This document shows, in pieces, positions 1 through 64,000 of a stretch of DNA of 64,000 bases. The stretch lies in sequence record OP197928; one strand, given 5' to 3'. Within the stretch, counting starts at the first letter, position 1. The number at the start of each line of letters is the position of its first letter. Origin of the DNA: Shigella phage A2. Below the pieces are notes generated by a model. That model saw only the letters and a program-made list of their open reading frames with translations. It ran no database searches and had not been told where the DNA came from. A program made the translations under genes and the position numbers.

Positions 1-305
1 CAATTTCTGAACATCTCATGCTCTACTGGAATCGTATAATAAAATAACTGTAAGTCTTTATTACTAGAATATTTAAATACACCTAGGTCTTCTAGAAGGT
101 CTGGATTATAATTGCTAAAACCGGTCTCTTCTAAGCATTCTCTTTTTGCAGCTTCCAGTGCATTCAAATCAGAACTTTCTACACGCCCCTTTGGAATATC
201 CCAACGATGTGCCATCATTCCAGACTTACGAGAACCAGTAACTCGTCCCATAAATAAATCTTTATCTTCTGTCATAAAGATAATACCAGCTGATAATGTT
301 TTCAT
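1..305 (-). CDS. nudE: Nudix hydrolase, N-terminal part; gene runs off the window start
   Basis: ATG at 305..303 on minus strand; hand translation MKTLSAGIIFMTEDKDLFMGRVTGSRKSGMMAHRWDIPKGRVESSDLNALEAAKRECLEETGF... contains a Nudix-box-like motif (G..E x7 REC.EE.GF). Absent from ORF track because truncated; overlaps upstream stop as ATGA. Confidence 0.8.
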   Translation of the reverse strand, partial: MKTLSAGIIFMTEDKDLFMGRVTGSRKSGMMAHRWDIPKGRVESSDLNALEAAKRECLEETGFSNYNPDLLEDLGVFKYSSNKDLQLFYYTIPVEHEMFRN

Positions 306-790
306 TTTAATTTCCTGCATTCAGTGATAAAATTATTTAAATTTTGAGTATATTTCTTTTCATCAAAAATCTTTTGCTGTCTACGTAACCGCCATGGCAT
401 TTCAATGAACACGCACCATATTCCTGATAGTACTGCTGCTGTAAAAATATTAACAAGTATAATTAAAAGAATCCAATCTTCCGTTCTGCCTACTGGACTT
501 TCTCCAAAGAAGCAAAATACAAATGATGTCACAGGAAAACTAATAATATACCACAGAATAACCTTCTTATCTGTGAACCAATCAGCGTTCGTTAACTTAG
601 CACGACCATTTTGAATACACACGAATTTATCATCTGTTACAGTAGATGGCTTAACTGCTTGATATCCCATTCTAAACTCCCTAATTAATCGTTTCTTTGT
701 ATCTTCAGAACAGCCGCTCCAGTCAACTCTATCGACTGAAATGCCATCGTCCCCATCATCTAAATCATACCAGCGAGTTTTTAAAATCAT
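302..790 (-). CDS. hypothetical membrane protein (positional equivalent of T4 e.2)
   Basis: 162-aa ORF with hydrophobic segment WILLIILVNIFTAAVLSGIWCVF; ATGA overlap with nudE. Confidence 0.6.
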   Translation of the reverse strand: MILKTRWYDLDDGDDGISVDRVDWSGCSEDTKKRLIREFRMGYQAVKPSTVTDDKFVCIQNGRAKLTNADWFTDKKVILWYIISFPVTSFVFCFFGESPVGRTEDWILLIILVNIFTAAVLSGIWCVFIEMPWRLRRQQKIFDEKKYTQNLNNFITECRKLK

Positions 791-1161
791 TTGATTTTCC
801 TACAATCATTCACGAATTCTTTCATTGATTCATTTTCAATATAAGACATGTAGTTATTATATTCTTTTAATTGTATTTTGTAATCCTTTTTTCTTTGCCA
901 ATTTATTTTAAAATTATCATAATGAAAATATAAAATGATACTAAAGAATGAAAATAATGAAATTGCTATAGTATAATGAAGTTCACTCCAAACTTCTATT
1001 ATATCTACTATACCGCTGACGTTACTGCGGATGTTTAAAATAATACAGTCAATCATTAATCCAATAAGACTACCAGCAAGAGCTGCAGCCAACGCCACAG
1101 CAAAAATTAAAAATGACTCAGAAAAAGAATATTTGACTTTATTTAGTTTTGGCTTTTGCAT
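787..1161 (-). CDS. hypothetical membrane protein (e.3 position)
   Basis: 124-aa ORF, hydrophobic stretch LIFAVALAAALAGSLIGLMIDCIIL; 4-nt overlap with downstream gene. Confidence 0.6.
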   Translation of the reverse strand: MQKPKLNKVKYSFSESFLIFAVALAAALAGSLIGLMIDCIILNIRSNVSGIVDIIEVWSELHYTIAISLFSFFSIILYFHYDNFKINWQRKKDYKIQLKEYNNYMSYIENESMKEFVNDCRKIK

Positions 1162-1886
1162 CGTGATTCCTTAACAAATTTCATAATTTCATTAAATTCA
1201 TACACATTTAGTTTAAGCTGGTGTTCCTTTTTAATCTTTTTACACTGAGCTTTCCATTCACGTACACGTTTACGATAATGCCTTCCTTGATACCAATATC
1301 CTACCCAATTTACAGGTACCAATAAAAATGGAACTACTAATGGAAGAATTAATACTAACAAAAATATTACGCCAGATTCAATATCAGTCATAAAGTCTAT
1401 AACCATTCCAACAATCAATAGAATTACAAATGATATAGCTGTCACAGGACCTATTAATACATCAGTAGGAATTAGCTGACGCTTTAGTTCATACTTCACA
1501 GGTTCACTTGGAAGGTATAGTAAATTTGACTTTTGTAAATTACGTTTAAACCATGCGTCACTTAAACTATAAACGCCAAGATAATCATAATCGTCGTTTA
1601 AATAACAAACCGTCCATTCAGGAGAAATGAAATCAGTAAATTCAACATCAAAATCACATGTCAATGAATGAATTGATTCAATACTTTTAATGAGTATTCC
1701 AGGACGTATTAAAGACTTTTTACCTTTATAAAATCCAGAAAGACTTTCATCAGTTTCATATGAAGACCCCCAATAGTAATTACGTCCTTCTGCCATACGT
1801 TTAAGAGCATTTAGTAATTGATCTGGAACATCAACCTGTCTTTGGAACTCTTCAAACATTGAATTGAAATCACTTTGCATTTTCAT
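1143..1886 (-). CDS. hypothetical membrane protein (e.4 position)
   Basis: 247-aa ORF with long hydrophobic region VTAISFVILLIVGMVIDF...FLLVLILPLVVPFLLVPV. Confidence 0.6.
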   Translation of the reverse strand: MKMQSDFNSMFEEFQRQVDVPDQLLNALKRMAEGRNYYWGSSYETDESLSGFYKGKKSLIRPGILIKSIESIHSLTCDFDVEFTDFISPEWTVCYLNDDYDYLGVYSLSDAWFKRNLQKSNLLYLPSEPVKYELKRQLIPTDVLIGPVTAISFVILLIVGMVIDFMTDIESGVIFLLVLILPLVVPFLLVPVNWVGYWYQGRHYRKRVREWKAQCKKIKKEHQLKLNVYEFNEIMKFVKESRCKSQN

Positions 1887-1906
1887 TCCTATTTACTCCA
1901 AGTAAT

Positions 1907-1922
1907 AGGGGCCGAAGCCCCT
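1907..1922 (-). terminator. UUCG-tetraloop hairpin between e.5-like and e.4-like genes (first identical copy)
   Basis: aggggccgaagcccct; on minus RNA AGGGGC-UUCG-GCCCCU. Confidence 0.5.
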
Positions 1923-1927
1923 TATCA

Positions 1928-2521
1928 TTATTTCAGAGAATTAATGTATTCCTGAACATCGGCAGAGGTAGTTTCAACCCCAGAAATATTGCCATTAAAG
2001 GTTTCAACTCGAGCAAGAGTATCTTCAATATCAACCTTAGTCAGTGCTGCAATTTCAACTACATCATCAGCAGTACTAATTCCGAGGGCATTCGCAGCAC
2101 GAGTTTCACGGATATATTCCAATTTAACTGCAAGTTCTTGGCGAGCATCATCTAACTCAACTACTTTCTTGGCGATTTCAATTCGCATTTCAGCATAACC
2201 ATCAGCTTTAGTAGTCAACTGCTCAGCTGTTCGACGATATAGTAAACCAAGTTTAGCATGCATTGTTACATCTTGACCTTCCGAAAGAAGCTTGCGAATT
2301 TCACGCTCTTTTGATTCGGCCTGCTTATTCTTTTCGACAATAAGTTCACGAATACGCTTTTCTTCATTAATAGATTTAACAGAAGCAGTTTTTAGATCTT
2401 TAATTTTATCAAGCAATTTTGCTGCTGCGGCAGTATACTGCTCTTCAACAGATAGATTTTTAGCCATAGCAGAACCAAGTTTAGTGCGAATAAACTCAAC
2501 AATTTTCTTCAGTGTGTTCAT
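1928..2521 (-). CDS. hypothetical coiled-coil protein (weak PspA/IM30-like character; e.5 position)
   Basis: 197-aa ORF, K/E/A-rich heptad-like sequence throughout; no catalytic motif seen. Confidence 0.6.
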
Positions 2522-2578
2522 AGTATTTCCTTAGGTTGGTATAATTAGATAATATCACGTTTCTAATAGATTGTAAAC

Positions 2579-2914
2579 TTATTCTTCGTCTAGCTCGTCG
2601 ATAAAGGCGTCGATGGCCTCGACAACGGCATCATTGATAGCCAATAAAATAAAATCATCGTCAGTACCTTTAGAAGATTTTAAAGCATTGATATATGCTT
2701 GGTTGGCGAGTTCCCAAGCCTTTTTAAAATAAGGAGCTTCATCATCGGGGCCAACGAAACGTACGCCTTCAAAGATACGGTTAGCATAATCCAATACCCA
2801 CTGTACAGGCATGTTTTGAGAACGTTCGTTAAACTCTTTAAATTCCTTAGATTCAAAAAGCTCTTCAGGATAATCATTTCTATTACAAAAAGCTTTACTA
2901 AAGTTACGTTTCAT
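2579..2914 (-). CDS. hypothetical protein (e.6 position)
   Basis: 111-aa ORF in minus-strand early-gene array. Confidence 0.55.
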   Translation of the reverse strand: MKRNFSKAFCNRNDYPEELFESKEFKEFNERSQNMPVQWVLDYANRIFEGVRFVGPDDEAPYFKKAWELANQAYINALKSSKGTDDDFILLAINDAVVEAIDAFIDELDEE

Positions 2915-2958
2915 AATGTTTTCCTTGTGATGATAAGTCTATAGTAACGCCTTCATAC

Positions 2959-3123
2959 TTAGATGTAAACTATTTCAACATCGCCTTTTGCTGCTTTATA
3001 ACCTTCAGCCCAAGATACAACCGAGTTTTTATCTGAAGATTCAAATTCTGGCATTGGGCTTTCGCCAATGTTCACGCAGTATGTTTCTTCATTTTCGTCG
3101 AACCAAATAATTAAAGTAGTCAT
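2959..3123 (-). CDS. hypothetical small protein (54 aa; e.7 position)
   Basis: Hand-translated: ATG at 3123..3121, MTTLIIWFDENEETYCVNIGESPMPEFESSDKNSVVSWAEGYKAAKGDVEIVYI, stop at 2959; below ORF-track size cutoff. Confidence 0.45.
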   Translation of the reverse strand: MTTLIIWFDENEETYCVNIGESPMPEFESSDKNSVVSWAEGYKAAKGDVEIVYI

Positions 3124-3191
3124 TTATTTCTCCGTTTCTGTATTTGTTTTGATAAGTCTATAATAACACCATCCTTGGTGTTTGTACACAA

Positions 3192-3518
3192 TTATTTCAT
3201 ATTATTGAAATATTCTTCTGCGATTTCATCGTTATCATGGTAAACTTTAGAAGACAGTTTAACATAACCTTCAGCAGTGAACATATTAATCACAACCTTT
3301 ACAGTATACCACTGACCATCTTCATTACCCATTACTGCATAGGTTTCAAACATCGGATGGTCAGGACCGATAACTTTAATATCATTCACTGTACGACCGA
3401 AATCTTCTGAAACACATTTCATAAAGAAGTTGAACAGCTCACCGTAATTATCCATTTCATTCTCCAAGTTGTTTTCTGTATCAGTAGTTGATAGTTGTAT
3501 AGTACCATGGAAGGACAA
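3192..3518 (-). CDS. hypothetical protein (e.8 position)
   Basis: 108-aa ORF. Confidence 0.55.
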   Translation of the reverse strand: MSFHGTIQLSTTDTENNLENEMDNYGELFNFFMKCVSEDFGRTVNDIKVIGPDHPMFETYAVMGNEDGQWYTVKVVINMFTAEGYVKLSSKVYHDNDEIAEEYFNNMK

Positions 3519-3660
3519 GGATGTAAACTGTTTTGTGAAAAAATTTTTAAAAAGTTTTGGGGAATTCTAGGGCAGGGAGGGGAAATCAAAGGATAGGATA
3601 ATATATTATAAAGGGTAGAAACTAAATGATGCCTAGAGAGGCCCGGAAAGGCCTAGATAC

Positions 3661-3686
3661 CAAAAACCCCTATCATTTAGATAGGG
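3661..3686 (-). terminator. hairpin (ccctatc/gataggg stem) followed by U-tract on minus-strand RNA
   Basis: 7-bp perfect inverted repeat 3668-3674/3680-3686, loop attta; minus RNA continues GUUUUUG; lies just downstream of IP-like gene 3695..4258. Confidence 0.5.
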
Positions 3687-3694
3687 ATTTAAAA

Positions 3695-4258
3695 TTATTT
3701 ACCTAGTTTAGTTATTATAGCTTCTGCGGCAGCTTTTAGCTTAGATGCGGTGTTAATACGATTTTTAATTTCAGTATACGCATCGCCAAGAACATCAAGG
3801 CTATCAGAATAAACACTTACACTATTGCGTTCGCTATTTGAAATAGAACCTTTAGTTTTACGTTCAAAATCGGTGTACACGTCTTGAAGATCACGGGCTG
3901 CCTTCTTTGCATCATCCAATGCATCAAGAGCTTTATTCAAAGCATTAACATATTTTTTAGTGTCGAACATATTCTTAGAAATTTTAACAGGTGCACGTTC
4001 AGGAGTAGCTAAGGCAGATTTAGGAACCTGAGCGCCAGATGCCAATTTCTTAGAAATTTTGAAAAATGCTTTATTGAAACTATTTTCTTGACTCATCGTA
4101 AAAGAACTATTATCAATGTTATACATTTCAATAGCTTTAGCTTTCCACTTAAGAAAATCGCCACGGTCTTTTGGGTCCAAGTGGAAGAATACTTTAGTAA
4201 GATCTGCTTCAGATGGTAATTTTGCTGCTTCGGTTAAAAATTCGGCGTAGGTTTTCAT
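3695..4258 (-). CDS. internal-protein-like head protein with capsid targeting sequence (IP family)
   Basis: 187 aa; N-terminus MKTYAEFLTE|A matches the T4 internal-protein capsid targeting sequence (MKTYQEFIAE, gp21 protease site after L/I-x-E). Confidence 0.7.
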   Translation of the reverse strand: MKTYAEFLTEAAKLPSEADLTKVFFHLDPKDRGDFLKWKAKAIEMYNIDNSSFTMSQENSFNKAFFKISKKLASGAQVPKSALATPERAPVKISKNMFDTKKYVNALNKALDALDDAKKAARDLQDVYTDFERKTKGSISNSERNSVSVYSDSLDVLGDAYTEIKNRINTASKLKAAAEAIITKLGK

Positions 4259-4339
4259 TTAAAATCCTTGAAATAATTTATTGGTTATTAATTATTTATC
4301 ACGTTGTTATATGTAACAGCATTCTCCGAGCGATTCAAA

Positions 4340-4369
4340 CTAAAAAGCCCCAACCTTTCTGTCGGGGCT
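4340..4369 (-). terminator. rho-independent terminator downstream of IP-like gene
   Basis: Minus RNA: AGCCCCGACAGAAAGGUUGGGGCU followed by UUUUUAG; the 20-mer ctaaaaagccccaacctttc recurs at 4896-4915. Confidence 0.7.
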
Positions 4370-4376
4370 AAGAATG

Positions 4377-4850
4377 TTATTTAATTTGCTTAGCAGACCA
4401 AATGCGGTCTTTGATAATTTTTTGGATGTCTTCAACATACTCAAGAGAGTGAACATGTGGGTTATCTTTGAAACTATAAGCACGAGCTAGCTTTTGGCCT
4501 TCAGTTTTGATTACTAAAAGCTCTTTAAGGATAGCTTCATATTTGGAGATAATTCCTTTAACAATATTTTTCTCTTGTGCGACTTTAGGATCTGCTTTAG
4601 GAGCAGGTTTACCCGAAGCCTTTGCAAAAGCAGCGCCAGTAGCAACTAAACTTTTCCAGGCCATACTAACTGCATTTCCCGTAAATCCTTCCGCTTTCAT
4701 GTCGCGTGCGAACTGGAATCGCGATTCATCAGAAGCATCTTTGTAAGAATATTTACCCGCTGCAATGGCTGCTTTTGCGACAGCTTGAATTTCGGTGCTA
4801 GATGCTTCATTTAACACCGCTTCATTTAAAAATTGAGTATATGATTTCAT
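4377..4850 (-). CDS. internal-protein-like head protein with capsid targeting sequence (IP family)
   Basis: 157 aa; N-terminus MKSYTQFLNE|A = CTS-like; A/K-rich body. Confidence 0.7.
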   Translation of the reverse strand: MKSYTQFLNEAVLNEASSTEIQAVAKAAIAAGKYSYKDASDESRFQFARDMKAEGFTGNAVSMAWKSLVATGAAFAKASGKPAPKADPKVAQEKNIVKGIISKYEAILKELLVIKTEGQKLARAYSFKDNPHVHSLEYVEDIQKIIKDRIWSAKQIK

Positions 4851-4887
4851 CTTATTTCCTGTTTTAATTTGTAGATTTAATATACTT

Positions 4888-4895
4888 ATTTATAC
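4888..4895 (-). promoter_or_regulatory. T4-type late promoter TATAAATA (minus strand) upstream of IP-like gene 4377..4850
   Basis: plus-strand tatttata = TATAAATA on minus, about 40 nt upstream of ATG at 4850. Confidence 0.5.
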
Positions 4896-4925
4896 TAAAA
4901 AGCCCCAACCTTTCGGCTGGGGCTA
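4896..4925 (-). terminator. rho-independent terminator closing the tRNA/stable-RNA transcription unit
   Basis: Minus RNA: AGCCCCAGCCGAAAGGUUGGGGCU + UUUUUAG; near-duplicate of terminator at 4340-4369. Confidence 0.65.
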
Positions 4926-4976
4926 AGCCTTGCGGCAACCTTGTCGGGGTTCCACCTGCTAAGGCAAGTGTTTGTA

Positions 4977-5068
4977 CGAAACGCCGGGATTCGAACCCGG
5001 TTATCAAGCAGTTGACGCTACTCAATATTTTTAAAAGGCCATATCTCGACCATATCCGAACGTTCCGT
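4977..5068 (-). ncRNA. tRNA-like element / stable small RNA (resembles T4 species-1/2 RNA; not a canonical tRNA)
   Basis: Minus strand has a perfect T-arm CCGGG-UUCGAAU-CCCGG (4987-5003 region) and a 7-bp acceptor-like pairing CGGAACG/CGUUUCG (5062-5068 with 4978-4984), but a 60-nt body with no recognisable anticodon arm and no CCA. Confidence 0.4.
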
Positions 5069-5235
5069 CAAAAACGCTACTCGGCTTACGGCAAAGATAT
5101 TTCCTCGAATCGATAATTCGGTGCGCCGTTTCTGCTGTGATATAAGGGGACATTAACAAATCATAAAGATTTATTAATGCCAGTCCTTAAACAGGGAACA
5201 TCAGTCCGACGACTTACCGGTAGCGACCCGGTTTC

Positions 5236-5586
5236 TTAATATTCTTTTAAAGCATCAATCTGTTCACGGCGTTTACGCCATAAATCAATTGCTTCATACG
5301 CAGATTCAGCATTTCGAATTAGCCGGCATTTATGTAAAGACTTATGATTTTGATATTGTGTAGATAATGGAATTGTATCTAAAAGGTCTTTACGATCAAA
5401 GTATTCGTAACCATCTAAACCAAATGAACGATTTTTGAGAAATTGCCAATGGCCAAATTCATTTTCAACATAAACATAATCTGCATGCTGATAAAGTAAA
5501 TTAATTACACGTTCAGAAATAACAGTATCATTATGATTAAAATAGAATGTTAAATCATGAACTACTAAATAAACATTACCTTTCAT
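5236..5586 (-). CDS. hypothetical protein embedded in the tRNA/stable-RNA operon
   Basis: 116-aa ORF between tRNA-Arg and the tRNA-like RNA; no recognisable motif (no GIY-YIG/HNH signature). Confidence 0.5.
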   Translation of the reverse strand: MKGNVYLVVHDLTFYFNHNDTVISERVINLLYQHADYVYVENEFGHWQFLKNRSFGLDGYEYFDRKDLLDTIPLSTQYQNHKSLHKCRLIRNAESAYEAIDLWRKRREQIDALKEY

Positions 5587-5602
5587 ATTTTCCTCACTTA
5601 AT

Positions 5603-5678
5603 TGGTCGAGGCAGTAGGGATCGAACCTACGACCTAGGACTTAGAAGGTCCTTGCTCTTCCTTCTGAGCTATGCCCCG
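5603..5678 (-). tRNA. tRNA-Arg (anticodon UCU)
   Basis: Hand-folded cloverleaf on minus strand: acceptor CGGGGCA/UGCCUCG, anticodon loop CUUCUAA, T-loop GGUUCGAUCC, encoded CCA. Confidence 0.85.
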
Positions 5679-5682
5679 TAAT

Positions 5683-5758
5683 TGGGGTGACCGATGGGAG
5701 TCGAACCCATGACTACGAGAATCACAATCTCGAGTTCTACCAACTGAACTACGGCCAC
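5683..5758 (-). tRNA. tRNA-His (anticodon GUG)
   Basis: Acceptor GUGGCCG/CGGUCAC, anticodon stem CGAGA/UCUCG, loop UUGUGAU, T-arm AUGGG-UUCGACU-CCCAU, discriminator C + CCA; no encoded G(-1). Confidence 0.75.
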
Positions 5759-5872
5759 ATTAATATCTACTCCAACAATCATGATGTCTTCACACGAAAT
5801 TAAGAGAAGAGTGATCAGTTCAACCCCTATAATCGCGTCAAGTAGATATTAATGTGACAGTTGTCACAAATT

Positions 5873-5947
5873 TGGCGGACGTGATAGGATTCGAACCTAT
5901 AACCAATCGCTTAACAGGCGATCGCTCTGCCATTGAGCTACACATCC
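5873..5947 (-). tRNA. tRNA-Asn (anticodon GUU)
   Basis: Acceptor GGAUGUG/CACGUCC, anticodon stem AUCGC/GCGAU, loop CUGUUAA, T-loop UUCGAAU, CCA encoded. Confidence 0.8.
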
Positions 5948-5951
5948 AAAT

Positions 5952-6038
5952 TGGTGGGGAGTGGTGGAGTCGAACCACCCGAGTCGCAATGACAATGGAT
6001 TTACAGTCCACACCGCTACCTCTACGGGATAACTCCCC
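5952..6038 (-). tRNA. tRNA-Tyr (anticodon GUA), class II with long variable arm
   Basis: 87 nt; acceptor GGGGAGU/ACUCCCC perfect, anticodon loop CUGUAAA, T-arm GGUGG-UUCGACU-CCACC, CCA encoded. Confidence 0.8.
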
Positions 6039-6051
6039 TTAATTCTTAATT

Positions 6052-6126
6052 TGGTGGCCCTGGGTGGAATTGAACCACCATCTGGCGATTATGAGTCGCT
6101 TGCTTGAACCTTCCAGCTACAGGGCC
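6052..6126 (-). tRNA. tRNA with CAU anticodon (Ile2/lysidine type as in T4, or elongator Met)
   Basis: Acceptor GGCCCUG/CAGGGCC, anticodon loop CUCAUAA, T-arm GGUGG-UUCAAUU-CCACC, CCA encoded. Confidence 0.8.
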
Positions 6127-6127
6127 T

Positions 6128-6203
6128 TGGTGCTGATTGACGGAATCGAACCGCCGACCTTCTCATTACAAGTGAGTTGCTCTACCTACTGAGCTAAATC
6201 AGC
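6128..6203 (-). tRNA. tRNA-Thr (anticodon UGU)
   Basis: Acceptor GCUGAUU/AAUCAGC, anticodon loop CUUGUAA, T-loop UUCGAUU, CCA encoded; 1-nt spacer to neighbour. Confidence 0.85.
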
Positions 6204-6208
6204 AAAAC

Positions 6209-6298
6209 TGGCGGAGGCGATAGGATTTGAACCTATGAGTCGCCGGAGCGACTGCCGGTTTTCAAGACCGGTGCATTAAACCACTCTGCCACGCCTCC
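6209..6298 (-). tRNA. tRNA-Ser (anticodon UGA), class II
   Basis: 90 nt; acceptor GGAGGCG/CGCCUCC, anticodon stem CCGGU/ACCGG loop CUUGAAA, long variable arm, T-loop UUCAAAU, CCA encoded. Confidence 0.85.
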
Positions 6299-6300
6299 AG

Positions 6301-6374
6301 TCTCCATACAAGGATTTGAACCTTGGACCTCCTGATCCCAAATCAGGCGCTCTACCAAACTGAGCTACACGGAG
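6301..6374 (-). tRNA. tRNA-Pro (anticodon UGG)
   Basis: Acceptor CUCCGUG/UAUGGAG (two G-U pairs), anticodon loop UUUGGGA, T-loop UUCAAAU; CCA not encoded. Confidence 0.8.
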
Positions 6375-6384
6375 TAAATTAAAT

Positions 6385-6458
<74 letters not shown>

Positions 6459-6463
6459 AAATT

Positions 6464-6550
6464 TGGTGCGAGAAGTGGGACTCGAACCCACAAGGAAATC
6501 ATTCCGCAGCATTTTAAGTGCTGTGCCTTTACCAATTTGACCATTCTCGC
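6464..6550 (-). tRNA. tRNA-Leu (anticodon UAA), class II
   Basis: 87 nt; acceptor GCGAGAA/UUCUCGC, anticodon stem CAGCA/UGCUG loop CUUAAAA, long variable arm, T-loop UUCGAGU, CCA encoded. Confidence 0.85.
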
Positions 6551-6551
6551 G

Positions 6552-6624
6552 CTGGGAATAAAGGACTCGAACCTTTGCATCCTGGAATCAAAATCCAGTG
6601 CCTTACCAACTTGGCTAATTCCCA
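6552..6624 (-). tRNA. tRNA-Gln (anticodon UUG)
   Basis: Acceptor UGGGAAU/AUUCCCA, anticodon stem CUGGA/UCCAG loop UUUUGAU, T-loop UUCGAGU; CCA not encoded; first gene of the array (promoter-proximal). Confidence 0.85.
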
Positions 6625-6721
6625 ATTATTAACAAAGGCTCTTAAGCAAGAACCCTTGATGATAGAGGGTATTAATCAGTGCGATATGAGTTAATAATAA
6701 CAAATAATTCTTAAAGCATAT

Positions 6722-7015
6722 TTACCATTTATGATAATACATATTTACGATGCATTCAAGACCCAAAGGATTCTTGAAAATATCATATTCAAGAGGACCT
6801 TTTTCTGTTTCAATAAAGAAATCAAAATTTACTGTATTAAATTTACGGTCTTCCTTTACTAATTTAACTTGTGAAGATGAACGGTCAATGTAAACCTTTT
6901 CAACTTCAAAATATGTTAAAATGCCATAATCATCAATCAAGGCTTTAGCCGCGTCTTGATCATATTTATATCCATTTTCAATGGACGATACTTTCGCATA
7001 AAGAATCATTATCAA
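6722..7015 (-). CDS. hypothetical protein
   Basis: 97-aa ORF; ATGA overlap with next gene. Confidence 0.5.
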   Translation of the reverse strand: MIMILYAKVSSIENGYKYDQDAAKALIDDYGILTYFEVEKVYIDRSSSQVKLVKEDRKFNTVNFDFFIETEKGPLEYDIFKNPLGLECIVNMYYHKW

Positions 7016-7392
7016 CCTTCATCAACAATAGTATGCGTATTGGCATTTACGATTTGCCACCAGTCGAAACGATTAGAACCATACATCGGTTTATTTTCAT
7101 TTTCTTTGATAATGTCACGGAGTTCATCTTCGGTAGCGGCTTTCGCGATTAAATCAGCATATCCACCGCGAGGATAATAATTATCACCTGCAAAAAGTAA
7201 AAAGTTCGGTTTAATATTATTGAACTCTTCAAGAGTAATAACTTTTCCTGTCGGATGAACAATCTCTACATATTTATATCCTAATTTTTGAGCAGCATCT
7301 ACTGCTTCAAGCAGGGTATCATGAGCCCATCCAATTTGGCAATCTGGCTTTTCAGATGGATTAGCCTGATAATCCGCGTACACTTTATACAT
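7012..7392 (-). CDS. hypothetical protein
   Basis: Track ORF is 139 aa from 7431; preferred start is the internal ATG at 7392 (MYKVYADY..., 126 aa), which has SD AGGTGA 8 nt upstream and overlaps the upstream stop instead of its coding region. Confidence 0.5.
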   Translation of the reverse strand: MYKVYADYQANPSEKPDCQIGWAHDTLLEAVDAAQKLGYKYVEIVHPTGKVITLEEFNNIKPNFLLFAGDNYYPRGGYADLIAKAATEDELRDIIKENENKPMYGSNRFDWWQIVNANTHTIVDEG

Positions 7393-7393
7393 T

Positions 7394-7579
7394 CTATTCA
7401 CCTTTAGAAATTTTATCCATAACGATAGCAATTAAACCAATTAAAAATGCTACTACAAGTGAAAAAACATTTTCTGCTGTAGTCAATAATCCGCATATAA
7501 ATCCAACAAACATTGAAAAACTAAAAGCGGAAGCAGAAATTGCAATAGCAACATTTCGAATTAATTCACAACGTTTCAT
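7394..7579 (-). CDS. hypothetical small membrane protein
   Basis: 61 aa, almost entirely hydrophobic (AIAISASAFSFSMFVGFICGLL...VVAFLIGLIAIV). Confidence 0.45.
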   Translation of the reverse strand: MKRCELIRNVAIAISASAFSFSMFVGFICGLLTTAENVFSLVVAFLIGLIAIVMDKISKGE

Positions 7580-7593
7580 TTTATTCTCCTCGG

Positions 7594-7637
7594 TAGTTGA
7601 TAGGGTAATAGTATCACTACCCTATCTAAAAGTAAAC
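7594..7637 (-). promoter_or_regulatory. early-promoter-like module (GTTTAC -35, TACTAT -10) containing a 21-bp repeat
   Basis: Minus strand: GTTTAC-18 nt-TACTAT; contains ttgatagggtaatagtatcac (7597-7617), repeated exactly at 7897-7917. Confidence 0.4.
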
Positions 7638-7889
7638 TTATTTTTTACGAAAAATTGATTTATATTTATCAGCCCATTTCTCAATGACTTTTGCCGGGCC
7701 ATAGATAACAAAGTAATCGCCAAACTCTTCACCACCGAGTTGACCGAAATCATCTAATGCATCACGAAGAACTCCATGAGGCATTTCACCCATTTTATCT
7801 TTCTTGCCAGTGTAAATAAACTCAACTTTTACATCAGCAGTTTCAGCAATAAATTCTTGATACGTTTTCATTTTGTTCTCCAATTTCAC
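7638..7889 (-). CDS. ipI: internal protein I-like small head protein with capsid targeting sequence
   Basis: 83 aa; N-terminus MKTYQEFIAE|T is the T4 internal-protein CTS; position between tRNA region and 57B as for T4 ipI; body not confirmed as a T4 IPI ortholog. Confidence 0.7.
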   Translation of the reverse strand: MKLENKMKTYQEFIAETADVKVEFIYTGKKDKMGEMPHGVLRDALDDFGQLGGEEFGDYFVIYGPAKVIEKWADKYKSIFRKK

Positions 7890-7893
7890 ATTT

Positions 7894-7937
7894 GTTTTGA
7901 TAGGGTAATAGTATCACAACTAAAACCCTATGTAAAC
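7894..7937 (-). promoter_or_regulatory. early-promoter-like module upstream of ipI-like gene (second copy of repeat)
   Basis: Minus strand: GTTTAC-18 nt-TACTAT, just upstream of ATG at 7889; exact 21-bp repeat 7897-7917. Confidence 0.4.
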
Positions 7938-7949
7938 AACTTTGTGAAA

Positions 7950-8646
<697 letters not shown>

Positions 8647-8647
<1 letters not shown>

Positions 8648-9360
8648 TATAGTACCTTTAGTGTATTTTTAATTTTAGAAAAAAGTTCTTCAAGAGAACC
8701 ATCGTTTGTAATTACTAAATCGCCATCACGAATTGGCAATCCAGCTTCTGTAATATGAGTATCATTGGATTTTTGACCAGGACGAACTACATGAATTACT
8801 GTAGCACCCATCGCCCTAGCCGCATCCATTTCATGATCTTGACGAGTATCAGGAACGATATAATAATCATAACCTGAGTTAAATTTATCAAGATAATCTA
8901 AAGCAAATAATTTTACCCAATACATGCGGTCGAAGTTATTAACAATCAAATCCGTACCTAGGGCTTGCATCAGACGACGGACTGACCATTGATCTTCAAT
9001 ATTATTTATAACGTCAGCAATCTTGTTAAATGCTACGAAATTAACTGCGTCATCAAAAACAAACACACCTTTAATTGGGCTTTTACTATTAAGATAGCAA
9101 AATGCTTGTTCCATAATCGTAATTACTTCTAATTTAGTCAGATTTAAATTAGTTTCACGATCATAGTCAATTCCTTCAAACTCTTTACGAGTTAAACAAG
9201 GATAGTCAGTGTTTGCTGCAAATACACCCCATGCATAAGCCAATGCATCCTTAATAGGACCAGCAAGTTGATATTTAACTGCAGAATAATTATTCATAAT
9301 AAAATCTGCAGTAGTATCTTTTCCACTACGCTTTACACCACTTAAAAAGATTAGTTTCAT
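8647..9360 (-). CDS. 1: deoxynucleoside monophosphate kinase gp1
   Basis: 237 aa; P-loop GVKRSGKDT near N-terminus; T4 gene order 57A-1-3-2-4. Confidence 0.9.
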
Positions 9361-9409
9361 ATGTTTCTCCTCAAATTTAGTTAAGATTATAACACATGAA
9401 ACTGAAGCA

Positions 9410-9940
9410 TTAAACTTCTGCTATAATTTTTCCATCTTTTTCTACTTGAAAATACGTATAAGGAATCGTTGCTGTGCATACTAAGGCTGGGTCTGAATCT
9501 TCTGTGTAGCTAAATTCTACTTCAGACAGGTCAGAAACCCAGGGCTTATAAAAATTTATTGACATCACGATTTCAGTTTTACTATTATCTAAAATGTAAA
9601 GCGTAATGTATTCAGGACCTGTTTTTTGGGCAGTATTTTCGCCTGTAAGATAGTTACTAGTTCCTAGCATCCATTCATACATTCCTATCCATGACTTAAG
9701 CTCTTCATCAACTATAAATCTCACGATGAGTGGGTCGTACTCAAATGTAACACCTGGACGTTGTGCTCGGCCTAGTCCAAACGGCCCAGTCACGGTATCA
9801 GTAACAGGTATCCTAATTCCCGGAATAGGAACTGACTGAGCATTTAAAGTAAAAGCAGATGTAGTATTACTATGCGGTATTGATACTACAAAGTTAGTTG
9901 TATTTGCTTGGTTAAAAATTTGTTGTAGTGCTTGCGACAT
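9410..9940 (-). CDS. 3: tail completion / sheath stabilizer protein gp3
   Basis: Track ORF (203 aa) likely over-extended; start chosen at ATG 9940 (MSQALQQIFNQ..., 176 aa as in T4 gp3) with SD GAGGAA upstream. Confidence 0.8.
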   Translation of the reverse strand: MSQALQQIFNQANTTNFVVSIPHSNTTSAFTLNAQSVPIPGIRIPVTDTVTGPFGLGRAQRPGVTFEYDPLIVRFIVDEELKSWIGMYEWMLGTSNYLTGENTAQKTGPEYITLYILDNSKTEIVMSINFYKPWVSDLSEVEFSYTEDSDPALVCTATIPYTYFQVEKDGKIIAEV

Positions 9941-10046
9941 ATATTCCTCATAATGCTTCATAAATGTTGGTGGTATAATGGGTCTAAGTCCCTTCCATTC
10001 AATTCCAATTAGAACAAACAATAGAAAAGAATGGAAGATAATAGAA

Positions 10047-10871
10047 TTAGATATTTGACCAGACTTTGTTTGCAGAGAAACGTTTTCCTTTTGAAACGAA
10101 CTGCTGAAGTGGCATTAATACAACGTTCGCCCAGTCTTTCGGGGCGATTTCAACAAGGCTACCCATAATATTACCGGGTATATATGCCTTAATCATTTGG
10201 TCTGCACCCCTAAATCCTTTCACTTGACTCCAATCAATTTTTAATTTCGTTTTATTAGTAATAGTAGGTGTATTCGAATATTGCTTTAAAAGCTCTTCTA
10301 GAAATTGCTGACGAGCTTTAGGTGGAATATAGTGCAAGTTCAATCCGTACATTAAATTATGTTTACCTAAACCAAGGTAAATTATCAAAGGAAATTTATC
10401 CCAATAAGGAAGAGTTTCTTTGTGTTTAGCATCGTAAGCAAAAGCATATATTCGTCCCGGCTGCGGGCGAACAACTTTATGTCCTTTTACTTGCTTAATA
10501 GTTTCAGCAAACCACTTTCTGGTTTTATTATTAATTGCTGCACCTTCATTACGAATTTTATCACGCAATGTTTGCCTGAATGAATTTATCATAAGCAGTT
10601 GTCTTTCTTGCTTATTGAGTTTATTCATTGGTTTTGATTCAAGCTTTTGAATCTTTTCAGCCGTTTTAATTCCTGAAGCATATTTTGACATTGCCGAAGT
10701 AAACGTAGAGTATTTGATTCCTCTTTCTTCAGCAAATTGCTTTCCTGTCATTCCTTTTGCTTTGGCCTTTCTGTATTCAAGACCTATCTGAATCCATTTC
10801 TTTTCGTTTAATGATTGCTTAACCTTTGGAACTTGGGGAGTGCTTTCATTAATTATTTGAAAAATAGCCAT
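10047..10871 (-). CDS. 2: DNA end protector protein gp2
   Basis: 274 aa (T4 gp2 length), basic protein, position between genes 3 and 4. Confidence 0.85.
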
Positions 10872-11323
10872 TATGCCCCCTTAAAGCCAAGAGCTCGTAA
10901 TCCATCTTCTGTTAGAATTCTAAATTTTATTCCACGCTTTTCAGCTAAAGATTGTGCTGCTTTCCATTTGTCAGTGTTCACAGACCAGGTATAAATTTCA
11001 TTCATAAATCTTTTCTTCGCTGCGGTTGTTAGATGTGCTGGTTTAACTGGTGGTTGTGTTTCTTTTTTAGGTTTTATTTCAATAAAAAATTCTTGTCCAG
11101 AAGAATCTTTCATCCAAATATCCATGAAGTATCTACGTTTTTTCCCTTCTGCATTACAAAAATAAGGAATTACTGCTGTTTCACTACCCCATGCAATAAT
11201 TTCTGGATTTTTATCTAACCATTCAAAAAAGAATTTTTCCCAATTTGATCTATACGTAATTTTTTTAGGGTCACCTCTATACTTTGATATATTTTTAGGA
11301 ACCCATTTTCCAGAATATGCCAT
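10871..11323 (-). CDS. 4: head completion protein gp4
   Basis: 150 aa; position and size as T4 gp4. Confidence 0.85.
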
Positions 11324-11334
11324 TGGATTCTCCT

Positions 11335-11342
11335 TATAAATA
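11335..11342 (+). promoter_or_regulatory. late promoter TATAAATA for genes 53/5
   Basis: exact TATAAATA 29 nt upstream of gene 53 ATG. Confidence 0.6.
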
Positions 11343-11349
11343 GATAATA

Positions 11350-11357
11350 TATTTATA
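11350..11357 (-). promoter_or_regulatory. late promoter TATAAATA (minus strand) for gene 4
   Basis: plus-strand tatttata; 27 nt upstream of gene 4 ATG (11323); divergent with the gene 53 promoter. Confidence 0.55.
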
Positions 11358-11370
11358 AACAGGAGGGCCC

Positions 11371-11961
11371 ATGCTCTTTACATTTTTTGATCCGATTGAA
11401 TATGCGGCCAAAACGGTGAATAAAAACGCGCCGACTATTCCTATGACAGATATTTTTAGAAACTATAAAGACTATTTTAAACGCGCTCTTGCGGGATACC
11501 GCTTACGTACTTACTATATTAAAGGTTCACCACGCCCGGAAGAATTAGCAAATACTATATATGGAAATCCGCAGTTGTATTGGGTTTTATTGATGTGTAA
11601 TGATAATTATGACCCGTATTATGGATGGATTACTTCGCAAGAAGCTGCTTATCAAGCATCTATACAAAAATACAAAAACGTAGGTGGAGACCAAATAGTA
11701 TATCATGTGAATGAAAACGGTGAAAAATTTTATAATTTAGTATCATACGATGATAATCCATATGTTTGGTATGATAAAGGCGATAAAGCTAAAAAATATC
11801 CTCAATATGAAGGAGCGCTTGCTGCGGTCGATACGTATGAAGCTGCTGTTCTTGAAAATGAAAAACTTCGTCAAATAAAAATAATAGCAAAATCAGACAT
11901 CAATTCATTTATGAACGACCTTATACGTATAATGGAGAAATCTTATGGAAATGATAAGTAA
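11371..11961 (+). CDS. 53: baseplate wedge protein gp53
   Basis: 196 aa; SD AGGAGGG; immediately upstream of gene 5. Confidence 0.9.
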   Translation: MLFTFFDPIEYAAKTVNKNAPTIPMTDIFRNYKDYFKRALAGYRLRTYYIKGSPRPEELANTIYGNPQLYWVLLMCNDNYDPYYGWITSQEAAYQASIQKYKNVGGDQIVYHVNENGEKFYNLVSYDDNPYVWYDKGDKAKKYPQYEGALAAVDTYEAAVLENEKLRQIKIIAKSDINSFMNDLIRIMEKSYGNDK

Positions 11962-13672
11962 TAACCTTAATTGGTTTGTTGGTGTTGTTGAAGATAGAAT
12001 GGACCCATTAAAATTAGGTCGTGTTCGTGTTCGTGTGGTTGGTTTGCATCCACCCCAAAGAGCACAAGGTGATGTAATGGGTATTCCAACTGAAAAATTA
12101 CCATGGATGTCAGTTATTCAACCTATAACTTCTGCAGCAATGTCTGGAATTGGAGGTTCTGTTACTGGACCAGTAGAAGGAACTAGAGTTTATGGTCATT
12201 TTTTGGACAAATGGAAAACTAACGGAATTGTCCTTGGCACGTATGGTGGAATAGTTCGCGAAAAACCGAATAGACTTGAAGGATTTTCTGACCCAACTGG
12301 GCAGTATCCTAGACGTTTAGGAAATGATACTAACGTACTAAACCAAGGCGGAGAAGTAGGATATGATTCGTCTTCTAACGTTATCCAAGATAGTAACTTA
12401 GACACTGCAATAAATCCTGATGATAGACCACTATCAGAGATTCCAACTGATGATAATCCAAATATGTCAATGGCTGAAATGCTTCGCCGTGATGAAGGAT
12501 TAAGACTAAAAGTTTATTGGGATACCGAAGGATATCCGACAATTGGAATTGGTCATCTTATCATGAAGCAGCCAGTTCGTGATATGGCTCAAATTAATAA
12601 AGTTTTATCAAAACAAGTTGGTCGTGAAATTACTGGAAACCCAGGTTCTATTACAATGGAAGAGGCGACGACTTTATTTGAGCGTGATTTGGCTGATATG
12701 CAACGTGACATTAAATCACATTCTAAAGTAGGACCAGTCTGGCAAGCTGTCAATCGTTCTCGTCAAATGGCATTAGAAAATATGGCATTTCAGATGGGTG
12801 TTGGCGGTGTAGCTAAATTTAACACAATGTTAACTGCTATGTTAGCAGGAGATTGGGAAAAAGCATATAAAGCCGGTCGTGATTCATTGTGGTATCAACA
12901 AACAAAAGGCCGTGCATCCCGTGTTACCATGATTATTCTTACGGGGAATTTGGAATCATATGGTGTTGAAGTGAAAACTCCAGCTAGGTCTTTATCGGCA
13001 ATGGCTGCGACTGTAGCTAAATCTTCTGACCCTGCTGACCCTCCTATTCCAAATGACTCGAGAATTTTATTCAAAGAACCAGTTTCTTCATATAAAGGCG
13101 AATATCCTTATGTGCATACAATGGAAACTGAAAGTGGACATATTCAGGAATTTGATGATACCCCTGGGCAAGAACGATATAGATTAGTTCATCCAACTGG
13201 AACTTATGAAGAAGTATCACCGTCAGGGAGAAGAACAAGAAAAACTGTTGATAATTTGTATGATATAACCAACGCTGATGGTAATTTTTTGGTAGCCGGC
13301 GATAAAAAGACTAACGTCGGTGGATCAGAAATTTATTACAACATGGATAATCGTCTTCACCAAATAGATGGAAGCAATACAATATTTGTACGTGGCGATG
13401 AAACTAAGACAGTTGAAGGTAATGGAACTATCCTAGTCAAAGGTAATGTTACTATTGTAGTTGAAGGTAATGCTGACATTACAGTTAAAGGGGATGCTAC
13501 CACTTTAGTTGAAGGAAATCAGACTAATACAGTAAATGGAAATCTTTCTTGGAAAGTTGCTGGGACAGTTGATTGGGACGTTGGTGGTGATTGGACAGAA
13601 AAAATGGCATCTATGAGTTCTATTTCATCTGGTCAATACACAATTGATGGATCGAGGATTGACATTGGCTAA
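11945..13672 (+). CDS. 5: baseplate central spike / tail lysozyme gp5
   Basis: 575 aa; N-terminal OB domain (GRVRVRVVGLHPP), lysozyme domain (EGLRLKVYWDTEGYPTIGIGHL), C-terminal beta-helix with repeated VEGN.T/VKG octapeptides. Confidence 0.97.
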   Translation: MEMISNNLNWFVGVVEDRMDPLKLGRVRVRVVGLHPPQRAQGDVMGIPTEKLPWMSVIQPITSAAMSGIGGSVTGPVEGTRVYGHFLDKWKTNGIVLGTYGGIVREKPNRLEGFSDPTGQYPRRLGNDTNVLNQGGEVGYDSSSNVIQDSNLDTAINPDDRPLSEIPTDDNPNMSMAEMLRRDEGLRLKVYWDTEGYPTIGIGHLIMKQPVRDMAQINKVLSKQVGREITGNPGSITMEEATTLFERDLADMQRDIKSHSKVGPVWQAVNRSRQMALENMAFQMGVGGVAKFNTMLTAMLAGDWEKAYKAGRDSLWYQQTKGRASRVTMIILTGNLESYGVEVKTPARSLSAMAATVAKSSDPADPPIPNDSRILFKEPVSSYKGEYPYVHTMETESGHIQEFDDTPGQERYRLVHPTGTYEEVSPSGRRTRKTVDNLYDITNADGNFLVAGDKKTNVGGSEIYYNMDNRLHQIDGSNTIFVRGDETKTVEGNGTILVKGNVTIVVEGNADITVKGDATTLVEGNQTNTVNGNLSWKVAGTVDWDVGGDWTEKMASMSSISSGQYTIDGSRIDIG

Positions 13673-13706
13673 TATACTTCCAATGAGCGCTGATTTAGGA
13701 GAATCC

Positions 13707-14201
13707 ATGGAAGGTTCTTCTATCGACGTCACCTTTACCGCTCAATTAGAAACAGGTGAAACGTTAGTATCTATAAATATAACTAGTTACGAAGAAACTC
13801 CTGGGGTTTTAGTAGAAGAAAATCGTTTATATGGAACGTATGAATCTGTATTTGGTTTCGGAAATGACGCGTTGAAATATCGTTTAGATAATGAATTTAA
13901 AACTGCTGCTTCATGGGAAGACCTTCCAACTGATTCTAATACTCAGTTATATTTATGGAAAGCTCCTCAAAACCTCCAGAAGACATTCACTTACGAAGTA
14001 ACATTAATATATGACTACCAAGAACAAGGTGAATCTGGAGGTTCTGGCAGTAATTCTAGGTCATCTTCTGATACTACTGAACCAACGAATCCTCCAGCTC
14101 CAATAAGAAAAACTCTTGTTAAAAATTACACAAAAACTATAGTTGGAAATTGGAGTCGTTGGGCTAATAAATTGAGAAGCTATGTGTATGAGAGGCCATA
14201 A
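13707..14201 (+). CDS. hypothetical protein (gene 5.1 position)
   Basis: Track ORF starts at 13644 overlapping gene 5; ATG at 13707 has SD AGGAGA 5 nt upstream (165 aa); ATG 13683 is an alternative. Confidence 0.6.
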
Positions 14202-14495
14202 ATGTCAGGATTAAGTTATGATAAATGTGTTACTGCTGGCCATGAAGCGTGGCCTCCAACAGTTGTGAATGCTACACAAAGTAAAGTATTCACTGGAGGA
14301 ATTGCTGTTCTCGTAGCAGGTGATCCAATTACAGAACATACAGAAATTAAAAAGCCATATGAAACACATGGCGGAGTGACACAACCTAGAACTTCTAAGG
14401 TATATGTCACTGGAAAGAAAGCTGTTCAAATGGCTGATCCAATATCATGCGGTGATACTGTGGCTCAGGCATCATCTAAAGTATTCATTAAATAG
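14202..14495 (+). CDS. 5.4: PAAR-repeat spike tip protein gp5.4
   Basis: 97 aa, small G/V-rich protein between gene 5 region and gene 6. Confidence 0.8.
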
Positions 14496-14503
14496 GATTT
14501 AAA

Positions 14504-16486
14504 ATGGCAAATACCCCTGTAAATTATCAATTAACAAGAACAGCAAATGCTATTCCCGAGATATTCGTCGGGGGTACATTTGCTGAAATAAAACAAAACC
14601 TCATTGAATGGCTTAATGGCCAAAATGAATTTTTGGATTATGATTTTGAAGGCTCAAGATTAAACGTTCTGTGCGACCTTTTGGCTTATAATACATTATA
14701 CATTCAGCAGTTTGGTAATGCTGCCTTGTATGAAAGCTTTATGCGTACTGCTAATTTGCGTAGTTCAGTAGTTCAAGCTGCACAAGATAATGGATATTTA
14801 CCTACTTCAAAATCAGCTGCTCAAACTGAAATTATGCTAACTTGTACAGATGCATTGAATAGAAATTACATTACTATTCCTCGTGGTACTCGCTTTTTAG
14901 CATATGCAAAGGATACTTCCGTTAATCCTTATAACTTTGTATCTACCGAAGATGTTATTGCTATTCGCGATAAAAATAACCAATATTTTCCGCGTTTAAA
15001 ATTAGCCCAGGGGCGTATAGTAAGAACTGAAATCATTTATGATAAATTAACACCTATTATCATTTATGACAAAAATATAGATAGAAACCAAGTTAAACTA
15101 TACGTTGATGGAGCAGAATGGATTAACTGGACAAGAAAGTCAATGGTTCATGCTGGTTCTACATCAACAATTTACTACATGCGTGAAACTATTGATGGAA
15201 ATACTGAGTTTTATTTTGGTGAAGGCGAGATTTCTGTTAATGCGGCAGAAGGAGCTTTGACCGCTAATTATATCGGAGGTCTTAAACCTACCCAGAACTC
15301 TACGATTGTTATTGAGTACATCAGTACTAACGGTGCAGATGCGAATGGCGCAGTCGGATTTTCATATGCAGATACATTAACAAATATAACTGTCATCAAT
15401 ATTAATGAAAATCCAAACGACGACCCAGATTTTGTCGGAGCAGATGGCGGCGGTGATCCAGAAGATATTGAGCGTATTCGCGAATTAGGTACTATTAAAC
15501 GCGAAACCCAGCAACGCTGCGTAACTGCGACTGATTATGATACATTCGTTTCAGAGAGATTTGGTTCTATTATTCAAGCTGTTCAGACTTTCACTGATTC
15601 TACTAAACCTGGGTATGCATTTATTGCTGCTAAACCTAAATCAGGATTGTATTTAACTACTGTGCAACGTGAAGATATTAAAAATTATCTCAAAGATTAT
15701 AATTTAGCGCCTATTACACCGTCAATTATTTCTCCTAATTATCTTTTTATTAAGACTAATTTAAAAGTCACATATGCTTTAAATAAACTACAAGAATCCG
15801 AACAGTGGCTTGAAGGTCAAATAATTGATAAAATTGATCGTTATTATACCGAAGATGTAGAAATTTTTAACTCATCTTTTGCCAAGTCTAAGATGTTAAC
15901 TTACGTAGATGATGCAGATCATTCTATCATTGGTTCATCAGCGACAATTCAAATTGTTCGTGAAGTACAAAACTTCTATAAAACGCCTGAAGCAGGTATT
16001 AAATACAATAATCAAATAAAAGATCGTTCTATGGAATCTAATACGTTTTCATTTAATTCCGGACGAAAGGTTGTAAATCCTGATACTGGTTTAGAAGAAG
16101 ATGTATTATATGACGTTCGCATAGTATCAACAGACCGAGATTCTAAAGGAATTGGTAAAGTTATTATTGGTCCATTTGCTTCTGGCGATGTTACAGAAAA
16201 TGAAAACATTCAGCCGTATACAGGCAACGATTTTAACAAATTAGCAAATTCTGATGGACGCGACAAATACTATGTTATCGGTGAAATAAATTACCCAGCT
16301 GATGTGATTTATTGGAATATCGCTAAAATTAATTTAACATCTGAAAAATTTGAAGTTCAGACTATTGAATTATATTCTGACCCAACCGATGATGTTATCT
16401 TTACTCGCGATGGTTCACTGATTGTATTTGAAAATGACTTACGTCCACAATACTTAACTATCGATTTGGAGCCTATATCACAATGA
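14504..16486 (+). CDS. 6: baseplate wedge protein gp6
   Basis: 660 aa (T4 gp6 length), gene order 5-6-7-8. Confidence 0.95.
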   Translation: MANTPVNYQLTRTANAIPEIFVGGTFAEIKQNLIEWLNGQNEFLDYDFEGSRLNVLCDLLAYNTLYIQQFGNAALYESFMRTANLRSSVVQAAQDNGYLPTSKSAAQTEIMLTCTDALNRNYITIPRGTRFLAYAKDTSVNPYNFVSTEDVIAIRDKNNQYFPRLKLAQGRIVRTEIIYDKLTPIIIYDKNIDRNQVKLYVDGAEWINWTRKSMVHAGSTSTIYYMRETIDGNTEFYFGEGEISVNAAEGALTANYIGGLKPTQNSTIVIEYISTNGADANGAVGFSYADTLTNITVININENPNDDPDFVGADGGGDPEDIERIRELGTIKRETQQRCVTATDYDTFVSERFGSIIQAVQTFTDSTKPGYAFIAAKPKSGLYLTTVQREDIKNYLKDYNLAPITPSIISPNYLFIKTNLKVTYALNKLQESEQWLEGQIIDKIDRYYTEDVEIFNSSFAKSKMLTYVDDADHSIIGSSATIQIVREVQNFYKTPEAGIKYNNQIKDRSMESNTFSFNSGRKVVNPDTGLEEDVLYDVRIVSTDRDSKGIGKVIIGPFASGDVTENENIQPYTGNDFNKLANSDGRDKYYVIGEINYPADVIYWNIAKINLTSEKFEVQTIELYSDPTDDVIFTRDGSLIVFENDLRPQYLTIDLEPISQ

Positions 16487-19400
16487 CAGTAAAAGCACCT
16501 TCAGTCACTAGTCTCAGAATTTCCAAGTTATCCGCAAATCAGGTGCAAGTACGCTGGGATGACGTTGGTGCTAATTTCTACTATTTTGTAGAAATCGCTG
16601 AGACAAAAACAAACTCGGGGGAAAATCTCCCGAGTAATCAATACAGATGGATTAACTTAGGATATACTGCAAATAACAGCTTCTTTTTTGATGATGCTGA
16701 CCCATTGACATCATACGTTATTAGAGTAGCTACAGCTGCGCAAGATTTTGAGCAGTCTGATTGGATTTATACCGAAGAGTTTGAAACTTTTGCTACAAAT
16801 GCTTATACATTTCAAAACATGATTGAAATGCAATTAGCTAATAAATTCATTCAGGAAAAATTTACTCTTAATAATTCTGATTATGTTAATTTTAATAATG
16901 ACACTATAATGGCTGCATTGATGAATGAATCATTTCAGTTCAGCCCATCATATGTTGATGTTTCATCAATAAGTAATTTTATTATTGGTGAAAATGAGTA
17001 TCATGAAATACAGGGTTCTATTCAGCAAGTATGTAAGGATATTAACCGAGTTTATTTGATGGAATCAGAAGGGATTCTATACCTTTTTGAGCGTTATCAA
17101 CCTGTAGTTAAAGTATCCAATGATAAAGGACAAACTTGGAAAGCTGTAAAGCTCTTCAATGACCGCGTAGGATATCCTTTATCTAAGACAGTATATTACC
17201 AATCTGCGAACACAACATACGTTCTAGGATACGACAAGATTTTCTATGGCCGCAAATCGACTGATGTTAGATGGTCAGCTGACGATGTCAGATTTAGTTC
17301 TCAGGATATAACATTCGCTAAACTTGGCGACCAATTACATTTAGGATTTGATGTAGAAATTTTTGCAACTTACGCAACTTTGCCAGCGAATGTATATCGC
17401 ATTGCAGAAGCTATTACTTGCACCGATGATTACATTTACGTTGTCGCCAGAGACAAAGTTAGATACATAAAAACGAGTAATGCACCTATAGATTCTGATC
17501 CATTATCTCCAACATATTCGGAAAGGCTTTTTGAGCCTGATACGATGACTATAACCGGAAATCCTAAAGCAGTATGCTATAAAATGGATTCTATCGGTGA
17601 TAAAGTTTTTGCTCTTATTATTGGTGAAGTTGAAACATTAAATGCTAATCCTAGAACATCAAAAATAATTGATTCTGCTGATAAAGGAATATATGTTTTA
17701 AATCACGACACAAAAACGTGGAAAAGAGTTTTTGGCAACACTGAAGAAGAAAGAAGACGTATTCAACCAGGGTATGCGAATATGTCAACTGATGGTAAAT
17801 TAGTTTCTCTATCATCGAGTAATTTTAAATTTTTAAGTGATAATGTTGTTAATGACCCTGAAACTGCAGCAAAATATCAGTTAATCGGTGCTGTTAAATA
17901 TGAATTTCCTCGTGAATGGTTAGCTGATAAGCATTATCATATGATGGCATTTATAGCAGATGAAAAGTCTGATTGGGAAACTTTTACTCCTCAGCCGATG
18001 AAATACTATGCAGAACCATTCTTTAACTGGTCTAAAAAATCTAACACACGTTGTTGGATAAACAACTCTGATAGGGTTGTAGTAGTTTATGCTGATTTAA
18101 AATACACTAAAGTTATAGAAAATATTCCTGAAACATCACCAGATAGATTAGTTCATGAATACTGGGATGATGGCGATTGCACTATAGTAATGCCAAATGT
18201 TAAATTCACTGGATTTAAAAAATATGCATCTGGGATGCTTTTCTATAAAGCCTCTGGCGAAATAATTTCTTACTATGATTTTAACTATCGTGTTAGAGAC
18301 ACTGTCGAAATTATTTGGAAGCCAACTGAAGTATTTTTAAAAGCATTTTTACAAAACCAAGAGCATGAAACTCCTTGGTCGCCTGAAGAAGAGCGTGGAT
18401 TAGCTGACCCTGATTTAAGACCGTTGATTGGCACAATGATGCCTGATTCTTATTTGTTACAGGATTCGAATTTTGAGGCATTTTGCGAAGCATATATTCA
18501 ATATCTTTCTGATGGATATGGAACTCAGTATAACAATTTACGAAATTTAATTCGTAACAAATATCCACGAGAAGAGCATGCATGGGAATATTTGTGGTCA
18601 GAGATATATAAAAGAAACATTTATTTAAATGCTGACAAACGTGATGCTGTTACAAGATTTTTCGAATCACGTAGCTATGATTTTTATTCTACTAAAGGAA
18701 TTGAAGCATCATACAAATTTCTTTTTAAAGTTCTTTATAATGAAGAGGTTGAAATTGAAATTGAATCTGGAGCTGGTACTGAATATGATATAATCGTTCA
18801 ATCCGATTCTTTGACTGAAGATTTAGTAGGACAAACGATTTATACAGCTACAGGAAGATGTAATGTTACTTATATAGAAAGAAGCTATTCTAACGGTAAA
18901 TTACAATGGACCGTAACTATTCATAATCTTTTGGGAAGATTAATTGCCGGTCAAGAAGTTAAAGCAGAAAGACTTCCTAGTTTTGAAGGCGAAATTATTC
19001 GTGGAGTTAAAGGGAAGGATTTGCTTCAAAATAATATAGACTATATTAATAGAAGTCGGTCATATTATGTAATGAAAATTAAATCCAATTTGCCTTCTTC
19101 CCGCTGGAAATCTGACGTTATTCGTTTTGTTCATCCAGTAGGATTTGGATTTATAGCAATTACCCTTTTAACAATGTTTATTAATGTTGGTTTAACTCTT
19201 AAACATACAGAGACTATAATTAATAAATACAAAAACTACAAATGGGATTCTGGATTGCCTACTGAATATGCTGATAGAGTAGCTAAATTAACTCCAACTG
19301 GTGAAATTGAGCATGATTCTGTAACAGGCGAAGCAATTTATGAGCCTGGCCCAATGGCTGGTGTAGAATATCCTCTTCCTGATGACTATAATGCTGAAAA

Positions 19401-19581
19401 TAATAATTCAATATTTCAAGGTCAATTGCCGTCTGAACGACGTAAATTAATGAGTCCTTTATTTGATGCATCTGGAACAACATTTGCGCAATTTAGAGAT
19501 TTAGTTAATAAACGTCTAAAAGATAATATAGGAAATCCAAGAGACCCTGAAAATCCAACACAGGTTAAAATAGATGAATGA
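16483..19581 (+). CDS. 7: baseplate wedge initiator gp7
   Basis: 1032 aa (T4 gp7 length); ATGA-type overlap with gene 6. Confidence 0.95.
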   Translation: MTVKAPSVTSLRISKLSANQVQVRWDDVGANFYYFVEIAETKTNSGENLPSNQYRWINLGYTANNSFFFDDADPLTSYVIRVATAAQDFEQSDWIYTEEFETFATNAYTFQNMIEMQLANKFIQEKFTLNNSDYVNFNNDTIMAALMNESFQFSPSYVDVSSISNFIIGENEYHEIQGSIQQVCKDINRVYLMESEGILYLFERYQPVVKVSNDKGQTWKAVKLFNDRVGYPLSKTVYYQSANTTYVLGYDKIFYGRKSTDVRWSADDVRFSSQDITFAKLGDQLHLGFDVEIFATYATLPANVYRIAEAITCTDDYIYVVARDKVRYIKTSNAPIDSDPLSPTYSERLFEPDTMTITGNPKAVCYKMDSIGDKVFALIIGEVETLNANPRTSKIIDSADKGIYVLNHDTKTWKRVFGNTEEERRRIQPGYANMSTDGKLVSLSSSNFKFLSDNVVNDPETAAKYQLIGAVKYEFPREWLADKHYHMMAFIADEKSDWETFTPQPMKYYAEPFFNWSKKSNTRCWINNSDRVVVVYADLKYTKVIENIPETSPDRLVHEYWDDGDCTIVMPNVKFTGFKKYASGMLFYKASGEIISYYDFNYRVRDTVEIIWKPTEVFLKAFLQNQEHETPWSPEEERGLADPDLRPLIGTMMPDSYLLQDSNFEAFCEAYIQYLSDGYGTQYNNLRNLIRNKYPREEHAWEYLWSEIYKRNIYLNADKRDAVTRFFESRSYDFYSTKGIEASYKFLFKVLYNEEVEIEIESGAGTEYDIIVQSDSLTEDLVGQTIYTATGRCNVTYIERSYSNGKLQWTVTIHNLLGRLIAGQEVKAERLPSFEGEIIRGVKGKDLLQNNIDYINRSRSYYVMKIKSNLPSSRWKSDVIRFVHPVGFGFIAITLLTMFINVGLTLKHTETIINKYKNYKWDSGLPTEYADRVAKLTPTGEIEHDSVTGEAIYEPGPMAGVEYPLPDDYNAENNNSIFQGQLPSERRKLMSPLFDASGTTFAQFRDLVNKRLKDNIGNPRDPENPTQVKIDE

Positions 19582-20578
19582 TTCAAGTGTTATCTATCGT
19601 GCGATAGTTACTTCAAAATTTAGAACAGAAAAAATGTTGAATTTTTATAATTCAATTGGAAGTGGTCCGGATAAAAACACTATCTTTATCACATTTGGAA
19701 GATCAGAACCGTGGTCATCAAATGAAAATGAGGTGGGCTTTGCTCCACCTTATCCTACCGATTCCGTATTAGGTGTAACTGACATGTGGACTCATATGAT
19801 GGGAACCGTGAAGGTTCTTCCATCTATGCTTGATGCAGTTATTCCTCGTCGAGATTGGGGAGATACTAGATATCCGGATCCATATACATTTAGAATTAAC
19901 GATATTGTAGTGTGTAACTCAGCTCCTTACAATGCTACTGAATCTGGCGCAGGCTGGTTAGTATATCGTTGTTTAGATGTTCCTGATACCGGAATGTGTT
20001 CAATAGCATCTTTAACTGATAAAGATGAATGCCTTAAGTTAGGTGGAAAATGGACTCCTTCTGTTAGGTCAATGACTCCTCCTGAAGGTCGAGGAGACGC
20101 GGAAGGAACAATCGAACCCGGCGACGGATATGTTTGGGAATATCTTTTTGAGATTCCGCCTGATGTATCTATAAATAGATGCACGAATGAATATATCGTG
20201 GTTCCTTGGCCTGAGGAATTAAAAGAAGACCCGGCTAGATGGGGGTATGAAGATAATCTCACTTGGCAACAAGATGATTTTGGATTAATTTACCGTGTTA
20301 AGGCAAATACTATCCGTTTTAAAGCATATTTAGATTCAGTTTATTTTCCTGAAGCTGCATTGCCAGGAAATAAAGGATTTAGACAAATATCAATAATCAC
20401 GAATCCTCTTGAAGCTAAAGCTCATCCAAATGACCCAAATGTTAAAGCTGAAAAGGATTATTATGATCCGGAAGATTTAATGAGGCATTCGGGCGAAATG
20501 ATTTATATGGAAAATAGGCCACCTATTATTATGGCAATGGATCAGACAGAAGAAATCAATATTCTGTTTACATTTTAA
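19574..20578 (+). CDS. 8: baseplate wedge protein gp8
   Basis: 334 aa (T4 gp8 length). Confidence 0.95.
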   Translation: MNDSSVIYRAIVTSKFRTEKMLNFYNSIGSGPDKNTIFITFGRSEPWSSNENEVGFAPPYPTDSVLGVTDMWTHMMGTVKVLPSMLDAVIPRRDWGDTRYPDPYTFRINDIVVCNSAPYNATESGAGWLVYRCLDVPDTGMCSIASLTDKDECLKLGGKWTPSVRSMTPPEGRGDAEGTIEPGDGYVWEYLFEIPPDVSINRCTNEYIVVPWPEELKEDPARWGYEDNLTWQQDDFGLIYRVKANTIRFKAYLDSVYFPEAALPGNKGFRQISIITNPLEAKAHPNDPNVKAEKDYYDPEDLMRHSGEMIYMENRPPIIMAMDQTEEINILFTF

Positions 20579-20583
20579 ATTAA

Positions 20584-20609
20584 GGGAGCCCATGGGCTCC
20601 CTTTTTCTT
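20584..20609 (+). terminator. palindromic hairpin + T-tract after gene 8
   Basis: gggagcccatgggctccc perfect palindrome followed by tttttcttt. Confidence 0.6.
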
Positions 20610-20617
20610 TATAAATA
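20610..20617 (+). promoter_or_regulatory. late promoter TATAAATA for gene 9
   Basis: exact TATAAATA 25 nt upstream of gene 9 ATG. Confidence 0.6.
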
Positions 20618-20641
20618 CTATAAACTCATAAGGAAACCGCT

Positions 20642-21508
20642 ATGTTCATTCAAGAACCAAAGAAATTGATTGATACCGGCGAAATTGGTAACGCTTCTAC
20701 TGGTGATATCTTATTCGACGGTGGTAATAAAATTAATAGTGATTTTAACGCAATTTATAATGCGTTTGGCGATCAACGTAAAATGGCAGTAGCAAATGGC
20801 ACCGGAGCAGATGGTCAAATTATCCATGCTACTGGATATTATCAAAAACACTCTATTGCAGAGTATGCAACTCCAGTAAAAGTTGGCACTAGGCATGATA
20901 TTGATACCTCTACTGTAGGTGTTAAAGTTATCATTGAAAGAGGCGAACTCGGCGATTGTGTTGAATTCATTAACTCTAATGGATCAATATCAGTTACTAA
21001 TCCTTTGACAATTCAAGCTATTGATTCAATTAAAGGTGTTTCAGGTAATTTAGTAGTAACTAGCCCATATAGTAAAGTTACTTTACGCTGCATTTCATCT
21101 GATAATTCTACGTCGGTTTGGAATTATTCTATTGAAAGTATGTTTGGGCAAAAGGAATCACCAGCTGAAGGTACATGGAATATTTCTACATCTGGATCAG
21201 TTGACATTCCATTATTTCATCGCACTGAATACAATATGGCTAAATTACTAGTTACATGCCAATCGGTAGATGGAAGAAAAATTAAAACAGCAGAAATAAA
21301 TATTCTTGTGGATACTGTTAATTCAGAGGTCATTTCTTCTGAATATGCTGTCATGCGAGTTGGGAATGAAACCGAAGAAGACGAAATCGCTAATATTGCA
21401 TTTAGTATTAAAGAAAATTACGTAACGGCGACTATAAGTTCTTCAACTGTCGGTATGAGAGCAGCAGTTAAAGTTATCGCTACGCAGAAAATCGGGGTGG
21501 CTCAATAA
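20642..21508 (+). CDS. 9: baseplate wedge / long tail fiber socket gp9
   Basis: 288 aa (T4 gp9 length). Confidence 0.95.
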   Translation: MFIQEPKKLIDTGEIGNASTGDILFDGGNKINSDFNAIYNAFGDQRKMAVANGTGADGQIIHATGYYQKHSIAEYATPVKVGTRHDIDTSTVGVKVIIERGELGDCVEFINSNGSISVTNPLTIQAIDSIKGVSGNLVVTSPYSKVTLRCISSDNSTSVWNYSIESMFGQKESPAEGTWNISTSGSVDIPLFHRTEYNMAKLLVTCQSVDGRKIKTAEINILVDTVNSEVISSEYAVMRVGNETEEDEIANIAFSIKENYVTATISSSTVGMRAAVKVIATQKIGVAQ

Positions 21509-23316
21509 TGAAACAAAATATTAATATCGGTAATGTTGTAGATGATGGTACCGGTGACTACCTGCGTAAAGGTGGTATAAAAATAAATGAAAACTTTGAT
21601 GAGCTTTATTATGAACTCGGTGATGGTGATGTTCCATATTCAGCCGGTGCCTGGAAAACTTATAATGCTTCATCAGGACAAACATTAAAAGCTGAATGGG
21701 GAAAATCATACGCTATTAATACATCTTCTGGAAGAGTGACTATAAATCTTCCAAAGGGCACAGTTAATGATTACAACAAGGTAATTAGAGCTAGAGACGT
21801 ATTTGCTACATGGAACGTCAACCCAGTTACACTAGTAGCTGCTTCCGGAGATACGATTAAAGGGTCTGCAGTACCAGTTGAAATTAATGTTCAATTCAGC
21901 GATTTAGAATTAGTGTATTGTGCCCCAGGACGTTGGGAATATGTCAAAAATAAACAAATTGACAAAATTACCAGTTCAGACATTAGTAATGTAGCTCGTA
22001 AAGAATTTTTAGTCGAAGTCCAAGGACAAACAGACTTTTTAGATGTTTTCCGTGGAACTAGTTATAATGTAAATAACATCAGAGTAAAACATCGTGGTAA
22101 CGAATTGTATTACGGCGATGTGTTTAGCGAAAACAGCGATTTTGGCTCTCCGGGCGAAAATGAAGGAGAACTAGTTCCTCTTGATGGATTTAATATTCGA
22201 TTAAGACAGCCTTGTAATATTGGTGACACTGTTCAAATTGAAACATTTATGGATGGTGTATCGCAGTGGAGAAGTTCATATACAAGACGTCAAATTAGAT
22301 TGTTAGATTCAAAATTAACGTCAAAAACTTCTTTAGAAGGAAGCATTTACGTTACTGATTTATCAACAATGAAATCAATTCCATTTTCTGCTTTTGGATT
22401 AATTCCAGGAGAACCTATTAATCCTAACTCTCTTGAGGTTCGTTTTAATGGAATTTTACAGGAATTAGCTGGCACAGTTGGAATGCCATTATTTCATTGT
22501 GTTGGTGCCGATTCAGACGATGAAGTAGAATGCTCTGTTTTAGGTGGAACTTGGGAACAATCTCATACCGATTATTCAGTTGAAACTGATGAAAACGGCA
22601 TACCGGAAATTTTACATTTCGATAGAGTATTTGAGCATGGTGACATTATCAATATCACCTGGTTTAATAATGATTTGGGTACATTATTAACAAAAGATGA
22701 GATTATTGATGAAACTGATAATCTCTATGTATCGCAAGGACCAGGGGTAGATATTTCCGGTGATGTAAATTTAACAGACTTTGATAAAATTGGTTGGCCA
22801 AATGTAGAAGCAGTTCAATCTTATCAACGCGAATTTAATGCTGTTTCAAATATCTTTGATACGATTTATCCTATTGGAACTATATATGAAAACGCTGTTA
22901 ATCCAAACAACCCTGTTACATATATGGGATTCGGCTCATGGAAATTATTTGGGCAAGGAAAAGTTTTAGTTGGATGGAATGAAGATATTTCGGATCCGAA
23001 TTTTGCTCTAAATAACAACGATTTAGATTCTGGCGGAAATCCTTCGCATACTGCAGGTGGAACAGGTGGTTCTACTTCTGTTACATTGGAAAATGCTAAT
23101 CTTCCTGCAACTGAAACAGATGAAGAAGTTCTAATAGTTGATGAAAATGGATCAGTCATTGTTGGTGGGTGTCAATACGATCCAGATGAATCCGGTCCAA
23201 TTTACACTAAATACCGTGAAGCTAAAGCATCTACTAACTCTACTCACACTCCGCCAACATCAATAACTAACATTCAACCATATATTACAGTTTATCGTTG
23301 GATAAGGATTGCATAA
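21508..23316 (+). CDS. 10: baseplate wedge / short tail fiber attachment gp10
   Basis: 602 aa (T4 gp10 length). Confidence 0.95.
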
Positions 23317-23975
23317 TGAGTTTACTTAATAATAAAGCGGGAGTTATTTCCCGCTTAGCCGATTTTCTTGGTTTTAGACCTAAAGCTGGTAATATAGATG
23401 TAATGAATCGTCAATCAGTTGGGTCAGTGACAATTTCTCAATTAGCGAAAGGTTTTTATGAACCAAACGTAGAATCAGCTATTAATGATGTTCATAATTT
23501 TTCTATAAAAGACATTGGTACAATTATTACTAATAAAACTGGTGTTTCTCCTGAGGGTGTTTCTCAAACTGATTATTGGGCATTTTCTGGAACTGTAACA
23601 GACGATTCTCTTCCTCCGGGTTCTCCTGTCACAGTATTAGTATTTGGTCTTCCAGTTTCAGCAACAACTGGAATGACGGCAATTGAGTTTGTTGCAAAAG
23701 TTCGTGTTGCCCTTCAAGAAGCTATTGCGTCATTTACTGCTATCAACTCATATAAAGACCATCCGACAGATGGTAGTAAATTAGAAGTTACTTATTTAGA
23801 TAATCAAAAACATGTATTAAGCACATATTCTACATATGGAATAACTATTTCACAGGAAATTATTTCTGAGTCTAAACCTGGCTACGGTACATGGAATTTA
23901 TTAGGCGCACAAACTGTAACTTTAGATAATCAGCAGACTCCTACAGTACTTTATCATTTTGAGAGAACAGCATGA
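23316..23975 (+). CDS. 11: baseplate wedge / short tail fiber connector gp11
   Basis: Start placed at ATG 23316 (MSLLNNKAG..., 219 aa as T4 gp11) overlapping gp10 stop as TAATG; track ORF starts 18 nt earlier. Confidence 0.9.
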
Positions 23976-25555
23976 GTAATAATACATATCAACACGTTTC
24001 TAATGAATCTCGTTATGTAAAATTTGATCCAACTGGTACAAATTTTCCGGAAGAGATTACTGATGTTCAGGCTGCTATAGCAGCCATTTCTCCTGCTGGC
24101 GTAAATGGAGTTCCTGATGCATCGTCAACAACAAAGGGAATTTTATTTCTTGCCACTGAACAGGAAGTTATAGATGGAACTAATAATACCAAAGCAGTTA
24201 CACCGGCAACGTTGGCAACAAGATTATCATATCCAAATGCTACCGAAGAAGTTTATGGACTTACACGCTATTCAACAGACGATGAAGCTGTAGCTGGTGT
24301 TAATAATGAATCATCTATAACTCCGGCTAAATTTACTACAGCAATTAATCACATTTTTGATACACGAATTTCTTCTGAAAGTTCACTTGGCGTTATTAAG
24401 TTATCATCTCTACCGCAAGCATTAGCTGGTGCAGATGATACTACTGCAATGACTCCATTAAAAACGCAGCAGTTAGCTATTAAATTAATTGCGCAAATTG
24501 CTCCTTCTGAAACCACAGCTACCGAATCGGACCAAGGTGTTGTTCAATTAGCAACAGTAGCGCAGGTTCGTCAGGGAACTTTAAGAGAAGGTTATGCGAT
24601 TTCTCCTTATACGTTTATGAATTCATCTGCTACTGAAGAATATAAAGGCGTAATTAAATTAGGAACACAGTCAGAAGTTAACTCGAATAATGCTTCTGTT
24701 GCTGTTACTGGTGCAACTCTTAATGGTCGTGGTTCTACAACGTCAATGAGAGGCGTAGTTAAATTAACTACAACTGCCGGCTCACAGAGTGGAGGTGATG
24801 CTTCGTCAGCACTAGCTTGGAATGCTGACGTTATCCATCAAAGAGGTGGTCAAACTATTAATGGAACACTCCGCATTAATAACACGCTTACAATAGCTTC
24901 AGGTGGAGCAAATATTACCGGAACAGTTAACATGACCGGTGGTTATATTCAAGGTAAGCGTGTCGTAACACAAAATGAAATTGATAGAACTATTCCTGTC
25001 GGAGCTATTATGATGTGGGCCGCTGATAGTCTTCCTAGTGATGCTTGGCGTTTTTGCCACGGTGGAACTGTTTCAGCATCAGATTGTCCATTATATGCTT
25101 CTAGAATTGGAACAAGATACGGCGGAAGTTCATCAAATCCTGGATTACCTGATATGCGTGGTCTTTTTGTTCGCGGCTCTGGTCGTGGCTCTCACTTAAC
25201 AAATCCAAATGTTAATGGTAATGACCAGTTTGGTAAGCCTAGATTAGGTGTAGGTTGTACTGGTGGATATGTTGGTGAAGTACAGAAACAACAGATGTCT
25301 TATCATAAACATGCTGGCGGATTTGGTGAGCATGATGATTCTGGAGCATTCGGTAATACCCGTAGATCAAATTTTGTTGGTACACGTAAAGGACTTGACT
25401 GGGATAACCGTTCATACTTCACCAATGACGGATATGAAATTGACCCAGCATCACAACGAAATTCCAAATATACATTAAATCGTCCTGAATTAATTGGAAA
25501 TGAAACACGTCCATGGAACATTTCTTTAAACTACATAATTAAGGTAAAAGAATGA
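23972..25555 (+). CDS. 12: short tail fiber gp12
   Basis: 527 aa (T4 gp12 length). Confidence 0.95.
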
Positions 25556-27015
25556 CAGATATTGTACTGAATGACTTACCATTCGTTGACGGCCCTCCTG
25601 CGGAGGGCCAGAGCCGCATTTCCTGGATTAAAAACGGCGAAGAAATATTAGGAGCTGACACACAGTATGGAAGCGAAGGTTCAATGAATAGACCTACAGT
25701 TTCTGTACTAAGAAATGTTGAAGTTCTTGATAAAAACATTGGAATACTTAAAACATCTTTAGAAACCGCAAATAGTGATATTAAAACCATCCAGGGCATC
25801 TTAGATGTATCTGGTGATATTGAAGCTTTAGCGCAAATAAGTATCAATAAAAAGGATATTTCTGACCTCAAAACGCTAACCAGTGAACATACAGAAATAT
25901 TAAATGGAACTAATAGTACTGTTGACAGCATTCTTGCTGATATTGGTCCATTTAACTCCGAGGCCAACTCTGTATACAGAACAATCAGAAATGATTTACT
26001 GTGGATAAAGCGTGAACTTGGACAATACACTGGTCAAGATATTAATGGTCTTCCTGTTGTAGGAAATCCTAGTAGTGGAATGAAGCATCGCATTATTAAT
26101 AATACTGATGTCATCACTTCACAGGGAATACGTTTAAGCGAATTAGAAACAAAATTTATTGAATCTGATGTAGGTTCTTTAACTATTGAAGTTGGTAATC
26201 TCCGTGAAGAGCTTGGACCTAAACCACCGTCATTTTCACAAAACGTTTACAGCCGCTTAAATGAAATTGACACTAAACAGACAACAGTTGAGTCTGACAT
26301 TAGCGCTATTAAGACCTCAATAGGATATCCAGGAAATAATTCGATTATTACGAGTGTTAATACAAACACTGATAATATTGCATCTATTAATTTAGAGCTA
26401 AATCAAAGTGGAGGTATTAAACAGCGTTTAACCGTTATTGAAACTTCTATTGGTTCAGATGATATTCCTTCGAGTATTAAAGGCCAAATCAAAGATAATA
26501 CAACTTCAATCGAAGCTCTAAATGGAATCGTCGGTGAAAACACTTCATCCGGTTTAAGAGCGAATGTTTCGTGGTTAAACCAAATTGTTGGAACTGATTC
26601 TAGCGGTGGACAACCTTCTCCTCCTGGGTCTCTTTTAAACCGAGTTTCTACAATTGAAACTTCTGTTTCAAGCTTGAACAACGATGTTCAGAACCTACAA
26701 GTAGAGATTGGTAATAACAGCACAGGAATTAAAGGGCAAGTTGTAGCGTTAAATACTTTAGTAAATGGAACTAACCCAAATGGTTCAACTGTTGAAGAAC
26801 GCGGATTAACCAATTCAATAAAAGCTAACGAAACCAACATTGCATCAGTTACACAAGAAGTGAATACAGCCAAAGGTAGTATATCTTCTCTGCAAGGTGA
26901 TGTTCAAGCTCTACAAGAAGCAGGTTATATTCCTGAAGCTCCAAAAGATGGTCAAGCTTACGTTCGTAAAGACGGCGAATGGGTATTACTTTCTACCTTT
27001 TTATCACCAGCATAA
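25552..27015 (+). CDS. wac: fibritin (whisker antigen control)
   Basis: 487 aa coiled-coil protein ending [30 protein letters not shown] (foldon trimerisation motif). Confidence 0.97.
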
Positions 27016-27018
27016 CAT

Positions 27019-27034
27019 GGGGCCGCAAGGCCCC
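27019..27034 (+). terminator. GC-rich tetraloop hairpin after wac
   Basis: ggggcc-gcaa-ggcccc; weak T-tract, may act mainly as RNA stability element. Confidence 0.45.
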
Positions 27035-27047
27035 AAAGGATTTTTAA

Positions 27048-28749
<1,702 letters not shown>

Positions 28750-28790
28750 TAAATATTATAAACTAATTAAAGCCCAGATTAGGAGAAATC

Positions 28791-31931
<3,141 letters not shown>

Positions 31932-31959
31932 TATTAAAGCATATTAAAGAGGATTAAAA

Positions 31960-33939
31960 ATGACTTTATTATCTCCGGGCATTGAGCTCAAAGAAACTAC
32001 GGTTCAAAGCACCGTGGTTAATAACTCTACTGGTACAGCAGCTTTGGCCGGTAAATTCCAGTGGGGTCCTGCTTTTCAAATTAAACAGGTTACAAATGAA
32101 GTAGATTTAGTTAATACTTTTGGTCAACCTACAGCTGAAACTGCTGACTATTTTATGTCTGCAATGAATTTCTTACAATACGGAAATGATTTGCGAGTTG
32201 TGCGTGCTGTCGATAGAGATACCGCTAAAAACTCATCTCCGATTGCCGGTAATATTGAATACACTATTTCTACCCCAGGTAGTAACTACGCGGTTGGAGA
32301 TAAAATCACGGTTAAGTATGTTTCAGAAGACATTGAAACAGAATGTAAAGTTACCGAAGTAGATGCTGATGGAAAAATTAAGAAAATTAATATTCCTACT
32401 GCAAAAATTATCGCTAAAGCGAAAGAAGTCGGTGAATATCCAACATTAGGTTCTAACTGGACCGCGGAAATTTCTTCGTCTTCCTCTGGTTTAGCTGCAG
32501 TAATAACTCTTGGAAAAATTATTACTGATTCTGGTATTTTATTAGCTGAAATTGAAAATGCCGAAGCTGCTATGACAGCTGTTGACTTTCAAGCAAATCT
32601 CGAAAAATATGGAATTCCAGGAGTAGTAGCTCTTTATCCAGGCGAGTTGGGCGATAAAATCGAAATTGAAATCGTATCTAAAGCTGACTACGCAAAAGGG
32701 GCTTCTGCATTACTTCCAATTTATCCAGGTGGCGGAACACGCGCATCTACTGCCAAAGCAGTGTTTGGATATGGACCACAAACTGATTCACAATACGCTA
32801 TTATAGTTCGTCGCAATGATGCTATTGTTCAAAGCGTTGTTCTTTCAACGAAGCGTGGTGAAAAAGATATTTACGATAGTAACATCTATATTGATGACTT
32901 TTTCGCAAAAGGTGGTTCAGAATATATTTTCGCAACTGCACAAAACTGGCCAGAAGGCTTCTCTGGAATTTTAACTCTGTCTGGTGGATTATCGTCAAAT
33001 GCTGAAGTAACAGCAGGAGATTTGATGGAAGCCTGGGACTTCTTTGCTGACCGTGAATCTGTTGACGTTCAGTTGTTTATTGCGGGTTCTTGCGCCGGCG
33101 AATCTTTAGAAACAGCATCTACTGTCCAAAAACACGTCGTTTCAATTGGTGATGCTCGCCAAGATTGCTTAGTACTGTGCTCACCACCGCGTGAAACTGT
33201 AGTTGGAATTCCTGTAACTCGTGCTGTTGATAACTTAGTCAATTGGAGAACTGCAGCAGGTTCATACACTGATAACAACTTTAATATCAGTTCAACCTAT
33301 GCAGCAATCGATGGTAACTACAAGTATCAGTATGACAAATATAATGATGTGAATCGTTGGGTTCCATTAGCAGCTGATATTGCTGGTTTATGCGCGAGAA
33401 CAGATAACGTTTCTCAGACTTGGATGTCTCCAGCTGGTTATAATCGTGGTCAGATTCTTAACGTTATTAAACTTGCTATTGAAACTCGCCAGGCGCAGCG
33501 CGACCGTTTATACCAAGAAGCTATCAACCCAGTAACTGGTACAGGTGGTGATGGTTACGTATTGTATGGTGATAAAACAGCTACTTCTGTTCCTTCTCCA
33601 TTTGATCGTATTAACGTTCGTCGTCTGTTTAATATGTTAAAAACGAATATCGGACGTAGTTCAAAATATCGTTTGTTCGAATTAAACAACGCGTTTACTC
33701 GTTCATCGTTCCGCACAGAAACTTCCCAGTACTTACAGGGAATTAAAGCTCTCGGTGGAATTTATGAATATCGTGTAGTTTGCGATACAACAAATAACAC
33801 TCCGTCAGTAATTGATAGAAATGAGTTTGTTGCAACATTCTACATTCAACCGGCTAGAAGCATTAACTACATTACCTTAAACTTCGTAGCAACTGCTACT
33901 GGTGCAGATTTCGATGAGTTAACTGGTCTTGCAGGTTAA
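31960..33939 (+). CDS. 18: tail sheath protein gp18
   Basis: 659 aa (T4 gp18 length). Confidence 0.97.
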   Translation: MTLLSPGIELKETTVQSTVVNNSTGTAALAGKFQWGPAFQIKQVTNEVDLVNTFGQPTAETADYFMSAMNFLQYGNDLRVVRAVDRDTAKNSSPIAGNIEYTISTPGSNYAVGDKITVKYVSEDIETECKVTEVDADGKIKKINIPTAKIIAKAKEVGEYPTLGSNWTAEISSSSSGLAAVITLGKIITDSGILLAEIENAEAAMTAVDFQANLEKYGIPGVVALYPGELGDKIEIEIVSKADYAKGASALLPIYPGGGTRASTAKAVFGYGPQTDSQYAIIVRRNDAIVQSVVLSTKRGEKDIYDSNIYIDDFFAKGGSEYIFATAQNWPEGFSGILTLSGGLSSNAEVTAGDLMEAWDFFADRESVDVQLFIAGSCAGESLETASTVQKHVVSIGDARQDCLVLCSPPRETVVGIPVTRAVDNLVNWRTAAGSYTDNNFNISSTYAAIDGNYKYQYDKYNDVNRWVPLAADIAGLCARTDNVSQTWMSPAGYNRGQILNVIKLAIETRQAQRDRLYQEAINPVTGTGGDGYVLYGDKTATSVPSPFDRINVRRLFNMLKTNIGRSSKYRLFELNNAFTRSSFRTETSQYLQGIKALGGIYEYRVVCDTTNNTPSVIDRNEFVATFYIQPARSINYITLNFVATATGADFDELTGLAG

Positions 33940-33955
33940 TACGGTGCATTCTAAA

Positions 33956-33973
33956 GGCCTGTTTCGGCAGGCC
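33956..33973 (+). terminator. hairpin after gene 18
   Basis: ggcctg-tttcgg-caggcc. Confidence 0.5.
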
Positions 33974-33974
33974 A

Positions 33975-33982
33975 TATAAATA
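33975..33982 (+). promoter_or_regulatory. late promoter TATAAATA (distal) for gene 19
   Basis: exact TATAAATA. Confidence 0.55.
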
Positions 33983-34033
33983 CACTATATCCTTAATTCT
34001 TTAATTCTATATGCCCTAGGTTAAACATAGGGA

Positions 34034-34041
34034 TATAAATA
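34034..34041 (+). promoter_or_regulatory. late promoter TATAAATA (proximal) for gene 19
   Basis: exact TATAAATA 15 nt upstream of gene 19 ATG. Confidence 0.55.
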
Positions 34042-34055
34042 CTACAGAGGCTAAT

Positions 34056-34547
34056 ATGTTTGTAGATGATGTAACACGAGCGTTTGAATCTGGTGATTTT
34101 GCTCGACCTAACTTATTCCAAGTAGAAATTTCTTATCTTGGACAAAATTTTACGTTTCAATGTAAAGCCACTGCTTTACCAGCTGGTATTGTAGAAAAAA
34201 TTCCAGTCGGATTTATGAACCGTAAAATTAACGTAGCAGGCGATCGTACATTCGATGACTGGACTGTTACAGTAATGAACGATGAGGCACATGATGCTCG
34301 CCAGAAGTTTGTTGATTGGCAAAGCATTGCTGCTGGGCAAGGGAACGAAATTACTGGTGGAAAACCAGCAGAGTATAAAAAGAGCGCTGTTGTTCGCCAA
34401 TATGCTCGTGACGCTAAAACTGTAACAAAAGAAGTCGAAATTAAAGGCTTGTGGCCTACCAACGTGGGTGAACTTCAATTAGATTGGGATTCAAACAATG
34501 AAATCCAAACCTTTGAAGTAACTCTCGCTCTCGATTATTGGGAATAA
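34056..34547 (+). CDS. 19: tail tube protein gp19
   Basis: 163 aa (T4 gp19 length). Confidence 0.95.
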   Translation: MFVDDVTRAFESGDFARPNLFQVEISYLGQNFTFQCKATALPAGIVEKIPVGFMNRKINVAGDRTFDDWTVTVMNDEAHDARQKFVDWQSIAAGQGNEITGGKPAEYKKSAVVRQYARDAKTVTKEVEIKGLWPTNVGELQLDWDSNNEIQTFEVTLALDYWE

Positions 34548-34552
34548 AATGA

Positions 34553-34570
34553 ATGGGGAGAAATCCCCAT
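34553..34570 (+). terminator. GAAA-tetraloop hairpin after gene 19
   Basis: atgggga-gaaa-tccccat. Confidence 0.5.
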
Positions 34571-34579
34571 CCTGCTTAA

Positions 34580-36204
<1,625 letters not shown>

Positions 36205-36205
<1 letters not shown>

Positions 36206-36453
36206 TGGAAGGTTTAATTGAAGCTATTAAATCAAACGACCTCGTAGCCGCTCGTAAATTCTTTGCTGAAGCCATGGCTGCAAGAACGATTGATTTAATT
36301 AAAGAAGAAAAAATCGCTATCGCTCGTAATTTCTTAATCGAAGGTGAAGAACCTGATGATGAGGATGACGAAGACGAGGATGATGACGAAGATAGCGATG
36401 ATAAAGACGACAAAAAAGACAAAGACTCTGACGAAGACGAGGATGATGAATAA
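36205..36453 (+). CDS. 67: prohead core protein gp67
   Basis: 82 aa with acidic D/E-rich tail. Confidence 0.9.
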
Positions 36454-36878
36454 TGCTTCTGATCCCTGAAACTCATGAATTAGTTCTCGAGAATGTCGAA
36501 GCACTTATTCCTGAAGCACAGGGTCGCTTTGACGAATTGTCTTCTGCTTTAAATAAAGACGATATAAATAAAATTATCGAGAATATGCTTGATGATGAAA
36601 CTGATTTAGCGGTTGCATTAGCTTCTATTAATGAAAATATGCCGTTAAATGAATTTATCGTTAAACATGTTTCTGCCCGTGGTGAAATTACTCGCACTAA
36701 AGATCGCAAAACCCGCGAACGTAATGCATTTCAAACTACCGGGTTGTCTAAAGCAAAACGTAGACAAATTGCTCGTAAAGCTACCAAAACGAAGATTGCC
36801 AATCCAGCAGGTCAATCTCGTGCTCAGCGTAAGCGTAAAAAAGCTCTTAAACGCCGTAAAGCATTAGGATTAAGCTAA
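36453..36878 (+). CDS. 68: prohead core protein gp68
   Basis: 141 aa, basic C-terminus; position between 67 and 21. Confidence 0.9.
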
Positions 36879-37516
36879 TGAATGAACCCCAATTACTAAT
36901 TGAAACTTGGGGTCAACCTGGCGAAATTATTGATGGTGTGCCAATGCTTGAATCCCACGATGGAAAAGACTTAGGTTTAAAACCTGGTTTATACATCGAA
37001 GGAATATTCATGCAAGCGGAAGTCGTCAATAGAAATAAACGTCTTTATCCAAAACGCATATTAGAAAAAGCGGTAAAAGACTATATCAATGAGCAAGTTT
37101 TAACTAAACAAGCTCTCGGAGAATTAAATCATCCTCCACGCGCTAATGTTGACCCGATGCAAGCCGCTATCATTATAGAAGATATGTGGTGGAAAGGAAA
37201 TGACGTATACGGACGAGCTCGTGTTATTGAAGGTGACCATGGTCCTGGAGATAAATTAGCAGCTAATATTCGTGCCGGATGGATTCCAGGAGTTTCTTCT
37301 CGTGGATTAGGTTCATTGACTGACACAAATAAAGGTTATCGTATCGTAAACGAAGGATTCAAATTAACTGTAGGTGTTGATGCAGTATGGGGTCCAAGTG
37401 CTCCAGATGCATGGGTAACTCCTAAGGAAATTACCGAATCACAGACGGCGGAAGCCGATACAAGTGCCGATGACGCCTATATGGCTCTCGCAGAGGCCAT
37501 GAAAAAAGCGTTATAA
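36878..37516 (+). CDS. 21: prohead core protein and maturation protease gp21
   Basis: 212 aa (T4 gp21 length); position upstream of scaffold gene 22. Confidence 0.93.
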   Translation: MNEPQLLIETWGQPGEIIDGVPMLESHDGKDLGLKPGLYIEGIFMQAEVVNRNKRLYPKRILEKAVKDYINEQVLTKQALGELNHPPRANVDPMQAAIIIEDMWWKGNDVYGRARVIEGDHGPGDKLAANIRAGWIPGVSSRGLGSLTDTNKGYRIVNEGFKLTVGVDAVWGPSAPDAWVTPKEITESQTAEADTSADDAYMALAEAMKKAL

Positions 37517-37519
37517 ATA
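37512..37519 (+). promoter_or_regulatory. late promoter TATAAATA for gene 22
   Basis: exact TATAAATA overlapping gene 21 stop. Confidence 0.55.
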
Positions 37520-37546
37520 TTATTATCTAAACAACAGGACTACAAA

Positions 37547-38356
37547 ATGCTTAAAGAACAACTGATTGCTGAAGCGCAAAAAATTGATGCTTCCGTTGCT
37601 CTTGATAGTATTTTCGAATCAGTTAATATTTCTCCGGAAGCAAAAGAAACTTTCGGCACTGTATTCGAAGCTACCGTCAAGCAGCACGCCGTTAAATTAG
37701 CTGAATCTCATATCGCTAAAATTGCTGAAAAAGCAGAAGAAGAAGTAGAAAAAAATAAAGAAGAAGCCGAAGAAAAAGCTGAGAAGAAAATCGCTGAGCA
37801 AGCTTCTAAATTCATCGACCATCTTGCGAAAGAATGGCTCGCTGAAAATAAATTAGCAGTTGATAAAGGCATCAAAGCCGAACTGTTTGAATCCATGCTT
37901 GGTGGATTAAAAGAGCTCTTTGTTGAACACAACGTTGTTGTTCCAGAAGAATCAGTTGATGTTGTAGCTGAAATGGAAGAAGAGCTGCAAGAACATAAAG
38001 AAGAATCAGCTCGTCTGTTCGAAGAACTCAATAAGCGTGACGCATATATCAATTATGTGCAGCGTGAAGTGGCATTGAGCGAAAGTACTAAAGATCTGAC
38101 TGAGTCTCAAAAAGAAAAAGTCTCTGCTCTGGTCGAAGGTATGGATTATTCAGATGAATTCTCAAGTAAATTGAGTGCCATCGTAGAAATGGTGAAGAAG
38201 TCTAATAAAGATGAAAGCACTATTACTGAGGGTATAAATACTCCTGATACTGAAGCAGCCGGACTGAATTTCGTCACTGAAGCTGTAGAAGATAAAGCTG
38301 CACCTGGTGCAGAAGATATTGTAAGTGTATATGCGAAAGTCGCATCTCGTTTCTAA
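37547..38356 (+). CDS. 22: prohead core scaffold protein gp22
   Basis: 269 aa, highly acidic/helical (E/A/K-rich). Confidence 0.93.
   Translation: MLKEQLIAEAQKIDASVALDSIFESVNISPEAKETFGTVFEATVKQHAVKLAESHIAKIAEKAEEEVEKNKEEAEEKAEKKIAEQASKFIDHLAKEWLAENKLAVDKGIKAELFESMLGGLKELFVEHNVVVPEESVDVVAEMEEELQEHKEESARLFEELNKRDAYINYVQREVALSESTKDLTESQKEKVSALVEGMDYSDEFSSKLSAIVEMVKKSNKDESTITEGINTPDTEAAGLNFVTEAVEDKAAPGAEDIVSVYAKVASRF
38233..38240 (+). promoter_or_regulatory. late promoter TATAAATA inside 3' end of gene 22 (candidate gene 23 promoter)
   Basis: exact TATAAATA. Confidence 0.45.
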
Positions 38357-38374
38357 TTTTAAAGGTTAACACAA

Positions 38375-39940
38375 ATGACTATCAAAACTAAAGCTGAACT
38401 TTTGAACAAATGGAAACCATTACTGGAAGGTGAAGGTTTACCGGAAATTGCTAATAGCAAACAAGCGATTATCGCTAAAATCTTTGAAAACCAGGAAAAA
38501 GATTTCCAGACAGCTCCAGAGTACAAAGACGAAAAAATTGCTCAGGCGTTCGGTTCTTTCTTAACAGAAGCTGAAATCGGTGGTGATCACGGTTACAACG
38601 CTACTAACATTGCTGCTGGTCAGACTTCTGGCGCAGTAACTCAGATTGGCCCAGCTGTTATGGGTATGGTACGTCGTGCTATTCCTAACCTGATTGCTTT
38701 CGATATTTGTGGTGTTCAGCCGATGAACAGCCCGACTGGCCAGGTATTCGCACTGCGTGCAGTATATGGTAAAGACCCAATCGCTTCCGGTGCTAAAGAA
38801 GCATTCCACCCAATGTATGGTCCAGATGCAATGTTCTCTGGTCAGGGTGCTGCTAAGAAATTCCCAGCTTTGGCTGCTAGTACACAAACCGTTGTGGGTG
38901 ATATCTATACTCACTTCTTCCAGGAAACTGGTACTGTGTATCTGCAAGCTTCCGCTGTAGTAACAATCGATGCTAGTGCTAACGATGCAACTAAACTGGA
39001 TGCTGAAATTAAGAAACAAATGGAAGCTGGCGTACTGGTAGAAATCGCTGAAGGTATGGCTACTTCTATCGCTGAACTCCAGGAAGGTTTCAACGGTTCT
39101 ACCGATAACCCATGGAATGAAATGGGCTTCCGTATCGATAAACAAGTTATCGAAGCTAAATCTCGTCAGCTGAAAGCTGCTTACTCTATCGAATTAGCAC
39201 AAGACCTCCGCGCTGTTCACGGTATGGATGCTGATGCTGAACTGTCTGGTATTCTGGCTACCGAAATCATGCTGGAAATCAACCGCGAAGTTGTTGATTG
39301 GATTAACTACTCAGCTCAGGTTGGTAAATCTGGTATGACCCTGACTCCGGGTTCTAAAGCTGGCGTATTTGACTTCCAGGATCCGATTGATATTCGTGGT
39401 GCTCGCTGGGCGGGTGAATCCTTTAAAGCTCTGTTGTTCCAGATTGACAAAGAAGCAGTTGAAATTGCTCGTCAGACCGGTCGCGGTGAAGGTAACTTCA
39501 TTATCGCTTCCCGTAACGTAGTTAACGTTCTGGCTTCAGTTGATACTGGCATTTCTTATGCTGCACAGGGTCTGGCTACCGGCTTTAACACTGATACTAC
39601 CAAGTCAGTATTTGCTGGTGTTCTGGGTGGTAAATACCGTGTATATATCGACCAGTATGCTAAACAGGATTATTTCACTGTAGGTTATAAAGGTCCGAAC
39701 GAAATGGATGCTGGTATTTACTACGCTCCATATGTAGCTCTGACTCCGCTGCGTGGTTCCGATCCGAAGAACTTCCAACCAGTAATGGGATTCAAAACTC
39801 GTTACGGTATCGGTATCAACCCATTTGCAGAATCCGCTGCTCAGGCTCCGGCTTCTCGCATCCAGAGCGGTATGCCTTCTATTCTGAACAGCCTTGGTAA
39901 GAACGCTTACTTCCGCCGTGTATATGTTAAAGGTATCTAA
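38375..39940 (+). CDS. 23: major capsid protein gp23
   Basis: 521 aa; N-terminal propeptide ending ...FLTEAE|IGGDHGYNATNIAAGQ (gp21 cleavage site) recognised as T4 gp23. Confidence 0.98.
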   Translation: MTIKTKAELLNKWKPLLEGEGLPEIANSKQAIIAKIFENQEKDFQTAPEYKDEKIAQAFGSFLTEAEIGGDHGYNATNIAAGQTSGAVTQIGPAVMGMVRRAIPNLIAFDICGVQPMNSPTGQVFALRAVYGKDPIASGAKEAFHPMYGPDAMFSGQGAAKKFPALAASTQTVVGDIYTHFFQETGTVYLQASAVVTIDASANDATKLDAEIKKQMEAGVLVEIAEGMATSIAELQEGFNGSTDNPWNEMGFRIDKQVIEAKSRQLKAAYSIELAQDLRAVHGMDADAELSGILATEIMLEINREVVDWINYSAQVGKSGMTLTPGSKAGVFDFQDPIDIRGARWAGESFKALLFQIDKEAVEIARQTGRGEGNFIIASRNVVNVLASVDTGISYAAQGLATGFNTDTTKSVFAGVLGGKYRVYIDQYAKQDYFTVGYKGPNEMDAGIYYAPYVALTPLRGSDPKNFQPVMGFKTRYGIGINPFAESAAQAPASRIQSGMPSILNSLGKNAYFRRVYVKGI

Positions 39941-39953
39941 TCTTTGACGATTT

Positions 39954-39985
39954 AAGGGACCTTCGGGTCCCTTTAGTTGTTTTTA
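39954..39985 (+). terminator. UUCG-tetraloop terminator after gene 23
   Basis: aagggacc-ttcg-ggtccctt followed by tagttgttttt. Confidence 0.7.
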
Positions 39986-39988
39986 TGG

Positions 39989-39996
39989 TATAAATA
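39989..39996 (+). promoter_or_regulatory. late promoter TATAAATA for gene 24
   Basis: exact TATAAATA 28 nt upstream of gene 24 ATG. Confidence 0.6.
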
Positions 39997-40023
39997 AATC
40001 ATATAAACTGAAAGGAAAGCGCA

Positions 40024-41307
40024 ATGGCTAAAATCAACGAACTTCTGCGCGAATCAACCACAACGAATAGCAACTCAATCGGTCGCCCAAATCTCGTTGC
40101 TTTGACTCGCGCTACCACTAAATTAATATATTCTGACATTGTAGCAACGCAAAGAACTAATCAACCTGTTGCTGCTTTTTATGGTATCAAATACCTTAAC
40201 CCAGACAATGAATTTACATTTAAAACTGGTGCTACTTATGCTGGCGAAGCTGGATATGTAGACCGAGAACAAATCACAGAATTAACAGAAGAGTCTAAAT
40301 TAACTCTCAATAAAGGCGATTTATTCAAATATAATAATATCGTTTATAAAGTATTAGAAGATACACCATTTGCTGATATTGAAGAAAGTGATTTAGAATT
40401 AGCTCTTCAGATTGCAATTGTTCTTTTAAAGGTTCGTCTATTTTCTGACGCAGCGTCAACAAGCAAATTTGAAAGCTCTGATAGCGAAATTGCAGATGCT
40501 AGATTCCAGATTAATAAATGGCAAACCGCCGTTAAATCTCGTAAACTTAAAACTGGTATCACAGTTGAATTAGCACAAGATTTAGAAGCAAATGGATTCG
40601 ATGCTCCTAATTTCTTGGAAGATTTGCTTGCAACTGAAATGGCAGATGAAATCAATAAAGATATTCTGCAGTCTTTGATTACAGTATCAAAACGTTATAA
40701 AGTTACAGGAATTACTGATACTGGATTCATTGATTTGAGTTATGCATCTGCACCTGAAGCTGGTCGTTCATTATACCGAATGGTATGTGAAATGGTTTCG
40801 CATATCCAAAAAGAATCAACTTATACAGCAACGTTTTGTGTTGCTTCAGCTCGTGCCGCTGCGATTCTTGCTGCATCAGGTTGGTTAAAACATAAACCAG
40901 AAGATGATAAATATCTTTCACAAAATGCCTATGGGTTTTTAGCTAATGGTTTACCACTTTATTGCGATACTAACAGCCCATTAGATTATGTAATCGTTGG
41001 CGTAGTAGAAAATATCGGTGAAAAAGAAATTGTTGGATCAATTTTCTATGCTCCGTATACAGAAGGTCTCGACTTAGATGACCCTGAACATGTAGGTGCA
41101 TTTAAAGTTGTTGTTGATCCAGAAAGCTTGCAACCGTCTATCGGTTTATTAGTTAGATATGCTTTATCTGCAAATCCTTACACCGTAGCAAAAGATGAAA
41201 AAGAAGCAAGAGTAATTGATGGTGGAGACATGGATAAAATGGCGGGTCGTTCAGATTTGTCTGTTTTATTAGGTGTTAAGCTACCAAAAATTATCATTGA
41301 TGAATAA
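40024..41307 (+). CDS. 24: head vertex protein gp24
   Basis: 427 aa (T4 gp24 length); gp23 paralog. Confidence 0.95.
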   Translation: MAKINELLRESTTTNSNSIGRPNLVALTRATTKLIYSDIVATQRTNQPVAAFYGIKYLNPDNEFTFKTGATYAGEAGYVDREQITELTEESKLTLNKGDLFKYNNIVYKVLEDTPFADIEESDLELALQIAIVLLKVRLFSDAASTSKFESSDSEIADARFQINKWQTAVKSRKLKTGITVELAQDLEANGFDAPNFLEDLLATEMADEINKDILQSLITVSKRYKVTGITDTGFIDLSYASAPEAGRSLYRMVCEMVSHIQKESTYTATFCVASARAAAILAASGWLKHKPEDDKYLSQNAYGFLANGLPLYCDTNSPLDYVIVGVVENIGEKEIVGSIFYAPYTEGLDLDDPEHVGAFKVVVDPESLQPSIGLLVRYALSANPYTVAKDEKEARVIDGGDMDKMAGRSDLSVLLGVKLPKIIIDE

Positions 41308-41310
41308 AAC

Positions 41311-41332
41311 AAAGGGACCTTTCGGTCCCTTT
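41311..41332. terminator. bidirectional hairpin terminator between gene 24 (+) and rnlB (-)
   Basis: aaagggacc-tttc-ggtcccttt with T/A tracts on both sides. Confidence 0.65.
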
Positions 41333-41336
41333 TTAT

Positions 41337-42341
41337 TTAACTTACCAATTCAATCCAAGCCGGACGAAGTACATCTTGTACCATTTTAACTAATTCCTTT
41401 TTAATCAAAGAAGGATTATCCGCTTGAGTTAGAGTAATACCTTCACGAGAAGTTTCTTCCAAAATATCTTGAACAGTTAGTCCCATCACCTTTCCAAAAT
41501 CTTTTGGACCAATTTCGCCAATTTTAGAAATAACGTTATTTACTCGGTTTAGTGTAACGTAACAAGCTAAAATCCCCACCAATTTGTTATCAGCTTCTGA
41601 TAGTTCAACTTTAGCTTTAATAGGCTTATCAGACTTTTTCTTTTCACTAAATTTAGAATTCTTGCATTTGATGGCTACACGATTGCGATTAGGCAGCCAA
41701 GAAGGATAACAAGGTTTCAATACATATCCTTCAGCGGTAAATACTTCGCCTTTGGCTTCAGCTTTCCAAACACATTTATTAGCGTCAATTAAACCTGCAT
41801 TATCTACGGTAAAATTATAAGACGGAACAACAGAATCCAAATCATTTGGAAGTTTAATAAGATCTTCAAATTTACCACGACCCAAAAGTGGAGCGATTTT
41901 AAACCCAAATGAATTACAAAACGATTCCATCATGTAATCATCGACATAAGTCACATCGCCACTTTCTGTAGTGACAATAATGTCAAATACATAAAAATCT
42001 TTATCGCCATAATCAACATTCTTCTGAATGCCAGGTCCAGCGAATTCGCCAAAGACTTGATAAGATACAACCGCTGAAGTTTCCATAATATCTTGGACAG
42101 CTTTAATAGAATCTTCGTAATTCTTTAGAATAATTTCATACCCAAAGAAATCTTCAGCAGGAAGAATCGGTCCAGTACGTTTAGCGCAAGTTACTTTATC
42201 ACGCTCAATAATCAAAGAAAAGTTTGTTCCATGAATTTTTTCACGAGCTACCCATTCGCCGCCAGTCAATCCCAAGCTATAAAGTTTTTCAATAAATTTA
42301 GAGTTGTAATGATTTTCAAGACTGCTATACTTTTTAAACAT
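41337..42341 (-). CDS. rnlB: RNA ligase 2
   Basis: 334 aa; nucleotidyltransferase motif I KIHGTN (lysine adenylylation site). Confidence 0.93.
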
Positions 42342-42350
42342 AATTAATCC

Positions 42351-42629
42351 TCAAAATGTAATTTCTAACCAATCACCATCACGCTGATCACTATTGACTT
42401 TAAAGCTGAATCCTTCTTTTCTCAGCCAATCACCAATTTCTTCAGTAATCAATTTATCGCGAGCAGTACAATAATAACTAAAATATGTTTTACCTTGTTC
42501 AGCTGCTTTATTAGCAAGTTCTGAAAAATCTTTAATAAAACACTCTAGCTTAAACTGTTTACTTTTTAATGCTTTTTCACGTAATTGATTAGCAAAAGAT
42601 TCATTTTCATAAAGATCATACTGTTCCAT
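42351..42629 (-). CDS. hypothetical protein (24.2 position)
   Basis: 92-aa ORF. Confidence 0.55.
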   Translation of the reverse strand: MEQYDLYENESFANQLREKALKSKQFKLECFIKDFSELANKAAEQGKTYFSYYCTARDKLITEEIGDWLRKEGFSFKVNSDQRDGDWLEITF

Positions 42630-42831
42630 TTTTCACCTTTTTATTAATATGTCTTTTTCTATAGACAACTTTTTCTCGAGTTTCAAATTTATTCTTAGCA
42701 GTCATAGCTCGAGCCCATAATACAGCCACTTCTTTCGCCTGTAAGTTTAATTCACGAGCAATTTCAATGAATGACTTTCCAGACTCATGAAGAGTAAACA
42801 CCACAACCTCAGTTCTCATAATCAATCTCAT
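42616..42831 (-). CDS. hypothetical small protein, possible HTH (24.3 position)
   Basis: 71-aa ORF; segment GKSFIEIARELNLQAKEVA resembles a helix-turn-helix. Confidence 0.5.
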   Translation of the reverse strand: MRLIMRTEVVVFTLHESGKSFIEIARELNLQAKEVAVLWARAMTAKNKFETREKVVYRKRHINKKVKNGTV

Positions 42832-42899
42832 GTTATCGAGTTGGTGCCATTATATACATCATTTTCTGATTGTGTTTTGTGTGCTTTCAAAATGAAGAA

Positions 42900-42915
42900 A
42901 GGGGCCGAAGCCCCT
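42900..42915 (-). terminator. UUCG-tetraloop hairpin terminator downstream of hoc
   Basis: aggggccgaagcccct (on minus RNA AGGGGC-UUCG-GCCCCU) followed by U-rich tract; identical 16-mer also at 1907-1922 and 63554-63569. Confidence 0.6.
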
Positions 42916-42920
42916 TATGA

Positions 42921-44342
42921 TTATGGATAGGTATAGATGATACCAGTTTCTAAAGCAGTTTTATGAATGATGTATCCATTACGTGATTCTTGAACATCAA
43001 CTTCTGGATAGTCTTTCATCATCTTCTGAAGCGTATAACGATGCAAGTAGTATTTACTATCTGGATCGTCAGTTTTCCAATCTTTACCTTCTTCGGTCAT
43101 TTTTTGGATTTCATCCATAACCCACCAACCACACCAGATGTAAGCTGAAGTACGATGTGGAAGAGGATGAACATAAGGTAATTCACCTTCTGGCTCTGGA
43201 GCAACTTTATCAGTTACCTGAACTTGACCTTCCGCCGTAATAGTTTTGCTATCATAATCAGCAGCAGCAGTAACAGTTGCAGTAACTTCAATAGTTTGAC
43301 TTCCAATAGATGAGGTATCAACGGTATATACATTAGTTGACCCTTCTACAGGAGAAGAATCTTTCTTCCATGAATACGCAATTTGCGCTTCTTCTGGAGC
43401 ATCAGTGACATTAGCAGTAAATGTAGCCGAAGCATCTTGTTGAACGTTAATAGAAGGAGGAGTCAATGTAACCTGTGGATTCATTGTCTTCTTATTAACT
43501 GTTAATGATACTTCATTCGAAGTAACTTCCTTTTCATTGTAATTTTCAGCAGTTACTTGGGCTACGCATTTAATTCTTTTTACTCCACTTGTAGTTGGAG
43601 TATAGCTAAATGTAGAGTTAGTTTCTCCACCAACTTGTGAATCATCTACATACCACTGATACGTAGCAGATGCTCCATCAGGTTGAGAAGCTAAGGCAGC
43701 AGTAAATTGAACTGGTGTTCCAATTACTCCAGCTGAAGGACTATCGGGAGTTACTGCCAAAGTAGTTGTCTGTGTCTTTTTATTAACAGTCAATGACACT
43801 TCATTAGAAGTAACTTCTTTTGCATCATAATCTGTCGCGGTTACTTGAGCCACACACTTGATTGTTTTAACTCCGCTTGTGTCAGGAGTGTAATTGAATG
43901 TAGCGCTAGTCGCTTCGCTCACAGGAGAACCGTCAACGTACCATTGATACGTAGCAGATGCGCCTGATGGCTGCGAAGCCAAAGCAGCGGTAAATTCAAC
44001 AGCTGTTCCGATTACTCCTTCCGGAGGACTATTAGGAGTTACGGCTAAGGTAGTCGTCTGTGTCTTATTTTGAACTGTGATAGTTGTACTAATTTCAGCT
44101 GTTTCGGGACTACTATCGGCAACTTGATTTGTTGCAACTACTTTAATAGTCTTTTGACCGGCAGGTCCTTTTAATACATAACTAAAAGTTGCTTCAGCTC
44201 CATCTTGTGGAACATCATCAACAGTCCAAGCATATGTAATAGGTCCATCTCCAGTTTGACCACTGGGCGTAGCAGTAAACTGCTGAGTCTGATCTATAAC
44301 TCCAGTAGGTGTTTTAGGAGTTATATCAACTGTAAAAGCCAT
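42921..44342 (-). CDS. hoc: highly immunogenic outer capsid protein Hoc, 4 Ig-like domains
   Basis: 473 aa (T4 Hoc is about 376 aa); four Ig-like repeats of about 96 aa then a capsid-binding C-terminus; repeats 2 and 3 are near-identical. Confidence 0.9.
   Translation of the reverse strand: MAFTVDITPKTPTGVIDQTQQFTATPSGQTGDGPITYAWTVDDVPQDGAEATFSYVLKGPAGQKTIKVVATNQVADSSPETAEISTTITVQNKTQTTTLAVTPNSPPEGVIGTAVEFTAALASQPSGASATYQWYVDGSPVSEATSATFNYTPDTSGVKTIKCVAQVTATDYDAKEVTSNEVSLTVNKKTQTTTLAVTPDSPSAGVIGTPVQFTAALASQPDGASATYQWYVDDSQVGGETNSTFSYTPTTSGVKRIKCVAQVTAENYNEKEVTSNEVSLTVNKKTMNPQVTLTPPSINVQQDASATFTANVTDAPEEAQIAYSWKKDSSPVEGSTNVYTVDTSSIGSQTIEVTATVTAAADYDSKTITAEGQVQVTDKVAPEPEGELPYVHPLPHRTSAYIWCGWWVMDEIQKMTEEGKDWKTDDPDSKYYLHRYTLQKMMKDYPEVDVQESRNGYIIHKTALETGIIYTYP
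43485..44066. repeat. tandem direct repeat, 2 x 291 bp, inside hoc (duplicated Ig-like domain)
   Basis: Units 43485-43775 and 43776-44066 align along their whole length with many substitutions; encode KTQTTTLAVTP[D/N]SP...EVTSNEVSLTVNK twice. Confidence 0.8.
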
Positions 44343-44351
44343 AAGTTATCC

Positions 44352-45032
44352 TTATTTTAATGTTACGAAAGAAGAATTGCGTGTTTCACGAATTAAAACT
44401 GATCCGTCACGGTTAATGTAATAAATTAAGCTAAATAATGTTTGGTGTGCAGAAGCATGCTCAAAACTAGTTGGGTGAGATTTCCAATCCGGAGTTTCAG
44501 CGATCCATTGATAAATCCACCAAGGAACAGTACAGAATCCTGGATTTTTTCCAATCAACTGAAGATTCGGGCTAAAGTTTTCCGGAAGAGTAAATACAGA
44601 CGGCTTTTCAGATTCAATAATCTCAGCTACAGCCTGTTCGAATTTTTCTTCAACAAAAGGAGTATCTTCAATCAAAACATCGGTATTTTCAGGAATTTTA
44701 TCCGTTTCTACTACTTCAATTTTAATGTCAGATTTAACTGGAGAATCAATCAAAAGTGCTGCTTCTGGATTGACTTCTTCATCGTCATATTTTAATCCCT
44801 CTGCAGCATCAGCAGCATCAATTAAGTCTTTAATAGATAACCCATCAGTCTCTGGCATAGGTTCACTAGCGAGCTTCTGGAGGGCTTCTTCAATATCAAC
44901 AACGATATTATCAAAAGATTTATTCTTTTTGACCTTTATACCAAACTGTTCAGCATATTCAGCTAATTTAGCTTTAGCTTCTTTATTATCATCAAGAGCC
45001 TTCAGCTCTGCAATATAATCTTTATCTATCAT
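44352..45032 (-). CDS. inh: inhibitor of prohead protease
   Basis: 226 aa; position between hoc and uvsW. Confidence 0.85.
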   Translation of the reverse strand: MIDKDYIAELKALDDNKEAKAKLAEYAEQFGIKVKKNKSFDNIVVDIEEALQKLASEPMPETDGLSIKDLIDAADAAEGLKYDDEEVNPEAALLIDSPVKSDIKIEVVETDKIPENTDVLIEDTPFVEEKFEQAVAEIIESEKPSVFTLPENFSPNLQLIGKNPGFCTVPWWIYQWIAETPDWKSHPTSFEHASAHQTLFSLIYYINRDGSVLIRETRNSSFVTLK

Positions 45033-45045
45033 AATATTTCCTCAG

Positions 45046-45053
45046 TATAAATA
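45046..45053 (+). promoter_or_regulatory. late promoter TATAAATA upstream of uvsW
   Basis: exact TATAAATA 30 nt upstream of uvsW ATG. Confidence 0.5.
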
Positions 45054-45082
45054 TAGATATATTTATTACATGGTATTTAGAC

Positions 45083-46594
45083 ATGACTGACATTAAAGTA
45101 CATTTTTATGATTTTAGTCACGTGAGAATTGATTGTGAAGAAAGTACATTTCATGAACTCCGTGATTTCTTTAGCTTTGAAGCTGATGGGTATCGTTTTA
45201 ATCCGAAATACAAATATGGCCACTGGGATGGACGAATCCGTCTTTTAGATTATAATCGTCTTCTTCCATTCGGCTTAGTCGGGCAAATTAAAAAGTTCTG
45301 TGATAACTTTGGCTATAAAGCCTGGATTGACCCACAAATTAACGAAAAAGAAGAATTATCAAGAAAAGATTTTGATGAATGGCTTTCTAAATTAGAAATC
45401 TATTCAGGAAATAAAAGAATTGAACCACACTGGTATCAAAAAGATGCAGTGTTCGAAGGATTAGTCAATCGTCGTAGAATTCTTAATCTTCCAACATCCG
45501 CTGGTAAATCGTTAATTCAAGCTTTGCTTGCGCGATATTATTTGGAAAATTATGAAGGTAAAATTCTTATCATTGTTCCAACAACTGCTCTAACAACTCA
45601 GATGGCTGATGACTTCGTTGACTATCGTTTATTCAGTCATGCAATGATAAAGAAAATTGGTGGCGGAGCATCAAAAGATGATAAATATAAAAATGATGCA
45701 CCAGTCGTTGTTGGTACATGGCAAACTGTAGTAAAACAACCGAAAGAATGGTTCTCACAGTTTGGAATGATGATGAATGATGAATGCCATCTTGCTACAG
45801 GAAAAAGTATTTCATCTATCATATCAGGTTTAAATAACTGTATGTTTAAATTTGGTTTGTCTGGTTCATTACGTGATGGCAAAGCTAATATCATGCAGTA
45901 TGTTGGAATGTTTGGTGAAATATTTAAGCCAGTAACGACCTCTAAATTAATGGAAGATGGACAAGTAACTGAGTTAAAAATTAATAGTATTTTTCTTCGC
46001 TATCCCGATGAGTTCACTACTAAATTAAAGGGAAAAACTTACCAAGAAGAAATAAAAATTATTACGGGGCTTAGTAAAAGAAATAAATGGATCGCTAAAT
46101 TAGCTATTAAGCTTGCGCAAAAAGATGAAAACGCTTTTGTCATGTTTAAGCATGTATCACATGGTAAAGCTATTTTCGATTTAATTAAAAATGAATACGA
46201 TAAAGTTTATTACGTATCAGGGGAAGTTGATACCGAAACCCGCAATATAATGAAAACCTTAGCTGAAAACGGTAAAGGAATAATTATAGTAGCTAGTTAT
46301 GGTGTATTTTCTACTGGTATTTCAGTTAAAAATCTGCATCACGTTGTTTTAGCACACGGTGTTAAATCTAAAATTATTGTATTGCAAACAATAGGTCGCG
46401 TATTACGTAAGCATGGTTCTAAAACAATCGCAACAGTCTGGGACCTCATCGATGATTGTGGTGTTAAGCCAAAATCTGCTAATACGAAAAAGAAATATGT
46501 TCATTTGAACTATCTTTTAAAACACGGCATTGATCGTATTCAGCGCTACGCAGATGAAAAATTTAATTACGTAATGAAAACAGTTAATTTATAA
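45083..46594 (+). CDS. uvsW: UvsW DNA/RNA helicase (SF2)
   Basis: 503 aa; Walker A TSAGKS, DEAH-like DECH box, helicase motif VI QTIGRVLR. Confidence 0.95.
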   Translation: MTDIKVHFYDFSHVRIDCEESTFHELRDFFSFEADGYRFNPKYKYGHWDGRIRLLDYNRLLPFGLVGQIKKFCDNFGYKAWIDPQINEKEELSRKDFDEWLSKLEIYSGNKRIEPHWYQKDAVFEGLVNRRRILNLPTSAGKSLIQALLARYYLENYEGKILIIVPTTALTTQMADDFVDYRLFSHAMIKKIGGGASKDDKYKNDAPVVVGTWQTVVKQPKEWFSQFGMMMNDECHLATGKSISSIISGLNNCMFKFGLSGSLRDGKANIMQYVGMFGEIFKPVTTSKLMEDGQVTELKINSIFLRYPDEFTTKLKGKTYQEEIKIITGLSKRNKWIAKLAIKLAQKDENAFVMFKHVSHGKAIFDLIKNEYDKVYYVSGEVDTETRNIMKTLAENGKGIIIVASYGVFSTGISVKNLHHVVLAHGVKSKIIVLQTIGRVLRKHGSKTIATVWDLIDDCGVKPKSANTKKKYVHLNYLLKHGIDRIQRYADEKFNYVMKTVNL

Positions 46595-46608
46595 GGGCTT
46601 CGGCCCTT
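46593..46608 (+). terminator. UUCG-tetraloop hairpin after uvsW
   Basis: aagggc-ttcg-gccctt overlapping the uvsW stop. Confidence 0.5.
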
Positions 46609-46619
46609 TGGAGAAAAAG

Positions 46620-46850
46620 ATGTTACTAGAATTTAAACAATTTCTTTATGAAGCTTCTATTGATGAATTTATGGGTAAAATTGCCTCTTGTCAAACGATA
46701 GAAGGTCTAGAAGAACTTGAAGCTTATTATAAGAAAAGAGTTAAAGAAACTGAATTAAAAGATACTGATGACATCTCAGTCAGAGATGCTTTGGCAGGAA
46801 AAAGAGCTGAATTAGAAGATTCAGACGATGAAGTAGAAGAAAGTTTTTAA
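46620..46850 (+). CDS. uvsW.1: UvsW.1 small acidic protein
   Basis: Start at ATG 46620 (MLLEFKQFLYEA..., 76 aa) with SD GGAG; track ORF begins at a TTG 12 nt upstream. Confidence 0.8.
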   Translation: MLLEFKQFLYEASIDEFMGKIASCQTIEGLEELEAYYKKRVKETELKDTDDISVRDALAGKRAELEDSDDEVEESF

Positions 46851-46905
46851 ATTAAAAAAGGCCCAACCAAAAAGGAAGGGCCAAAACTATAGACTAAAGG
46901 TCACA

Positions 46906-47073
46906 CTATAGCAAAAGTTGTGTTTCATTTAATTGTTCTTCCGAACTTTCTGAAACTGGTAGTTCTTTAATGTAATTATAACAAGGCCCAGGATGTACAG
47001 GACCTTTGTCTGTTTCAACAACCAATGCAGAATCGATTGGAGTTTTACAGACAACGCAAATCTTATCTGACAT
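46906..47073 (-). CDS. hypothetical small Cys-containing protein (uvsY.-2 position)
   Basis: Hand-translated 55 aa: MSDKICVVCKTPIDSALVVETDKGPVHPGPCYNYIKELPVSESSEEQLNETQLLL; CxxC and PCY motifs; late promoter upstream. Confidence 0.5.
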   Translation of the reverse strand: MSDKICVVCKTPIDSALVVETDKGPVHPGPCYNYIKELPVSESSEEQLNETQLLL

Positions 47074-47098
47074 GATTGTCTCCTCTGAATTATATATC

Positions 47099-47106
47099 TA
47101 TTTATA
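47099..47106 (-). promoter_or_regulatory. late promoter TATAAATA (minus strand)
   Basis: plus-strand tatttata 26 nt upstream of small ORF ATG 47073. Confidence 0.5.
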
Positions 47107-47196
47107 ACCCCATCTTAAAGCGCATTTCTTGTACACGCTTTAAACATGCTTCCATTTCTGCTAAAAGTCTAAATACTTCTTTATAATTTGTCATAT

Positions 47197-47424
47197 TTAC
47201 CCCATATCTCTCATATGCATATCAATGCCCATATCTTTAGAATAAAAATATTCATCAAGATATCCGGCAAATTTTCCTTTAATATAAAGGACATCTTCAC
47301 CACACGGGTGGTCGGCCAGAATACGAATATCCTGACGCTTAAGATTATGCTTTTTCATTAAGAATTGAATCTCAGTTTCAAATTCTTCTTCATAATTAAA
47401 AGCATCATCAATGCTATATCTCAT
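47197..47424 (-). CDS. hypothetical protein (uvsY.-1 position)
   Basis: 75-aa ORF directly downstream of uvsY with ATGA overlap. Confidence 0.65.
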   Translation of the reverse strand: MRYSIDDAFNYEEEFETEIQFLMKKHNLKRQDIRILADHPCGEDVLYIKGKFAGYLDEYFYSKDMGIDMHMRDMG

Positions 47425-47837
47425 TATTTTCCAGCCTCAAATGCTCGCATGTCTTGAATATGCTTAATAGCAAATCCGCGTGATTTGATAGCATCAAGAG
47501 CTCCGCTACAGAAATCCAATAAAATTCCCCAATATTGCAATGAAGTATCAACTTTTAAAACATCCTTATCAGCTGATAGAACTGTCTTCATTTCTGATTT
47601 CTCATAACGGTCCATACTAAATTCATCACCATCTCCTCGTCCCGAGTAGTAGTCTAATTTAGCTTTAAGAGCAACTTTTTTCTGTGCATCAATTCTAAGC
47701 ATTTCCTTTTTAATACTTGAATGCTTATTGAGCCATTTACTATATAACATCACATTATTAGCTGCTTCATACTGTAATTTAGTCGAATCTATAAACACAT
47801 CTTTCTTCAATTCTTCTTGAAGATCTTCTAATTTCAT
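47424..47837 (-). CDS. uvsY: UvsY recombination mediator protein
   Basis: 137 aa; N-terminus MKLEDLQEELKKDVFIDSTKLQYEAANNVMLYSKW recognised as T4 UvsY. Confidence 0.95.
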   Translation of the reverse strand: MKLEDLQEELKKDVFIDSTKLQYEAANNVMLYSKWLNKHSSIKKEMLRIDAQKKVALKAKLDYYSGRGDGDEFSMDRYEKSEMKTVLSADKDVLKVDTSLQYWGILLDFCSGALDAIKSRGFAIKHIQDMRAFEAGK

Positions 47838-47877
47838 ATTGTTCTCTATTCAATTGTTATTGGATGGACTTAGATTC

Positions 47878-47903
47878 ATTATACCACGTTTATACGTGAA
47901 GCA
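47878..47903 (-). promoter_or_regulatory. MotA-dependent middle promoter for uvsY (MotA box TGCTTCA + -10 TATAAT)
   Basis: Minus strand: aaTGCTTCAcgtataaacgtggTATAATg; MotA box about 13 nt upstream of the -10; overlaps gene 25 stop. Confidence 0.55.
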
Positions 47904-48302
47904 TTATACTCTGTTACTGGAAGCCAGTTGTAGTTTTATCTGCTCGATATCATCAGGGTTATCGATGACTGAAAAGCGTATTTCTACTATCAGAGTATAA
48001 TCATCATAAACCGGTATTACATTAACTGCTAATTTATCAATACGTGGCTCGTAGTTTCTTACTGCGCTTTCAATGTTACGCTCAACAGTATCAGCAGTAA
48101 GAGGAGTCATATTCTCAAAAAGCTGATCAGATAAATCGCATCCAAATTCTGGGTCAAATGGCCTTGACCCTTTCCTGGTTGTAATAATTCCCAAAAGGCT
48201 ATTTTTAATTGACCTTAATCCAAGAGATCTGGAAACGTCTTTGTCCCAATCCATTTTCATTTCTGGGTCAATGTCAGAATAAAGCTTATTAATATTTGCC
48301 AT
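47904..48302 (-). CDS. 25: baseplate wedge protein gp25
   Basis: 132 aa (T4 gp25 length). Confidence 0.93.
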   Translation of the reverse strand: MANINKLYSDIDPEMKMDWDKDVSRSLGLRSIKNSLLGIITTRKGSRPFDPEFGCDLSDQLFENMTPLTADTVERNIESAVRNYEPRIDKLAVNVIPVYDDYTLIVEIRFSVIDNPDDIEQIKLQLASSNRV

Positions 48303-48928
48303 TACAATAGCTCAAAGAATTCTTTGAGTCCTCTTATTACATGAGCGTGAGTTTTTCCACACTCTGGACACTTAATTGGAACAGCCAAATAAACAGTAGG
48401 CTTTAAAAGCATATCTTTTATAGCTACAATATCTGACTCTGTGATGATAGAATATAAATCTTCCAACTCTTTTTCATTTAAGTCTTCAATTGGAATGCTT
48501 TCACCGTTAGCATGAATCGTTTCTATACATGATACTATCATGTGGGCTATATTTTTATCATCAAAAATTTTAGGGTAATGGAACTTAATTTTAATGTCAC
48601 CCAGTGTATACCAGAGGTCTTCTGGTGCATCTATTTGTGTATGTAATAGATTTATATGGGTTGGTATTTCAGTTCCGCAGGTGCACTTCCAGGAGTTTTC
48701 GTGATTAACTTCTCCAAGAGAATGTGCCCATAAATGAATCAATAGTAGTTCTGATTCTTGGCGGTTTAAATCTTTTGCATTTGTGCATTCTTTAATTAGC
48801 TTTTTAACGATCTCTTCTACTGAACCGTTCTTTTTAGCAGTAATAAGTTCTAGATATTCTTTAAGAGTAAATGCGCGACAGTTGATTATTTTAGAACCAA
48901 CTCTCACATCAAATTTGTATTCATACAT
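48302..48928 (-). CDS. 26: baseplate hub assembly protein gp26
   Basis: 208 aa (T4 gp26 length); divergent from gene 51. Confidence 0.9.
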
Positions 48929-48949
48929 ATTTAGCTCCTTTATTTATCA

Positions 48950-48961
48950 TATTTATAAATA
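48950..48961. promoter_or_regulatory. bidirectional late promoter: 12-bp palindrome tatttataaata = overlapping TATAAATA boxes on both strands
   Basis: TATAAATA at 48954-48961 (+) for gene 51 and at 48950-48957 (-) for genes 26/25; sequence is its own reverse complement. Confidence 0.55.
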
Positions 48962-48978
48962 GAATAAAAGGAGCATCT

Positions 48979-49728
48979 ATGGCAAACATTATTCGTTGTA
49001 AATTACCAGATGGTGTTCATCGTTTTAAACCATTTACGGTAGAAGATTATCGAGATTTTTTGTTAGTTCGAAACGATATAGAACATCGGTCACCACAAGA
49101 ACAAAAAGAAATAATTACTGATTTAATTGATGATTATTTTGGAGACTATCCGAAGACTTGGCAACCATTTATATTTTTGCAGGTATTTGTAGGTTCAATA
49201 GGTAAAACTAAAGTACCGGTCACATTTGTATGTCCAAAATGTAAAAAAGAAAAGACAGTTCCATTTGAAATATATCAAAAAGAATTAAAGGAACCTGTTT
49301 TTGATGTAGCTAATGTTAAAATTAAATTAAAGTTTCCTTCTGAGTTTTATGAAAATAAAGCAAAGATGATTACTGAAAATATTCATTCTGTTCAAGTAGA
49401 TGAAATGTGGTATGATTGGAATGAAATTAGCGAATCAAGTCAAATAGAACTTGTTGATGCCATCGAGATAGAAACATTAGAAAAAATTCTCGATGCAATG
49501 AATCCTATTAATTTAACATTGCATATGTCATGCTGTAATAAGTACATTAAAAAATACACTGATATAGTAGATGTGTTTAAGCTATTAGTTAACCCAGATG
49601 AAATATTTACTTTTTATCAAATTAATCACACACTCGTAAAAAGTAATTATAGCTTAAATTCAATAATGAAAATGATTCCTGCTGAGCGCGGATTCGTATT
49701 AAAACTGATTGAGAAGGATAAACAATAA
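48979..49728 (+). CDS. 51: baseplate hub assembly catalyst gp51
   Basis: 249 aa (T4 gp51 length). Confidence 0.9.
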
Positions 49729-50903
49729 TGAGTATGTTGCAACGCCCCGGATATCCAAATCTCAGCGTTAAATTATTTGATAGCTACGACGCTTGGAGTA
49801 ATAATAGATTTGTTGAATTAGCTGCTACTATTACTACATTAACTATGCGGGATTCTCTTTATGGCCGAAATGAAGGAATGCTGCAGTTTTATGATTCTAA
49901 AAACATCCATACAAAAATGGATGGAAATGAAATAATTCAGATTTCTGTAGCTAATGCAAACGATATTAATAATGTTAAAACACGAATTTATGGATGCAAG
50001 CATTTTTCCGTGTCAGTAGATTCAAAAGGCGATAACATCATTGCTATTGAATTGGGAACTATTCATTCTATAGAAAATCTTAAATTTGGTAGACCATTTT
50101 TCCCTGATGCAGGTGAATCTATAAAAGAAATGCTTGGTGTCATTTATCAAGATCGCACATTATTAACTCCAGCAATAAATGCTATAAATGCTTATGTTCC
50201 TGATATTCCATGGACTAGCACATTTGAAAACTATTTGTCATATGTAAGAGAAGTTGCTCTAGCTGTAGGAAGCGACAAATTTGTATTTGTATGGCAAGAC
50301 ATCATGGGAGTTAACATGATGGACTATGATATGATGATAAATCAAGAACCATATCCAATGATTGTCGGTGAGCCATCTTTAATAGGTCAATTTGTCCAAG
50401 AATTAAAATATCCATTAGCATATGATTTCGTTTGGTTGACTAAATCGAATCCTCACAAACGTGACCCAATGAAAAATGCTACTATCTATGCTCATTCATT
50501 TTTAGATTCTTCATTGCCAATGATTACTACGGGAAAGGGCGAAAACTCTATTGTAGTGTCAAGGTCAGGTGCTTATTCTGAAATGACTTATAGGAATGGA
50601 TATGAAGAAGCTATTCGTCTTCAAACTATGGCACAATATGACGGCTATGCTAAATGTTCTACTGTCGGTAATTTTAACTTGACTCCTGGTGTTAAAATTA
50701 TTTTTAATGATAGTAAAAACCAATTTAAAACAGAATTTTACGTTGATGAAGTTATCCACGAATTATCTAATAATAATTCAGTAACTCATCTATATATGTT
50801 CACTAATGCAACGAAACTGGAAACAATAGACCCAGTTAAGGTTAAAAATGAATTTAAATCTGATACTACCACTGAAGAAAGTAGTTCTTCCAATAAGCAA
50901 TAA
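49728..50903 (+). CDS. 27: baseplate hub protein gp27
   Basis: 391 aa (T4 gp27 length). Confidence 0.95.
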
Positions 50904-51381
50904 AGAAGTTTCTATTCCTAAAATGGGTCTTAAACATTATAACATTTTAAAAGATGTTAAAGGTCCTGACGAAAATTTAAAACTTCTTATTGATTCTATT
51001 TGTCCGAATTTATCACCAGCAGAAGTTGATTTCGTTTCTATTCATTTATTGGAATTTAATGGAAAGATTAAATCTCGTAAAGAAATAGATGGTTATACTT
51101 ATGACATTAATGATGTTTATGTATGCCAAAGATTGGAATTTCAATACCAAGGAAATACATTTTATTTTAGACCTCCTGGAAAATTTGAACAATTTTTAAC
51201 GGTGAGCGATATGTTATCCAAATGCTTGCTTAAGGTCAATGATGAAGTTAAAGAAATTAATTTTCTTGAGATGCCAGCATTCGTTTTAAAATGGGCAAAT
51301 GATATTTTTACAACTTTAGCAATTCCTGGCCCTAATGGTCCAATAACCGGAATTGGCAATATTATTGGATTATTTGAATGA
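50848..51381 (+). CDS. 28: baseplate hub distal subunit gp28
   Basis: 177 aa; 56-nt overlap with gene 27 in a different frame. Confidence 0.9.
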
Positions 51382-53150
51382 AAAAGCCACAAGAAATGCA
51401 AACGATGCGTAGAAAAGTTATTTCAGATAATAAACCAACACAGGAAGCGGCTAAATCCGCTTCTAACACTTTATCTGGACTTAACGATATATCTACGAAA
51501 TTGGATGATGCTCAAGCTGCTTCTGAATTAATTGCTCAAACTGTCGAAGAAAAATCGAATGAAATAATTGGAGCAATTGACAATGTAGAAAGCGCAGTGA
51601 GTGATACTACTGCTGGTTCTGAGTTAATTGCTGAAACTGTCGAAATTGGCAATAATATTAATAAAGAAATCGGTGAATCGCTCGGGAGCAAATTAGATAA
51701 ATTAACAAGTTTACTAGAGCAAAAAATTCAGACAGCTGGAATTCAACAAACAGGAACTAGTTTAGCTACGGTTGAAAGCGCTATTCCTGTTAAAGTTGTT
51801 GAGGACGATACAGCTGAATCTGTGGGTCCTTTATTACCGGCTCCTGAAGCAGTTAATAATGATCCTGATGCTGATTTTTTCCCTACCCCTCAGCCAGTTG
51901 AACCTAAACAAGAATCGCCAGAAGAAAAACAGAAAAAAGACGCATTTAACTTAAAATTATCTCAAGCTTTAGATAAATTAACAAAGACTGTTGATTTCGG
52001 ATTTAAGAAATCTATTTCAATTACTGATAAAATATCAAGCATGCTATTTAAGTATACCGTCAGTGCTGCTATTGAAGCTGCTAAAATGACTGCAATGATA
52101 TTGGCTGTTGTTGTTGGAATAGACCTGTTGATGGTTCATTTCAAATATTGGTCAGATAAATTTTCACAGGCATGGGATTTATTTAGTACAGACTTTACTA
52201 AATTCTCTAGCGAAACCGGAACATGGGGTCCTTTATTACAGAGCATCTTTAGTTCTATTGATGAAATTAAAAAATTCTGGGAAGAGGGAGATTGGGGCGG
52301 TTTGACGGTAGCTATTGTAGAAGGGCTTGGAAAGGTTCTTTATAATTTAGGAGAACTTATTCAGCTTGGAATGGCTAAATTATCTGCTGCAATTCTTCGA
52401 GTCATTCCTGGCATGAAGGATACCGCTGATGAAGTAGAAGGAAGAGCACTAGAAAATTTCCAAAATTCTACTGGAGCATCTCTCAATAAAGAAGACCAGG
52501 AAAAAGTTGCAAATTATCAAGATAAACGAATGAACGGAGACCTTGGTCCGATAGCAAAAGGATTAGATAAAATTGCTAATTGGAAAACTCGTGCATCTAA
52601 CTGGATTCGTGGCGTTGATAATAAAGAAGCACTAACTACCGACGAAGAACGCGCAGCAGAAGAAGAAAAATTAAAGCAACTTTCACCAGAAGAAAGAAAA
52701 AATGCTTTAATGAAGGCTAATGAAGCTCGGGCCGCGATGATTCGTTTTGAAAAATATGCTGATTCAGCTGATATGAGTAAAGACTCAACGGTTAAATCAG
52801 TTGAAGCTGCCTATGAAGACCTTAAAAAACGGATGGATGACCCGGATTTAAATAATTCACCGGCAGTTAAAAAAGAACTTGCTGCTAGATTTTCTAAAAT
52901 TGATGCTACTTATCAAGAGCTCAAGAAAAATCAGCCTAATGCCAAACCTGAAACTTCTGCTAAATCGCCAGAAGCAAAACAAGTCCAGGTAATAGAAAAG
53001 AACAAAGCACAGCAAGCTCCTGTTCAACAAGCATCTCCTTCGATCAATAATACTAATAATGTTGTTAAGAAAAATACTGTCGTTCATAATATGACACCCG
53101 TAACGAGCACGACTGCTCCTGGTGTATTTGACGCGACTGGAGTTAATTAA
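51378..53150 (+). CDS. 29: baseplate hub / tail length tape-measure protein gp29
   Basis: 590 aa, long helical A/E/K-rich protein. Confidence 0.95.
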   Translation: MKKPQEMQTMRRKVISDNKPTQEAAKSASNTLSGLNDISTKLDDAQAASELIAQTVEEKSNEIIGAIDNVESAVSDTTAGSELIAETVEIGNNINKEIGESLGSKLDKLTSLLEQKIQTAGIQQTGTSLATVESAIPVKVVEDDTAESVGPLLPAPEAVNNDPDADFFPTPQPVEPKQESPEEKQKKDAFNLKLSQALDKLTKTVDFGFKKSISITDKISSMLFKYTVSAAIEAAKMTAMILAVVVGIDLLMVHFKYWSDKFSQAWDLFSTDFTKFSSETGTWGPLLQSIFSSIDEIKKFWEEGDWGGLTVAIVEGLGKVLYNLGELIQLGMAKLSAAILRVIPGMKDTADEVEGRALENFQNSTGASLNKEDQEKVANYQDKRMNGDLGPIAKGLDKIANWKTRASNWIRGVDNKEALTTDEERAAEEEKLKQLSPEERKNALMKANEARAAMIRFEKYADSADMSKDSTVKSVEAAYEDLKKRMDDPDLNNSPAVKKELAARFSKIDATYQELKKNQPNAKPETSAKSPEAKQVQVIEKNKAQQAPVQQASPSINNTNNVVKKNTVVHNMTPVTSTTAPGVFDATGVN

Positions 53151-53158
53151 GGAATAAT

Positions 53159-54253
53159 ATGGCAATTGTTAAAGAAATAACTGCTGATTTAATTAAAAAG
53201 TCCGGTGAGAAAATTTCAGCCGGACAGAGTACTAAATCAGAAGTAGCAACTAAAACATACACTGCCCAGTTTCCAACTGGGCGTGCTAGTGGTAATGACA
53301 CTACAGGGGACTTCCAGGTAACAGATCTATATAAGAATGGATTATTATTTACTGCATACAATATGTCATCTAGGGATTCTGGAAGTCTTAGATCGATGAG
53401 ATCTAACTACTCTTCTTCATCTTCGAGTATTTTAAGTACAGCTAGAAACACTATTAGTAGTACAGTATCAAAACTATCAAATGGATTAATATCAAACAAT
53501 AATTCAGGAACAATAAGTAAAGCTCCTGTCGCAAACATTCTTTTACCGAGATCTAAATCTGACGTTGATACATCATCACATAGATTTAACGATGTCCAAG
53601 AAAGCCTTATCAGCAGAGGCGGAGGTACTGCTACTGGTGTGTTAAGTAATATTGCTTCAACTGCAGTATTTGGGGCACTGGAAAGTATAACGCAAGGTAT
53701 AATGGCTGATAATAATGAACAGATTTATACGACAGCCAGAAGTATGTATGGCGGTGCTGAGAATAGAACTAAAGTGTTTACATGGGATTTGACACCACGT
53801 TCAACAGAAGATTTGATGGCTATTATTAATATCTATCAGTATTTTAACTATTTTTCTTATGGTGAAACGGGCAAATCTCAATATGCTGCTGAAATAAAGG
53901 GGTATTTAGATGATTGGTATCGTTCTACATTAATTGAACCTTTATCTCCGGAAGACGCAGCTAAAAATAAAACACTATTTGAGAAAATGACATCGAGTTT
54001 AACTAACGTTCTAGTAGTTTCAAACCCGACAATTTGGATGGTGAAAAACTTTGGTGCAACATCTAAGTTTGATGGAAAAACGGAAATATTTGGCCCATGT
54101 CAAATACAGAGCATCAGATTTGATAAAACACCTAATGGTAACTTTAATGGATTAGCTATTGCTCCAAACCTCCCTAGTACATTTACTCTTGAGATTACTA
54201 TGAGAGAAATTATCACGTTAAACCGTGCTTCTTTATATGCGGGGACTTTTTAA
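53159..54253 (+). CDS. 48: baseplate tail tube cap gp48
   Basis: 364 aa (T4 gp48 length). Confidence 0.93.
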   Translation: MAIVKEITADLIKKSGEKISAGQSTKSEVATKTYTAQFPTGRASGNDTTGDFQVTDLYKNGLLFTAYNMSSRDSGSLRSMRSNYSSSSSSILSTARNTISSTVSKLSNGLISNNNSGTISKAPVANILLPRSKSDVDTSSHRFNDVQESLISRGGGTATGVLSNIASTAVFGALESITQGIMADNNEQIYTTARSMYGGAENRTKVFTWDLTPRSTEDLMAIINIYQYFNYFSYGETGKSQYAAEIKGYLDDWYRSTLIEPLSPEDAAKNKTLFEKMTSSLTNVLVVSNPTIWMVKNFGATSKFDGKTEIFGPCQIQSIRFDKTPNGNFNGLAIAPNLPSTFTLEITMREIITLNRASLYAGTF

Positions 54254-55218
54254 TGTATTCTTTAGAGGAATTTAATAATCAAGCAATAAACGCAGATTTC
54301 CAACGTAATAATATGTTTAGCTGCGTTTTTGCGACAACTCCATCAACTAAAAGCTCTTCGTTGATAAGTTCAATTAGCAACTTTTCTTATAATAACTTGG
54401 GTCTAAATTCAGATTGGTTAGGATTGACTCAAGGCGATATTAATCAGGGAATTACCACGCTAATTACCGCTGGCACACAAAAACTGATAAGAAAATCAGG
54501 GGTTAGTAAATATCTTATTGGTGCCATGAGTCAACGTACAGTTCAAAGTTTATTGGGCTCATTTACAGTTGGTACATATTTAATTGACTTCTTTAACATG
54601 GCATATAACTCATCTGGATTGATGATATATTCTGTAAAAATGCCAGAGAATAGATTATCCTATGAAACTGACTGGAACTATAATTCTCCTAATATTCGTA
54701 TAACTGGGAGAGAATTAGACCCTTTGGTTATTTCATTTAGAATGGATTCAGAAGCATGTAACTATCGTGCAATGCAAGACTGGGTTAACGCTGTTCAAGA
54801 CCCAGTAACTGGATTGCGTGCTTTGCCACAAGATGTCGAGGCAGATATTCAGGTTAATCTTCATGCTCGTAATGGATTACCTCATACTGCGGTGATGTTC
54901 ACTGGATGCATTCCAGTGTCAGTGAGTGCTCCTGAGTTATCATATGATGGAGATAACCAAATAACTACATTTGATGTTACTTTTGCGTATAGAGTCATGC
55001 AGGCTGGGTCGGTTGATAGACAAGCTGCGCTTGAGTGGCTTGAATCTGCTGCTATAAATGGCATTCAAAGCGTTCTCGGAAATAGTGGAGGTGTTACTGG
55101 ATTATCTAATTCGCTTTCACGACTTAGTAGATTAGGAGGAACTGCTGGAAGCATTTCAAACATTAATACTATGACGGGAATTGTCAACTCGCAAAGTAAA
55201 ATATTAGGAGCAATATAA
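54253..55218 (+). CDS. 54: baseplate tail tube initiator gp54
   Basis: 321 aa; ATGT overlap with gene 48. Confidence 0.93.
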   Translation: MYSLEEFNNQAINADFQRNNMFSCVFATTPSTKSSSLISSISNFSYNNLGLNSDWLGLTQGDINQGITTLITAGTQKLIRKSGVSKYLIGAMSQRTVQSLLGSFTVGTYLIDFFNMAYNSSGLMIYSVKMPENRLSYETDWNYNSPNIRITGRELDPLVISFRMDSEACNYRAMQDWVNAVQDPVTGLRALPQDVEADIQVNLHARNGLPHTAVMFTGCIPVSVSAPELSYDGDNQITTFDVTFAYRVMQAGSVDRQAALEWLESAAINGIQSVLGNSGGVTGLSNSLSRLSRLGGTAGSISNINTMTGIVNSQSKILGAI

Positions 55219-55220
55219 CA

Positions 55221-55250
55221 ATGGGGACCGAAAGGTCCCCATATTTTTAT
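55221..55250. terminator. bidirectional GAAA/UUUC tetraloop terminator between gene 54 (+) and the alt region (-)
   Basis: atggggacc-gaaa-ggtccccat followed by atttttattt. Confidence 0.65.
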
Positions 55251-55537
55251 TTACGGAATGAAATAAAAGCAGCAACTGAAGCAACTAAACTGTCTTCAAT
55301 ATAAACTTCAATTTTTACCGGAGCTTCTGACTCAAATTTACCTGTTACTACACCTTGGAAAATGCTTTCAGTCTGCTCTGGCTTTGAAAAATTTTCAGAA
55401 GGAAAAATTCCGAACTTTTTATCTGTTCCAAAAATTTTGATAAATTCATCATAAACTGCTTCATTAAAAGCATTATCAGCAGGAATAACGCCTTCAACTA
55501 CAAGTTCTTGACCTAAAAAGCGCAAAGAAGATTTCAT
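55247..55537 (-). CDS. hypothetical protein (alt.-3 position)
   Basis: 96-aa ORF. Confidence 0.55.
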   Translation of the reverse strand: MKSSLRFLGQELVVEGVIPADNAFNEAVYDEFIKIFGTDKKFGIFPSENFSKPEQTESIFQGVVTGKFESEAPVKIEVYIEDSLVASVAAFISFRK

Positions 55538-55597
55538 TTTGTGTTCCTCATGTTATGTCAGTAAAATTACTATAACACAACACGAGGGACTTGTAAA

Positions 55598-57655
55598 CTA
55601 CATCTTGAACTTTTTAGACATTCCGTTGATGTTAACCAAAGAAGCCAAGATTTGAGAAACTTCGTTTTTCTCTTCTTTTGATTCTTCTACAAGGAATTGA
55701 TTAAACCCAGCCATTGGACGAACTTCACCAGTTTCCATCAGATGATCGCCATCATATACCGATTCTTCTAATTGTTCAGAAGGAGGAACGATTGTGCCTT
55801 CGATTAGATACTTGTTATAAGCAGTTTCTTTCATCATGTACGTGCTTACTTTATTAATCTTCAACAAAATTCCACGCGGTAAAATAACTTCAGCTTCTGA
55901 TGGAAATCCTGATAAATGACCTGGAACGATAACTTTAATTCGCTCAGCTCCTTTTATTACCATACCTACGCTAGTTTCAGCATCTTCATTAGCATATGCA
56001 GAATGACTGCCCATATGCATTAAATCTTCAGCATCAACAGAACCTTCTCCTTCACCAGAAAATACTGCGCCGGAATCATCTAGAGCCATATAGTTTTTAC
56101 CATGCTCACCGAAGATATTTGGTTTAAGCGATGTTGATACGAAGTTCTTGAAATAAAACATTTTATTTTCAATATTATGACGTAAAGTTTTAAAGGTAAC
56201 TTCTTGTCCACGATAAAGCGTAGTTCCTGGAGGAAGAACTGAACCTTTGGCAAAGGCAGAATCCATTGTCTCGATGTGTTTAATAGCTCGTTCCATGTAT
56301 TCTTCACGGGTAGAATCTGGTTTACCCAAGAGGAACGAGTTCATTTCAACATATGAATCTGCACAATAATCTTCAATTACATCAGACTCAGCCTGAGTCA
56401 GTCCTTTTGGAGTTACTTCGGTGCTTGCGTATTCATATGCCTGAGCAGCAGATTCATTAATCAATTTATAAATGCCATTCATGACAAATTGAATAATAGC
56501 TACCTTTTCGTCTGGCGTGGCTTTAGAACCTTTAACTAAATCATTGATAATTTTCTTAATAACATCAAAGCTATTAGAAATATTAATGTCAGCGAGATCG
56601 CTCAAAATTTTATCGGTTTTATAATCAAAGAATTCTTTATTCTTTAAATATTCTTGAGAACCTTGATATGTTATATCGCTCTGCAGCTTGATAGATGGAT
56701 CACGTAAACGTGCATGGGCCAATGCAATATGATTTCGGAAGCTTTCTAGTTCATAATCATTAGATTTAAAACGAGAAGCACTCCTCATACCACCGATAGC
56801 TCCTTTGCCGAAGTTTGAACCAATCTGAATAACGCCAGAGTTCATTGGTCCTTCTGCTTTATATACCGGAACTTTAGATTCAAACTCTTGATATTTCTTA
56901 GCGGCGAAGCTATCACCCTGAAGTGAAGCATCGACAGTAGAATATTGAGCTTGTGCTGCTAATCGACGACTAATTTTAGTTTTCTGAATAACAGCTTGAT
57001 CCGTGCGCTTATCATTTTCTAGAGCAATAGAAGCGGCAACAGCAACAGCTTTAGGAACAGCATTACCTGTTTTAACGTCTACATAAACATCACCAACCTT
57101 TGATTCAACTTTTGTGAATAACTCAGTTGAAATAGGAGGTACACCTGGAATGTCTTCTAAATTAGCAGTTTTACGATAAACCATAATATATGCATACTTT
57201 TTATCATAGTCCCAGATTTCCTTTAAAAGAACATATCGACCTGCTCCTTTAGTACGTACTAAACGGTCAGCAATAACTTGCATTTGACGAGCAGCGCCAT
57301 TTGTTTTACTTTTTAGTACGCGGAATAGGCATGCGTCAATTTTATACTGTTTCATTGTTTGAAGAGCAGTATCAAAAACCGCATTAATGACACCAATTGG
57401 ATTTCCACCCAAGTTTTTAAGTTTAACTAATGATAGTTTCTCATTAACACCTATCATTACGATATGCATCATTTTATCGCCTGGCTTAACGTTTTTATTT
57501 GTATCACCGCCAGAGGTGTATGTACAAAATCTAAATCCAGGAAGCACACTTTCTTCACCGGCTTGAATAGCAAAAATTTGAGGTATTTTATGCTTAGGAT
57601 TTAAGTTAACAACCGGCGCCGAAGCGCCGTCAAATAATTCTGTAATAAGTTCCAT
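55598..57655 (-). CDS. Alt-like ADP-ribosyltransferase (paralog 1)
   Basis: 685 aa; N-terminal about 230 aa co-linear with the adjacent paralog (MELITELFD...KIDAC...YDKKYAYI...); C-terminal R-S-E ART signature: YRGQ, NFVSTSL, EAEVILPRG. Confidence 0.85.
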   Translation of the reverse strand: MELITELFDGASAPVVNLNPKHKIPQIFAIQAGEESVLPGFRFCTYTSGGDTNKNVKPGDKMMHIVMIGVNEKLSLVKLKNLGGNPIGVINAVFDTALQTMKQYKIDACLFRVLKSKTNGAARQMQVIADRLVRTKGAGRYVLLKEIWDYDKKYAYIMVYRKTANLEDIPGVPPISTELFTKVESKVGDVYVDVKTGNAVPKAVAVAASIALENDKRTDQAVIQKTKISRRLAAQAQYSTVDASLQGDSFAAKKYQEFESKVPVYKAEGPMNSGVIQIGSNFGKGAIGGMRSASRFKSNDYELESFRNHIALAHARLRDPSIKLQSDITYQGSQEYLKNKEFFDYKTDKILSDLADINISNSFDVIKKIINDLVKGSKATPDEKVAIIQFVMNGIYKLINESAAQAYEYASTEVTPKGLTQAESDVIEDYCADSYVEMNSFLLGKPDSTREEYMERAIKHIETMDSAFAKGSVLPPGTTLYRGQEVTFKTLRHNIENKMFYFKNFVSTSLKPNIFGEHGKNYMALDDSGAVFSGEGEGSVDAEDLMHMGSHSAYANEDAETSVGMVIKGAERIKVIVPGHLSGFPSEAEVILPRGILLKINKVSTYMMKETAYNKYLIEGTIVPPSEQLEESVYDGDHLMETGEVRPMAGFNQFLVEESKEEKNEVSQILASLVNINGMSKKFKM

Positions 57656-57658
57656 GAT

Positions 57659-59755
57659 TTATCCTTGAACGAACTTGTAAGGCATGTTTGCAATATCTAT
57701 GCAAGACGCAATAATTCCAAGAGATGATTCTACTTTTTGTTTAACATTTGATGAAACAAATGATGCAAAGTCAACTCTGTCTTCTATTTCAATATCACCT
57801 GTCATTGTAACTACTTCACCAGTTTCCATTAGACGGTCACCGTCATAAATTACTGATTCGGTGAGTTCTTCCGTAGTCATAACTTCAGCTTGAATGAGTT
57901 TTGTATTATTAGATGTTGTTCCGTCATTATTAGAAGCATCAGTTATTTTATTAACTTTGACCATCAATCCTCGTGGTAGAATAACTTCAGCTTCTGTTGC
58001 TATTCCGAGACTTCCTGGATATACAACATTAACTTTATGAGCTCCATCAATTGCCCATCCTATTTGAACTTTAACGTATTCTGGATTTTCTTTATACGCT
58101 CTTATTTCGTTTGGATTAATAGTTATTCCTTCTTCATTTTTATCAACTGTTAATTCATTACGAGCTTCTGGTTCTAAAAGACCAATGCCAGCATGTGTAA
58201 TTCCAAAACGTCCAAAAATGATAGGAGTTAAAGAAGTAGATACAAAATTTCTGAAATAGAACACTTTATTTTTAACTAGTGCTTCGTATATAGGAGCAGT
58301 CATACTTTGAGCACGATAAACTGTAATGCCTTCTGGTATACGGTCACCATTTTCAAAAGCTGAATCTAAGTTATTTATAGCAGATTCAATTTCTTTTTCA
58401 CTCATTACATCATATCGTTCTGGATTGTAGCGTCCTAAAAGAAGATTATTGATGTCAGTATATCCTGAACCGCAATACTCTCTAATGCCGCGCTTTTGTG
58501 ATGGAGTATATTTAGAACCATCACGGGCAATAGTAATATCAATCATTGGACCTGCACCAATTCCAGAAAAACTATAAATCATTCGTTTGAGGAATTTAGT
58601 TTTTGCTGCGTTCCAGGAATTTTTAGTTATTTCTTCCCAGACTTCATCTGGCTGCCCTTTACGAGTTTTATTATGTTTATCAAGCCAAGTATCTTTATAT
58701 TCTTCAAAGAATTTATTAATAGCTGCTGCATACTTCTCTAAACATTTTATTGAAGTAGTCGGTTCATTTTTAATCGCATTAAGAATTACATCTTTAATTT
58801 TTTCAGAAACTTCATTAACCTCACTTTTTGAAAAGAATTTATAGTCATAATGAAGTTCATCTGCGGTTCCTTCGGCAATAATTTTTGCTGCCTTAGTTTT
58901 AGAAGCTAATGAATTAATTCCAAGTTTCATTTCTTCTGCTTCGGGAATTAAAGGAGCGGTAGCAGGTTTATTGAAATTAGCTGCGGTAGATTCATATTTC
59001 TGGAATAATTCACTTTCAAATCTAGAAGATTCCAATGACTGACTTTGTGCAATTGCTCTACGGGAAATTTTAACTTTAACGATTACAGCTTGGTCAGAAC
59101 GTTTATCATTTTCTTGTGCAATAGATGCTGCAATTGCCTCATTTTTAGTTACTTGAGCTCCAGTATCTTTATTGATATAAACATCGCCGACTTTCGATTC
59201 AACTTTAGTAAAGAGCTCGGTGCTAATTTCCGGAACTCCTGGAATGTCTTCTAGTGATACATTTTTGCGATGTATAAGAATATATGCATACTTTTTATCA
59301 TAATCCCAGAGTTCCTTAAGAAGGACGTATCTGCCACCTGAACGACTGCGGATAAGTCTATCAGCAATAACTTGAATTTGTCGAGCTTGACCAGCAGTTT
59401 TAGACTTAAGAATACGAAGCATACAGGCATCAATTTTATACTGACGCATCGTCTGCATCGCAACAGTAAAAACTGAATTGATGTAATTAATTGGGCTTGG
59501 ACCGAGACCTTTTAATTTAGCAATTGAACCTTTAGCAGTTAATGTAAAAGGAACAATATGCATCATTTTATCGCCCATCTTTAAATCGCGATTAGTATCA
59601 CCTCCAGATGTATAGGTACATAAACGAAAGCCTGGTTGTTCAATTGCGTCATCAACATGAACTGAAAAAATTTGTGGTATTTTCTTCTTTGGATTTAAGT
59701 TTGTAATCGGAAGAGTAGTATCTTCGTCAAATAATTCTGTAATGAGTTCCATCAT
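57659..59755 (-). CDS. alt: Alt ADP-ribosyltransferase (paralog 2, adjacent to gene 30 side)
   Basis: 698 aa; shared N-terminal module; ART motifs YRAQ, NFVSTSL, EAEVILPRG; late promoter upstream; assignment of alt to this copy rather than paralog 1 is by position only. Confidence 0.8.
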   Translation of the reverse strand: MMELITELFDEDTTLPITNLNPKKKIPQIFSVHVDDAIEQPGFRLCTYTSGGDTNRDLKMGDKMMHIVPFTLTAKGSIAKLKGLGPSPINYINSVFTVAMQTMRQYKIDACMLRILKSKTAGQARQIQVIADRLIRSRSGGRYVLLKELWDYDKKYAYILIHRKNVSLEDIPGVPEISTELFTKVESKVGDVYINKDTGAQVTKNEAIAASIAQENDKRSDQAVIVKVKISRRAIAQSQSLESSRFESELFQKYESTAANFNKPATAPLIPEAEEMKLGINSLASKTKAAKIIAEGTADELHYDYKFFSKSEVNEVSEKIKDVILNAIKNEPTTSIKCLEKYAAAINKFFEEYKDTWLDKHNKTRKGQPDEVWEEITKNSWNAAKTKFLKRMIYSFSGIGAGPMIDITIARDGSKYTPSQKRGIREYCGSGYTDINNLLLGRYNPERYDVMSEKEIESAINNLDSAFENGDRIPEGITVYRAQSMTAPIYEALVKNKVFYFRNFVSTSLTPIIFGRFGITHAGIGLLEPEARNELTVDKNEEGITINPNEIRAYKENPEYVKVQIGWAIDGAHKVNVVYPGSLGIATEAEVILPRGLMVKVNKITDASNNDGTTSNNTKLIQAEVMTTEELTESVIYDGDRLMETGEVVTMTGDIEIEDRVDFASFVSSNVKQKVESSLGIIASCIDIANMPYKFVQG

Positions 59756-59775
59756 ATCCTCTCTAGTGTTTATTC

Positions 59776-59783
59776 TATTTATA
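59776..59783 (-). promoter_or_regulatory. late promoter TATAAATA (minus strand) for alt
   Basis: plus-strand tatttata 21-28 nt upstream of alt ATG (59755). Confidence 0.5.
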
Positions 59784-59788
59784 AAATT

Positions 59789-59806
59789 AAAGGCCCGAAG
59801 GCCTTT
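59789..59806 (-). terminator. UUCG-tetraloop hairpin between gene 30 operon and alt
   Basis: aaaggcc-cgaa-ggccttt (UUCG on minus RNA) with flanking A/T tracts. Confidence 0.55.
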
Positions 59807-59993
59807 AATAATCTATTGGTAAGAGAGTACGATATATTTCAAACTTTGGACCTTTTTCATAGGCATCAAATGTTTCTGTGAATTTATTATAAGCATATGC
59901 ATCTATAAATTCAATCATAATTTGTGATACAGAAGTAGAAACATCTCCACCTTCTTTTTGAGCAACGACAATTGTTTCTAAGTAAGCTTTCAT
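59805..59993 (-). CDS. hypothetical small protein
   Basis: 62-aa ORF overlapping the gene 30 stop by 4 nt. Confidence 0.5.
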   Translation of the reverse strand: MKAYLETIVVAQKEGGDVSTSVSQIMIEFIDAYAYNKFTETFDAYEKGPKFEIYRTLLPIDY

Positions 59994-61453
59994 AGACCAG
60001 TTACCTCATGAAAATCACCAAATACATCCTCGAATGTATTAGCTTTAGTTTTATCTTCACGTAAACGAATCGCAATTGGAAGAAATAATTTTACGTAATC
60101 AGTGCGGCCATCAGATTTTAACCAACCATTGCATTCGCACTCTAGAATTTTTCCAATATAATAATTTTGGTTTTCCATAATGCGAGTACGGTCAAGTTCA
60201 TGTGATTTTACGCCGGCTTTATCTTTTAAGCCTGAACCAGCATTTACTTTAATTTTTCCACACTCTGATTCAAGAATAAATCCACCTGCTTTAGTAGGGT
60301 CTTTACGGTGAGGATAAATTCCTACAATTTTTAAATCAACATCAATTACTTCTTTAAATTTATAGAGATTTTTTGAACGAGCATTTTCCCACAATCCATC
60401 GGTATTTTTGAGAATAATACCTTCAAGACCTTGGTCAATATACTTTTTATAAATTACCTTAGCTTCATCTAGGTTATTTACTACCTGGTTTTCAATTAAA
60501 ATTACTTTATCATATCCTGATGTCATTTGTTCTAGTTTAGAAAAACGTACATCATATTTTAAACGAAACGCCGGAAGACCGTATATTTCTACCAACGGGA
60601 CATAATCCCAGACCTGAAACTTCATGCATTCGGCTTCTTTTTCGGAAATGGTTCCTTTTAAGGATTTATTGGCGATTCCATTAGAAGCAGTACGAGATTC
60701 CGCTACTTCGGCGAATTCTTTAGCTTTACTAATTTCAGGATAAGCATCAAAAAGAAAATCTAGGCCTTCTGGTTCCTTTTTAACTTGCTCATGGTATACC
60801 AATTCGCCATCAATTAACACACCTTCTGGATGAATCTGGCGGGCTTCAGCAGTCATTTTGATTAATTCTTCCTTAAGAAGATCTAATCCTAGATATTCAT
60901 TACCAGCTCGTGATAAAAGACGAACATCATCTAATTCATCGCCTCGGACTTCAGCAAAACACCGAGCTCCATCTGCTTTTAACTGTGCAAAGGCTGGAAA
61001 TTTGATATTCTTATTAATGCCTTTTTCATCATAAGAACTTGCCAGCATTTGAGGTTGTTCAGGAATTAAACCTGGCCAAACTTTGTTTGCAATAGATACT
61101 GAAGCACCGCATTCAAGGTCTCGCATCATCACTCGACGCAAAACTTCAACATCATCCTTTTTACCATCGGTGATATATCCAGTCAATTCCTCAATTGCAG
61201 CATTTCCGGTCAATTTCCGAGTAGCTAACGTGAATTCAATGAAGTCAAGCATATCGGTAATGGTCAGCATTCCAAAACTCTGGGTAGCAATACCAGGTTT
61301 AGGCCATTTCTTGATATAATACTGTAACCCACGAGAATAAGTCAGACGATATACCCGTTTAAGCAATTCATTATCTTTATTCTTTTCAAGAATTGCTTGC
61401 TTCTGCTTAGTTGATCCAATAGATGCTATTTCATTCAGAATTTTAAGAATCAT
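59990..61453 (-). CDS. 30: ATP-dependent DNA ligase gp30
   Basis: 487 aa; adenylation motif KADGAR (motif I) and other nucleotidyltransferase motifs. Confidence 0.95.
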   Translation of the reverse strand: MILKILNEIASIGSTKQKQAILEKNKDNELLKRVYRLTYSRGLQYYIKKWPKPGIATQSFGMLTITDMLDFIEFTLATRKLTGNAAIEELTGYITDGKKDDVEVLRRVMMRDLECGASVSIANKVWPGLIPEQPQMLASSYDEKGINKNIKFPAFAQLKADGARCFAEVRGDELDDVRLLSRAGNEYLGLDLLKEELIKMTAEARQIHPEGVLIDGELVYHEQVKKEPEGLDFLFDAYPEISKAKEFAEVAESRTASNGIANKSLKGTISEKEAECMKFQVWDYVPLVEIYGLPAFRLKYDVRFSKLEQMTSGYDKVILIENQVVNNLDEAKVIYKKYIDQGLEGIILKNTDGLWENARSKNLYKFKEVIDVDLKIVGIYPHRKDPTKAGGFILESECGKIKVNAGSGLKDKAGVKSHELDRTRIMENQNYYIGKILECECNGWLKSDGRTDYVKLFLPIAIRLREDKTKANTFEDVFGDFHEVTGL

Positions 61454-61719
61454 TGCTCATCCTTCAAAGTTTGGTTTACAGCTCTATTATAAATCAATTC
61501 ATCATTAAGCTCAGGCAAAGACTTATGATATGTAGTTCTAACTTTATTTCCTTGCATCCAGTGCTTGATATAAATGAAACCTTGCTCTACACATTTTTTA
61601 AAAATTCGTTCGTCTTTTTGAGCTCGGAATTCTGGATTGCATCTAAAAAATTGATTTACGTGACCGTAATCACGTGTAGTATTACCTTCATTTTCATAAA
61701 TAGTGTGAACGACAAACAT
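61450..61719 (-). CDS. hypothetical protein (30.1 position)
   Basis: 89-aa ORF. Confidence 0.55.
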   Translation of the reverse strand: MFVVHTIYENEGNTTRDYGHVNQFFRCNPEFRAQKDERIFKKCVEQGFIYIKHWMQGNKVRTTYHKSLPELNDELIYNRAVNQTLKDEQ

Positions 61720-62582
61720 TAGAATGCTCCTTGGAAAATATTATCACCACTAGTAAATCTATTAAAATACCCTGCATCACCAGGCTTAGTATAACTCCAC
61801 GTATGGAATGGATTCATATGATACGGGTGTGTATAATATGGATTATATGGATGTGTATAATATGGATTATACGGATTAAATCCAGGAGTTCTCCAGGTAG
61901 TGTTCCAACGAAAAGAATCGTTTTTAACCATCTTCTCAATTACATCTTTTATAGCTTTTTCACTATCAAAACTTTCTTTATTTTCCTTCGGTGAAAAAAG
62001 CTTATTTTCTACATCATTCCATGTATAAACTCGCTGAGCGGTTTTTGGAATATTGTCACGCTCTCCTCGCGCCATCCAATAAACAGGAACATTTAATATT
62101 TCACTCGCATGATCGCAGTGGTGAGCAAGATCGTCAATATAACAAATTACGTTATATTTCTCTTTTGCCTTTTTGAATAACTCTTCTTTTGAAGAATCAT
62201 GACCACACATCATTACTTCTGAGAAGGCACCAGGAAAAAGAGCATTCAAATTAAATTGACGATTCAACAGAGCGTCAATAGAATCACCCAACGCTGTAAC
62301 AGCTACAAAATTATAATCTTCTTTTAATTTGTTAATTACGCACAGGGCGTCTTTATATGGAGACAAATAACGAATAAAATCTGAACGATTGTATTTTTCA
62401 ATTAACTTGACGCCAAGTTCTTCATCACAATTAAAGAGTTTACCCGGAGAAATAAATTTCTCATCTTGGATCATTTTTAAAATATGTTCTAACGGAAGAT
62501 TATATTTCTGAGCAAAATAAGGAAGGCCTGATTGCCAGCTTAAACATACTCCATCAATATCAGTTAAAATAGTAGGCTTCAT
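61719..62582 (-). CDS. HAD-superfamily hydrolase-like protein with C-terminal Tyr/Pro-rich repeat (30.2 position)
   Basis: 287 aa; N-terminal motif ILTDIDGV (HAD motif I DxDG); C-terminus NPYNPYYTHPYNPYYTHPY encoded by a tandem 24-bp DNA repeat. Confidence 0.65.
   Translation of the reverse strand: MKPTILTDIDGVCLSWQSGLPYFAQKYNLPLEHILKMIQDEKFISPGKLFNCDEELGVKLIEKYNRSDFIRYLSPYKDALCVINKLKEDYNFVAVTALGDSIDALLNRQFNLNALFPGAFSEVMMCGHDSSKEELFKKAKEKYNVICYIDDLAHHCDHASEILNVPVYWMARGERDNIPKTAQRVYTWNDVENKLFSPKENKESFDSEKAIKDVIEKMVKNDSFRWNTTWRTPGFNPYNPYYTHPYNPYYTHPYHMNPFHTWSYTKPGDAGYFNRFTSGDNIFQGAF
61827..61874. repeat. tandem 24-bp repeat (2 copies) inside 30.2-like gene
   Basis: gtgtgtataatatggattatatgg / atgtgtataatatggattatacgg. 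Confidence 0.7.
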
Positions 62583-63043
62583 AGAGAGTCTCTTAATAGA
62601 TTTAACACATCAATAAATTCAGCTTCGGTTAGTATTGTATCATCTTTTGTTAGACCACTAGCCATGCTGTGCTTCAAAACTTTTCCTTTCGAGGCTTGTA
62701 ATGCATCGCGAAAGCCCTTGTTTTGGAACGCTGCTTCAAAATATGCATTTGTGTATAATTCTTTCCATGCTTCGGAATATCTTGAAAACGGAGTTCCAAG
62801 CCAGAACAACGTGCCACGGTCCTGAGCTCTAGCATAAGCTCGTCCAGCTTGTTGGGCGGCAAGCCCGGATAACCCAAATATACGACGCTGTTGTTCAACA
62901 TTTTTCACCTTGCATCCTTGGAGGAATCCTTCGAGACCTCCAAATTGGATACCGTCCATAACAAAAGGCCATTGGGCGAAATTACTTAATGCACATGATG
63001 GCCATCTAAAATTGCTTCTAATCTCTAGCTCAGACATTTTCAA
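62579..63043 (-). CDS. NADAR/YbiA-like domain protein (30.3 position)
   Basis: 154 aa; ALSNFAQWPF...DG...LEGFLQGCK resembles the NADAR/YbiA signature (FSNFxxWP ... EHYFQAxK). Confidence 0.6.
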   Translation of the reverse strand: MKMSELEIRSNFRWPSCALSNFAQWPFVMDGIQFGGLEGFLQGCKVKNVEQQRRIFGLSGLAAQQAGRAYARAQDRGTLFWLGTPFSRYSEAWKELYTNAYFEAAFQNKGFRDALQASKGKVLKHSMASGLTKDDTILTEAEFIDVLNLLRDSL

Positions 63044-63245
63044 TACTTATAATTTCAACATCAGCCCAATGACCATAACTTGGTAAACGGTCTTCAATAG
63101 ATAATCCGCCATCATATTTAAGCATTTTAATTGTCATAATATATGGCTCTAAATGGTCTTCAGTGAGCGGAGAGACATCAGTCACACGATAAGTAACTTC
63201 GACCATTTCCGTGCCCAGTAATTTCTGGATTAATTTCTTAAACAT
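63030..63245 (-). CDS. hypothetical protein
   Basis: 71-aa ORF. Confidence 0.5.
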   Translation of the reverse strand: MFKKLIQKLLGTEMVEVTYRVTDVSPLTEDHLEPYIMTIKMLKYDGGLSIEDRLPSYGHWADVEIISIENV

Positions 63246-63249
63246 TTTA

Positions 63250-63537
63250 TTAAAATCTCATCTGAAAACCGTGTGATTTAACATTACCGCCGCCGATATC
63301 AGAAATGTTAATTTCACGCGCAATTGAAGGGTCAATGTCAATTTCACGATTAAGTTTAGTGATAGCTAAAGTATCGCGGCCATTTACAGTACGGAACTCT
63401 AAAGGGCAGACTACATTAACGTAGTTTTTAATTGATTCACTGGTAGGTTGCAAATGAGCAGGAAGGTCTTTAGGTGCCTTAGAGAAAACCACTTCACAGA
63501 AATTTTTGCGGGTATCAAAATAAGTAGTCATAAACAT
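63250..63537 (-). CDS. hypothetical protein
   Basis: 95-aa ORF. Confidence 0.5.
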   Translation of the reverse strand: MFMTTYFDTRKNFCEVVFSKAPKDLPAHLQPTSESIKNYVNVVCPLEFRTVNGRDTLAITKLNREIDIDPSIAREINISDIGGGNVKSHGFQMRF

Positions 63538-63553
63538 AGTATTTTCCTCAGTA

Positions 63554-63569
63554 AGGGGCCGAAGCCCCT
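63554..63569 (-). terminator. UUCG-tetraloop hairpin (third identical copy)
   Basis: aggggccgaagcccct followed by cattttatttt. Confidence 0.5.
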
Positions 63570-63578
63570 CATTTTATT

Positions 63579-63944
63579 TTAAATATCAAATTCGTTAAGA
63601 ACTACATCAAAGATTGCTTCAAGATGCTCAGGTTTAGCTCTGTTACTCAAAATATGACGAATCCAAGTTTTAACCAGAAGCTTGCGATTAACGCCATTCC
63701 AGCAAGGATGAGTCCCTAAATCGCGTTGACGAAAATCATCATCCAAAGCGATTTTAAAAGAAGAACCTTCTTTCGTGATTGAAACCGTGATGCCATTTTC
63801 AAATCGCATATAAACGTAGTTAGGAGTCATATACTGTTCAATTTCGCATACTGATCCATTTTGATGTTTCCAAAGGCAGATAGTATCAATAGAACCTGCA
63901 ATACCGTTAGAAACATATTTACGTTCAAAGTTGATGTAGTTCAT
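63579..63944 (-). CDS. hypothetical protein
   Basis: 121-aa ORF. Confidence 0.5.
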   Translation of the reverse strand: MNYINFERKYVSNGIAGSIDTICLWKHQNGSVCEIEQYMTPNYVYMRFENGITVSITKEGSSFKIALDDDFRQRDLGTHPCWNGVNRKLLVKTWIRHILSNRAKPEHLEAIFDVVLNEFDI

Positions 63945-64000
63945 TTTTATTCTCCGAGATGTTTAATTGCGGTACAGGTATATAATATCATATCCTGTAC

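What the first reader, a model, noticed from the sequence alone, without database searches (positions are those of the whole stretch)
61719..63043. NADAR-like and HAD-like enzymes upstream of DNA ligase, near the Alt genes
ORF 62579..63043 carries a NADAR/YbiA-like signature (SNFAQWPF...DG...EGFLQGCK). NADAR enzymes are reported to hydrolyse ADP-ribose from guanine bases, reversing DarT-type DNA ADP-ribosylation, so in a phage this is a plausible counter-defence against DarTG-like systems. The adjacent HAD-like ORF (ILTDIDGV motif) has an unusual Tyr/Pro-rich C-terminal repeat, and both sit with DNA ligase, suggesting a DNA-damage-reversal module.
Basis: partly seen in the sequence, partly recalled or inferred. 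Interest (0 to 1): 0.55.

Follow-up and report, generated by a model that had tools for sequence, protein, structure and literature searches.

The report
T4 adfN (NADAR) and 30.2 phosphatase
This stretch of a T4-type phage holds the already characterised anti-DarTG1 enzyme AdfN (gene 30.3), which strips ADP-ribose off DNA, followed by gene 30.2, a conserved but unstudied phosphatase that published transposon data show is not needed for that counter-defence.

Summary
The window is a Tequatrovirus (T4-like phage). The flagged ORFs are T4 genes 30.3 and 30.2, upstream of 30.1 and DNA ligase (gene 30).

**gp30.3.** It is 97% identical to T4 gp30.3, which is AdfN ("anti-DarT factor NADAR"). AdfN is a guanine-specific DNA ADP-ribosylglycohydrolase shown by experiment to defeat DarTG1 (Nat Commun 2025; Toxins 2024). 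The window copy is full length and keeps E36, K43 and the phage-type H123. Its model matches the three solved NADAR structures.

**gp30.2.** It is a genuine HAD phosphatase.
- All four catalytic motifs are invariant in the family.
- It is nearest to 5'(3')-deoxyribonucleotidases (NT5C).
- It carries a disordered, hypervariable Pro/aromatic-rich tail with a 24-nt tandem duplication.
- Its substrate is unknown.

**The "DNA-damage-reversal module".** This is not supported.
- In T4 transposon sequencing on DarTG1, only 30.3 and 30.4 are depleted, and 30.4 is probably a polar effect. Gene 30.2 (log2FC −0.12) and 30.1 are neutral.
- In KVP40-like phages the 30.2 orthologue sits beside nadV, away from both NADAR and ligase.
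- De-ADP-ribosylation of a base needs no ligation.

**Verdict.** Already known and of low interest. The function of gp30.2 remains a small open question.

The parts
62579..63037 (-). Gene 30.3 = adfN. It encodes a phage-type NADAR DNA ADP-ribosylglycohydrolase of 152 aa with an ATG start at 63037. Key codons are E36 at 62930-62932, K43 at 62909-62911 and H123 at 62669-62671.
   Evidence: 97% identical to T4 gp30.3, full length. PF08010 E=1.5e-68. AF2 pLDDT 92.9. Top Foldseek hits are YbiA 2b3w, G. lovleyi NADAR 8bat and P. nicotianae NADAR 8bau. Experimental function of the T4 orthologue is given in PMC11825919, PMC11257639 and PMC11125620. UniProt names the T4 protein 'Anti-DarT factor NADAR'.
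61998..62582 (-). Gene 30.2, catalytic core (aa 1-195). It is a C1-capped HAD phosphatase closest to 5'(3')-deoxyribonucleotidases. Motif I is D8-x-D10, motif II is T96, motif III is K132 and motif IV is D150-D151.
61722..61997 (-). Gene 30.2, C-terminal extension (aa 196-287). It has a short helix at aa 208-220. From about aa 229 (nt 61722-61898) it is a disordered Pro/Trp/Tyr/Asn-rich tail, and it ends in a locally conserved GDNIFQGAF.
   Evidence: pLDDT is below 50 over aa 229-287. The tail is short (≤30 aa beyond the core) in 41 of 101 homologues and longer than 60 aa in 50. Pro is 11-14% in tails against 4% in the core. Length alleles of 278, 279, 284 and 287 aa occur among Tequatroviruses.
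61821..61876 (-). 24-nt tandem duplication encoding (Y)NPYYTHP units inside the 30.2 tail.
   Evidence: TRF reports period 24, 2.3 copies, 90% match, score 98. The region is a 30-nt insertion plus a cluster of substitutions relative to T4, while the flanks are nearly identical.
61450..61719 (-). Gene 30.1 (DUF3045, 89 aa). It lies between 30.2 and ligase. Its start overlaps the 30.2 stop (TAATG).
   Evidence: PF11243 E=2.3e-63. Junction sequences are shown. A natural 30.2-30.1 fusion exists in a metagenomic relative, P0014.
59990..61453 (-). Gene 30, ATP-dependent DNA ligase (487 aa).
   Evidence: 99% identical to T4 gp30 by tblastn. T4 annotation.
63030..63245 (-). Gene 30.4 (71 aa). Its stop overlaps the adfN start by 8 nt (ATGTCTGA), so the two are probably translationally coupled.
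   Evidence: In T4 transposon sequencing, 30.4 insertions are mildly depleted on DarTG1 (log2FC -1.79, adjusted p 0.014), which is consistent with a polar effect on adfN.
57659..59755 (-). alt, the Alt ADP-ribosyltransferase (698 aa). It is context only and not part of the mechanism.
   Evidence: 70% identical to T4 Alt.

Best explanation
The region is part of one tightly packed early gene block of a T4-type phage, in the order 30.4-30.3-30.2-30.1-30, with overlapping stops and starts.

Gene 30.3 is adfN.
- Its product is a small NADAR-fold N-glycosidase.
- During infection it cuts ADP-ribose off the N2 of guanines that the host toxin DarT1 has placed on phage DNA. Replication can then proceed and DarTG1 defence fails.
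- This is shown by experiment for the 97%-identical T4 protein. For the window copy it is inferred from identity and intact catalytic residues.

Gene 30.2 is an independent enzyme.
- It is a Mg-dependent HAD phosphomonoesterase with a closing C1 cap.
- Its nearest relatives are 5'(3')-deoxyribonucleotidases, so it most likely dephosphorylates a nucleotide-like small molecule. That substrate call is an inference.
- It carries a fast-evolving disordered tail of unknown role.

The adjacency to ligase and Alt reflects conserved T4-family gene order, not a shared DNA-repair pathway.
For: AdfN identity:
- The window is 98.9% identical to Shigella phage SH-1 and matches 727 phage records, nearly all named T4-like coliphages and relatives.
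- gp30.3 shows 147/152 identities to T4 gp30.3 with an identical C-terminus.
- E36 and K43 were shown to be essential in T4 AdfN. H123 is the phage-NADAR hallmark. All three are present, and E36 and H123 are invariant and K43 nearly invariant in 48 homologues.
- Fold match to the solved NADAR structures.
- Deleting adfN sensitises T4 and T2 to DarTG1 by about four logs. Purified AdfN removes ADP-ribose from DNA.
- Transposon sequencing confirms the requirement.

gp30.2:
- In the profile alignment to mouse cdN, W16, F43 and Y64 align with F20, F46 and Y67. From my own memory of the cdN/mdN structures, these are the base-stacking residues.
- The family has 622 representatives at 50% identity with E<=1e-10.

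Independence of the two genes:
- 30.2 is neutral on DarTG1.
- The genes are separated in KVP40-like phages.
Against: - No assay exists for the window's own proteins.
- AdfN(T4) does not work outside a T-even infection. The authors suspect an extra T-even protein, so the mechanism is incomplete.
- NADAR and a HAD gene are adjacent in many Straboviridae. In KVP40-like phages the NADAR is followed by a different HAD, of the NT5C family. This leaves room for a looser functional link.
Confidence: 0.85

Rival explanations
1. gp30.2 is the missing T-even-specific helper of AdfN. It would either clear a nucleotide product or recruit AdfN through its tail, so the pair would form one counter-defence unit.
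For: - AdfN(T4) works only in T-even infections, and an additional T-even protein is suspected.
- The 30.3 stop and 30.2 start overlap as ATGA.
- NADAR-HAD adjacency recurs in Acinetobacter, Morganella, Aeromonas, Slopekvirus and Yersinia phages.
- In KVP40-like phages the NADAR is directly followed by an NT5C-family HAD.
- The two genes have near-identical genus distributions: 1438 and 1510 phage records.
Against: - In T4 transposon sequencing on DarTG1, insertions at 71 sites in 30.2 are neutral (log2FC -0.12, adjusted p=1), while 30.3 is at -7.25. Only two genes are significant.
- Purified AdfN acts alone in vitro.
- HAD occurs without a neighbouring NADAR in three loci. NADAR occurs alone in Sinorhizobium phage phiN3.
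- T4-family genomes are globally syntenic, so adjacency is weak evidence.
Confidence: 0.05
2. gp30.2 is a DNA-end 3'-phosphatase that prepares nicks for the neighbouring ligase. This is the end-healing and sealing module the first reader suggested.
For: - The HAD gene lies directly upstream of ligase in Acinetobacter phage, Shewanella phage Thanatos-1 and metagenomic T4-like contigs. It stays within 700 nt of ligase in a rearranged contig.
- There is a weak hit to phrog_415, polynucleotide kinase (E=0.0012).
Against: - The model has a helical C1 cap over the active site. By established HAD structure-function rules this goes with small substrates, whereas the T4 Pnkp phosphatase is capless.
- These phages already encode Pnkp a few kb away.
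- The nearest sequence relatives are NT5C nucleotidases.
- The KVP40-clade orthologue is not near a ligase.
- 30.2 is non-essential whereas ligase is essential.
Confidence: 0.07
3. gp30.2 acts in NAD/ADP-ribose-related or other nucleotide-based host-phage conflict. For example, it might dephosphorylate a nucleotide signal, a toxic nucleotide analogue, or a breakdown product of ADP-ribose or NMN. This would be independent of DarTG1.
For: - Its orthologue throughout the KVP40 clade sits beside nadV (NAMPT), a second NAPRTase-like gene and radical-SAM/QueC genes.
- It resembles NT5C, with aligned base-stacking aromatics.
- The hypervariable tail looks like an arms-race feature.
- The gene is non-essential in the laboratory yet very widely conserved.
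Against: - The KVP40 gene is on the opposite strand to nadV, so the linkage may be incidental.
- The HIDEN-SEQ text reports no phenotype for 30.2 with the tested defence systems, M9 medium or clinical isolates.
- There is no biochemical data.
Confidence: 0.25

Closest known systems
T4 AdfN (gp30.3; UniProt NADAR_BPT4), the phage subfamily of NADAR ADP-ribosylglycohydrolases
   Same: 97% identity over all 152 residues. Same gene order. E36, K43 and H123 are present, and so is the C-terminal helix that RB69's inactive allele lacks.
   Different: Five substitutions (S67A, V82T, P89E, I104F, I125M), none at known catalytic positions. Activity has not been measured for this allele.
DarG1 / BC4488-type NADAR antitoxins (G. 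lovleyi NADAR, PDB 8bat) and E. coli YbiA (2b3w)
   Same: Same fold (TMq 0.58-0.69) and the same SNFA...E.F.Q..K motif. Same chemistry on guanine-ADP-ribose, according to the papers.
   Different: - Only 15-18% identity, and His replaces Asp or Glu in the last strand.
- The gene is an orphan with no linked toxin.
- AdfN(T4) cannot replace DarG1 in uninfected cells.
- The window protein has no direct PF08719 hit.
5'(3')-deoxyribonucleotidases cdN/mdN and bacterial NT5C-like proteins (PF06941; PDB 2jao, 4yih, 3bwv)
   Different: - The window protein does not reach the Pfam NT5C threshold.
- The family has its own invariant residues: S18, S67, Y76, D78, R108, N111 and R172.
- It has a 90-aa extension with a disordered hypervariable tail.
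- The substrate is unknown.
T4 Pnkp (PseT) phosphatase domain
   Same: A HAD-superfamily DxDxT phosphatase encoded in the same genome region in T4-like phages. Weak phrog_415 similarity.
   Different: Pnkp's phosphatase is capless and fused to a kinase, and it acts on nucleic-acid ends. gp30.2 is capped, stand-alone, and closer to nucleotidases.

Membership tests
Phage NADAR (gp30.3/AdfN subfamily, Pfam PF08010) | Significant match to the family profile above the curated cut-off | tested here: met
   PF08010 E=1.5e-68, 229.3 bits against a cut-off of 36, covering profile positions 1-138 of 138.
Phage NADAR (gp30.3/AdfN subfamily, Pfam PF08010) | NADAR alpha+beta fold | tested here: met
   AF2 pLDDT 92.9 and pTM 0.88. 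The only credible Foldseek PDB hits are YbiA 2b3w (E 9e-5, TMq 0.69), 8bat and 8bau.
Phage NADAR (gp30.3/AdfN subfamily, Pfam PF08010) | Catalytic Glu and Lys (T4 AdfN E36 and K43) and the phage-type His in the last beta-strand | tested here: met
   LEGFLQGCK and VLKHS are present. E36 and H123 are invariant and K43 nearly invariant in 48 homologues. Their roles are described.
Phage NADAR (gp30.3/AdfN subfamily, Pfam PF08010) | Intact C-terminal helix, which the inactive RB69 allele lacks | tested here: met
   The full 152 aa are present, ending ...LNLLRDSL exactly as in T4. The model has a helix at residues 138-151.
Phage NADAR (gp30.3/AdfN subfamily, Pfam PF08010) | Hydrolysis of guanine-linked ADP-ribose on DNA, and rescue from DarTG1 | not testable with these tools
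   Shown for the T4 orthologue only.
General NADAR domain (Pfam PF08719 / DUF1768) | Direct profile match | tested here: not met
   The window protein has no PF08719 hit at E<=1. The link is indirect. The KVP40-type homologue hits PF08719 at E=0.0018. P0178 carries both families. The family profile hits YbiA at E=0.006.
HAD superfamily phosphatases | Four catalytic motifs: DxDx[TV], S/T, K, and DD | tested here: met
   D8, D10 with V12, K132, D150 and D151 are invariant, and T96 is nearly invariant.
HAD superfamily phosphatases | Rossmannoid core with a cap inserted after motif I (C1 type) | tested here: met
NT5C 5'(3')-deoxyribonucleotidase family (PF06941) | Profile match above the gathering threshold | tested here: not met
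   The window protein has no hit. Eleven of 53 homologues hit weakly, the best at E=1.2e-4. The distant family member P0363 just passes at 25.5 against 24.8 bits. This makes gp30.2 a sister clade of NT5C rather than a member.
NT5C 5'(3')-deoxyribonucleotidase family (PF06941) | Aromatic base-stacking pocket in the cap | tested here: inconclusive
   W16, F43 and Y64 align with mouse cdN F20, F46 and Y67 in a weak profile alignment (E=0.07). The role of these cdN residues is recalled from memory and could not be verified in the paper library.
Polynucleotide 3'-phosphatase (T4 Pnkp type) | Capless (C0) HAD core giving access to nucleic-acid ends | tested here: not met
   The model has a C1 cap. 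The only similarity is phrog_415 at E=0.0012.

The most novel reading that the evidence does not exclude
gp30.2 represents a large, uncharacterised phage clade of NT5C-like phosphatases that removes a nucleotide-type molecule used by a host defence. The molecule could be a signal, a toxic analogue, or an NAD/ADP-ribose-derived product. The hypervariable disordered tail would then be an arms-race interface. A weaker variant of this reading is that gp30.2 helps AdfN redundantly with another T-even factor, which would escape single-gene transposon screens.
Probability: 0.15. Interest if true: 0.5.

Novelty: already known. Interest (0 to 1): 0.15.

Why it matters
The headline claim, a phage NADAR that undoes DarT DNA ADP-ribosylation, was published in 2024-2025 for the T4 orthologue. 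This window adds only another intact allele.

Two residual points have some value.
- gp30.2 is one of the most widely conserved non-essential T4-family genes. It occurs in about 1,400 phage genomes and has 622 distant cluster representatives. It has an intact active site but no known substrate or phenotype.
- Published transposon data already exclude gp30.2 as the "additional T-even protein" that AdfN is thought to need. That narrows the search to essential or redundant genes.

Tried and rejected
- **Single-sequence search against solved structures.** Nothing useful for either protein. Family profiles were needed.
- **NCBIfam.** No hits.
- **Literature on gp30.2.** Searches for "gp30.2" and for 30.1/30.2/30.3 with T4 found no functional study. 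The T4 genome review (PMC150520) is not held.
- **cdN/mdN base-pocket residues.** I could not verify these from a paper.
- **Promoter and terminator scan of 59.5-64 kb.** No better than shuffled sequence, so it gave no operon boundaries.
- **Fusion partners of distant gp30.2 homologues** (P0273, P0326, P0223, P0266). No Pfam domains, so no functional clue.
- **C-terminal GDNIFQGAF as a sliding-clamp-binding peptide.** Considered and dropped. The C-terminal residues are not conserved across genera, and the idea rested on memory alone.
- **Overlapping ORF 30.3' as a real gene.** Rejected. It is less conserved than the main frame, and no similar product is found in distant homologues.
- **hmC-DNA specificity as the reason for AdfN's T-even restriction.** This was the preprint's view. 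The published version superseded it with the T4-GT7 result.
Full report
**What the window is.** Bases 59800-64000 match 727 phage records, nearly all named T4-like coliphages and relatives. The best is Shigella phage SH-1 at 98.9%. Against the annotated T4 genome the minus-strand genes are:
- alt paralogue, 55598..57655
- alt, 57659..59755
- alt.1, 59805..59993
- gene 30, DNA ligase, 59990..61453
- 30.1, 61450..61719 (DUF3045)
- 30.2, 61719..62582
- 30.3, 62579..63037
- 30.4, 63030..63245
- 30.6 and 30.7 further upstream

These assignments rest. Consecutive genes overlap by 1-8 nt (ATGTCTGA, ATGA, TAATG, ATGA). The block is therefore co-transcribed and probably translationally coupled. A consensus promoter and terminator scan was no better than shuffled sequence.

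**Observation check.**
- The NADAR-like ORF was listed from a TTG at 63043. T4 annotates the ATG at 63037, and only that start puts the published catalytic residues at E36 and K43.
- The HAD-like ORF begins MKPTILTDIDGV.
- The Tyr/Pro-rich repeat is a 24-nt unit in 2.3 copies at 61821..61876.

**Gene 30.3 is adfN.**
- The protein is 147/152 identical to T4 gp30.3 and ends identically.
- It matches Pfam PF08010 at E=1.5e-68.
- A profile of 48 homologues hits E. coli YbiA across the SNFA-DG-E.F.Q..K motif at E=0.006.
- An AlphaFold2 model (pLDDT 92.9) has only three credible PDB neighbours: YbiA, Geobacter lovleyi NADAR and Phytophthora NADAR bound to ADP-ribose.

The function is already established for the T4 protein.
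- gp30.3 was renamed AdfN.
- Deleting it makes T4 and T2 about 10^4-fold sensitive to DarTG1.
- Expressing it rescues RB69, whose own allele is frameshifted.
- E36A and K43A abolish rescue.
- Purified protein removes ADP-ribose from DarT1-modified DNA.
- An independent study showed hydrolysis of guanine-ADP-ribose in vitro. It also noted that phage NADARs carry His in the last strand. The window has this residue as H123, which is invariant in my alignment.
- UniProt already names the T4 entry "Anti-DarT factor NADAR".

**Gene 30.2 is a real HAD phosphatase of unknown substrate.**
- The window protein has no Pfam, NCBIfam or single-sequence PDB hit.
- One hundred close homologues share an N-terminal core of about 195 aa.
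- In 53 diverse members D8, D10, K132, D150 and D151 are invariant and T96 nearly so. These are the four HAD motifs. Family-specific residues are also invariant (W16, S18, Y64, S67, Y76, D78, R108, N111, R172).
- The model is very confident for residues 1-195.
- The architecture is a Rossmannoid core with a helical C1 cap.
  - The family profile's best PDB hit is mouse cytosolic 5'(3')-deoxyribonucleotidase.
  - Eleven of 53 members weakly hit PF06941.
  - A distant family member passes the NT5C cut-off.
  - The structural hits with the best target-normalised TM-scores are deoxyribonucleotidases (3bwv, 4yih, 2jao).
- In the profile alignment W16, F43 and Y64 align with the residues that, from my memory of the cdN/mdN structures, stack on the base. 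I could not verify this from a paper.
- A profile search of 1.84 billion representatives finds 622 at E<=1e-10. Most of those listed are tail-less proteins of 190-215 aa.

I conclude, with about 0.9 confidence, that gp30.2 is an active phosphomonoesterase. With about 0.45 confidence, its substrate is nucleotide-like.

**The tail.**
- Residues from about 229 to 287 are predicted to be disordered.
- Across the family the extension beyond the core is short (≤30 aa) in 41 of 101 proteins and longer than 60 aa in 50.
- It is enriched in Pro (11-14% against 4%) and in Trp.
- It aligns only in patches, such as W(R/K)TPG and G.IEY..NQPT.
- Among near-identical Tequatroviruses the core is almost invariant, but the tail has at least two allele types and lengths of 278, 279, 284 and 287 aa.
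- The window's exact 287-aa allele occurs on 115 contigs.
- This is a slippage-prone, fast-evolving segment. Whether that reflects relaxed constraint or diversifying selection cannot be decided here.

**Is there a NADAR-HAD-ligase module?** Some evidence points to linkage.
- The order NADAR, then 0-2 small ORFs, then HAD, then ligase recurs in Acinetobacter, Aeromonas, Slopekvirus and Yersinia phages. In Morganella phage MP1 the NADAR and HAD genes are adjacent.
- Both genes occur in about 1,450-1,500 phage records with the same genus distribution.
- In KVP40-like phages the NADAR is directly followed by a bona fide NT5C-family gene (PF06941 E=4e-11). That gene aligns weakly to the 30.2 profile.

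More evidence points against.
- T4-family genomes are syntenic overall.
- The HAD sits with ligase, with no NADAR within ±5 kb, in Shewanella phage Thanatos-1 and two metagenomic contigs.
- NADAR stands alone in Sinorhizobium phage phiN3.
- The true 30.2 orthologue of the KVP40 clade (hhalign 99.6%, E=5e-24) lies beside nadV, a second NAPRTase-like gene and radical-SAM/QueC genes. It is far from both NADAR and ligase.
- Decisively, the T4 HIDEN-SEQ transposon data set (Data S6, control versus DarTG1) reports only two significant genes:
  - 30.3, log2FC -7.25.
  - 30.4, log2FC -1.79. This is probably polar, because its stop overlaps the adfN start.
  - 30.2 is neutral (71 sites, log2FC -0.12, adjusted p=1), and so is 30.1.
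- 30.2 is also non-essential, with 72 of 72 sites hit, whereas ligase is essential.
- Chemically, removing ADP-ribose from guanine N2 leaves intact DNA, so no ligation step is needed.
- A capped HAD is a poor candidate for acting on DNA ends.

**An open question this touches.** AdfN(T4) does not neutralise DarT1 in uninfected cells and does not rescue T5 or Bas25. T4-GT7, which lacks DNA modifications, is still protected. The authors therefore suggest an additional T-even protein is required. gp30.2 is the obvious neighbour to suspect, but the transposon data argue against it unless it is redundant with another factor.

**Verdict.**
- The central finding is correct and already known.
- The HAD annotation is correct at the fold level.
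- The "module" interpretation is not supported.
- Novelty is "already known" and interest is low.
- The only loose end is the substrate and tail function of gp30.2.

Noticed in passing
window 55598..57655 (-) and 57659..59755 (-): There are two full-length Alt-type ADP-ribosyltransferase genes in tandem. One is 70% and the other 41% identical to T4 Alt, and they are 41% identical to each other. T4 has only the degenerate fragments alt.-1 and alt.-2 at that position.
   Followed up: partly
window 62674..62901 (-), inside adfN in the +1 frame: The T4-annotated overlapping ORF 30.3' is open here too (75 aa). It is only 82.7% identical to T4's, against 96.7% for the main frame, and no similar product exists in distant homologues. 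It is probably not a real gene.
   Followed up: yes
window 63030..63245 (gene 30.4) and T4 transposon data: In the published T4 screen, insertions in 30.4 are depleted on DarTG1 (log2FC -1.79, adjusted p 0.014). The 30.4 stop overlaps the adfN start by 8 nt in both T4 and this window. This suggests a polar or translational-coupling effect rather than a second counter-defence gene.
   Followed up: partly
window 63245..63250: Gene 30.5 of T4 is absent here. Gene 30.4 is followed directly by 30.6.
   Followed up: no
window 63554..63569: A perfect GC-rich hairpin lies between 30.7 and 30.6. On the transcribed minus strand it reads AGGGGC-UUCG-GCCCCU, with a UUCG tetraloop.
   Followed up: no
homologues of gp30.3 (P0104-P0118, P0155, P0206): Many natural T4-like phages carry truncated adfN genes (86-126 aa) or adfN fused to upstream genes such as 30.7 and 30.8. 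The counter-defence gene seems to be lost or broken often. Many Tequatrovirus records also match only residues 1-144.
   Followed up: no
L008 6007..6961 (Vibrio phage phi-pp2); L012 and L013 (Vibrio phages D484 and KVP40): KVP40-like phages carry two HAD genes. A canonical NT5C deoxyribonucleotidase lies immediately after the NADAR, next to genes 47/46. The true 30.2 orthologue lies beside nadV (NAMPT), a NAPRTase-like gene, and radical-SAM and QueC-like genes.
   Followed up: partly
P0014 (metagenomic contig, 302 aa): This is an in-frame fusion of a tail-less 30.2 core with 30.1 (DUF3045, E=8e-15). It is either a natural fusion or a sequencing frameshift.
   Followed up: no
protein cluster of P0001: The 90%-identity cluster that holds gp30.2 also lists 152-aa gp30.3 proteins as members. 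The two are unrelated, so they were probably chained together through a fused gene call.
   Followed up: no
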